64,000 nucleotides of DNA, from the NCBI GenBank assembly GCA_030141605.1, contig JAQGDQ010000070.1:62001-126000 (forward strand), given 5' to 3'. Below, in pieces: positions 1 to 64,000 of the stretch (the stretch's first letter is position 1; every line of letters starts with the position of its first letter). Origin of the DNA: Tubiluchus corallicola (taxonomy: Eukaryota > Animalia > Priapulida). The position numbers and the translations under genes were made by a program. The notes beneath the pieces were generated by a model. The model saw only the letters and a program-made list of their open reading frames with translations. It was not told the DNA's origin and ran no database searches.

Positions 1-1369
1 ATATATATAATGCATAGGAAACAAATCCAACGCATTGGATATAAATTGTTCCCGATGTGAGTACTCGTTTAATCTTGTAGTTTATAAGCAAATCAAATTT
101 AGAAATTTGAAACAATGAAAGGTTAACGCTCGCAAAATATGGTAAATATTGGTTTACTGATAAAAAGGCTAGACCCCAATTTCGGCAAACTTGTAAACAC
201 TACTCAAATGTTTGCTGCTACAAGAGGCACACGTCTACACATTTGATGTGAATTTATTCCATATACACAGACATACTGTGAGGTCACATTACACGGTCAC
301 TGTGTGGAGCAAAAGCATGTGCTATTAGGCCTCTCCAAATTGTGCACCAATTGACAGTCATCAATAATGTAACTTAATATTACATATTGAAATTATAAGC
401 AAATTTTGTTCGTAACTTGAAAAAGGACGAGTTCAAATTGTTGCGATTTGTTATACCGTTGTAGAAAATATTGTTTTGATGCGTTTTCAAATTTGTAAGG
501 GCTAAACATTTAAAAAGGAATTGACGACAACATTTTAATGGTATTCTGTTTTGACGACTGTTCCGTTATGTTTGGCTCTTTGAAAAAGTAAAACACAATT
601 TGCAACTGAATGTCTTGTATGATAATGTTGATGACTGAGAGGCTGGTGGAAGTAAATAATGATGCCAATACATGAGATGGAGACAATACAGTGGTGTACG
701 CATTATACAGTTTTATGCTTCTATTTTCGATTTCGTAAACATGTGCAACACCCTCGTGGAATGTTCGTGCCGTTAAAAATTACGTTCAATTGTGACGTTA
801 TCACCAGCTGGGCTTGCCGGCCGTTAATGAAATTTTTAATATTTAATGATCTGAACACTTTAACGTTATTATACGTGTTAAAATGTGCACTTTTTATCGT
901 ACTTCAAAATGGAGTAGGATATGAAAAAAAAATCATCCGGGTTCCCTTTAACCGATTTTTTGGAGGGTAAACATCATACCTTTTTAGATATTCTACGAGC
1001 CCCCTTCCAAAAAGAAACCTCGCTTGGATAAATTCGAAAACAATGTTACATATCAAGATTTCCCTAAAGGCGTCAACGAGCCAAAAAAAAACTCGCAAAT
1101 CTGTATTTGTGAGTGAACTGCAAACATTTGATGTTTCACCTCATCATTAAACCTAAATTTAACTTCATAAACTATGAAATAATTTAGCGAAATGTGACAT
1201 TTGGAACATGCGGTACACATTAATATACGAAATTTATGACGATTAAAAAACCAATAGTGAGTTAATAAATAAGCGAAATCACCGTAAGTAAAAACACTGC
1301 TGGTTTTACGTGACATGTATGCAGTAATCATGTACGTGACATGTATGCAGTGGTATAAAATCTAACGTA

Positions 1370-1833
1370 GAAAATCTTCTTGGTTATTAGTAAGCAAAGT
1401 GTAAAAATTATTGAGGTAGTTGTCGTAAAAAGGTTAGCCAGCCTACCTACAATTTCTAATATTCTTCTTTTGGGTCTTAGTAAACTCTAAGTTCTTATTG
1501 GTTGAAGAACGGTTTTGAAAATAATATAAAGGATTAAACTGCATGAAACAGGAATATTTATAATTTTGTATTATAAATTGGAATAAGTTAGCAAAATTGT
1601 ATCATTTATACTGTTTTTATTATTATTATTTTCTTATTTGTTTTTATTTTTGTTATCTGCAGCATCACCGTTAATTTTTAATATACTAATCTATTTATAA
1701 GAAAGGGCAGGAGACTAGATGACCCTATGGTCCTTCCCTGCCCTGCCCCATGAATATAATTACTTAATATTTAAAAAACTTTTGACGTTAAACTAATTGG
1801 TTGTAAATAAATGTTCTATGTCTATGTCTATGT
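1370..1833 (+). mobile_element. Decayed 3' end of a non-LTR (L2/CR1-like) retroelement
   Basis: Stem-loop GGGCAG..GACTAGATGACC..TGGTC..CTGCCC at 1705-1743, then AATAAA and a (TCTATG)n tail. A near-identical stem-loop occurs at 55516-55554. The 5' boundary is approximate. Confidence 0.45.
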
Positions 1834-4800
1834 ATCGCAGCTTTAGCTTTGTTGCAAGCACAGGTTTTTCATGTTTCTTACATATAACTTAGAAGCTAGA
1901 AACCAAACCGACGTATTGCTTGTGACAATGTAGCCTGCAGTTTATCAGATAGTCATGCCACCATCACTGACAGTTATAGTAAGAAAATTTGTTACAACGC
2001 GCCAGTTCCACGAACCAATATGTGAACGCAGCTTTATACTCATGTTTAACCTCCACGCTACACAATGAAACAACAACAAAAAACAAACAAAGAATAGTCG
2101 ACACCAATAAAAATCACACTGCCATAAACAATTACGTTTTACGAGTTTTATAACACAGGCTGTCAAATTAAAAATTCATGAACTTGCTCAATAAAATACA
2201 TGTTTACGAAGAGATCAAAAGACATGAAAGGAAATTAATCTATGAAAACGCCAATATTGATAGCAAATTACATCGCAAGCGACACAAGCTAATTAATCAA
2301 GTGAGGAAGTAAGCAGACATCAACCACTAATTAACCAACATTATATAAACATTCACTCATTCCCCCCACGTCCCATATCAAGTGAACATTAAACGATGAA
2401 AAATTTAAACACTTCGTCACTTTGACAGTTAATAAATACACTGGTAATTTAGATGGACGTAATTTATGGACAGACTTCTGAATACTGACTTCACAATCAC
2501 CCAATTCACAATCACCGATACTTCTACACTTCAATATTAGGCAATCTAGAAGCTTAATTTTGTACACTGACTATCCAAATTATCCTTTGTATACTTGCAA
2601 AGTTGTGTGCTCTTCATTTTTTCTTCTTATAGACCACCAGCAAGGTCCTGGCCAAAAAGCTCTTGACATGAATTGAATATTTTTTGTTCATGATCAAGGG
2701 CGACCTGTGCTAGTTTTCTCGTGACAATGCTGTCTTTTATAAAACAGACACCATAAAAAAACATTAAAATTAGCCAATCACCATCTCTACATGTATATAA
2801 TTATATGTTTATTGTGCGCCTAAAACCTGATAATTATTAAGTTAATATGGTAATCATCTAGGCTAAGGTGAGTGGTTGAAGGCTTGCAACTAATTTTGAA
2901 TTAATAAAAAATTTCTCACGAAAAGAACAAGTTTGTCCCCTTAAAGCCATGACTAGATTTATCAGAAGAACTCACGTGGATTGTATGATTTTTGTCAATG
3001 ATTTAGTCTACATGCATCCAAACACTTTTATATATGCATCATTGCTTGTATTAGAAAGATAAATAAAAAACAAATCGACAGACATTAGAACATAAGCAGT
3101 ATCAGCTTAATTGCCTGCATGGTTCTAGTATTATTGATGTATTAGGTACAGGTTAAATGAAATGGGACCCAAAGTGCAACCCTGTGTACCATTAACAACT
3201 AATATATGATCTTGAAAGCTGCAATATTTGTTTTGTGCACGCCCCCATGCCCTCCCCCACACACACGAAATAGATTTCATGAAAAACGGTACGAAATTGA
3301 CCAGTGCAAATTGCGTTTAAATTACTAGGCAAAATAACTATGCTGCATGCACAGTGTAACTAGTTATAATATGCAATGCTTAGTTATGCTTCCGTATTTG
3401 CTAAAGATAATGTTGTGCAGAATGCTTGCTAACACGTGTAAACATATTTATATGTTTTCCCATGTATAAAGTTAGCACATATTTGCAATTTTAACAGTAC
3501 AAGTTGCCATTATTATTTAATACAAGGTAGTAAAGACGTAAAGTTATTCAGTGATGATTAGTTTTGCTCACATTTGCTGCTAATGTTTGTACTAGTCGGC
3601 GTACTGTTGACACTGTTATTTATTAGCTATATGTACATATTTAATAGCAGCAACAACGTACTTGGCTACATTGCTAATTCTTGTGGTATATAGATCATTT
3701 GTTTACCCCAACCGTATGTATTGTAGGTAAATAGTAGATAAAGCATTTTATTCAAGTTTAGCGATTACAGCAGATTGAGCACAAAGAAATATTTAAGAAC
3801 TTTTTATTTTAATACATGTCATACACCGTCAATAAGTTTTCAAGGAGCCCGAATGACCGGCTTCTAAAGCCCTTAGACAACAAGTCTGCAGCTGATGCCA
3901 TGTTTGACTAGCTACTCCAGAAAGTTAGCGGTTAACGTGTTTGGTTAACTCTCAAAGCTAGAATGGACAATGGTCATTCTACTGGTCGCCTGTGTCATGG
4001 ATGGAGGTTTATAATCAGTGTGCCAAAAATAAATGGCTAATGATATTTGTCAGATGGACTATTTCAGCTACTACAAAACCTAGCAACCTAAAATATTCAA
4101 TCGTTCTCCAAAGAGGTCAGGTCCATTAGCGATGAAAAATACACGTAATAAAAAAGTAGCCAATGATGGTTTAACCGTTAAACGATTTAGTGTTAAAATT
4201 TTGCATAAAATTGGGGTACAGATGAACAAACCTTTGACCCAAAAACTGCTGTGACAAAATGAAATTTAACCTCTAACATAAATCAAAGAGATAAACTTGC
4301 ACGTACTGTACACCCAACTGAAGTGTTTGTTCCCCACAAGACCAACTATGTTGAAGAAAACAAAAAGTTTATTTTATAATCCAGCAATCCACAGCCTGAG
4401 AAACTAGTTAAGCAAAATTTATTGATTAATAAGCATCCCCTCCCAAAAGCACTATCACCTGACAGCGGACACCCAGTCTACATGCATTTCTTCTTGTATG
4501 GTCTGTTCTGATGGCTTATAATCCTCATACAGGTTTTGAATTAAATATGGCAAACAAACGCTTACTCCGCTTATATTGGGAAACAGTTACCTCAGCATAC
4601 AGACACGTAACTGAGGTTAACCAAGTGTTTCCAGGTAAATTGTTTATGGGAGGCATTAGGAGCAGGAAGTCAACAGAACTTGCGGGTCATCAACATGGCG
4701 ATAATAGCTGACACGACTATACCATGTGGACAAACTGATATTACACCGTGGTATGAATAGTTCAGAAATCTTCGTTAAAGATTATAATAAATTTATGCCC

Positions 4801-5192
4801 AATAGAAGGATATCGCCAGAGCACATGCTGACATTGTGAAATGCCACGTTGGGACAATGCAGGTTTTCACCTACAGTGGATGACCAGGAATGGGATACAA
4901 AGTAAAACTGGATAAGGACTGATAGCATCAATAGCGTATAGCAAGGCTAGAAAGAAAATTATTTATATATGATGAAGAAATGACATTATTAATTAAAACA
5001 TAACTTTATGATCATTTTAGGGTTATACAGTCTACAAACGTTTGGAGTATAACTGTCTAACTGATGCTCACTTTGCCTGTTTATTTAAAAAATAATTTTG
5101 TTGTTTCTAAAATTCAATTGTTTTGATATCAGATGTTACTTGAAAGAGATGGATCGTATGAATAGGAATAGTTATTACTCAACTATTTGAAG

Positions 5193-6188
5193 CACTAATA
5201 CATTTTAGTGGTTTCTTACTATAAATGTGTAACTCGTTTTTACTGTAAGCTACAAGTACAGTCACTAATACATTTTAGTGGTTTCTTACTATAAATGTCT
5301 AACTCGTTTTTTACTGTAACTTGCAAGTAGAGTCACTAATACATTTTAGTGGTTTCTTACTATAAATGTGTAACTCGTTTTTTACTGTAAGCTACAAGTA
5401 CTGTCACTATTACATTTTAGTGGTTTCTCACTATAAACGTGTAACTCGTTTTTTACTGTAAGCTGTAAGTACAGTCACTAATACATTTTAGTGGTTTCTT
5501 ACTACAAATGTGTAACTCGTTTTTTACTGTAAGCTACAAGTACAGTCACTAATACATTTTAGTGGTTTCTTACTATAAATGTGTAACTCGTTTTTTACTG
5601 TAAGCTGCACGTACAGTCACTAATACATTTTAGTGGTTTCTTACTATAAATGTGTAACTCGTTTTTTACTGTAAGCTGCAAGTACAGTCACTAATGCATT
5701 TTAGTGGTTTTTTACTATAAATGTGTAACTCGTTTTTTACTGTAAGCTGCAAGTACAGTCACTAATACATTTTAGTGGTTTCTTACTATAAATGTGTAAC
5801 TCGTTTTTACTGTAAGCTACAAGTACAGTCACTAATACATTTTAGTGGTTTCTTACTATAAATGTGTAACTCGTTTTTTACTGTAACTTGCAAGTACAGT
5901 CACTAATACATTTTAGTGGTTTCTTACTATAAATGTGTAACTCGTTTTTTACTGTAAGCTACAAGTACAGTCACTAATACATTTTAGTGGTTTCTTACTA
6001 TAAATGTGTAACTCGTTTTTTACTGTAAGCTACAAGTACAGTCACTATTACATTTTAGTGGTTTCTCACTATAAATGTGTAACTCGTTTTTTACTGTAAG
6101 CTGCAAGTACAGTCACTAATACATTTTAGTGGTTTCTTGCCATAAATGTGTAACTCGTTTTTTACTGTAAACTGCAAGTACAGTCACT
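5193..6188. repeat. Tandem (mini)satellite array, about 14 copies of a 71-bp unit
   Basis: Unit CACTAATACATTTTAGTGGTTTCTTACTATAAATGTGTAACTCGTTTTTTACTGTAAGCTACAAGTACAGT repeated head-to-tail with few substitutions and no spacers. Confidence 0.97.
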
Positions 6189-8246
6189 GTAACCGCATAA
6201 TGCCAGAATGAGTCGCACCGGTAATGGGTCAATTTTTGAGACCCATTTTCAACACTTGCTGTAATCAAGTCTTAATTTCTACTACCTCCCCTTGAGCTCT
6301 TGAGCTCTTTCACACCAGCCCATCACAAACACTGGTCCCACACAGTTCATACATAACACTTTCATCACACTGGGAACAAGAGTACTAGAAGTACTAGAAA
6401 TGATTCGTTCATCGATCCATCCGTCTATCCCTTTGTTCGTCTATCCATGAAGCCATCCATCCAGTTACACTTTGATTTGTATTCATTCGCCTGTTTACTC
6501 AATCGCTCATCTCTACAGTGTTCATCCATTTTGTAGTGAAATTTGAAATCACTGCCCCTCTTCAACAACTGGAATGAATGAAAATTATTCTCCCTGCTAC
6601 AATGACTGTAAATACAGACAGCGCTGTGAGTATTCTAATTGCATTTCTTCCTCTTATGAATGCTCTCTGGTCGGATTCGGAAGTAGCCTGCCCGTCTGCG
6701 CATTATCGATCTTTCCCCGAAATTCCACAGCCATTATTCCCTGTGTAAGCAGTCAGCTACAAGCAAGGCGCTGTCCTGAATTCAATCTCTAGCTTGCGAC
6801 CTCGTGTTTGTCGCAAGCGTCTAGCAGATGATTACCATGCAGTATTCTGTAGAAGTACCACAAAGAAAAGAGCGACCAGCCTAAGCCTTGATGAAACCCA
6901 AATTCTCAAGATGGTCGACTACTGTTCAGTTTTTATCATTCACTAGATAAAGACTAAGTCAACATTTATCGACCGTCGCTCTTTATAACATACAACATTA
7001 CCACTAACAGCTATTTAGCGACGTACAATACAACAAGAACAGACAACAAACAAGTACGGATGCACACACAAACAACGAATAGCACATAGGGTATATGTGC
7101 TATTATTATTATTATTATTATTATAGTGTATTATTATATTTTACTATTGGATGTGAATAAAATAAATAAATAAAAATAAATATCCTGGCGTTTGCAGCCG
7201 AACTGAAGACTGGGTGGCTACAATTCGAAATCCAATTCGCTAGACCACACCCCTGAGTCAAAACAAAAGGACTTCGCTTCTCTTGTGTTAACAAACTTTT
7301 AGTTTACATTTTTTGTTCTGTATGATTGTGTTGCCTTATCGTGAACCGGAAAAAACATAAGTACGGACAAACCACCCATGCAAGAACATATCAGGGTCAG
7401 GTTGGACACGAAATGTAGCTGTGGTAGTTGCTGGTTACTGGAAGTTTATATTTTACTTTTTATGTGAGTTCATTAACTGCAAAACCATCATTTATTGCCT
7501 TCAAGGCACATGATTCATTGACTTATAAATACGTTTATAAAGTTATGGTATGTGAGGAATAGAAGTTTGTTAACATTTTGATGTAGATTAATTTCTCTTC
7601 AATTCTTATTTTGCATTTCAAATTAAAACCAGCTGACAGCCAGAGAAACAATTTACCGAGAACACACCATTTTTTGTGGTTTTATGAACTAGCTTTGCAT
7701 TATTCTAGCTAGCCCTTGAGGTAGACTGAATAATTTAGAACACACACACTACACTGAAAATGGACCAAGACTAGTTGGTGTGCAAATAAGCATCGCAAAA
7801 GCTCAGAACACCACACAAACATGAATTTCTCATTGTTTCTTTGATTTCATTTCCATTAACTGCCTTTAACTGCGCAGCTTACACCTGGACACTTTCTATT
7901 TTCCGAACAACCACCGCCACCGTCGATACACCAATCACACTAAACTGCCTTTCATGCATTCACTGGTGCATATTACTTTTGCAGCATCATCTATTTAAAG
8001 ATGTAATCTCCCTGCATTGTCAAACTCTGAAATTACACGCACCTCAAATTTCGTGATTCCTTTATGATACTGCAGAAAATTTTGCAGATAATTATTACTT
8101 ACAAGTTCGACGCGCATCTTCCCATGCAATAATGCGGATAATTATGGTGTCCATAAAAGTGTAGAGATGAGGCAAAGATCTCCAAACTTTGTACAGAAGA
8201 GTACGTATCTATTACGTTAATACGTAATAATACATATTACGTTAAG

Positions 8247-9238
8247 CCATGCATAATAAACAGACAAGAGGGGTAGCGAATCATCAATTTGTCCGTCATC
8301 ATATGGCTACAGTAGTAGAATATGTGAGGCGGTTTAAATCATTTTACATGCGCAAAAGTGGCATTGAGAATATAGACCAGAATTTGCTTGTATATAGTAA
8401 AAAGGATATATTAAAGCAATTTTTAAAGCACTGTTGTGCAATAGCAGAAACAGAATCAAATCTCAAATTGCTCCTAAAACTTTGGTTAAACCCTACACAC
8501 TTAGTTACAAGTGTAAATAGGAAGACGGAATCCATATTAGGGATCCACCCTATGCACTTAGCTACAGATGCAAATAGGAAGAAGGATTTTAATTTTCTTT
8601 TAGACTGAGGCAATAATAAAGCTTTTTTTAAATACGCTAATCTAATACAAGATGCCACGTGTCCTGCTCCGCATCTTCTTTTTGACTCCTCATTGGTTTG
8701 GCCAACAGAAAAGATCAAGTTTTGTAAACGCACTACCAGGAGAACTGCACAGTCTTTATATAAACGGAGACCGATGTGTTAAAAATTTTGTTGGACTGGT
8801 ACAAGACCCATTTTTAATGAAAACATTTAATTAGTAATAAACATTTAAGACTATTTTATACATGTATTATCGATTTTCTTGCACGTTTTGTATCCAACTC
8901 TAACAAAATCAACTTGACTTATATATTATAGACTGTTTCGATAATTAACCTGATTCTAAAATTAGTTTTGGTTAATTATATGGTTGGTTAAATTATGTTT
9001 ATTATTATCATTTACTACGTATTTTTGGATACTTTGTTACAAAGTTTACTGTAGTAATTGTTAAAATTTACTTTCAGTCTTAAATCTATTCCATTGATGT
9101 TAAATTTAGAATTTCGTAAGATAACGCATGCTATTATCGTAGTCTGACTGTTATACGATGTCATTGTAATTGTAATCACATGACTGTAATCATATTCTGC
9201 AAATGGAGAACAAAAGATTTATAATAATAATAATAATA
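8247..9238 (+). mobile_element. 5'-truncated non-LTR retroelement-like insertion with target-site duplication
   Basis: 13-bp direct repeat ATATTACGTTAAG at 8234-8246 and 9239-9251, a (TAA)n tail at about 9221-9238, and broken ORF fragments inside. Confidence 0.65.
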
Positions 9239-9680
9239 ATATTACGTTAAGAGATGCAGAAGCAAAAATGAAGAAGTTCTTAGTTAAGAGTTATTAAAAG
9301 CGCATTAATTAAATTTACAAAAACTCATGCAAAACATTAAGCCTATTTGGTAAATTTTATTGCTGCCCACAGTTGCTGTTACAAGTATACAAGACCAATG
9401 TTCTGTTTACATTACAAAACAAATCCTTATTCTGGCTATCAAGGTCTTCTAAGACTACACACAGGAGGTATTGGGGGTTGGGGGGGGGGGTTGGTTGTTT
9501 CTAATACTAGTACCCATAGGCGTCTTTTGGCTATGAGATAGTTTCCGTTACACGCGGACCTAAGAAGTCCAGCATGGCTAGAGAATATATTGACTAGTGT
9601 TAAGGCGGAGTTATGACTATGAAAATCGCTGCTTCATGGACTACAATGTGTCTTTTAAGTACAAATAAATAAATGACTAA

Positions 9681-9961
9681 AGTTTACAATTCCCCACAAA
9701 CAAGAAATTAATTCTTAGTTCATTAAGCTTAGGATTAGGATTAGGGTTAGGATTCTGGTGAGGGATGGGGTTAGGGCTAGGGCTATGGTTAGGGTAATTT
9801 GTGTAGGAATCCTAAACTTCTTCCAAAAATGGCATAAAAATACCCGACGCAAGGAAGTTAGTTCGTTAAGTAGGTTAGGGTTAGGACTAGGGTTGAAGTT
9901 GGTGTTTAGGTTAGCGATGGGTTAGGGTTAGGGTATTTAAGTTGTGGGAGAATTGTAAACT
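9681..9961. mobile_element. MITE-like element with about 20-bp terminal inverted repeats and internal degenerate TTAGGG repeats
   Basis: Ends AGTTTACAATTCCCCACAA and TTGTGGGAGAATTGTAAACT; two internal blocks of (TTAGGG/TTAGGA)n. Confidence 0.55.
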
Positions 9962-11239
9962 CGTTTCACAAAGTGATTAAAAACCAAGTATAGTACGTTA
10001 AGTTCGTTACCAAGAATTTATGAAAGAAATTAAACTTATATGATAAGAATTTGTTACTGGTTACCGCAATGGATGCTACTAGAACAGCCTTCAAGGCCTA
10101 CTCTGCGTCTGTCATACGTTTGTGATTTGTATGTTCTAGTCTCTCACGGAAAAATTTCATTAAACGTTTCAGACCGTTTAATGGCGTTTATTCGTGCCAT
10201 GCTCTCCTTGCGAGAAAAAGGCAGGCAGTGAATAGACTCCATTGTGTCTTGTAGCTTATTGGTAGTCTGAAAACGTTGTTGTTGGCTTGCGTGTTGAGGA
10301 CGATACATGTCCCGTCTGATGGGTCTCTTTTGTGGTCGTGCACACCGTGTAATTGAGTTTGGCTATACTGCTGTCTGTTTTGACTCGTTTTTCAACTGTA
10401 ACCCGGAAGAGCCGCCTGGAGTAATGAGTTAAAACTTCGCAAGCTAAAAATTCCAGTTTGAGAGATTATACATTAGTAATGAAACTACTGAATGATTGAA
10501 AAAGAGAAGTGAGAAATGTCAATTAAGAGTCTTGGGTTTCCAAACCTGATTGGCAGCTGCAGAAAAATAGAGAGCCGCGAATTTCTCGTGGGGTGAGGTG
10601 GGAGGAAGAATGTACTGTCGCCTTTTCACAATATTAACTTTCAAATCATGAACGTTTGGTTGCACATAATTAAGTAGAAGTTCAATGTTTTTCCTTGTAA
10701 TGTATACTTTTCTGTAGGCCTGCATACTGAGCTATACAGCCTTTCTAAATAATCAGTTTCTGCAGCCTGCTCCGGTTAAAGGAAAAGGAATAAAAGCGAT
10801 TCGAAAAATAAGATGCAACTCACGCAAGTTCAATGAAGAAGTTCTAGTATACTTCGGTCTGTCTGACTGTTTGTCTGTCTGTCTGCTACTTGTATGCCGC
10901 TTTACCTAAATTAATTTAATTATGCACTTTAACGCTAGGTTCCTCAGACCCGGATAATCAACATTATGTACGGAAACGAAAACGGATGCAGTTTGACATC
11001 ACTACGCAAGAAGTAGGCAAACTTGCTGTTTACATTGTCTAAGCACGCCCATTTAATTGACATAAATCAGCTAAATTATGCTAAAATACTGACGCCGGTA
11101 AACTATAGTATAACTAATTGTCAATATGATAACAGTGTGACCAGAACAGAGCTATGCATACATGTGTTTTTAATCAAAAAGTTTGAATTTTAGCAGATTC
11201 TAGAATAAAGCGATAGATGCAATTGTCAGCTACAGAGTG

Positions 11240-11807
11240 CTCCAAAAAAGTGCAGTAGAGATATGCCAATATTGTGTGATTAGGCCAGTTGTTGAACACG
11301 CTTGTCAGGTATGGCACTCATCTCTTTCCCAGAATTTCTGATTTGTTAGACACAGTTCAAAAGCGCTTATTGAAAATAATTTTTCCAAATGAAAACTATG
11401 CAAATCTCTACTTTTGACTAATCTTCAACCTTTATTGAACCGTCGCCAAAATTCTTGCAAAAAGTTGTTCTTATCAATTCAAAATCCTAATAATAAAATC
11501 CACACTCTATTGCCAGATGCCCAGACTCACAGATACAGTACTTGCCACCATTTGAAATACCCCTTACCTAGATGCAGAACAGAGAGATTCAAGAACAGTT
11601 TTATCTCACATGGTTTATTTAATTTTCAAACTTAAGTTTTGACTCATTTAATTTTAATTTATTTCGTTTATGTATTTTGTAACAGTGTAATAGTGCAAAT
11701 CGCTGTATGTTCTACCTTGCTTATTCTTTTTATATTACAATTTTATGCTGTACTGTAATTCAACTTTTGGTTGTAATGATGATAAATAAACTTATATATT
11801 ATATTAT
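11240..11807 (+). mobile_element. LINE (L2/CR1-group) ORF2 C-terminal remnant plus 3' UTR
   Basis: Frameshifted translation IRPVVEHACQVWHSSL / DTVQKRLLKIIFP / LPRCRTERFKNSFI is typical of LINE ORF2 C-termini. It ends with AATAAA and a (TATAT)n tail. Confidence 0.75.
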
Positions 11808-13539
11808 AAACTGTGCTTATCAAATCACAAAAATAAAAGTCAGTGTGGTATAGTACAGTACTATTGTATTGTATCATACATTGATTATTCTAGATTCTAG
11901 AAAAAAATTCTGGAAATATGAGCTATTAACTTATTAACCACACTTGCTGGACTTTGCACGGTGTAATATCGCTATGATGAAATCAGTTGTTAGGTTATTG
12001 GTACATTTTCTTTTACCTGTGTATACCTGCGATGTGCCGGGCGAACCTATAACCTATCTGGCCCATAGTTTCCTCAATTTTAATGCTAAACTAGTTTTAT
12101 GTGCAAACAAAGAAGTTATCGCTAGTTTTTTTCGCAGGCCCTCTGGTGGTAACATGTAGAAGTGGTGGTTACTGCAACGCCTGTTGTATCCACTTTAACA
12201 TTGAAAGGTGTTACGGTACTTTTTGGATGATCTGTTCACCATTTGTCAAACTGTTTTAAAGTGGTCTGGACGTCTTGCAGTTCTAACATGTGTATCCAAC
12301 TTATTCCAATCATTGATGACACGAAAAGTGAAGCAGTTCTTATTGTTGCATCCAGGCTTACAGATCTTGCGATTGAAACGCAGAGCTAGCGTACAATAAA
12401 AGGATCATGTTTTCAATGTCTGTGTAGCTATTTTATTTCTGCTAAAGTTAGGATTTCTAAATGATAGACATACTGTAGAGCAAACTAAATAAAGTTTATA
12501 AATATAGACAAACATACTGCAGTGTAAGGAAGAAACACAGTTCCACACAGGAAACTATCAATGCACTTACGACGTCACAGAGCTATTAAACTTGTCATTC
12601 TGTTGGCGCCAAAGGAAATTAATTCTGAGACATTTTGAGTAATGGACTGCAATACAGTATTACTCAATCTATCCTTCATAATTTGACAATCCACAAATAT
12701 CCTAAAAATCCTAATAGCACTGACAACAACAATGACACGCTGCTTATAGTAAATCAGAAATAACTGTGAGTGTATTTACCCTCATCCGCATCGCATACAT
12801 GCAATCTTTACTGGACCAATTTTTAGATGTGAATGTGCAAGATGTGCATCTGAGTTACCAAAGTAATGAAACGTCCCGAACCACACAATCGTAGACTAGT
12901 TATTCACAAATAGTGCAATTTAAAAATCAAATAATTTAATGTGAGCGGTAAGGGTCATATTCTTATATACATAAATACACCACCGACACAGCTATGAAGA
13001 ACTGCATCCAACGAGGGACAAATTCAGCATGTACAAATTTTGTATAAGCAAATCAATATTATTTCCTGATATGTAATCAATGTAATGTCAAGAATCAACC
13101 ATTAAATCCGTATAATTAACGTTAATTATTACCAAGCGATGGTAATTATCGCGAGACATCTCAATAAAACGACTCTACTCTTTTTATCATTTGCCTTCGC
13201 CAGCTCAGTGTATTTTAAAAGGATTAATCTTTGCATGCAACCTTCGGTGTGCCTACAAATACAGAGTGACAGGACGCAAAATCCCTCTGTAAACAAAATG
13301 AAAAATTTCCTGATATCAAACCACGAATTAAGGAAATGATATACTGAAATCAGACAAATGTTCTGATATATCAGACAACTGTAATGCAAGCTTAAAATCT
13401 GAAATTCTGAATAACTAAAATTAAAGTTATGTTTAATTTTAAATGTTGAAAAATGACCCAGTAGGGTGGAGTAGTAGCCAGCGGTAGGGTAGTCAGTTGG
13501 GTGGAGGCGAACGACAAAATTGTGGTAATAAGTTATACA

Positions 13540-14854
13540 CAGGGCACTTTATTTATGACTTTAGTCATAAATTGCATAAATAGCTTATTTAATACTAATT
13601 TCAGATTTTATTTATGACTATTTATGACGTGTCAAATTTTGACCAAAAATGCCATCCTGAGCTAAAAGAAATACATATTTTTAATCAGAATCTTGTATTT
13701 TGCCTTTCTTCGTTCTTCATTACATTAAAATGTAATAAAAATGTCTACTTTCATCATTCCAAGGCCTGAAGTTTCTCGTATTGTTTTGCATGCAGGCATC
13801 CCTCCAGACTGAAATCCGTGATCGTGTTTATAATAATTATAGTATCGGTTTTAATTTGTTTAGGATGACCTATAAAATTACTGCTCATAAAAATCAATCT
13901 ATTAATTAATTCGTACAGTCACAATTCGTAGCCACAATTAGTACAAGTAAATAATGTATTTTTTTAAATATCGATTTTAAATTTAATGTTGGAAAATACT
14001 ATTGGCTATTACATCTTTCTAGGGAACCGTCACGTATGTTTTCTAATTAAAATTGCATTAAGCAAAATAACTAAACAAGAAAAACAGTTAAATTTTAATG
14101 ACAATGAAGCAGCAAATTCTCCCAAAGATAAAATATGCTCAAATTCTAGCAGACGGCATTATTCTTATTTCTTGAGGATGAGGCAGTAAGGCACGGGAAA
14201 CGCTTGCGGCAAACTCGAGCTAAAACCTACACCCAAGCCATTGACTTACGCCGCTTAGGGGTAAGCATCGAAGTTCGGTTCGATTCGAATTCGAAAGTCA
14301 CAAATTCGGTTCGATTCGAATTCGCTTTCTGGTAGAGAATGCTCACCCCTAACGCCGTTAGGATGAGAAAGGCACTGAAATGAACGTGCAAAGAAAAGAA
14401 TTAGAAGTGTAGATTTCTGTTATTGTGCAGAGCGTAGGTTTGAGGCGCAGAACTTTAGGACATTAAAATAGGTAAGCTGTCTTTAATTCAAATTTTCGAT
14501 GGAACGACAACGATTCTGTCGGTGCCTATTTATTTTTTCGCGGTAACGCGCTCATTTACTTTTTATTATTTAGGTTGCTTCTAGACGAGTTAATGACAGA
14601 TAAACGCATCAGTTAGACAGTCTCAGTTACTGTGTTAGTCCACCAAACAGTCACGCGCAAGCTTCTTATGGACTGCCTGTGTGTGTGGGAGAGAGAGAGA
14701 GAGAGAGACGGTGGAAACAGTTTTCTGTACTGAATTTTTTGTTCCATTCATCGGGAAATGATTATTTTTCTTTCGTTATTTATGACAAATTTGAAATCTT
14801 ATTTATGACTATTTATGACTATTTTGCAAGAAAAGTCATAAATAAAGTGCCCTG
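13540..14854. mobile_element. Non-autonomous DNA transposon (hAT-like), 1.3 kb
   Basis: Perfect 23-bp TIR CAGGGCACTTTATTTATGACTTT / AAAGTCATAAATAAAGTGCCCTG and perfect 8-bp TSD GTTATACA at 13532-13539 and 14855-14862. Confidence 0.9.
14256..14351. mobile_element. 96-bp hAT-type MITE nested in the 13540-14854 element
   Basis: TIRs TAGGGGTAAGCAT / ATGCTCACCCCTA, 8-bp TSD ACGCCGCT / ACGCCGTT, and subterminal TTCGAATTCG repeats. Confidence 0.8.
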
Positions 14855-15228
14855 GTTATACACCATCTCAGAAACTACAAATACATGTAGGAGGCTGAAT
14901 AACGTATAACTGTATACAGCCAAAAGTAATAATATCCCTCTTCTCTTTCCACGTGAGAATATTCTTGTAATGACAAAAACATGACTCTGAGGAAGACCAG
15001 AAGTACGCAGGTGCAAATCGTGTAATCATAGGCACCTTAACACAAATAATATGTAGTAACAATACGTTGGAAGTTTTCAGTCTGGGGAAACAGTTTGAAT
15101 AACTTTCAAGCAGCAAACTGACTAACGTTATGGCACAGTTCATGTCTGTCAACAACTTCATGCATTCCTTGCGTGTGCAAAATTTAGTGTTGAAATCGAG
15201 TGATGTTTAACAGACAGGGTAATGCGTT

Positions 15229-15236
15229 TAAGAGAG

Positions 15237-15314
<78 letters not shown>
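15229..15314. repeat. (GA)n microsatellite
   Basis: Long GA dinucleotide run. Confidence 0.95.
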
Positions 15315-15318
<4 letters not shown>

Positions 15319-18300
15319 ATAAGAAAGATGGCCTTGAACAACGTGAGGCTTTTGAAAGCCTTTTTTGTCATGAGCCCATTTCTATATTACTGCTTAATAG
15401 CAGGGAAAAACTTAGCATGAGCACAGCTGGTACACTGAGGGTTTTGATTTCCATGCCAAACAAAGGACTGAAAGAACTAGTCCTCTAGCCCCCCGGCGTG
15501 TCAGGGTTAGAGAACTGAAGGGAACAGACAGTACAGCTACAGTAACTGTACCAAAATATCTAGTGCATCAGATTTAGTTAGATTAACGTGTGAAAAGTCT
15601 AGAGTGCTTCTGAATCTAGCTCCAAGATTAAAGACTGACCACTGAAACAACCACAACACTGGCGGCTCTACAAATACTTTCTGCATCCAAGTATTATAGA
15701 TTCCTTTAATTAACTTGGCAACAAACATGCCTTGAATTTAATGTACGTTTCATCCTGATTACGAAGGTTCGCCTCACTCTATCACGACTGATCTAGTAGC
15801 AAGCGAATCTAATAACAGTTAATTCTCCAATTCTCTTACTAGCAACCTAAACATACTTTCTTTTCTCATGCAAATTGGGTTGATGACTGGAAAATAAGCA
15901 GCCGAAGGCGGGTAATAAACCAATTTAAGCACAAATACTGGGCTAAAATAACAGAGTCTTTGTGTGAGGCAATTCATTTCACTTTCTTTTATTCCCTTCT
16001 TAAATGTAAACCAATTAACAGGTGGAATGTCGTCGGACATGTTGACAGAAAAAGCTACTATATGCAGCAAATAATGTAATAATAAAATGTAGCATAAAAA
16101 TATATACGCGATCAGTTTTTTTGTATATGTTTTCAGTAAAATAATTTTCTTAGCTGGTTAGTCATCGTAAACACACTTTAAATATGGTTATCAAATATTT
16201 CTGCAAAACCGCTGGTCAGTTGTTTAGTAATTAGTCTTAAACGAAGCAAATAATCTATTCTTCTGTTATTTGTATAGTAAAAACACCCACGGTGAAAACA
16301 AGTGCACAGATTTACAAAACTTTTTTTACAAAAAATTGCAGTGAACATAATAAAGAAGAACTTTGTATGAGTAGGCTAGCTTATAGTTAGTATGTACCAA
16401 ATTATAGGAAATTAAAGCTTTATATAGTAAAGTTCTGGGAATAACAAATATCGCATTGGTGATCATAACTGTCTGGCGAACATGGGTTCGAGTCCTATTA
16501 GGCGCCAGTTTTTTTAATCCTTTCGTTTCATTTTTCTTTATAAACAGTTGTAGAAAATAGTAAACAAGTTCTTGCATAATTTGCAGCCCGAGCAATTTTT
16601 CCAAGTTTTAGTGATGCTTAGAGTTGGTGCCAAGTACCATGTAAATTTGTAAAAGTGATGGTGCATTGGATAAGAGAAACAAAAAGGGTGACAATTTGCT
16701 GCCTTGCAAGACACCGCAAATATGAGAGAGTACAAATGTCAGTAAACTCTTAACACACAAATTTAATATCTGAACTGAAAAACTGACACAAATTTGACAA
16801 AAAACATAGACTTTACCAAGAATACCATAATCAGCAGGTAGCAAAAGCCCATGGTTAGTCACGAGTTTACCACACACTGGCCAGGTAGCATTATCGCTAA
16901 TGAGATAACGATATACCTGAATAAGAAAATTGGCTGAATCTGTTTAAGAAAGAAAGCAAGCAAAAGTCTTGTATTACCCGACGACCTACATATTTCGAAG
17001 ATTACAGGTGAAATTTTCACCTAGATTTTTGTGCTTAATTGGCGGTGAAGCATCAAAGAAGCAGAGTCAATAATAAGCACAAAATCTCTTATATACGTCC
17101 TTGCAAGAATTCTTGTCACTTTGAAGTGTTATTTAGCATTTTACACTCTTGTCTATACGTTAGAACAAACCAAAAGTGAAACAAGCAGGCAGTTTTAAAA
17201 TGACCTCTCTCTCTCTCTTCTGTCTTTCTCCTCTTTCTCACCAACACCTCTACCTACTAGTTTTTTCCTCCCCTCTCTCTCTTTCTCTCCTCTCTTCCTC
17301 TTTCTTCTACCTCTCGCCTTCCGTTTTATACACTGGCTTCCTTTGTCTGCCAGCCTCTCTCTGTCTCTCTCTCTCTCTCTCCCCCCCCTCCCTCATTCGC
17401 TCCCTCCCCTCTCTCAGCCTCAATTTATGCAGTCTGATAAGGATTCTTTCTAGTTCATAATTCACACGTTCTCTCACTAGTACATGCATCCTTCGTAACA
17501 CCTACACCTAACCAGTACAATCTTCTATTGTCCAGTAAAAATGTTCGTTCGTTTAGTGAATACTCATTCTACTTCTAGACATTAAATTCACTAAACAGAC
17601 TACTCAAGGACGCCAACCATAGATTTACCTAGTAACACAGAACTATCACATTTTAGCTGAATGTACTCAGTATAGTGTGAAAATTAATAACTATTTGAAA
17701 AATACAAGTCTATTTCTAAAGGTTGTTGTGCTGATCAGACGGGACTCATTACACACGGAGCACCTGTGTGTAAAAAACGAAATCTGTGATGTAAAGAAAA
17801 TCCGTTGTATAGGCTATATCGGTTTAGCATATCTGCTGAATCTGGCCAGCAGGTAGATGGGTGACTGCTCAGAAGATTGTTTACTTCTCTGGTTGGTGTC
17901 TTTGAGTTTTTAATACAAAATTTTCTTTAATCTGAACCAAAATTAAGTGAACACTGGTTAAAAATGATGTTGAGGTTCAAAAACCGATTTCACGTTCGTC
18001 TCCACGCAAAACTTTAAAAACCAAAAAAAAAGGCAATGACAACAATAACAACCGTAATAAAACAACGCTGACAACAACTGCAACAATTCCAACACCAACA
18101 ACATGAAATCAGAAATTCCACTGAACTACGAAAATTACATAAATTGGAAAATGTTAAAATACACACCCATACTCCAAGGGTCCCAGGGCATTACATCATT
18201 TTGATTTTAATGAAATTAACATCATAACAGATTAACAGTATTAAATCATGTGACTAAAAATCTACAATTACACCATTTACACGAGTGATTGTAAATCTCG

Positions 18301-18485
18301 TATGCTTTTGAATACTAATGACAACGTTTTTACCAAATGTTGTATTTATGTTATTTTTTCACTTAAAATTTTAAATTGTTGTATGCAAGTTCGTGAAACA
18401 AATGTACTTATTTTTCTTGTTTAAAGTTTATTTCACAATAATGTTACGAAAAGATAACATTTACACTAAAAGACTAAGAAGTACA

Positions 18486-18587
18486 TACGCACGCGCACAC
18501 ATACAAACGCACATATGCGCACACGCACGCACGCGCGCACACACACACACACACACGCACACAGACACGCGCACGCACACACACACA

Positions 18588-18618
<31 letters not shown>
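18486..18618. repeat. (CA)n/(CACG)n microsatellite
   Basis: Imperfect CA/CACG run. Confidence 0.9.
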
Positions 18619-19739
18619 TATATAAAGAGACATTCAAAGTTTCGTGTACTTTTTCTCATTATCAGTACAGCAGCCCTGACCTAAACAGCAGCGCGTAAAA
18701 ATGCGGAAAACAACACTTCAAGCGCAAAAATTGTCACACATGCATCTAACACGCGCTACTCACAAAAGCAGTAATAAATTGAACAGGAAAAAGCCACAGG
18801 CCGAGAAAGAGTGACCTGGTGACCTAAACGTATACGCGGGACTTGAGCAATGAGCCAATGACCAATCGAGAAAATTGTTCTAAATCTGTTTACAAGCTGG
18901 GTGTTAGGAAATTTGCATAGGGACTGGATTAACACACACCAAAAGTTGACATGCCTAAACTAATTTCACACCTGAAATCTCGGAGTACACGTGTGTAGTG
19001 CTGAGCGCAGTAGTAATAATTTACCAAAAGCTACTTATTTACTATTTTTACCGCTTTTGCAGCCGTACTATTCTAAGTTCTTAGGACTTAGGCTGATCGC
19101 AATATCTCAGCAAAAAACATCAGTCTCAGTAAGAAGCAAACAGAAATTAAAAACACAAAGTTGGCGGCGGGCACAGTGACAGCCAACCTAGTCATGGATA
19201 GTATAGTAACCAAAAGTTCTAGATGGTGTAAGATAGGCAGCCCAGTGTGCATCCAGTTGATTTTTGTAACTATTTGTGCCCCCCCCCCAACCGAAACCTC
19301 AAGCGCTAGTAAAGCGCTAAACGTTCGTAATTCTTAAACAGAAATGGCTAAATGTAAGGTAAGACAAAATGGACAAAAATCTACCCGAATACTGTTAACA
19401 TGCTCGCAAATCCCACAATGCCAAGAATCGGTGCTGACATTGACCCCCCTTTAGTTCAATTTTTGTTGTCATACTTCATTAATTCATGTTTATTCACAGG
19501 TCTTGTTCTGGCGTGAAATCATGGCAAAAACCTTCGTGAAAAACTTCCCCAACATTCCCTGCATGTTTAGAATTTGAGCTCAATTGGCCAGCAACTGTTT
19601 TCAAATCCAATTAAGCCTTGAATCAGCGCTGGTGAATCAGACGTAAAAGACAACATAAAACCTAGTAGAAATCACCACACTACAGCGCACAAAAACTCTT
19701 CAAGACATTGTTTAATGTTTGCGTAAGACACTCACTTAC

Positions 19740-22700
19740 CTCGTAGAAAGACTTGATAGCCTGGAGCAGTATGTCGAAGTTTTGTATTCGTGCGTTGATG
19801 CTCTGCACACATCTGTGTACCGTCCTTCCAGATGGTCGAGGGTCACTGCAATGTCAAAACGTTCGTAAAATGAAATTTATACACCTATCAATAACGTAAC
19901 AGTTGTGTAAAATAAACTGTTCCAAACTGTCTACCCAGTACAGCATGCACAATGAGATCACACAGTAGGCACACAGGTACATAGTTAAAACATTAAGGCA
20001 GGTACAAACAAAATCCAAATGAGACTAGGTCTATCCTGTGTACGTTAAAGAAAAGGTGCATCTATAATACCAAAAATGTTCTTCAAGATTCTAACAGCAA
20101 AGGTGAGTATAGAAAACGCATTTTAACGTTTGCTGGATAGCTTTTAGCTGATCCATACTCAGCCGTTACTGAATCCAGGCGCCTTATATTCAGCGAGATC
20201 GGATTTGTATCCTTAAGGTTAATAGATAGACAACAATCGGCAAAATGTTGCAAAACAAAAGATAAATCACTAGGGTCATCTACTGAAAGGATACAGAACT
20301 ACTGGAGGGTTTCAAAGTTACAAAAGTTAATGTGGATGGACAATGCCCAGTGGGCATGCAGTGTAAATGAACTGTGCTAGCACTGCACAGATATCTCAAA
20401 AAGATACTGTGCATTAGGTGCAATCTAAATAGATTCACAATTAAAACTGGTTAGGGCGATCAAATTTAAATACGGCAGCAATTCATTTTTAGTTCTTACT
20501 AATTTCATACGTGTAGAATGGTTTGTTGTGAACCCTTTCGCTTCCACTCACTGCACAGAATCTAGTTGAAAAATTGGCATTCTGCATCAATTTATGGTAA
20601 TACCAATTTTGTTGCACTCTATACAAGTGCTATGCTTTTCGTGACAGTAATGGCAGATCCTTTTTCCTTATCAAGTTAAGATAAGTCTAAACATCCTGCA
20701 CCAATGTATTTCAAGCTTACAGTACGGAAAAGTAATGTGTAAGACGGTATGATATCGCAACCATAACGTTTCTGCCCCAAATTTTACGTTTTGAAACCGG
20801 GACAATGGTTGTTAATTAATTTACTTTAAATTCACCTTTGCCTTTTACCCTTTAGTAGACAGGTAATTACTCTTAATACCACTCGTTAGCGCGGTTAAAA
20901 AGAACTTTAACTGCTTCTAAGAGCATCAAACTAGAAAGGAGAATGCGAGGGCGACTTCTGCACCCAAGTCGACTACTGTTATTATTGTGCGTGTAGATTA
21001 GCTTGGAAACTATTCCCAAAGCTTTATTTTTCCAAGAGCCTACTTGAGTTGAAACACAGCTGCTTAAGTGTGGCTTAATTCTTACTTGAAAAGAAACTTC
21101 GTTTGTACCACCGTAGCTAACTTCGCTTAGCCTGTGCAAATAAATAGAGCTTATTTTCTCAGCAATGCACAAATCAATAACGGACGTAGTATAGTAGCAA
21201 CATTAAGAAAACATCGTGTTGATGAACTCAAGACGCTGTTTGTTTTCATTGAACTACTTGCTGAAACAAATGTTCTACAATGTATCTACAGCTCACTCTT
21301 GATTTGCTAGTTTTACCGTAGGTTTTAAACACATTCGCGTTAATTGCTAGCTTCTGCAGAGATGTATAAGCTTCTAAGCCGATTAAGCTGAGAGTGTGAC
21401 ACCAGTGATTATATATTGGTGAGTTTAGAAACTTTGAAAGTGTCTGACTTTTAGGATTTTATATAATACCTATCAGAAATAATGGCAAATTTCGCGATAT
21501 GAGTTATGAATTAAAAACTCAATTACTTTAATTATTTTTTTTAATTAATTCATTAATTTAGGATCTATTTATTACACTCTAAAGCATAAAAATGCACTTC
21601 AGTATTACAATAAATTAATTTAGAAATCGTAAGTACAGTAACAATATCCACATATATACATACACATTTACAAAATCACATAAAAAATCACAATTTCTAA
21701 TAAAACTCAAGACTGGTGTACATATTGAAAAGGTATAAATTATACTTTTCTTTATAAAAAACATTATACACTTAAAATTAATAAATGTGTTTCACAGCTT
21801 AAGGAAATGTTTATTACTGAGAGCATCAGCAGCTGACAGTATAAAATTATTTTTATGTCTACTTGTTCTCAGGATGAACTGGTAACTGCTGATAATTATC
21901 AATCATTTAATCATTTTTTTTAAATTTATTGTCACTATTCTTCTCATTAAGATAATTCACATAATTAACTGGGTATTATCATGAGGCCAAGTTTTGACAA
22001 ACTTGCTTGTTACCTATGATGGTTAGTTAGTTCTAAAGAAGGGCTAAATTTCACGAGCACAGCTATCATCATCATTATCATCACTATCGTCGTCGTCATC
22101 AACATCATTACCATCGTCATCACTTAATCATTATCATTAGTTTTTACAGCATCAAAGCCGACTTCACAGCTTTATAGGCGTTGCCACGACCAGGAAAACG
22201 GGGTATTGTGAACCATTTTAGGGTAATAAATTTCAATTTTTTTGCAGCCAATCAGTCAAGATAAGCAATTATGTAGGCAAAACATGCCTAGTGTTTACCC
22301 TTCTGACATTATAATGATAATGACGACTTGTAAACAAGACAGGTCTGTAATCACATAATTAGCAACGCTATTAATCATCATTTAGCGTTTGAAAAACGAG
22401 CGGTACTCAGCCTAGTTTTAGAACAATAATGGGTTAAACACAGGAGCACAGTGTTGTCTAAATCACACTTGTAACAAAGATTACGCATGAGTCATCATGA
22501 TGATCTAAACCGGTCACTGTATCAAGTCTGTAGTCCATTAATCATAGTTTCGCGTACGAATTGTAGCGTACGTAAATAAAGAATGTACAAAGTGTTAATC
22601 CCTGTAACATCAATTGACGCACGTACAGAGATAGCTGCCTGGCTTATCACAAACTACATTAAACCCTGGCAGCCGTGAGTGAAGATTAGTTTCATTATGA

Positions 22701-25582
22701 GCAGAGGCGTGACCGACGAATAATGGTTGATTTTAATTACAGTAACATCAAACTGCCAATTGAACTAGCAAATAAAAGCACTGTATCAATGTAGGCCCAC
22801 TGCAAAACGTATTATTAGTGCGCACGCAATTCATAATAAAAAATGTTTTTACTTTGTATACATAGGATATATTTTTGTTTTATTCTCATTATATGCATTT
22901 TAGCCTGTATTTTATGTTAACTTAACTTTAATCTATGGACTAACTTTAATCCAAACTGAAATAAACTGAATTGAATTATACTTGATCATGGTTAAAAGGC
23001 CTTTTGTTGTGGATGTTGTCAAACTCGCTTGCCCTACTTTTGCGTAAAAAATACCGCTGTCATTATGTTTTGGTGATAACCGAAAAACGTCGATGTTGTT
23101 CAGACGTAGAAACTTAAAATTTTGGACTGTCCTATAAAATATTTCCAATTTGCCATTAATTTCACAAAACAAAAACAAAGGAACTATTGTGGATATGTTA
23201 GTATTTGAGAGAAAACACACGAAAATATTAAATATTAGTCTATGACGAATATAAAAACACAATGAGTTTATTTAAGATCACTTGGTGTTACAAAATTGAA
23301 ATTTTAAACCCCTAGGTGTTTGTGTCCTCCCATTTGTTATACTCAACATTCAGCAGAATCTACACTCAGTATGCAGCTACCGTAAATTCCTACACCACAA
23401 CAGTAGTTAGTACATGTACCACACTACCAGACACAAAATTTAACAGATGCCTTCAGCTGACATTCAAGCAGCCCAGCGGTTTCATTAATAGATCCTAAAC
23501 TGTGTCATTAAAAGGAGGAGAACTAAGCTTACTGGTCGCCCACAGCTCATTAGCAAATTGCTAAATTTATAGGTTATTTGGAGAGTTACAAGTGCAGTAA
23601 ATGGGATATGCATATACCATTGTCACCATCTGTCATGCTATCCTCATGCAGCATGGTCCACTTCATTCGTGTGCCCAATAATGACTGTGTATCAATGTGA
23701 ATTCTCGGACTAAAGAAAATACATTGGCTGCTATCAGTGACAAAAAATAGGAAATGTTCTTTGACGACGTTTTTAAAGGCTCAGCAGTAAGAAGAGAAGG
23801 TCCAAGTTCAATGTTTGGCTGTGAGTGAATTTTTCAGTGTTCGTTTTTCAAACCAAGGATACTTACCAATACAGAAGTATCCATCTTATTAGTAACACCT
23901 TGCTAGTCTAAACACACTATGTAGTTAATTATTTTTATACTTTTAACTAAACCCAAAAGCAGCAAGATGGCCCAAGATGCTACTGTAACTTCAGAATGTG
24001 CCCCTTCAGTTATTCATTTAACTTGTTTTCTAATTTGATTCTTCTTACGTTATTTTTTATTTAATGCCTGAATTCCTTACGGTTTGTGATATGTCCGATC
24101 AAAACCAGAGCAGGTAACTACCACACTAACGTGTACCACTGTTTAATATTATAAGGCATCTTTGTTCTAAGAGCTATAATTAGCCTGTGACAGTGATCAG
24201 TTACATACCAATACCCAAATTCACTGTCACTGATAACTACATAAAACGAATATAAGCTACTCAAGAGTGGGACTGGGCACTAAATCCCCATTCACGTTCA
24301 CGCACACACAGTGCACCTAGTCTCGGGATACGCGTTAAATGTTCTACCTAAGCTTATTTCCAGAGCTGTTAATGAGCCATAGAATAGAAGAATGCAAGTA
24401 CATATAACGCTAAGTAAGAGGCTACCACTTGGCAACTTTATAGGCTTCCACTACTAAATGAATGAGGCCATAAACAAGCCACACAGCATCTAATTGTGCA
24501 AACCTACCCATAACAATTCTCTTGCGGAACATCTGTTCTGCTGTTTCTGTTTTCTAAATACATTGGGTGCTAATGTGTCATGTGGCGGTAGAAAATACAA
24601 ACACAGGTTCTAAAATCTCTACTACACACACGGAATCTTCTGGCTTATAGTATGGAAGGATTAGTAAACGTCTGAATCTAGGACTTCACTTTTTCACGTA
24701 CAACTTTAACTTCTAGGAAGTAAAGTAGTGAAAAGAAGCTGCAAGTTTTTTAATTAAGCATAATTTATCTTAGCATGCTATTTGAAAGTTGTTGTTTTAC
24801 AGTGTGTGTGTGTGTGTGTACATATTTATGTTGTTATTGGCTATTTTGGAGCAAAATTACAAAGAATGACTAAGTATTTATAAGGAGACAAAGCACATCA
24901 AATTTGAAATCTAATATCTTAACATATGCATGTAAAAAATGTTAGACAGTTTTGCAATTATATAAACATAATACATACATTTGAAACATGACATCATTGA
25001 GATAGACACCCTCCGCCAAGTCAGGAAACATCAGCGGTTCATTACCAGTGTTGAATGTTTTAACCTGTAACATTTAATGTAACATTCCATAATTTTGCAA
25101 TAGCGTGAAAGTAAGTCACACAAAAATGTTGTAAAAGAATGTACATTTTTGAAAAATGATAGAGTGTTGCAATGCATCAAGATAGTGGAGTCATATTACA
25201 ATTTCCGTTGTCCAACACCGTTTCCTATTAATAAGTAAACTTATTGACACAGCATAATCTTCTTAGTATTTTTTTAACATATAGGCTATCTGGTAAAATT
25301 TCCAAACAAATTTCTAAGAGAACAATTAAATATTTGTGCGCAGACCGACCAAAGAACAGAAAGTTAGATTTGCACAACAGAACAAGCAGCTCATGTCATT
25401 AAAATTTAAGTTTCTTATAATTAGATAAATGTGAAACTTGGAAATCTCACCCATTCGACAAGTGGTGACTGCATAAACGAAGTGACATCAATTGGCATAG
25501 TCGAACTACCGATCTTTTTCACCCCATTACTGAGGCTCATCTTTCCGACGTCATCACTATACACTTCGCCATTTACAGCCAT
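19740..25582 (-). CDS. CCDC88: Girdin/Daple (CCDC88 family, Hook-type N-terminal domain), first three coding exons; the gene probably continues beyond the left edge of the window
   Basis: Exons 25582-25451, 25064-24979 and 19845-19740 have GT-AG sites and compatible phases. They translate as MAVNGEVYSDDVGKMSLSNGVKKIGSSTMPIDVTSFMQSPLVEW|VKTFNTGNEPLMFPDLAEGVYLNDVMFQI|DPRPSGRTVHRCVQSINARIQNFDILLQAIKSFYE, matching the Girdin/Daple N-terminus (FMxSPLVxWVKTF...DGVFLN...IDPRP...RIQN...IKxYY). I did not find exon 4 in the window. Confidence 0.88.
21546..21900 (-). mobile_element. Highly decayed LINE 3' remnant
   Basis: Minus-strand translation LRTSRHKNNFI resembles the RTxRFKNSFI LINE C-terminal motif and is followed by an AT-rich tail with AATAAA. 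Boundaries are approximate. Confidence 0.35.
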
Positions 25583-26456
25583 TGCTTATGGTTTAGATTG
25601 TGTGCCCGAAACCAAGAGGAAGTGTAGGCCTAACTTCATACTTTGAAGACAGCCGGTTACATTAGAAGAAAATTACTGACGTTACCTGGTGGTTCAGATT
25701 TATGCAGTTATGTTATATTGCAAACGGAACTGCACTTCTTAGCAACGTGATGAAGCTCGCTGTATTGCACTGTTGGTCTGCTAAATTCAGAAGTCAGCAA
25801 CTCACTCAAAAGTTCTCAGCAAAATACATCAAGTGATACAATTATGCCAAAATAATACCTCATGAATACAAATACCGCACAAAGTTAAATCATTCCATAT
25901 TCGAAAATTTCACAAAAACTTTTTAAGTACTTCAATAACAATCTTCATCGTTGGCTCCAACAATTTTAAATTGTAGTAACAGTTTCAGGAATGCAGAAAA
26001 TGCCAGGGTGAAATATTTACTAGCTTTTAAGAGTTTTCTCACTAATAAACTCTTAAGAAGCACTTCTAAATTCGTAACAAGAACTTAGAATACACCTGTT
26101 TTACCTTTTTTTAAAGGCATCACCAAACACACAAAATATCACCAGTTAAAACACAAATCATAAACACTACACTGAGAGTCGCACAGAGTGAACTCAGTCA
26201 ACTGAGCAGGGTGCCGCAGAACAGACAGCATTAAAATACTGCACCGAAGAGAAATTCATCCGCTGTAGTAAGTGATAACCACATAAGGATCTAAGCTGTG
26301 TTTAACAAAATTACGTATTATTTTGTTCAATGGTTAAAACTAAGTTTTAGCTACTTCAAATTTCGTGAGCTTTTTTTTGATTTAGAATCTAACGACTCAA
26401 ATGAAGAAATGTAGATCCGGTAATGATCAAAAGCTTGCACAGAACTTGACATTTTG

Positions 26457-26470
26457 TCGCCACCTACTGG
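26457..26470 (-). promoter_or_regulatory. Candidate CTCF binding site
   Basis: CCAGTAGGTGGCGA on the minus strand versus core consensus CCASYAGRKGGCRS. It lies between the TJAP1 3' region and the CCDC88 start. Confidence 0.5.
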
Positions 26471-28476
26471 AAAATTTATAAGTTAACGTGTATTGGCAGT
26501 GGACTTGCAATGCATTTCTATATCCCTGAATTTATTATATTGAACTGTCAAGTGATTTATTGTGGAGTACAATAGCCTGTTACCTTCACGTTTTTTGTTA
26601 TAATGGGACAAAATAGAGCCGAAATAGCTTGTTGTTGTTTCTGAAAAACACATAACTGCCTACATTAAATCAATTAAATGAAAATGTGTCAGTTAGTCAG
26701 TAAAATAATATTTGGCAGTACAAAATAGCAAGAAAAATAATTCTAGTTTAATAACAAAAAAAATGAATGGTTACAAAAAAAACAAGCATTACGCTAGCAA
26801 TTAGGTCATACGACTTTTACTCCTTTGCACATGCTTTCACATTTTTACCCTTCTAGGCAATAAGAAATAACTCACAGTAGTGACAATGACAGACACATGA
26901 GAAAGTGTCTGTTAAATTGCTTTGATATCAAAACTGGCAGTTTGAAAAACAACTCTAAATTGCTGAACAATCTTGATTTTGTTCTATTAAAAATGAAATA
27001 TAAAATGAATCACGGAATCACTTGTTGATGCTTCCAATACCATTATTTAATGCACTGCTTTTGTACGTGTCATCTCATTATGATGGCTGCTGTTCAATTG
27101 TTTTTAACGTGCTACTGGCTTATTCTAATGCCCAATACAGCACAGTTAAAATTGATTCACAAAAATGAGCATTTACAAATACAACAACAAAACCATAATT
27201 GGGTGACGAAAGACTATATTTGTGACCACACACAACACAAAAACACTATAGCAACAATGGCAACATTTACATACAAGTAATTATATCAGATGTTAACTCA
27301 GTTCGCATGACTTAACAATCTTCACTCTACTGTTACTCAACAGTGACCCATTTAAAAACTCTTCATTGGTCCCATCAAAAATTTTATCTGATAATTATTA
27401 TAGGTGCAATTAAAATAATAGTAGTGCCATTCTTTTCGTATTATAGTATGAATGCAATAACAAGGTTTCGAAATTTGCTCAATATCTTGCTTACGCCATC
27501 AAGTTTTAAAAACTCAGTTTTTTTGAAAACCAAAGCTACATGCTGACATTCATCTTCACCAGAGTTATGTTCATTGCTTTCTAATGGAAAAACCATGTAT
27601 AATGTTGAATAAGAAAACTAGTTATAAATAATATGTTCCAAAAAGCAGATCAACAAGACACCATGCAATGCGTTCCTCATCATTTAATCTTGTATTACAT
27701 TTTTATCTTTATAAATGCAAACATTGTAATATTCTTTAATAACCTTCTTAACCAACATCTTTAGATTTAATAATTAATCTCACCACCTACTTTTCCTCCG
27801 GTATTGCTTTTAACAAGCTCAAATATGCTCAGCTACGCCATGACCGACACCCAAAAACTAAAAACAAGGCCACAGCCGCAAACCTAAAATTTTACTGCAA
27901 TTCAAAACGGCACATCATGGTATGATACTATGATGCAAAAGGCTGTGGATTTTACACATGATTCCGTTCTTTCAAAAAAACTACACTTGCCTTTAATTGG
28001 ACACAGGTCAACAATTTCACTGAGTTCTCAAAAATTTGTCACATATAAGTACATCAATCCAAAGCAACACAGACTATGCTAGATATGTAATACAGTCAAT
28101 CAGTCCAACCGACTCTTTCCCAAATAAATAACAATATTACAAAATACAAATATTAAACAATACTACAAAATATCTGCTGTTTCATAACAGCATTATAAAT
28201 AAGCTTGACTCCTAATATGATACAATGGAAAAAATGTACTCTGCCAGTCTTAGAGTTTATGCACATCATGCTGGTAATCACAACGACTGGGGACATTTCA
28301 TGTAGTCCTATCACAAAAAGTTAATCCAAATCTCATGGTAAAAAACTGCACTGTACACAACAGGGATAAATAGCGACCATAAAAAACACACTTTAATTGC
28401 ACTTCCGCAAACAATCTCAACAGGAGCATTTGGATAGGAACGCGATTGCTCTCGATATCTTCACAAAAACTCAATG

Positions 28477-36054
<7,578 letters not shown>

Positions 36055-36064
<10 letters not shown>

Positions 36065-36180
36065 CTTTGTCTTCGGTCGAAAAAAGAAACTCGGAATCCT
36101 CCACCAGTCGTCCAGTTGTTATACAGGTATGTTTTTAGTCAACACGTTGAATTTGGTCGTCTGCAATGCTTGGAGGTAAT
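36055..36180. promoter_or_regulatory. Putative bidirectional promoter of TJAP1 and CTCF, including a CTCF non-coding first exon
   Basis: YY1-type motif GCGCCATCTT (36058-36067) overlaps the TJAP1 ATG. Plus-strand splice donors CAG|GTATGT (after 36126) and GAG|GTAATT (after 36175) pair with acceptor TTTTTTCCAG| at 36903 ahead of the CTCF ATG. Confidence 0.55.
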
Positions 36181-36955
36181 TCTTTTGATTACTTTAATCT
36201 AATGAAATTTGTATAACTTAAGAATTTTCACTCATTAACAAGTCTTCCAAGCAAGAGTCGTTTTCCATACAAAAAGTCGAGTTCCTTGATTCAAATTTGA
36301 CCGTCATAACGTGCGACACCATAAAAACAAGCCGTTGCGTTTGGCTTATAATTTTATGGCTGATTTAACGTATGAAATAAATTTTTGAATATTATTTTTA
36401 CTTTTCAGATTTCTTGCATGTAATTTGACCCTCAGTTTTACACAGCAGTATTTTAGGGCGGATCTAGAACTAGATGTTATAAAACGGGAGTGTTTTTACT
36501 GCTGAATGTTGCATTATAGTTTAGAGATAACTGATTTGCAAAACAGTAATTATTTTTGTATAATGTTCCCCAGATATAACATGACACTATAATAAACTTA
36601 ATCTGTTTTTGTAATATTACTGAAAAAAATAAGTATATTTTTATCTCAAAATCAAATTTATACCTCTGATTTTTTAATTCCATTTTTAATTGCTTTCTGG
36701 GAGTACCTGTATATTATACCTATGGTAATTAAAAAGAATGTGATGATGTATTGAAAAATAATGTTTAATTTCTTTATGATCTGCCGGTCAATTATCAACA
36801 CGGAAAACTGTTTTTCATGTCACTTTTATAGCAAAATAGAAAGCTGCTGACAAGTTTCACGGTCTGAAATTGTCATAGAAAATAATTATTTTGTTTTTTC
36901 CAGAAGTTGCTAAAGCTATAGTCACTTTTAACACCATTCGAGAGGAAGTGGTGTT

Positions 36956-39766
36956 ATGGAGGCAGCAGGTGATGCAAACACAGTTGCTCAGCCGGCACTC
37001 AGCGACATTCAGTCTTACCTTGATACTTTCAATAAGGAGATTGATCCTGCCCAAATCACCGGTCGAGAGATGATGTACGTACAAACGTCAGTTTCAGATG
37101 ATAATAGCCCACAAGTTTTTGTGGCTACAACGGATAATGCTGGTCCAGCACAGCAGCAAGTTATAATGGCTTCAACAATGGATGGAAGCAATGAACATCA
37201 TCTTTATGTTGCTTCTTCAGAGGTAGATACACAGCCTGGTCAACAGCAGGTGCTGTACGTAGCACCCGAAAACGATGAGGGAATTTCAGGTTCTGAAATG
37301 GAAAATCAACATGTTGTCTTGGTGACAACAGATGAACAGGGAAACTTGCAGTATACAACTGCTGATGGTGCCGATTTTTTTCCTGATGGTGAACCTCGGC
37401 AACAAGAACATGCAACTACTGCATTTCAAGAGGAAATGATGGGTAAGGTATTGAAACAAGAAACTGATAGCACTACTGCTGCTTCATCACAGTCTGCTGA
37501 AAATGTGCAGGAACTTGTTCAGATCAACGTACCAAACTCAGACAATATGATCTTACAGCAAGATGGCAATGCTGCTCTCGAACAAGATGAACCAGTGCCG
37601 ACCCTGGAGTCAGCTTCTGCCTTGGACACAGAACAAGTCGTCAACGACTTACAGGCCGGAGAAAATCAGGTCGAACCTGTTGAAACTAATCAGTTAATTC
37701 AAATTGAAGGAGAGCGGGAGCCTGATGCCATGCAAATGGTGACGCGATTGGCCGAACAGGCCACTGGAGACAACATGATTTTGAATTCAGGCAACTCTTA
37801 CCAGACTGTTACTATTGTTCCTTCCGACAGCAATCCCGAGGAAGTGAGCTATGTTCTTATTGTGTCTCAGCCTGATGACAAAGACAAGGATTTAAGCGTG
37901 TATGACTTTAATGATGAAGGTCAGCAGATTACGCAGCAGCTGGATACTGAAGGTAAGAAATTCATTCGTGTGACACCAAGGAAAGGTAAACTTGCCGTCG
38001 GGCAGGCGGCTCACATGTGCAATTACTGCAACTATACAAGTCCGAAGCGCTACCTACTCGCCCGACATATGAAGTCGCATTCGGAAGAACGTCCTCATAA
38101 GTGTAACATATGCGAGCGTGGTTTTAAAACTGTAGCTTCTTTGCAGAATCATTTGAACACGCATACGGGCACGAAACCCCACCAGTGTAAAGAATGCACT
38201 AGTGCATTTACCACGTCTGGTGAACTGGTTAGACATGTACGGTACAAGCATACACATGAAAAGCCCCATAAATGCACAGAGTGCGACTATTGTAGCGTGG
38301 AATTAAGCAAGCTGAAGAGACACATGCGATGTCACACTGGGGAACGGCCATACCAGTGTCCACATTGCACTTATGCGAGTCCGGACACTTATAAACTGAA
38401 GCGCCATCTCCGTATTCATACTGGAGAAAAACCTTATCAGTGCGACATCTGTCAAGCTAGATTCACACAAAGCAATAGTTTGAAGGCGCATCGGCTAATC
38501 CACTCTGGAAACAAGCCCGTGTACCAGTGTGAGCTGTGTCCTACTACCTGTGGACGGAAAACGGATCTTAGAATCCACATACAGAAGCTACACACAAGTG
38601 ACCAGCCAATCAAGTGCAAGCGGTGTGAGAAAGAGTTTGTCGATCGTTACACCTACAAGTTGCATGTGAAGACGCACGATGGGGAGAAATGCTTTAAGTG
38701 CGACCTGTGTCCATATGCATCATTGACACAACGCCACTTAGAGTCGCACATGTTAATCCACACTGACCAGAAGCCATTCCAGTGTGGCCACTGCGACCAG
38801 ACATTCCGCCAGAAGCAACTTCTGAAGAGACATCAGAATTTGTATCACAATCCAGACTACGTTCCTCCCCCACCAAGGGAGAAGACCCACGAATGTCCTG
38901 AGTGTCACAAAATGTTCCGCCACAAGGGAAATCTCATACGTCATCTTGCTATTCATGATCCCGAAGCCGAGCAACAAGTGCACTATCCAGCAGAAGACAT
39001 GGAAGGTGAAGAATCGGTGGATGAAGAAACATTCCAGGGAGCTGTTCAGTTGGTCGAGTCCGAGCACATTGCTCTTGGCGATGCTGATTATGATTTAGAT
39101 GCCACAGCTGATTTTCAAAATTCTTCTGGTATTGGTGTAGCAGTGACGGAAGTTGTGCAGACTGTTACAGAATCGAATAGGCGCCGTGGCCGACCACGAG
39201 TGATGAAGTTTGAGGAGCCAATAGACGACGAAGAAGAAGAGGAAGAAGCCTACGAAGCAGAAATTGACGAGGAAGGTCGTCTGATTTCCATGAAGAGAAG
39301 AAGCAGATATGATCATGATGAAGATTATAATCCCACTCCTAATAAGAAGCAACTCCGGTCAGGCCTGCCTAGTCAGGAACGGATTCCGATCGATCCTGTC
39401 GCGGAAGCGACTAAAGTGGCTTTGCAAGTACAGAAAAAGGCGGTACAAAAACAGAAGGAGATCGAGGAAGCATTTGGGTTTGATGCAGAGGAACAAGAAA
39501 ACGGGACTGAGGAAACTCAAACAGCACAGTATTTACAAATCCAGGATCCAGACAGCGGGCAGCCACAACTGATACAGGTAGTGGCATCTGGTGACCCGGA
39601 AGAGCCGACCATAGTGCAGTTAACAGAAGAACAAATGGCACAGCTCGCTGCACAGGTTGACAGTGATGATCAGACTGTACAGGTTGTTTTACAGCAAGAT
39701 GAGCCGACTCCAGAAATGGAGTCGCAGTCTATCATAGAAGTACCTGTTGTAATCATGGACCAGTGA
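36956..39766 (+). CDS. CTCF: CCCTC-binding factor (CTCF), 936 aa, single coding exon
   Basis: Eleven tandem C2H2 fingers with diagnostic recognition helices (TSGELVRHVRYKH, ELSKLKRH, DTYKLKRH, QSNSLKAH, RKTDLRIH, QKQLLKRH), the N-terminal SVYDF cohesin-binding motif and a C-terminal AT-hook RRRGRPR. Confidence 0.97.
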   Translation: MEAAGDANTVAQPALSDIQSYLDTFNKEIDPAQITGREMMYVQTSVSDDNSPQVFVATTDNAGPAQQQVIMASTMDGSNEHHLYVASSEVDTQPGQQQVLYVAPENDEGISGSEMENQHVVLVTTDEQGNLQYTTADGADFFPDGEPRQQEHATTAFQEEMMGKVLKQETDSTTAASSQSAENVQELVQINVPNSDNMILQQDGNAALEQDEPVPTLESASALDTEQVVNDLQAGENQVEPVETNQLIQIEGEREPDAMQMVTRLAEQATGDNMILNSGNSYQTVTIVPSDSNPEEVSYVLIVSQPDDKDKDLSVYDFNDEGQQITQQLDTEGKKFIRVTPRKGKLAVGQAAHMCNYCNYTSPKRYLLARHMKSHSEERPHKCNICERGFKTVASLQNHLNTHTGTKPHQCKECTSAFTTSGELVRHVRYKHTHEKPHKCTECDYCSVELSKLKRHMRCHTGERPYQCPHCTYASPDTYKLKRHLRIHTGEKPYQCDICQARFTQSNSLKAHRLIHSGNKPVYQCELCPTTCGRKTDLRIHIQKLHTSDQPIKCKRCEKEFVDRYTYKLHVKTHDGEKCFKCDLCPYASLTQRHLESHMLIHTDQKPFQCGHCDQTFRQKQLLKRHQNLYHNPDYVPPPPREKTHECPECHKMFRHKGNLIRHLAIHDPEAEQQVHYPAEDMEGEESVDEETFQGAVQLVESEHIALGDADYDLDATADFQNSSGIGVAVTEVVQTVTESNRRRGRPRVMKFEEPIDDEEEEEEAYEAEIDEEGRLISMKRRSRYDHDEDYNPTPNKKQLRSGLPSQERIPIDPVAEATKVALQVQKKAVQKQKEIEEAFGFDAEEQENGTEETQTAQYLQIQDPDSGQPQLIQVVASGDPEEPTIVQLTEEQMAQLAAQVDSDDQTVQVVLQQDEPTPEMESQSIIEVPVVIMDQ

Positions 39767-40047
39767 GTTAAACAATAATGAATAGCCACTGTATTAACTT
39801 GTATAAACCATAATTTCTTGTTGGTTGCGGAATTGAGTTTTATGTGCATGTTTTGCATTGAACTCTGCACTGTAATGCAGTTATTTATGTACGCTATTGT
39901 AGTTTATTTATAGTTGTAGAATTATTAAGCTTTTGTAGGATGTTGTACAGGAAAACAAATTGGCGTTATTGCTGTATTGCGTATGATGTACTTGCGTATT
40001 TCTTTTTTCTTACTTTGTACTGTACAATTGTACATAATTATAGTCTC

Positions 40048-40533
40048 AATAAATTATAAACTGATACCAAGTATGAAAAATACCATACTGCTCTAGGAAT
40101 GTAGGAACTTTTTTGACCAAACCTGTCTAGGTTTAGGGTTATTCTTCATGTAATATCGGCTTGGTTCATAGAAAAACTTGAAAACCCCCTCCAATTAACT
40201 ACTGAAATAACAATGCTAATTGTATAAAATATATTGCGACTTTTATGCATGTAATTTGTTAGTATAAGGTATAATTGCTTCGCAGTGTAGTTATTATTGA
40301 GCCTGCCAGCATTTCCTAAAGTAATGTGCAAATCTTGTTCATAGTGCAGTCACACAAAACTGACTCGAGTCTTTTTGATAATACTGCACACACTAGTTAT
40401 GTTCTTTTTCAAAAATATTTTGTGTGATCATTATGATGAAACTACTTTCGTACTTTAAATTAAAATTTCGCTTTCGTTGCTGAGAATATTTTGCTGTGTG
40501 CTAATGATTGTGTGCAAGGTTTATGTAAATAAA
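40048..40533 (+). terminator. Candidate CTCF polyadenylation signals
   Basis: AATAAA at 40048-40053 and 40528-40533 in a T-rich region downstream of the stop codon. Confidence 0.4.
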
Positions 40534-40777
40534 CTATTTTGTAATTGAAAATTTAATTTTTACTCTGCCATTCTCAACCAAAACTTGCAACATTGAATGC
40601 ATGTGCATTTTTCAAAAAATATCACGCATGCATAAAATTGCTTACACATTTTGATGTAAACTGCCTCATAGTTTGCAAATTACGCAAGGTTACTGTGATA
40701 TAGCAGAAACATGGCAAAGAAATAAAAAATGCTAACAGATGGTACATTTCTTTGGTGGCTGAATGTTGAAAGTATCA

Positions 40778-40791
40778 CCAACAGGTGGCAC
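40778..40791 (+). promoter_or_regulatory. Candidate CTCF binding site
   Basis: CCAACAGGTGGCAC, one mismatch to the core consensus, between the convergent CTCF and peroxiredoxin 3' ends. Confidence 0.4.
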
Positions 40792-41485
40792 CACAAGGAG
40801 ACTAGTTACTGGTTATTTTTGTGAACATGATGCATTCAAAAAAATATGTAACAGGGGTTAAGGAAACAAAATTTTATTTTACCTGGTACTTGATACAATG
40901 TGAAACATACAAGCATTCAAACAGAATGTTTAAAGAACAGCAAAGCAATGTAATGTGTGCTCAATTAAGTCAACTAGCTCTTACTTAGCAATATATTCAC
41001 CGGTTGTATAATCACAATTTTCTCACAATCATCTATGCAAAGATTCATACAAACAAAAACAAATGTCAAAAATGTTAGCTAATTTTCAAATCTAGTTTCA
41101 GCAGTCTAACACTAAAATGAATAATACACTTCCTTATTCATGCTACAAGCTCTTAACAAAATCCAACACCTTTTTTTTTTGGTAAAATGACTAAACACAA
41201 CTCTGCATGCACTAACTTATATACATCTATAGTAAAGTTGTATATTATACTTATATGGCACAGGAAAGAAATAAACTGTCAGCTATGAAATGTGCAGCTA
41301 TAACATACTTTAATCAACAAAATCAGTAATTTTGATTATGGTATTTATGTCCTCTGACTATTTTGCTCCAAATGAGAAATATTGTAGATCTTTGATTTGC
41401 GTTCCTGTAGTCGCTATCACACTGTTGTGAGATTGTTTTCAAGCTTCCAAGATAAAAAGGCCCAAGTGGGAATTAGGAAAGCTCT

Positions 41486-44400
41486 CTACATTTTCTCTCC
41501 TTTGTTTGCTTTCTCGAAGTACTGCTTGCTTCCTTTGGGGTCTGGCTTCATGGTGTCCGATCCAGGTTTCCAACCAGCGGGGCAAACTGAAAAAAAAACA
41601 AGGAAGATCAGAGCTGGGTATAAAATGCAATTTATGGCTTGCTAGCTGGCAAGAGGAAAAGGATAAAGCTAACAAAAACCTTTCTGTTTCGCTCTTGCGT
41701 TTGCTGGCAGATAAAAAGTAAGGTTAATAACTTGTACTTTCAATAAGACACATTACAGCATAGCAACGATTATAGCAAACATGGTTTAATGCACACCAGT
41801 GATGCAAACTCACAAGAAAGGAACGTTCATCATTTATTTAACTACTATAAAAGCTTTGAATGCATCTTACTTGGTTATTGCATACCATGGACTTTTTGAC
41901 TGGCCCCACTGCTTCCATTACTAGGTATCTATTGTGTACTTTACCTTTGCCAATCATTTGCAAATTAATTTAAAGTTAAATTTTACTGTCATTCTTGGTG
42001 ATGTAAAGAAGTTAGGGAGCATGCCGAGTTGTTAACATGTCGTGTACAAATGTCATTTTGTCTACTATCTGTATACAAACAATGAGTCACTCAATAGCTT
42101 GGCATCCAGTTATTTTATGTACGTTCCCTGGCAGCAAACTGCTGAGATGTTTCAAGTGATAAACCCCACTGCAGTTAATTTGCTACAAAAACGTTTTACA
42201 CAAGCGGCAAACAGAAATTTTGTAAAAAACAATCTTTTTGTTCATTTCATTGACTTTACTGAACATGTCACATAAATTTACAGCTGAACATGTGCCGCAG
42301 ATTGTGTACACGCAATTTAAAATGAAATGTTCATTAACATTTTGTTTATAAGAATAAGTCACATAGGATAGTTTTGTTGAATTTTAATATACTGCAAAGT
42401 AATAAAAGTACTTCACATCCTCTATGGAACATATTGTACATTATTTATACCCTTTTATGTTTTATGTATGTATATATATATATGTATGTATGTATGCCGG
42501 GTATATAGAGTACGTTGGTTACAGAGTACTTTTTTGGGGTGGTTTTTTGTAACTATAAGATGATAACAGACAACTATAATGATGATATACTGTAATACGA
42601 AAGACACATAAGACTTTGGAATCCATTTTACACTATAGACCCCAACCAAGACAATTTAAAATCATGAGATGTACATCAGCCTTAACAACAGATATCAACA
42701 CCAGAAAACAGCACTATGAAGTTTATCTGAAAATGCTAACAGGGAAAATAATTGATTATTTTATGTGCTGTAAATTGCATGCAATGGAGTAACATGTTAC
42801 TCACAACAGCACGCATGCTATAAAATTAATTAATACAGAATTCCATCTGGTGCAGTAGCAGTTAACAGTCATACATTAGTGTCTGATTACTTGTTATACA
42901 GCTGCAATACAACATAACTATAGCAGCAATAAAATGAATTTATTCACTCTCATAATTAAGTGATTTTTTTTACACTGTGGCAAGGTATGATATATTGTAA
43001 AAAAACTGTAATTTCTAACCAACGTGGAAAAATGAAAACAGATCTTTTTATTCAGTTCGCGATTCTATTTTCTAGGATCCCATATTTGGTGAAAACCCAA
43101 ATTAATGTAGATGTTTGTGGCAGAACCAGAATTTTGCTGGTTATTAATGATAATCATTTAAAGTGAGATAATGAGCTGGAACAGGTGTATCAGCCACATT
43201 CATGAGATGCGTCCTATAAATCAGAACAGCCAGGTGCAGAAAACACATTCTAGAGCAACTGTCTGAAGTCATCCAGCCACTGACTGACTTGGCCTTGCAG
43301 TGCTTCGCTCAGGCACTAATAACGCGTATTCGGCTATTCACGAGTTCACATGCTAGGTGACCAATAATGTCAACAGAAATAATTTGATACAACCTGCTAA
43401 CATACTCATATAATACATGAAAATGCCAGGAAATCCCTATTTTTGTGGTCTACCTGTTACAAAAGGTAGACATGAAGTCTACACTATGGAGTAGTGCAAA
43501 CTACGTAGTACCTATCTCACTTTTGCAGAAATGCAAGATTTTGCAAATATGAAATTCATTACCTTCACCGTGCTCATCGGTAAACTGGAATGCCTGCACC
43601 AAACGCAACGTTTCGTCGACGGAGCGACCGACTGGAAGGTCATTGATTGTGATCTGACGCAGGATGCCCTTCTTGTCGATGATAAACAGACCTCTGTTAT
43701 GAAAGAAAAAGTCAAAACTATAAAAGTATTGGAAAAAATCTAATTGCTGCAGCTGTAGAATTGCTTTCTGCACCTAACCGCTACATGTATAAGTTCATTT
43801 AGGCTGATAATAGTATACATCGAATTATCCAGAACTGTATCTCCAACAGTTTTTTTTAAAAAACAGCATAATTTGCAATAATAACTAATTCAATGTTTGC
43901 TTATGTTTAATGCAACATAAACATTCTACATAGTGAATCAACAATACAACTACTACAGCATTTTCAAAAACCTGCTTCAGTGAATTATTAAATGAAACTT
44001 AAATAGTTATCACATGCTAAGCCTTACAAATTAGAGCGTTAACAGTTTTTGTGTTCGACTGCAGATCCATTAGCTCTAGGCACTACTAATTTAGGTAACC
44101 AAACAGAATATAGATTCAAAGCTTTTTGAGCAGAATACAGTAAGCAGCAAAGCTGTTAAGTATTGAAAAGGAAAACTGACGTAAATAATTAAAGTGTGTT
44201 ACTTTTATGCATTTTGGCGCTCTGCAAGCTGAAATCCAGCAATTTAATTGTAAAATCTACTCAATGTGCGACCAGAGGCTAGCTCATCATCAAGTATCTA
44301 AATCTAAGATCAGCCACTGAACCAGTAAAAGTATTTCAACCACGTTTGTATGTATAAACATTATACAGTATACACCTCTCTCTCTCTCTCTCTTCAGGTA

Positions 44401-45136
44401 AAATACACAGGATCAATATAGTGAACAAACAAATTGCCAACTGGACCACACCCGAGAAACATTTAGTGCAAAATTTAAGCCCGTTCTCACTATTTCACAC
44501 TGCACAGTTACAGCATAGTAACAACACAGATCTGAGACTGAAACAGAATGTACAGCACAGCCTTAAACTCAGTCTAGAAACATTCCATACTAATGTAAAA
44601 ACCAACTGATTTACGTAAAAAATTTGATGAATGCTACAGATTTCCACAAGAAAAAGCTCAAGTCTGTTACTAGTAGTGAGTTAAAGTAAACAACATGCTG
44701 GGCATTTATAAAATGCTGCAGTCAACAAAAAAATTTAAAAACGGAAAAGGCTTCACGCCACTAACAGCTGGAAAATTTGGAATTTCACTTCTCGACTAAG
44801 AAGCCTAGTCATACAAATTAAGCTAAACGTTTCTGAGATTTTGACAAAAAGCATTAAAATAGAATGGTGCAGTAAGGACTCTAAGCAGCACGCTCATTTA
44901 AACAAGTTTCTCGATGCGCCCATTGAAATGCTCACAATAATTAAATTCCTATTTTAATAAGGCAACCTCTGTAGAATTTACATTTATTATACAATTATAC
45001 ACATATTAATTGTATACATTTATTATAGCAAGTTAAAAGCACTTTTTACTGCCAAATTTCATTTGAAAAAACACACACATATACATAATCAATATATATA
45101 TATACATTTATTTCTTCATAAAAAATTTTGTTTTTT

Positions 45137-45189
<53 letters not shown>

Positions 45190-48100
45190 TGCATGTTTAT
45201 AACTGTACAAAAATAAAAAGTATCAAGTTGACAAAGGCGTAGTGTTGAATTAACAATGACTGATTTCCCTTCACAAAATTTGTGAATTTTCAAATTACCT
45301 AAAAGCAGCACCCATGTCTTCTTTTAGGACACCATAGTCTTTGGCGATGCTTTTTGTCAGATCGGAAACAAGGGGAATCTTCATATTACCCAGTCCTCCA
45401 GCCCCTCTTGGCGTGTTGATCCTAGATAATAATACTTCAACAATAAATTAAATGAATAATTTAACTGCACACATTAGATGTACTAAACAGCTATTTTGTA
45501 ATTTTCTCCATATTTGACCTTTGACATTTTGCCAAGGTCAGGCTTCATGCCAATCAGGTATTTATCTGTTAATTTATATGTACAAGCTTACACTATGCAA
45601 CTAGGCTACATCCTGGCAACTCAACAGTTTTGTTTCTAAAGCATATGATTATGTTCATTTCCAAACTTAAAAGCTGATTTTCATGGTGAACGTCTTGCAA
45701 ATTATATTAACAGCTAAATGTTCTCCTTAGTTGCTACTTCTCTACAACTCTGGTAGTCAAACTCGGTTCCCCAAGGTTCTTTTTCAGGTCCCTTCCTTTT
45801 TCATAATCTACATAAATGACATACTAACCAACATTAATATGCTAAAATCCAATTATTTGCTCATAACAAAGCTATGTTGAAAGATCACTATAGACTGCTA
45901 CAATGCTAAACAAATGCTAGTATAAAACAGACTTCTGGAACTAAAAATGACTAGTAACATTGATTAAGCCTGTCAAAAATAAAATTATTAGTAGTTAATT
46001 TCTACTGAACAACTCACCCACTATCCTCTGTAAACTCTGTATTATAGACAATATATTTTGACAACTGATGCATTAATGAACTTGATCATGATAAACACTT
46101 AGGAATAACATTAATAATAATCAGCTAATGGTCTTGAAATAACCATAATCAGCTGATGGTATCTGGACTAGTTGTATATACAAAATCATAATAAGGCCGA
46201 TAGAGTATTATGGACAGTTATCTTCTTAAACAACTTTTGATATAAATGTTCAGTTATTGAAAAACAGGCAAATGAAGACTCTGGCAGCCCTACTCGTCAG
46301 AACCATAACTTTAAAACCCTCTATACAGGGCCAGATTATGGGGTCTGATTTGGTCTTCAATAGATATGAAATGTAGTTTTTTAGTCACTGATTTACAGTC
46401 TCCAACAGATGTTTATTCTGCAGCTTTTCAATCACTGACTTACTATTTATTTCATTTATCATTACTTAATAGTTTGTGTTCTTGTGAAAAACAACTTGTA
46501 ACAGTGAGTTGCTTAGAGACTCATTTGTACTGTAATTTGTCCACCAGCTCAACAATACTAACAAAATAGTTATGAAAACCATAGATCTGTTGTCTAAAAG
46601 GCTGATTCCTTGTTTGTTTTCTGATCACTTTCCTATTTACATTCAGTAGATGTAACTCGATAACAATTGGTTGTAGAATATGTAGACACAAAGCAGTTTA
46701 TTGAAAAGCTTTTTGCTGCCATTCTCTATTGATCACTTAGAAACATGCTGCCTTGAAAAAGTTTCTAGTCTTTACCGCATCTCGTCATGCCTCTGAAAAG
46801 GAAGTGAAAGGAAATGGGTTATTTTTGGCAGGTTTTCTCAAGGCAAGGCAAGTACGAAGTACGTGTAGCAGACGTTTTACTTGAAACGTATTACTCATTT
46901 GTGACTTCCTGTCTGATCAGCTGCAATCACAAACTTGCATTCTAACTTTAGTTGCATCTTTCTAATTGAAAAGTTACCTTCATAAGTTTATAAACTGAAT
47001 GGGTTAACAAGTACTAAATATGTGTAAGCTTTGAGAGCAGTTTGTTGTATTCATCACCCCCCAACCCCGTCAAAATGGTAATAGAACTATATTTTGAATA
47101 TAATGTCATGGATGCATTTAGTGATCTAATACTATAATGGATTTTTAGTTTTAAAGACAGCTTCTAATGTTTGTTACTGATAGGAATATGATAAGTATTG
47201 CATTTAGCAAATTTAGACCAGCCTACAGATATATGTTACTGGTGCAGTATTATTTGAAGAGATGTGTCAGTGGCGGTCTACTGTACTTTGTTAAGTCAGT
47301 ATCGTAGCCACGTCCAGTAGTTTCTTGGGAGCTGAATTTGACTCTTTAAGTGTAAATTTAAACTGGAATCATGAAAAGATGAGTGTAGTTTTTCTCAAAA
47401 AAGTATTAAATTTAGAAAATTCACAGCACCACTCTTTTAAATAGTGATTGGCCTTTGCAGCTTATTTTTACTCATATCTGTCATTTTTGACAAATTCCTT
47501 TTATCCCTTTCTCTTTTATCTCCTGTTCCCATTTGCTTTTTCTCTTTCCCCTCCTCCCTCCCCCTCTCCCCTTTCTATTTTGTCTCCTGTTCCCACTTGC
47601 TCTTTCTGTCTCCCTCTTCCCTCCCCCTCTCCCTCTCCCCCCTTCTCTCCTGATGGCGATAATGATATTTGCTTTAGCAACGGTGACCAATATTTCTTTA
47701 TGTACATTAGCTCTTGCACGCACATGTTTTCTGACTATACCAAATATAATTAATTTGCTATATTTACTATATGTGTACATATATCATATATACACTGCCA
47801 TTCATAGCTGATAATCAATATAAAGTGTGGGATCTACATTTGATTCTGCAAATACATCTGCATTTACTGTACCTTTTATTTATAAGTGATTTTCAACATG
47901 TTTTATTTGGAGAGTAGTTAAGCAATTTAAATAAATTTTTTAGCATGTATCTAGTAGTTTTATTAATTGTTCATTTGTTGAATCACTTTATGTATCTTAT
48001 ATTTATAATTTCATTATTTTGATTGATAAGAAAGGAAGGAATGATGCAGCTGTTTTTATCTTTGTCAAAACTTACTTTTTGATAAACATAGGTAACTTGG

Positions 48101-49867
48101 AGAACCTCCCATATTTTTTTAAACCAGCAGAGTCAGTTATGTTGAGAAAGAGTCAAGACTGGGTGCAAATCCTGTTTTGAGCTAACTGAATAATGTATGA
48201 TGTTCACAAAAAGTGTTCAGAATCTTATTGGGGAAGCTGCAGTGGCCAGTGTGAAAGTGGTATAAAATTAAAGCATATGTTTGCATTGTGAAGACTGCTT
48301 TGTGCACTCTCATTCTGATTCTTGCCACATGTATTTTGCTGAAGTAAGGAAATTTGAAACGTAGAATCTGTCAATTTCGTTTGTGAACTTTTCAACAACA
48401 GTAGAATTTCTTATTTTGGTAGAAGACATCTGTGTGCTGCGGTAATGATGAACGATGTAATGATGTAGAGTTTGTTTGTAGACACTTGCTCTGGTACCAA
48501 GCTTTGTAGTGACAAACAAAAGATACTTAATCTAGTTTATTTAAAGAATTTGCAATAAATTTTTATTTAAGAAGGGTGCAGTTGGTGGTGGTTAAATGGT
48601 GGCTTCATCTGAGGAGGCCCAAACAAAACTAGGAATGAGCATTCTCTCAGAAAGTGAATTCGAATCAAACCGAATTTCAAGATTTCAAATCTGAATCGAA
48701 TTCAGTTTTTAAAGATTTCCGAATAATTTTTTGAATCAAAACAAAAAGCAGCTACGCAAAGATCATGCATATTGCTTAATTTTGTTCTGCAAGGAAAACA
48801 CTAATACTTACTTAATAGTTGTGCATACAAATCACAACTAAATTGTGTTGATTGCATGATGTTTCAAATATTTTAATGATAAAAATATGTGTTCAAATCA
48901 ACAATTTTAGGTTTGAATCGAATTTGAATTAAAAAAAAAAAACTTGCTTGAATTCAACTCGAACGTTTGATACCCACCCCTAATAGAAACCAGTTTAAAC
49001 TAATCCTCTACTGTAAATATAATCAACTACAAGAACTGAGAAGTCAATGGACTAATGGTATGGGGTCGATTTTTTAAAATATTAACTGATTGGATGGGAA
49101 ACCAGAAACAACACAATTTAAAAGTTTACCATGCAAGATGAGTGAAATGACTGTCGACAGACACCCCAACGACTTCGCAGTGAATCTTGCGGAACTCCTC
49201 AACTCTGTCGCTAAAAGCAATGATCTCTGTTGGGCAAACGAATGTGCTGAAAAAACGAAAAAACTGGTTTAAACTGTCACGCAAAAATTAGAGCAAGTAA
49301 AAATCTTAGTAAAGATATATAGATACAAACCAGCTGGGTAAATGCAACTGTATTGTTATTCCTTGCGAGAAATTATCATCTGAAGAACAATTAAGTTTGG
49401 CAGACTAAACATTCTCATTCAATGTCAATTTTTAGAGTAGAGTATGTCAGTACAATTGTACGACTGTTTTTAATATCGATCTTACAATATTTACAATTTT
49501 GTGATTTTAGAATAATTAATTTTATAATAACTGTAAGTTATAACAGACTTTTTAATTGCGAAGCATACTGAGATCACTTGATGTGATGCACTGTACAAAT
49601 AATAAATTATTATAACTATTTTAACATAATTTCTATGAATGCAGTTCTTAAACTTCATTATTTGAATATTCGCTTATGTATTTCAAAGTGAACTAACAGT
49701 AGTTGAAATAACATAACTAAAACTTACAAATCTAATGGGTAAAAGAAGAATACTAGATATTTTCCCTTATAATCGGACAAGCTTATGTCTTTGAAGTCGC
49801 CATTTACAACGGCTTGGGCCTTCCATGCGGGAGCAGGATGGCCAATTTTCGCACAGCCAGCCGACAT
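41486..49867 (-). CDS. PRDX1: Typical 2-Cys peroxiredoxin (Prx1/2-type thioredoxin peroxidase), 203 aa, 5 coding exons
   Basis: Exons 49867-49728, 49246-49130, 45421-45299, 43693-43563 and 41586-41486 join in frame (612 nt). They contain [14 protein letters not shown] (peroxidatic Cys), GGLG, GEVCPAGW (resolving Cys) and the YF motif. No signal or transit peptide is evident. An acceptor just before the ATG implies a 5' UTR exon near 50.6-50.8 kb. Confidence 0.95.
45141..45188. repeat. (TG)n microsatellite
   Basis: TG dinucleotide run in a peroxiredoxin intron. Confidence 0.95.
48630..48982. mobile_element. hAT-type MITE of the same family as 14256-14351, opposite orientation
   Basis: Starts TAGGAATGAGCATTCTCTCAGAAAGTGAATTCGAATC, close to the reverse complement of the end of the 14256 element, and ends CCCACCCCTA. 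Confidence 0.7.
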
Positions 49868-51909
49868 TCTGAAAATGAAAGAGTGCTTCAAAAACAGTCA
49901 CCACCTGACAAGCTGAGGTCTAGAAAACAAGCTTCCAGTTAAGCTGGTTAAGATAAATTCAAAAAATAAAGAGAGATCATAGAAAACAAAGGAAACAATT
50001 TGGTTCCTTCTTCGTTTAATATAGCAATTGCCAAGAATGATGAAGCCACTGAAGCTAAACCAAGGTGTAGAAGTTACATCGTGTAACATTCATCTATCCA
50101 TTAATAAAGGCACAATCAATAAGCCAAAGCAATCAAGAAGAATTAACAATTATTACTTAATACTGTACTACAGTATTAATTAAAGTTTTCGGTTTGTCTG
50201 ATAAAACTTACGTCAGTAAAAACTGGAATTTTAGCCAATTTATATTAACTTAAATTATTGCTTTAACTTTCTGACTAAACACGTAGCTGTACTGGTCTAT
50301 AAATACAGTTACTGATTTTTACTAACTGTAATAGCATAGCGAAATTATTAATTACTAGTAATACTACAATTTTTTCAAGTGGTCTAGGCGGCAGGTGCTT
50401 ATAAATGGGCAAGTTTCGTTTAATGAGAATCATCGTAGAAATTAGAACAGTCAGTTCATAAATAACGATTATGCACCTAGTGCACGAACATTATTACTCC
50501 GGAATAATCTAGAAACCGGCATGCAGAATGACCTTGACAAACCCATTACCGGCCTATGCCCAAGCACGCCCGGCTTGCCATGCTTACATTTTAGTTGCAA
50601 CTCACCGTCTTGTAAAAACGTTTTACTAAAATACCTTAACAAAGAAGATCAATAAATACAAAAGTAAACCTATTAACGTTTACAATACGTACTCAGTTTC
50701 GTGATGAGCGCGAGAAAATAAAGGCATCAATAACCTGTAACAACTCAAGCTCACCACTAAACCAAATGATCTCCAGTCTACTTCAGTTACGCGAGAACTG
50801 ATACACGCAGCTAGCACCACGTAGTGTCAGAAAAATTAAATGTTTATATGCGGCGTCAATCAGTCGGCGCTTTCAATTCATCTCAAGTGAAGAAAATGAA
50901 TGTTAGAGATAGTTTCATAATTAAAATAACTTCCATTTGGTTGCTTGTGTAATCAAATGTCCAGAAATAATAACTACTAAATGACTAAACAAGCACTCAA
51001 TTTATGCTTATAAACTGGCCATTTACCATTATAGCGTTATAAAAAATTAAATTTTTAAAAAAGACTAAAAAGAAAATATTGTTGTTTAACTTATTTACGA
51101 AAAATGTGTGCACAACTAACAAACCGATTTTTATTAAGCATTGCAAAAAGTCTTGCAGCACAACTATACAGTTTTTCTTATAAACAAAGCAATATGATTA
51201 ATATGTCATAAAAAACACCAGATTCTAGACATTCCTACTAATGGAGATTATCTTATAAAATAAAACAAATTACAAAAATTATAATGAAAACAAAACTGTT
51301 AGCATTAACTCATTCCTGTTATTTCATTTTGGAAATAACTCATTTCCAAACTTCGATAATTTTCACAACATTTGTGTGGTGAAAATACCTGCACAGAAAG
51401 ACAATCGTTTTCAACTGCAATAATAACAAAGTCTACTGAACTACTGAGCTGCAGGTATAACATTAGCACATGTATAAAGTAGGGTTGTTTAACAAACATA
51501 TACCTGCATGGTAATGAAACGTGCTTGGCAACCAAGTCAAGCAGCAACAAGACTGGCTATTAAATAGATAGCAGTGCCAGAAAAACGTCTTTGAACCAAT
51601 TAATTTCTCTCAATCTGGGAGAATTTTATACCCATCCCAATGTGATTCAGACACATCTTAGAAGATCATTCTTGTAATTGTTCTCATAATTTGGGTTTGT
51701 TCCAGCTGCTGACACTCAACATTAGCCGTAAACCTTCTTGGTGAGTGTTAGATTGTCAGGCAGTGTGTCAAACTGGATAAAAAATACTTTGCAAATTGTG
51801 ATTATAAATGGCATGCAGCAAACTTAAAATGTCTGTTTTTCAAGTTTCTGATGTGCCACAATAAAAACTTTATATTTGAAAATCATGCTTTTGGGGTGTT
51901 CCTTTAAAC

Positions 51910-52630
51910 CAGTGGTTCCCAACCTTTTCCTTGCCAAGTACCCCTTCTAAATGTGGCGATCTTCAGCGTACCCCCACCTGATATTTTTCAACAAATCGTT
52001 TGAAAAACCAGTTTCCAGAAAACAACGATTAATTTTATCGACATTTTTTTATTTTAACTTTTTTTGAAAACATGAATTTTATCACTGATTATTAAGAAAT
52101 ACGTAATTTGAACAACTTTCTCGAATATGAAAACACCAATACAAGGAAACGCGATCTTCACAGCAGTCATAATTAATGCACACGCTGTTCTTGATGATTA
52201 TCAACAAGTTTTTTGATATCAGGTTTAATTGTTGATATTGCGACTCGCATGTCGCTCCTCAAATCCAAACGGTTTCTTACCTTCGTCTTCAAATGTAGCA
52301 TTGCACTGAAGCCTAGCTCACATTTGTATGTTGTCACAAATGGAACCAACACCTCGAAAGCCAAATACAGCACAAACAAAGCAACAAAATATAAGCTTTT
52401 CGTGAGCGGGTAAAAGTATTTTCTAGCGCACTGCGCAGGAATGATATTGTTTATGAAATATTGCCTAACCTGTAGAAAGAATATCGCGATGCTGCAACTT
52501 GGTGTATTTTACCCTTTTCACCGGCTACAGAAAGAAAAAAATGTGTCGATCTGACACACCTTCTGCGTACCCCTGGCATTGCTGTTGCGTACCCCCAGGG
52601 GGTACCCGTACTCCCGGTTGGGAACCACTG
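51910..52630 (-). mobile_element. Non-autonomous hAT (Charlie/Buster) transposon with a transposase C-terminal remnant
   Basis: 15-bp TIR CAGTGGTTCCCAACC / GGTTGGGAACCACTG and perfect 8-bp TSD CTTTAAAC (51902-51909, 52631-52638). The internal fragment LVPFVTTYKCELGFSAMLHLKTKVRNRLD is a hAT dimerisation-domain signature. Confidence 0.93.
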
Positions 52631-53187
52631 CTTTAAACACACAAATGATACCAAACATTTCCCCTTGTATAGTGTAAAAATGTATAAACAAAGTTTATAC
52701 TTATAAACTTTGTTTATAAACTTACTTTACTTATAAACTTTGTATGTGCATTAAATTATGTTAAAAGTACCTACAGTGCTTTCTACATGCAAAAGTCAAA
52801 TGTTACGAGGAAAAGCTAGAGTGGAAATTGCAAAAAATAGCACAATCCATCACAAACATTTCCAAGTTTTTTGGTTGCAAATGCGGGCATATGGCATCGA
52901 CAAAGCCTACTGTAGCTCTAAAATTCACTAGTAGAATCTTTCTGATCTTGCTAACAGAAAATTTTAAAACCCGTTTCTTTCACTTTTTCTATTTCGTAGT
53001 ATTCACAGATTTAATACACTCAGTGCAATAAAGGTCTGCAAGTTGTTGCAAATATCGATTAAAAAGGTATTTAATTGGTAAGGTGATTAATTCGATATAC
53101 TGAGCTATCATATTCACCATCAAATAATTTGCCATTTATCATCAGTTGATGTACAACATATAAAAATGCACAAGTTAATCTTTAAGG

Positions 53188-54669
53188 TCAGTAATTATCA
53201 TAGTGCTGTAGTCTGTATAATAAAGCATCACCCTTGTTTGTGCCAACGGCATAGTAACCACTATTGAGAGAAATGTCCTGGCACAAAGGAATACGCAACG
53301 CCTGATCTTTCATGTCTGGGAAATTGGAGAAAACAGTCATGGAAGGAAAGTGCACCATCTTCACAGCCTTCTCTTTTTCTGAAGATATCATGGTCATAAG
53401 TTCGGAAGTACAGTTGAATTTAAGATCGGTTACCGGAGTGGTCATGTTCAGCAGAACTTTCTTAGGTTTTGGAAATGAGGATGACACACAGTCGGTTTGG
53501 TCGTAGATATTTACGATGCCGCTATTGGACCCGCATGCAATAAACTGATCATTAGGTGAACAGGCTATGGCCGTGCCTTGCAAACAGCCTTCATCAACAA
53601 ATTTGTGAACGCAGGCGAGTGAATTCACATCCCAAACATACACCTTGCCTTCGTCACCACTTGAGTAAAGGGTATCACCGCTATGGCTGAAACACATGCT
53701 ACTGACATTGCCGTTCATCTTAATCGTTTTTATCAACTCTTTAGTTCTTGCGGAAAGCAAATGCATTCGCCCGTAAGTTCCATAGAACACAATAAATTTC
53801 CCGTCGGGCGAGACTACGAATCTTCTCATCACGTTTTCCTCTGTAGCTTTAATGTATTTGACACGCACGATCTTTCCTACCATCATGTTATAGTAATAAA
53901 AATATGCAAAATTTGAGCCAACAATGAACTCTTCTCCATTTGCTGCAAAACGTGCACAATGGATTGGAAACCTTTCAAAATAGATGCTTTCTATCCTGGG
54001 ATTATTCTTCCCGTCCACCTGGTACAAGCTGACGCGCAGATCAAAACCGGCAGTGAGAATGACTTGTGCAGATGGATGAAACTGCAGGCTCTTCACTCTT
54101 CCTGGAGACGTTGCGACACTTTCGTAGTTTGCATTTTTGCACTTTTTCACAGAAATGATGCCTTTAGGTAAAGTGCTAAACGAGCGAAGATACGATCCTG
54201 TTTGCTGTAGCAGACCCGTTTCTTCGGATTTTTCAGCCCTAGCAATATCCAGATTAGCCCACTTTGGTGTACCCGATATATTTTCAAACTGGGCTTTTCT
54301 GTTGCTTGTTCGGTCATCGTTCACTGCACTTTTCTGCCGCACATTAATATTAACGCTATTGTGTGCATCGTCATCATCTTCCCAAACGGGAACTCTTTGA
54401 GGAAGGGCATCCAATACGTCACTTCCACCTAACTCACTCTCAGTTTCTCCTGCCTTTTTGCTAGAACTTCCCAGATGTTGACTTTCACCCAAGCTCGTCA
54501 GCAATTCTGCACTGTCTCCAAAGACGAGTTTCTCAAATATTTTTTCTTCTTCATCTTTAGGTCTGCCTGATGGTTTCAAAGTTTTTGATTTTTTTCTTGG
54601 AGACTCACCATCTTCAGCTTCTTTGTGCTCAGAATGTTTACGTTCTACTGTTTTACTTTTACGTAGCAT
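53188..54669 (-). CDS. UTP18: U3 small nucleolar RNA-associated protein 18 homolog (WD40, SSU processome), 493 aa, intronless
   Basis: Motifs EKLVFG, PVWEDDDD, GTPKWA, QFHPSAQVILTAG, LYQVDGKNNPRIESI, FVDEGCLQG, VHFPSMTVFSNFP and LLYRLQHYDNY. The first ATG is at 54669; the ORF track's 54681 start is a TTG. Confidence 0.95.
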   Translation of the reverse strand: MLRKSKTVERKHSEHKEAEDGESPRKKSKTLKPSGRPKDEEEKIFEKLVFGDSAELLTSLGESQHLGSSSKKAGETESELGGSDVLDALPQRVPVWEDDDDAHNSVNINVRQKSAVNDDRTSNRKAQFENISGTPKWANLDIARAEKSEETGLLQQTGSYLRSFSTLPKGIISVKKCKNANYESVATSPGRVKSLQFHPSAQVILTAGFDLRVSLYQVDGKNNPRIESIYFERFPIHCARFAANGEEFIVGSNFAYFYYYNMMVGKIVRVKYIKATEENVMRRFVVSPDGKFIVFYGTYGRMHLLSARTKELIKTIKMNGNVSSMCFSHSGDTLYSSGDEGKVYVWDVNSLACVHKFVDEGCLQGTAIACSPNDQFIACGSNSGIVNIYDQTDCVSSSFPKPKKVLLNMTTPVTDLKFNCTSELMTMISSEKEKAVKMVHFPSMTVFSNFPDMKDQALRIPLCQDISLNSGYYAVGTNKGDALLYRLQHYDNY

Positions 54670-54698
54670 TTTGCTGTTCAATCACTAAATTTCAATCT

Positions 54699-57600
54699 TC
54701 AAAATTCCCCTGTACCTTCTAGAAATGCAAGAGCATCAATTGACTGCATAGTTGACTCTGCAAAGTACATAAAATAATTAGTATGTTCAATTTAATGATA
54801 AAACAAAAAATTAAAAAACAACATATCAAAAATTAAGCAATCTATCTAATCATATTTTCTCTGTGATTGCCGTATCTGCAAATGGTCAACATTAAAAAAA
54901 CTCATCGTTGATTCAACATTAATCTAATAAAAGTGATAACAGTGATAAAAAGTAATCCACGCGAGATTTGCATATGGGGAAATTTTGTTCATTTTTATTG
55001 AGTTATTGTAATTATGATCAATGCCTTTGAATTAAAAATATTAAATATTCGAAGATAACTGTTTCACCTCCATTGCTTTTCTTAAATAAGTACAAGTCTG
55101 GACTCCAATTGTCAATCTCCTCATGCAGTCATACACGTAATTTTTTGTGCTTTAACTATCTGCCTATTTATTTTACCTCAGATCATCAAAAATTTACATT
55201 ATTATGATATATTATGACTCCATTATACATTCGCTTGCTTATGTCTAAGAATTATGCTTGTGTTATAAAGTAAATTTCAGTTGCCATTGTTATTATGTTT
55301 CTGTTGTCAGATTTTTATTTCAGTTCTTATTTCAGTTATTTTCAGTTTGATTTTTTTATATTATGCACTTACTATTACTGTGTATGAATTGTACTAACAC
55401 GTTATAAACATATCAATTTAATGTCATTCGTAACAATTTAGTTTTTATTATAAGCAGTACTAACACTAATACACTGTAGCATAGCGCCTATAAAAAATGT
55501 TCATCACTAACCAAAGGGCAGCTGACTAGATGACCAATTGGTCTTTCACTGCCCTTTCTTCACATTTTTGTTACCAAATTAATTGTATTATAACTGTGCG
55601 TGTGTTGAAAGATAAATAAAAGATTATTATTATTATTATTATATTATTATTACAATGTGCATAATCAAAATTTCAAGGTTAATGCCGCCTCCATTATTCC
55701 ATTTAAACAACTTGTAATTGGAGCTATCGGTCAGATTTTTACCACGCGCTTTAGTCAGCTAAAGAACTAAAAAACTGACACTACAAAACGCTCTTCATTC
55801 AACTATATTGGAAACTGGGAAACTGGAAAATATAGGAAATAGGTCCATAACAGACTTTTGTCTTTGTGTTGTGCAGGTAAATCAATTTTTGCAAACTGAC
55901 AACTGCATTAAAATCTTTTTTGCTATCATCGATCAGGAGCCTGCTCTGATATGACATACCCTATCCTCATTCTCAGCATTAATTACTTACCAAAATCACG
56001 TTTTTGCAAAGTTTTCCGCTTACTTCTGGCTAAGTATTCATTTGCTTCCTTTGCAAAACTAGCAACGAACAGTTCCTGGAAGAAAAATTCTGTTCTATAA
56101 CAAATCTGCTTTGATAAAATTATGAATGAATGAAAAATTTATTAGCATTACATACTACTTCATTTCAACTGTTGAATAACATAATACATTAAAAATTCAT
56201 AAAATAAATTATTTTAAAATACACTAAAAATTAATTCACCATAAAAATAACAATTTAAAATATAAGTCATAAGTTATTTATTGAAGTGCCTGGCAGACAT
56301 ATTACGTATCCAAATGTTTTTTATTTTTTACACAAATTAAAGAAATTATATAATTTTAGATCATGAATGTCAGATAGTCAAATACATGTAGTAAGATGCC
56401 ATTCAATTTTAGCTCAAAAGGTTAAATTAGAAACATTAATCATCTGTCAAATCTAGACTATCTAGCAAAGCTTTTCACCTGCACTGTGGAGTATTAAATG
56501 CCAATAAACAGGCATCTTAGCAATTGTCACTACTGTGACAAGCACTCGCTGAGAACATAATATCAGTTATTGTTGCTGTTTACTCGTTGCATACTGCTTT
56601 GCTTGACACTGATGTGCACAGAATTTTCAATGATTTATACAAAACAGAAGCTTCCTTTGCATGTATTTATTTTTTAATGACACAATAAGTTTTGCCTGCA
56701 TTACGACAGTCTAAAAGGTTAACATTACTAATGTTTGTAAACAAAAGCCTAAATGAGGGTGTAAATGTTATGTCATGTCACGTGATCAGTCACATGCTGG
56801 CTTTTCGATTGGCGGACTAAATGAAACGTATCTGTAGCGGTTGAAATATTTTGCAAAAATTGGAGTAAACATGAAAACGTAAGTACTTTATTCGCATAAG
56901 ATTATATTTGGGTGATATAATGTTTCAATGTGAGTTTTTTGAAATTTACTTATACTACTCTTTCCTTGTCCTTTAAATAGCAATTTTTTGTAGCTTTACT
57001 TTCTTTAGATGCTAATGCACAAACAGGAATACAAAGAAAAAACTGCAAACTTGCAAAATACAATTCACTAAACTAATACTGATTTTACAACTCTGTTAGT
57101 AACTACGACTACTGGGCAAGTAATTAGATAAAGAGAAATAACACAATTAACGAGAAATAACTTAATTTTAACAATTTTTTTGCACGAAAATATGGCACTT
57201 GAGGACCAAACTCACAAAATTGTGACCTTAGACTACCTTACTGTTTACATTCCTTGTTTGTTTTGTTTCGTATTTTAAAACGTTTGTTTTCCAGTTGTAA
57301 AACAGGATTAATAAGTGTACGTTTTGGTACTCTTTACAAGCCATTTCAAGCACAGGCTTGCTATTGAAGATTGCTGTAAACATGATGCCAATGTTTTTTG
57401 TCAAAGTAATCAGTTATTTTCTGCTTCTTGCAGTCACTGCATATTTATCCAATCTGTGCGGCTAATCTAATAGATACTTCAAAATACTGCCACTCGTATA
57501 TAAAGTATAAAAACTGGACGAAGACAATTTTATTTTTTGATTTCAAAATTATGATTATTTATTCTCAAATATGGTAATAATTAGGGATGCACCGGATCTG

Positions 57601-59228
57601 GATCCTGATATCTAGTAATTTTCGTTGGATCATGCACCGCTTGTATTTCTATTTTTATGCATAAAGCTACAGACTGCACACTGATTGTGAAAAAAATAGG
57701 CATAACTGTTTAATTAGCCGAATAGTCTTAACTTTTTTAAAGAACTCGAAGGATTTCTATTAATATTTTTAGGAATTTACGTAAGTAGCGCAAGCGATAT
57801 AGCAATCTTCACGCTGTGGTTCCTTGAAGCAAATAGCGCAAAAATAGCACCATTGCACCAAAAATGTCTGCTAAAAGTTTAGAGCCATTTACTTCCAAGA
57901 GTAAAAGCATAGATGGCATTTTTTGAATGTAAACCAAGTGCGGATCAAGTTTTCAAAATTATAGTACATCAATGCTTGCAGTAGTTCCACTTAAAATTAC
58001 TCAGTGACCCTGAAAATTGACAAACGATGCAACCATATGAATAAAAGGCTACACAAATGAAATACTGTTTCCATTAATTTGTAGGCCGTACAGATTCGTA
58101 TCCGATCCGGAACCGGTAACAGTGAATCCGGTGCATGCCTATTAATAATAGGTGTATAAAAACAGAAGAAAGTTTGGCTTAAAACTGAAAATTGGAGCAC
58201 AAGTAGACGCATTAGTGCTGTTAATTTTTGAATGACTTCAATAGTTGCCCACACAGTGGCACTTCTTGGATTGGAAGCATTTTTCGTTAGTTATTTTCCG
58301 GAAACATTTTAGGCACTCATAATGTGCTCATCTGTGTAGGTACTTAATTACAAATGTAGCAATTTACTAAGTGTCACCTGGTTAACACATGCCTACAATA
58401 CATAGCTACTTTCTTTCCATGTTTTGGTTTCAAAAAGACTGTAAATTGTAATCTTGTTAATAAAATTCAAAATCTGAGATGGTCACTGGAAAGTTTTTAA
58501 AAATCTAGGTGTGTTGTCAATACATAATTTAAAGTATACTATAAATGTTACAATTTGTGTAAGTGATGCATTGTTAACTGCAAATTTCAACACAGAAAAA
58601 ATACAAAGTTTCATTAATAAGGAGATATAGTTAACATGGAAAGCTTAGTTTACCAGCTACAGGGACCGGTGTAGTGACTTCTGTATCACATTCCTTGAAC
58701 ACATTTATCAGAATTTTCCAGAGGACCAGCTTTAAATTTGCACCGTGACAGTGGTCATCAAATTCAGCTCGTCCCTGGCTGCTACCGCCCATCATGGTGC
58801 AAGTTCTTCATTAATTTAGGCATGTGAAATATTACTTTACTATTCAAATATTTTTCTATGACCCAGGACAAAGTACGTAAACTTACAGTAGCCTTTCCAA
58901 TGAGGAAGACAGCTTCTTGGCTGGCTAATGTGACATCTGGATCTTGCTTTATTATAAATTTAACGCGTGATAAGGGAAACCTATTCGTCGTTTCCAAACA
59001 AGGCTGTGCTTCTTTTCCACCAACTTCAACTGCGTTACTGTCTATCGCAACGTGGCCGGCATTAACTAACGGCTCTGCAGCAAACTCAGTGTTATTTTCC
59101 TCAATGTTCCGATTTGTAACAGTTTCTGATTTGTCACTGTCAGTTTTATCTGTATTGTTTTCAATGTCAGACTGCTGAGAATTTGAAACATGAATTTCAG
59201 CAGAAACAATAATTTTCCCACCATCCAT
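54699..59228 (-). CDS. POLE4: DNA polymerase epsilon subunit 4 (histone-fold protein), about 161 aa, 3 coding exons
   Basis: Exons 59228-58887, 56075-55991 and 54757-54699 join in frame as ...RFPLSRVKFIIKQDPDVTLASQEAVFLIGKAT|ELFVASFAKEANEYLARSKRKTLQKRDF|ESTMQSIDALAFLEGTGEF*. Confidence 0.92.
55040..55652 (+). mobile_element. Decayed L2/CR1-like LINE 3' end in POLE4 intron 2
   Basis: Stem-loop GGGCAGCTGACTAGATGACCAATTGGTCTTTCACTGCCC (55516-55554), AATAAA and an (ATT)n tail. The 5' boundary is approximate. Confidence 0.45.
57582..58141. mobile_element. hAT-type MITE in POLE4 intron 1
   Basis: TIRs TAGGGATGCACCGGA / TCCGGTGCATGCCTA and an 8-bp TSD GTAATAAT / TTAATAAT. Confidence 0.8.
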
Positions 59229-61799
59229 GACAGATGATCAACACGCTTTCAACAGACAGCTTCACTCGATAATGAACATAACGAACTACGCATTTCTTAC
59301 GACTCCCACATTGAAAATACGAATACGAAGCATTTATTCAGCCGTAAAATATATAGAACGTACACAAGTATAACAATAAGATTACAGTTACAATTGTCAG
59401 ACGCCGGTGTTACGACTTGGTGAAGCCAGATTGCATCTGCTCCACAAGCAAGAGATTGCCATAGGCATTCGATTGATTTCAAGATTGATGTCATTGTGAA
59501 CGACCGAAAATAATAAAAAATACATTTAATTTGCAATTAGATTAATAACCTGTGAAACTGCTATTACTGTAGTAGATATGGCTTCTATGTATCTGTTACC
59601 TATTCTAAAAATGGGTTTAACCTAATAGTGAACCGTTGCTCTGGTTTTGCTATATTCTGTACTACCAGTTGACTTTTACAAGACGTTATATGCAGGCATC
59701 TTTTTTACCTATATTTATGTGGAAACTTCTATATCAATAAACGTTTAAAGTATATTCTACTGTTATACCTTTTGTCAACACGACAATTGATTTGCAAAAG
59801 AATTAGATTTGGAAAATCAGGATTTTTAGCGTAAAATCAAGGCATTAAAGTGCAGATGCAGGAGATACCCGTAAATGACTTGTCGCACTGTAAAGTCAAA
59901 TAGGTTTTTTGCACCACCTCAGTTCTCCTAATTGATAATTACATTTCTGCTAGTGATAGCTAAATTATAATTATAATAATTTTATATAAACTAATTTTAT
60001 ATAATAATAATATATATAAACTAATGTGTGTTATAAGTTTTCGAAGAATATGCTGTTTAACATGTTCATGTTATTTATGTTCAACTGTTTATGTGGTCCG
60101 AAGCCGTGAAGTGAATTCGCTTTTATAAGAACAACATGATTAATGTTTGATAGCAATTATCGTGTGATTAGTTTTGGGCCGCTACTCTCTACTAAAATTC
60201 GTTATAATTTGCAAATATAAAAGTAATTTAAAGTTTTAACTCAGTTGTTTATCCTAGATACGCTCCAAAAACAGTTTAAAAGACGACATAAGTACGCAAA
60301 ATATTAACTTTCCCAAAAGTGTTCATGCACATTAGTCGACAAAGTAATTGGTTGGACAGCACTTCTTTCTAAGTGTTGCATAGGAACACGAAGGATTCTT
60401 AAATTATTTTTTCCATTATTGAAATGGTATTGGCAAGAGTGTCCATAAACTAATATTCTAAAGATTAAAAAGGTAGGGTACTAGAAGTCAGGTATGTCAT
60501 GCCTGCACACTTTATTAATACACTTCTTGCATTTAAATAAAAAATGTTGTACCCGGAGTAAATAGCGAGTGAAATGGGGGGGGGGGTGGTCTAGGTCGTT
60601 TTCTGAAAAAGCAGTTTGTCATACATACACCCAGAGCTGGATAGGTGCCATAGGATTATGGGTCGTAGGTCAGTTTTGTCACTGTTTTTTGGGTGGGTTA
60701 CACGGGCGTGGGCTTGAAGCCAGACCCACGTGGTCCAGGTAAAACTTACAACAACAGTGTAAGAGAATGCCACTTTAATTTTTTGGCCACCGTTTCTAAT
60801 CTATATAAATAGTCGTTTCATTTGTCACTACAGTAATTTTACATGTCTTTAATTATCAATGCATTATTGATGGAAGAATTTTTGAATTTTAAAATTTGAA
60901 TTTGAATTTTAAAAATTGTTTATTATTACTCAATCCCTTTTTAAAAAACGGCCGGTAGTAACATCAGATTTCTCAATAAAGACCCTCCACCTCTATGCCT
61001 TTGTTCCTCACACACATTTTGAATTGGTAGTGTGAGTTGTGTTACGTCATTACCATTTTTGTCCTCATTGTGGTGTAAAACAATTTTTAAATAAATAATT
61101 ATGTTATTTCTGTCTTAAGCTCTTCTATAAAAACCTGCGGCCCAAAGCCGTGTTTTAACTGTAAGAGTAATTTTTGTGGCTAAAAGGCGCATTTCTTCTA
61201 ATCTGAAGGAAACGTAAGAATGTGCTCAACAACACAATCATATAAATCAATTAAATTTAGAGTTTAACAGGCAGGGCTGTTTGCCTAGAAATACCGTGAG
61301 ACCAACATAAGCGCAATTGATTACCAGTGGCGAATTTAGGGCGCGGGCCCAAGAGGCCTGCGCCCTTTTCATAGTAGCAGCTTCAGCACAACAAGTGAAT
61401 ATTTTCTCTGGATTATAAGCCTTAGAATGTTATATTAGCTTCCAAGTTGTTTTTGGTTTGCCATGTGGTTTTTGGCAACATTTTAAGGTTTTCTTTAAGC
61501 AGATTCTTACTGGTGTGTCACGTGGTAATCTTAGAAGGTACCATAATCATCTCAATTTTCGGAGCCAGACTTTTGTACTCTAAGGAATTTATTTGGTTCT
61601 GGTATATTAATATTCATTTTTGATTATGTAAGGTCATCTTGTCTTCAAAACTTTCCTTAGAAGACTTCTATGAAGAGTGTCAACTCACTTTTCTTGAATA
61701 ATCACAAAACCCTATGTTTCACGGTTGTATATAAATATGCTGGTATATATGCATTAAATAGTCGAAGTTTTGTGTTTAGACTTATTTCTTGCTAGTTAT

Positions 61800-64000
61800 T
61801 GCATTCTTGCGTTGAAGAACAGCATACATTGCAGGACAGACTGCAAAACTATACCATACGAAAATACAAGTAATACAAACACACAAGCACACAAACAAAA
61901 CAACATTACAAAAAATAATAATAACAATTTCGCATTGGCTTCAATCATTACATCAATTGAATATCAACAATGTAAAAAATTAAGCATACAGTATCCTTCT
62001 CCAAATCTTTCTTACACTGGAAGTAAAAGTATCACTACCGTTCTACATAGCAAGTTTTCACTGTTTGTAATTCTAGTATTCAGGCTGTAAATGCTTTTCC
62101 TGAGAATAACATCAAAGTACACTAATTTATGCGTCACAGAAATGTCCCTAGTACTGTGATCGAACTGGTAATTGAAAAATTTGCGCATTGATTTATTATG
62201 AGCAACCTTAAGTTTGTTCAGATTATAATTATGAAAGTGCTGCCAAGTGGCTATACAGTAGAAGCTATTACAATAAGTATTGAATAGATGTGTTTTTACA
62301 GCATTGGTGCAATAGTAAAATTTACGGCATAGCTTATTTGCTCGAGAGTAATAAATGCCTACTTCTCGTATGATATCTAGATCGTCTCTGTTGTCCCTAG
62401 AAATGATGTGGCCAAGATGTTTTTCATTATCACAACGCTCAATAACATTATCACAAGGCACAGATCAGGCTATCTTAACTGTTCCGAACTCAAAGTTGCT
62501 GATATTGGAAGGCGTTATAGTCAGAAGCTTAGTTTTGTCAACATTAATTAAAATATCAAATTTTGCCGCATAATCAACATTTATATCACATAACTTCTTC
62601 AGAGCAGTTGCCGTGGTACTTAACAGGCAGATATCGTCAGCGTATGTAAAATGATTGTAATACATATCTGCAATTTGACATCCAAGATTACTAGAAGCTA
62701 GATTTTCACCAAGTTCTCTAAAGTAGAAGTTAAACAGAAGAGGGGACATCTTTTCTCCCTGCCGTACACAGTTGCCAACTTTAAAAAATCTCAGAGTTAT
62801 AGTTACCTCATCTCACTAGCATGCCTTGATGGGTGTAATAAAAAACAAGTAAACGAACAACAACATTTGGCATCTCAGTTTCAATGAGTTTTAAAAACAG
62901 TTTAAAATAATTAATTCTATCGAAGGCTTTGGAGGCGTCTAAAAACATTATATGTACAGTACTCTGGCGGTCTATATAACATTCTACTACTTCTTTTAAG
63001 ATCCTGTAATACGTAACTCAGTACCCATATTCTCCACATAACCAAACTAGTTGGGTGTGGCAGGTAAACAATCTGCATAACGAGTCAATACAACAATTTC
63101 TTAAAGTTTTCTGAAATTATTTCTGTCTGTTATATCTCTATTTTTGTCTTTAATAAGTCGCACAATTACTGATAACATTAGTGAGTTTTGTAAGAAACGA
63201 TGAGTGATACAAGAGTTATAAAACAATGCGAACAAAACTGGTAACACGTGAGAGGTATGTCTAAAATGCTCTGACTTTAGACTGTCTGGTCCAGCTTACC
63301 TATTTAATGCTAGCTTTTTAATGGCTTGCTGTACCTCAGCTCCCGTAAATTTGTTAATTTCATTGACGTTTCCAGGCAGTGCTTCGTGTAATTTATTGGC
63401 AAGATTGCTGTTATCAACAGCAATTGCGAGTTAAGGAGATTCTGATAATGATCACCCCACATGTCACAAATTGTCCTTTCGTCTGCTACGTGGCCAATTT
63501 TTGATGGAAAATGGCATTTTTGAATTAGTTTCTTTTTTGACCTGAGCCCAGAACTGATATGAGATGCAGTTTATAAGTCTATATGCAATTTTGTTCTTGG
63601 CGCTTACATTCGCGCAAAGCTTGTTTAAATTGTGCGCGTGCACGCACTTACTGGCTAAATGCCCAGAACGAGGTTTGCCATTCAAGTACCAGTAGCATTG
63701 GCGCAGAAACTTATGCTTATCAGCAACAAGCTCATTCCAGCCAGGAATTATTGTCTTTTTAGTTTTGTTGTTCTCAGGTTGTTTGCTGCCTGGAATAGTG
63801 CAATTTGCAGCATCCATACTAACTGAGTATCCATAATATATTGTCATAGTATTCTCTAAGCTGCAATTTATGATCGGTGTTGTGGCAGTTTATATCTTCG
63901 CGAAGAAGTGCGTGATACCGTACTGCAAGTTTAGACAACAAATCTTGCGTCATTAAAGTGTAATCGAACAGTTGGTTGCTGCTAGCTTTATCCCAATCTA
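61800..64000 (-). mobile_element. Degenerate LINE (non-LTR retrotransposon) reverse transcriptase ORF2, frameshifted; extends past the window end
   Basis: RT motifs across broken frames: FLDASKAFDRI, VRQG..MSPLLFNFY, FTYADDICLL, KHLGHIIS and LFNTYC, plus the upstream IPGWNELV motif. Multiple stops and frameshifts. Confidence 0.92.

What the first reader, a model, noticed from the sequence alone, without database searches (positions are those of the whole stretch)
53188..59228. POLE4 and UTP18 appear to form a bicistronic unit: the UTP18 ATG is 29 nt after the POLE4 stop in the same exon
Seen: POLE4's last exon begins at acceptor TTTGCAG|54757 and stops at TGA 54701-54699. The spacer AGATTGAAATTTAGTGATTGAACAGCAAA (29 nt) is followed directly by the ATG (54669) of an intact 493-aa UTP18. 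Both reading frames contain stops in the spacer, so this is not a fusion protein. The spacer has no room for a promoter or poly(A) site, and I saw no minus-strand AATAAA until about 52050. Known: animal bicistronic mRNAs are rare (e.g. SNURF-SNRPN, ASDURF-ASNSD1), and I know of no POLE4-UTP18 case. Inference: one transcript may couple a replication/histone-chaperone subunit to a ribosome-biogenesis factor. Possible mechanisms are reinitiation, SL trans-splicing at the spacer AGs (ATTTAG|, GAACAG|), or alternative 5' ends that omit the POLE4 ATG, such as donor GTC|GTAAGA at 59301/59300.
Basis: partly seen in the sequence, partly recalled or inferred. Interest (0 to 1): 0.85.

Follow-up and report, generated by a model that had tools for sequence, protein, structure and literature searches.

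The report
POLE4 and UTP18 share one message
In a probable priapulid worm, an intact intron-less gene for the ribosome-building protein UTP18 starts 29 bases after the stop codon of the DNA-polymerase subunit POLE4, so one messenger RNA likely carries both genes, an arrangement well known in fruit flies but with a pairing that looks specific to this lineage and is not yet shown by RNA data.

Summary
The layout is real. A three-exon POLE4 (161 aa) stops 29 nt before an intact, intronless 493-aa UTP18 that groups with Priapulus (100/98). A dicistronic mRNA is therefore likely (about 0.75); that UTP18 is also translated from it is about 0.45. No RNA evidence was obtainable. The pairing is not conserved: the two genes lie on different records in 8 of 8 species, Priapulus caudatus included. 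Animal dicistronic loci are not rare: FlyBase lists 159 pairs, and by my count 36 simple pairs have 0-50-nt spacers, with the 3' gene only dicistronic in 23. Against clean leaky scanning, POLE4 has seven further AUGs with no depletion, though all six out-of-frame ones are in weak context. The spacer AGs are poor acceptors, so trans-splicing is unlikely. The scan noted similar short-spacer pairs of other genes in three other genomes. Verdict: new member of a known kind, interest 0.4.

The parts
58887..59228 (-). POLE4 coding exon 1 (ATG 59228; unstructured acidic N-terminus, then start of histone fold; donor GTAAGT follows)
   Evidence: PF00808; best PDB hit 5y26_B, E 0.039
55991..56075 (-). 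POLE4 coding exon 2
   Evidence: profile hit E 5e-8
54699..54757 (-). POLE4 coding part of exon 3, ending in TGA 54701-54699; holds in-frame Met146 (54749, purine at -3) and an internal acceptor-like AG before 54718
54670..54698 (-). 29-nt intercistronic spacer: no ATG, no poly(A) hexamer, three AGs with poor pyrimidine tracts
   Evidence: identical in X1 contig
53188..54669 (-). UTP18, intronless intact ORF, 493 aa, start context CAAAATG
53070..53075 (-). ATTAAA, candidate shared poly(A) signal 113 nt after the UTP18 stop
   Evidence: use not shown
53010..53015 (-). second ATTAAA, candidate poly(A) signal
   Evidence: use not shown
53848..53858 (-). overlapping AATACA/ATTAAA inside the UTP18 ORF, where a POLE4-only mRNA could end (rival)
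   Evidence: use not shown
59295..59300 (-). GTAAGA donor-like site upstream of the POLE4 ATG; possible route to a POLE4-skipping UTP18 mRNA
   Evidence: chance expectation 0.1-0.2 per 300 nt
54960..54966 (-). TCTCGCG in POLE4 intron 2, also twice at the presumed peroxiredoxin promoter; weak post hoc hint of an internal promoter
   Evidence: 4 found, 0.77 expected; motif chosen after seeing it

Best explanation
POLE4's last exon runs, 29 nt after its stop, into an intact intronless UTP18 frame, so the locus likely makes one spliced ~2.2-kb mRNA ending at a shared poly(A) signal after UTP18, and UTP18 is likely translated from it by ribosomes that slip past POLE4's start or restart after its stop. 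Shown: both ORFs, the splice sites, the spacer, and the lack of any poly(A) hexamer before the UTP18 ATG. Inferred: any poly(A) site inside the UTP18 ORF would also cut UTP18's own mRNAs, so a shared 3' end (ATTAAA 53075/53015) is favoured. An intronless second cistron also leaves no exon junction behind the POLE4 stop, which would spare the mRNA from junction-dependent decay (general knowledge, untested in this phylum). Inferred route: scanning subunits pass POLE4's GTC-ATG-G start and six weak out-of-frame AUGs. Many would start at Met146, read only 16 codons, stop at the POLE4 TGA and reinitiate at CAAA-ATG. Inferred origin: a lineage-specific move of UTP18, probably by retroposition, into POLE4's 3' end.
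For: Anatomy. UTP18 is a conserved full-length orthologue: 51% identical to Priapulus over 100% of its length, and it keeps 88 of 98 near-invariant columns, within but at the low end of the range of 18 homologues (87/96 to 92/93). Fly base rate, my hand count of File S1 of PMC4528330 (all six parts read): of 36 simple two-gene pairs with a single 0-50-nt spacer, the 5' gene is dicistronic-only in 31 and the 3' gene in 23. All 6 of 6 out-of-frame AUGs in POLE4 have a pyrimidine at -3, against 8 of 20 in UTP18 and 21 of 45 in CTCF (P 0.04 by codon shuffle, 0.21 by synonymous redraw; post hoc). CpG o/e is 1.23 just upstream of POLE4 and 0.65 in intron 2, against 0.68 for the window, so there is no CpG sign of an internal promoter.
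Against: AUGs are not depleted in POLE4: 6 out-of-frame observed against 5.2 expected, plus one in-frame. In algal bicistrons AUGs upstream of ORF 2 are reduced and one added AUG cuts ORF 2 output (PMC11892635 passages). POLE4's start has purine at -3 and G at +4, so it is not weak by the Kozak rule. Reinitiation after long ORFs usually needs extra RNA elements (PMC10275272 section 9), and no TURBS-type TGGGA lies near the stop (motif recalled). In 13 of the 36 short-spacer fly pairs the 3' gene has its own monocistronic mRNA, and that list holds only loci already known to be dicistronic. The pairing is not conserved: different records in 8 of 8 species. No target-site duplication or poly(A) remnant supports retroposition.
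Confidence: 0.45

Rival explanations
1. Structural dicistron only. POLE4 mRNA carries the UTP18 ORF as an untranslated 3' UTR, and UTP18 protein comes from a separate short-leader mRNA. That mRNA would start at an internal promoter near exon 3, or be spliced from a shared first exon (donor 59300) to the acceptor before 54718 or a spacer AG.
For: 13 of 36 short-spacer fly pairs work this way: 8 by alternative promoter, 5 by a splice that disrupts the 5' CDS (hand count). Shared promoters and 5' exons are common in flies (130 genes). The AG before 54718 scores 13, as high as the real exon-3 acceptor. Five of eight short contigs of UTP18 relatives that I looked at have AUG-free leaders of 41-71 nt. 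TCTCGCG lies 291 nt upstream of the ATG (post hoc).
Against: Donor-like hexamers are expected by chance. The 54718 tract lies in coding sequence. A start in intron 2 would put up to 8 AUGs in the leader. Intron 2 shows no CpG excess.
Confidence: 0.3
2. Two overlapping but separate genes: POLE4 mRNA ends inside the UTP18 ORF (for example after ATTAAA 53853) and UTP18 has its own start, so no mRNA holds both ORFs.
For: Poly(A)-signal variants exist inside the ORF: AGTAAA 54657, AATACA 53858, ATTAAA 53853. FlyBase treats a 3' UTR overlapping the next gene's 5' UTR as too ordinary to flag.
Against: A working site inside the ORF would also truncate UTP18's own transcripts (inference). Such hexamers are common in 35% GC DNA.
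Confidence: 0.12
3. The UTP18 here is a redundant, little-expressed retrocopy riding in POLE4's 3' UTR, and the working gene lies elsewhere.
For: Run X2 (same species label as X1) has a 164-nt contig 89% alike to 54127-54290. The 13 listed of its 18 differences fall in 8 replaced and 3 silent codons, so other UTP18-like sequence may exist. The window copy has a longer branch than Priapulus (0.89 vs 0.49).
Against: The 493-codon ORF is unbroken, with conserved start, end and 88 of 98 near-invariant columns. The X2 differences fall at variable columns, so they do not show which copy is functional.
Confidence: 0.07
4. SL trans-splicing operon: a polycistronic pre-mRNA is resolved by adding a spliced leader at a spacer AG.
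For: AGs lie 15 and 4 nt before the ATG, and one is TTTAG, like short nematode acceptors (recalled).
Against: Scores are 6 and 4, reached by 54% and 71% of all AGs, against 10-17 for real acceptors. There is no poly(A) signal to free the POLE4 mRNA. The next gene (peroxiredoxin) has its own promoter-like region and a likely cis-spliced 5' exon 2.4 kb on. No paper linking priapulids to spliced leaders or operons was found.
Confidence: 0.06

Closest known systems
Drosophila dicistronic loci with short spacers between unrelated genes (PMC4528330 File S1: Snapin-CG9960 18 nt, Mocs2-CG42503 11 nt, MED9-CG42518 28 nt, CG42488-CG5116 29 nt, CG42455-vnc 24 nt)
   Same: Two complete ORFs on one strand, a spacer too short for a 3' end, and mostly unrelated housekeeping partners.
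   Different: Those loci have cDNA or RNA-seq support and this one has none. Neither Mes4 nor wcd, the fly symbols I recall for POLE4 and UTP18, is in File S1. This host is a probable priapulid, a phylum for which my searches found no such report.
Green-algal leaky-scanning bicistrons (PMC11892635; PMC7896298 seen as listing only)
   Same: Short inter-ORF distance, ORFs out of frame, and a strong start context on ORF 2.
   Different: Algal loci are conserved, with weak ORF 1 starts and reduced AUGs. Here AUG number is not reduced, the ORF 1 start is not weak, and the pair is not conserved.
   Same: A small conserved ORF ahead of a larger housekeeping ORF.
   Different: Their upstream ORFs are under 100 codons and the arrangement is conserved (recalled). 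POLE4 is 161 codons and the link looks lineage-specific.
TURBS termination-reinitiation (caliciviruses, influenza B; PMC10275272)
   Same: Second ORF shortly after a long first ORF.
   Different: TURBS stop and start lie within 20 nt and need an 18S-complementary motif. Here the spacer is 29 nt and no TGGGA is near the stop.

Membership tests
Animal dicistronic mRNA locus (FlyBase definition) | Two distinct, complete, non-fused ORFs in tandem on one strand | tested here: met
Animal dicistronic mRNA locus (FlyBase definition) | No poly(A) site between the ORFs | tested here: met
   29-nt spacer without any of six hexamer variants; variants do occur inside ORF 2
Animal dicistronic mRNA locus (FlyBase definition) | A processed mRNA holding both complete ORFs | not testable with these tools
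   no run on record as RNA holds the stretch
Animal dicistronic mRNA locus (FlyBase definition) | Both proteins translated from that mRNA | not testable with these tools
   needs ribosome profiling or reporters
Leaky-scanning bicistron | Reduced AUG number upstream of ORF 2 | tested here: not met
   6 out-of-frame AUGs vs 5.2 expected, P(<=6) 0.81
Leaky-scanning bicistron | Weak contexts at upstream AUGs | tested here: inconclusive
   ORF 1 start has G at -3 and +4; 6 of 6 out-of-frame AUGs weak, P 0.04 and 0.21 under two nulls; Met146 strong
TURBS reinitiation | 18S-complementary motif shortly upstream of a stop within about 20 nt of the start | tested here: not met
   TGGGA only at CDS position 9, spacer 29 nt (motif recalled)
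SL trans-spliced operon | Strong unpaired acceptor before the downstream ORF | tested here: not met
   scores 6 and 4 vs 10-17 for seven real acceptors; crude score, tuned to pyrimidine-tract acceptors
SL trans-spliced operon | Spliced-leader RNA in the genome and on mRNA 5' ends | not testable with these tools
   genome not held; 0 Rfam matches in the window says nothing about the rest
Retrogene | Intronless ORF | tested here: met
   CTCF in the same window is also a single ORF, so intron loss in place is not excluded
Retrogene | Poly(A) remnant and target-site duplication | tested here: not met
   no shared word over 8 nt between the flanks, no A run of 6 until 316 nt past the stop; expected to erode if old
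Retrogene | Intron-containing parent at another locus in this lineage or its relatives | not tested
   other locus in Priapulus shown; its exon structure could not be read

The most novel reading that the evidence does not exclude
The animal's only UTP18, an essential ribosome-assembly gene, jumped into POLE4's 3' end, lost its own promoter and is made only from the dicistronic mRNA by a relay. Ribosomes that leak through POLE4 start at its lineage-specific Met146 (Val in both priapulid-like relatives), translate 16 codons as a built-in short uORF, and reinitiate 29 nt later. This would be a recent, datable birth of an obligate animal dicistron despite an AUG-rich first cistron.
Probability: 0.2. 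Interest if true: 0.62.

Novelty: new member of a known kind. Interest (0 to 1): 0.4.

Why it matters
If confirmed, it extends animal dicistronic mRNAs to a priapulid-like ecdysozoan and gives a case with a known unlinked state in Priapulus caudatus, so its birth could be dated and its translation route tested. How second cistrons are translated behind AUG-containing first cistrons is still open: Crosby et al. note most fly pairs do not fit scanning. It does not show a conserved link between DNA replication and ribosome biogenesis. Practically, gene annotation would likely merge or drop one of the two genes.

Tried and rejected
RNA evidence: no RNA holder listed. Runs X1 (kind unknown) and X2 (RNA only by guess) were laid twice and showed no joint at any POLE4 intron and no loose end in 52900-55100; contigs are filtered, so this shows nothing either way. 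X1's contig 54063-54705 has depth 55.6 against about 3-7 for most other single-copy contigs and 2.7 at 53467-53617. It could reflect a transcript start near 54705, a POLE4 mRNA ending inside UTP18, a multi-copy fragment or uneven library cover; I did not use it as evidence. Own genome not held. The word search with POLE4 exon 1 found no candidate; the HMMER search with 40 residues then found 190 hits, 150 listed. Fusion protein rejected: no POLE4-like stretch in 129 UTP18 proteins and no UTP18-like stretch in 150 POLE4-like hits; length limits of the searches exclude long fusions. In-frame fusion by cryptic acceptors is possible on paper but would drop POLE4's invariant F-L-G motif. UTP18 nested in a last POLE4 intron (donor-like AAG/GTACAG in exon 3) was rejected because the C-terminal five residues match two priapulid-like proteins. 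POLE4 beside UTP18 in 80 metagenome loci: 0 of 80; the one profile hit is an NF-YB-like ORF on the other strand. By eye most of these loci are non-animal or short transcript contigs, so the test is weak. No same-strand ORF of 80 aa or more ends within 100 nt of a UTP18 ORF in the 72 of 80 loci where one was resolved. Rfam: 0 matches. The TCAGTY scan was uninformative (102 matches). Literature: POLE4 + UTP18 co-occur in 1 paper, an iPSC study seen as listing only. Priapulid SL or operon searches gave nothing relevant (passages of PMC2566580 read). Retrogene-dicistron searches gave nothing relevant by listing. The library lacks most subscription papers, and file 1 of the PMC4528330 supplements was not searchable.
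Full report
Observation. On the minus strand, POLE4 has three coding exons (59228-58887, 56075-55991, 54757-54699). Of the GT-AG combinations tried, this one gives a 161-aa protein with the family's C-terminus. A POLE4 profile hits all three exons. The best relative is Priapulus caudatus XP_014675368.1, ending FLEGTGDF against FLEGTGEF here. The TGA (54701-54699) is followed by 29 nt and the ATG of a 493-aa intronless ORF. That ORF is UTP18: 465 hits, the best being Priapulus XP_014675635.1 at 51% over the full length. The MLR start is shared by 19 of the 24 homologues printed, and the window copy keeps 88 of 98 near-invariant columns. In a 40-row tree it is sister to Priapulus at 100/98, so the host is probably a priapulid or close relative, though not P. 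caudatus. The ORFs are out of frame and stops close all frames, so there is no read-through fusion. A contig of run X1 matches 54063-54705 without a difference, which makes an assembly error in the spacer unlikely; X1 may be related to the assembled sample.

What the anatomy forces. The spacer holds no poly(A) hexamer, so a POLE4 mRNA must extend into the UTP18 frame. It can end inside it (AGTAAA 54657, AATACA/ATTAAA 53858/53853) or after it (ATTAAA 53075 and 53015, AATAAA 52053). A site inside the ORF would also cut UTP18's own transcripts, so I infer a shared 3' end and put a structurally dicistronic mRNA at about 0.75. UTP18 has no introns, so no exon junction lies behind the POLE4 stop, which would be compatible with escape from junction-dependent decay (general knowledge; not tested in this phylum). 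No run on record as RNA holds the stretch, so all transcript statements are inferred.

How UTP18 could be translated. The spliced POLE4 CDS has 8 AUGs: the start, Met146 and six out of frame, against 5.2 out-of-frame expected. AUGs are thus not depleted, unlike algal leaky-scanning bicistrons (PMC11892635, passages). All six out-of-frame AUGs have a pyrimidine at -3, against 8 of 20 in UTP18 and 21 of 45 in CTCF. This is P 0.04 under codon shuffling but 0.21 with the protein fixed, and I noticed it before testing it. The only strong internal AUG is Met146, 16 codons before the stop; Priapulus and P0312 have Val there. A leak-then-restart relay is therefore possible but unproven. Reinitiation after long ORFs usually needs extra elements (PMC10275272 section 9); no TURBS-type motif is near the stop and the spacer exceeds the viral 20 nt. 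The alternative is a monocistronic UTP18 mRNA. The AG before 54718 scores as well as the true exon-3 acceptor (13). The 59300 donor is one of seven GT[AG]AG sites between 60000 and 54758, with 0.1-0.2 GTAAGA/GTAAGW expected per 300 nt. Intron 2 has background CpG (0.65) while the stretch upstream of POLE4 has 1.23. A TCTCGCG motif shared with the peroxiredoxin promoter region is a post hoc hint only. The spacer AGs proposed for trans-splicing score 6 and 4 against 10-17 for the two POLE4 and five peroxiredoxin acceptors.

Conservation. For all eight species that had both proteins in my lists, the record lengths differ (POLE4 vs UTP18): Priapulus caudatus 112,099 vs 95,523; Tachypleus 187.3 vs 169.7 Mb; Limulus 43,663 vs 521,709; Centruroides vittatus 3.44 vs 3.94 Mb; C. 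sculpturatus 249,225 vs 1,211,576; Nephila pilipes 864,223 vs 658,487; Amia calva 1.68 vs 2.35 Mb; A. ocellicauda 22.8 vs 53.4 Mb. Unannotated second copies are not excluded. None of 80 metagenome UTP18 loci carries POLE4 (a weak test). The link is therefore probably lineage-specific. Retroposition is the simplest origin for an intronless ORF at another gene's 3' end, but no poly(A) remnant or target-site duplication survives, the Priapulus gene structure could not be read, and CTCF in this window is also a single ORF. A 164-nt X2 contig 89% alike to UTP18 hints at a second copy or a divergent population.

Comparison with known systems. Crosby et al. 2015 (PMC4528330: section 6 read whole, section 8 passages, File S1 read whole) list 159 dicistronic pairs, 45 of them exclusively so, and state that most do not meet scanning requirements. 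I counted by hand the simple pairs with one 0-50-nt spacer, leaving out overlaps, loci with more than two genes and three pairs with variable or atypical distances (slmo, seq, Tyler). Of 36, 21 are dicistronic only, 2 have only a 5' monocistronic form, and 13 have a 3' monocistronic form (8 by promoter, 5 by splicing). That list includes only known dicistrons, so it overstates the prior. Wall et al. 2005 was seen as a reference title only; PMC6614817 and PMC7896298 as listings only. POLE4 and UTP18 co-occur in one paper of the library, seen as a listing, and no priapulid SL or operon paper was found. Earlier notes of this scan describe short-spacer pairs of other genes in three other animal genomes (unchecked) and none for this pair.

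Verdict. The arrangement is real and most likely a dicistronic locus of the kind common in flies, new in its partners and its phylum, not conserved, and without transcript support so far. Odds: functional dicistron 0.45; dicistronic POLE4 mRNA with UTP18 made from its own isoform 0.30; separate overlapping genes 0.12; silent extra copy 0.07; SL operon 0.06. Interest 0.4.

Noticed in passing
window 36956-39766 (+): CTCF-like zinc-finger gene as one uninterrupted 936-aa ORF, preceded by an acceptor-like TTCCAG; CTCF usually has several coding exons (recalled). The name rests on my recognition of the fingers; Pfam gives only C2H2 families.
   Followed up: partly
window 49867 to about 41500 (-), promoter region about 50800: Five-exon 2-Cys peroxiredoxin gene with a likely non-coding first exon, an Inr-like TCAGTT and two TCTCGCG motifs in a CpG-rich patch.
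   Followed up: partly
window 54875-54796 (-): A second acceptor-like site in POLE4 intron 2 (score 11) opens an 8-codon frame and is followed by ATTAAA at 54796: a possible alternative last exon giving a truncated, monocistronic POLE4 without the invariant F-L-G motif (read by hand).
   Followed up: partly
window 59128-59133: Run X1 shows a 12-nt, frame-preserving insertion in POLE4's variable N-terminal region: a length allele.
   Followed up: no
window 54127-54290: Run X2 has a contig 89% alike to this part of UTP18 with mostly replacing differences; its three other matches in 51500-60500 are short, repeat-like pieces. A UTP18 fragment may be repeated elsewhere in the genome.
   Followed up: partly
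protein P0312: A complete 110-aa priapulid-like POLE4 on a 4,327-nt Logan contig, long for a POLE4 mRNA. No UTP18 among the 120 listed of 465 hits has that contig length. The contig could not be read.
   Followed up: partly
window 51910-52630: A roughly 700-nt repeat, probably a DNA-transposon remnant with inverted ends (seen by eye), 560 nt after the UTP18 stop; X1 covers 51914-52483 at high depth. The AATAAA at 52053 lies inside it.
   Followed up: no
window 62012-63889 (-): Broken LINE-type reverse transcriptase fragments (RVT_1, E 3e-12).
   Followed up: no
window 28477-28902 (-): 141-codon Ser/Pro-rich open frame without a Pfam match, possibly an exon of an unidentified gene.
   Followed up: no
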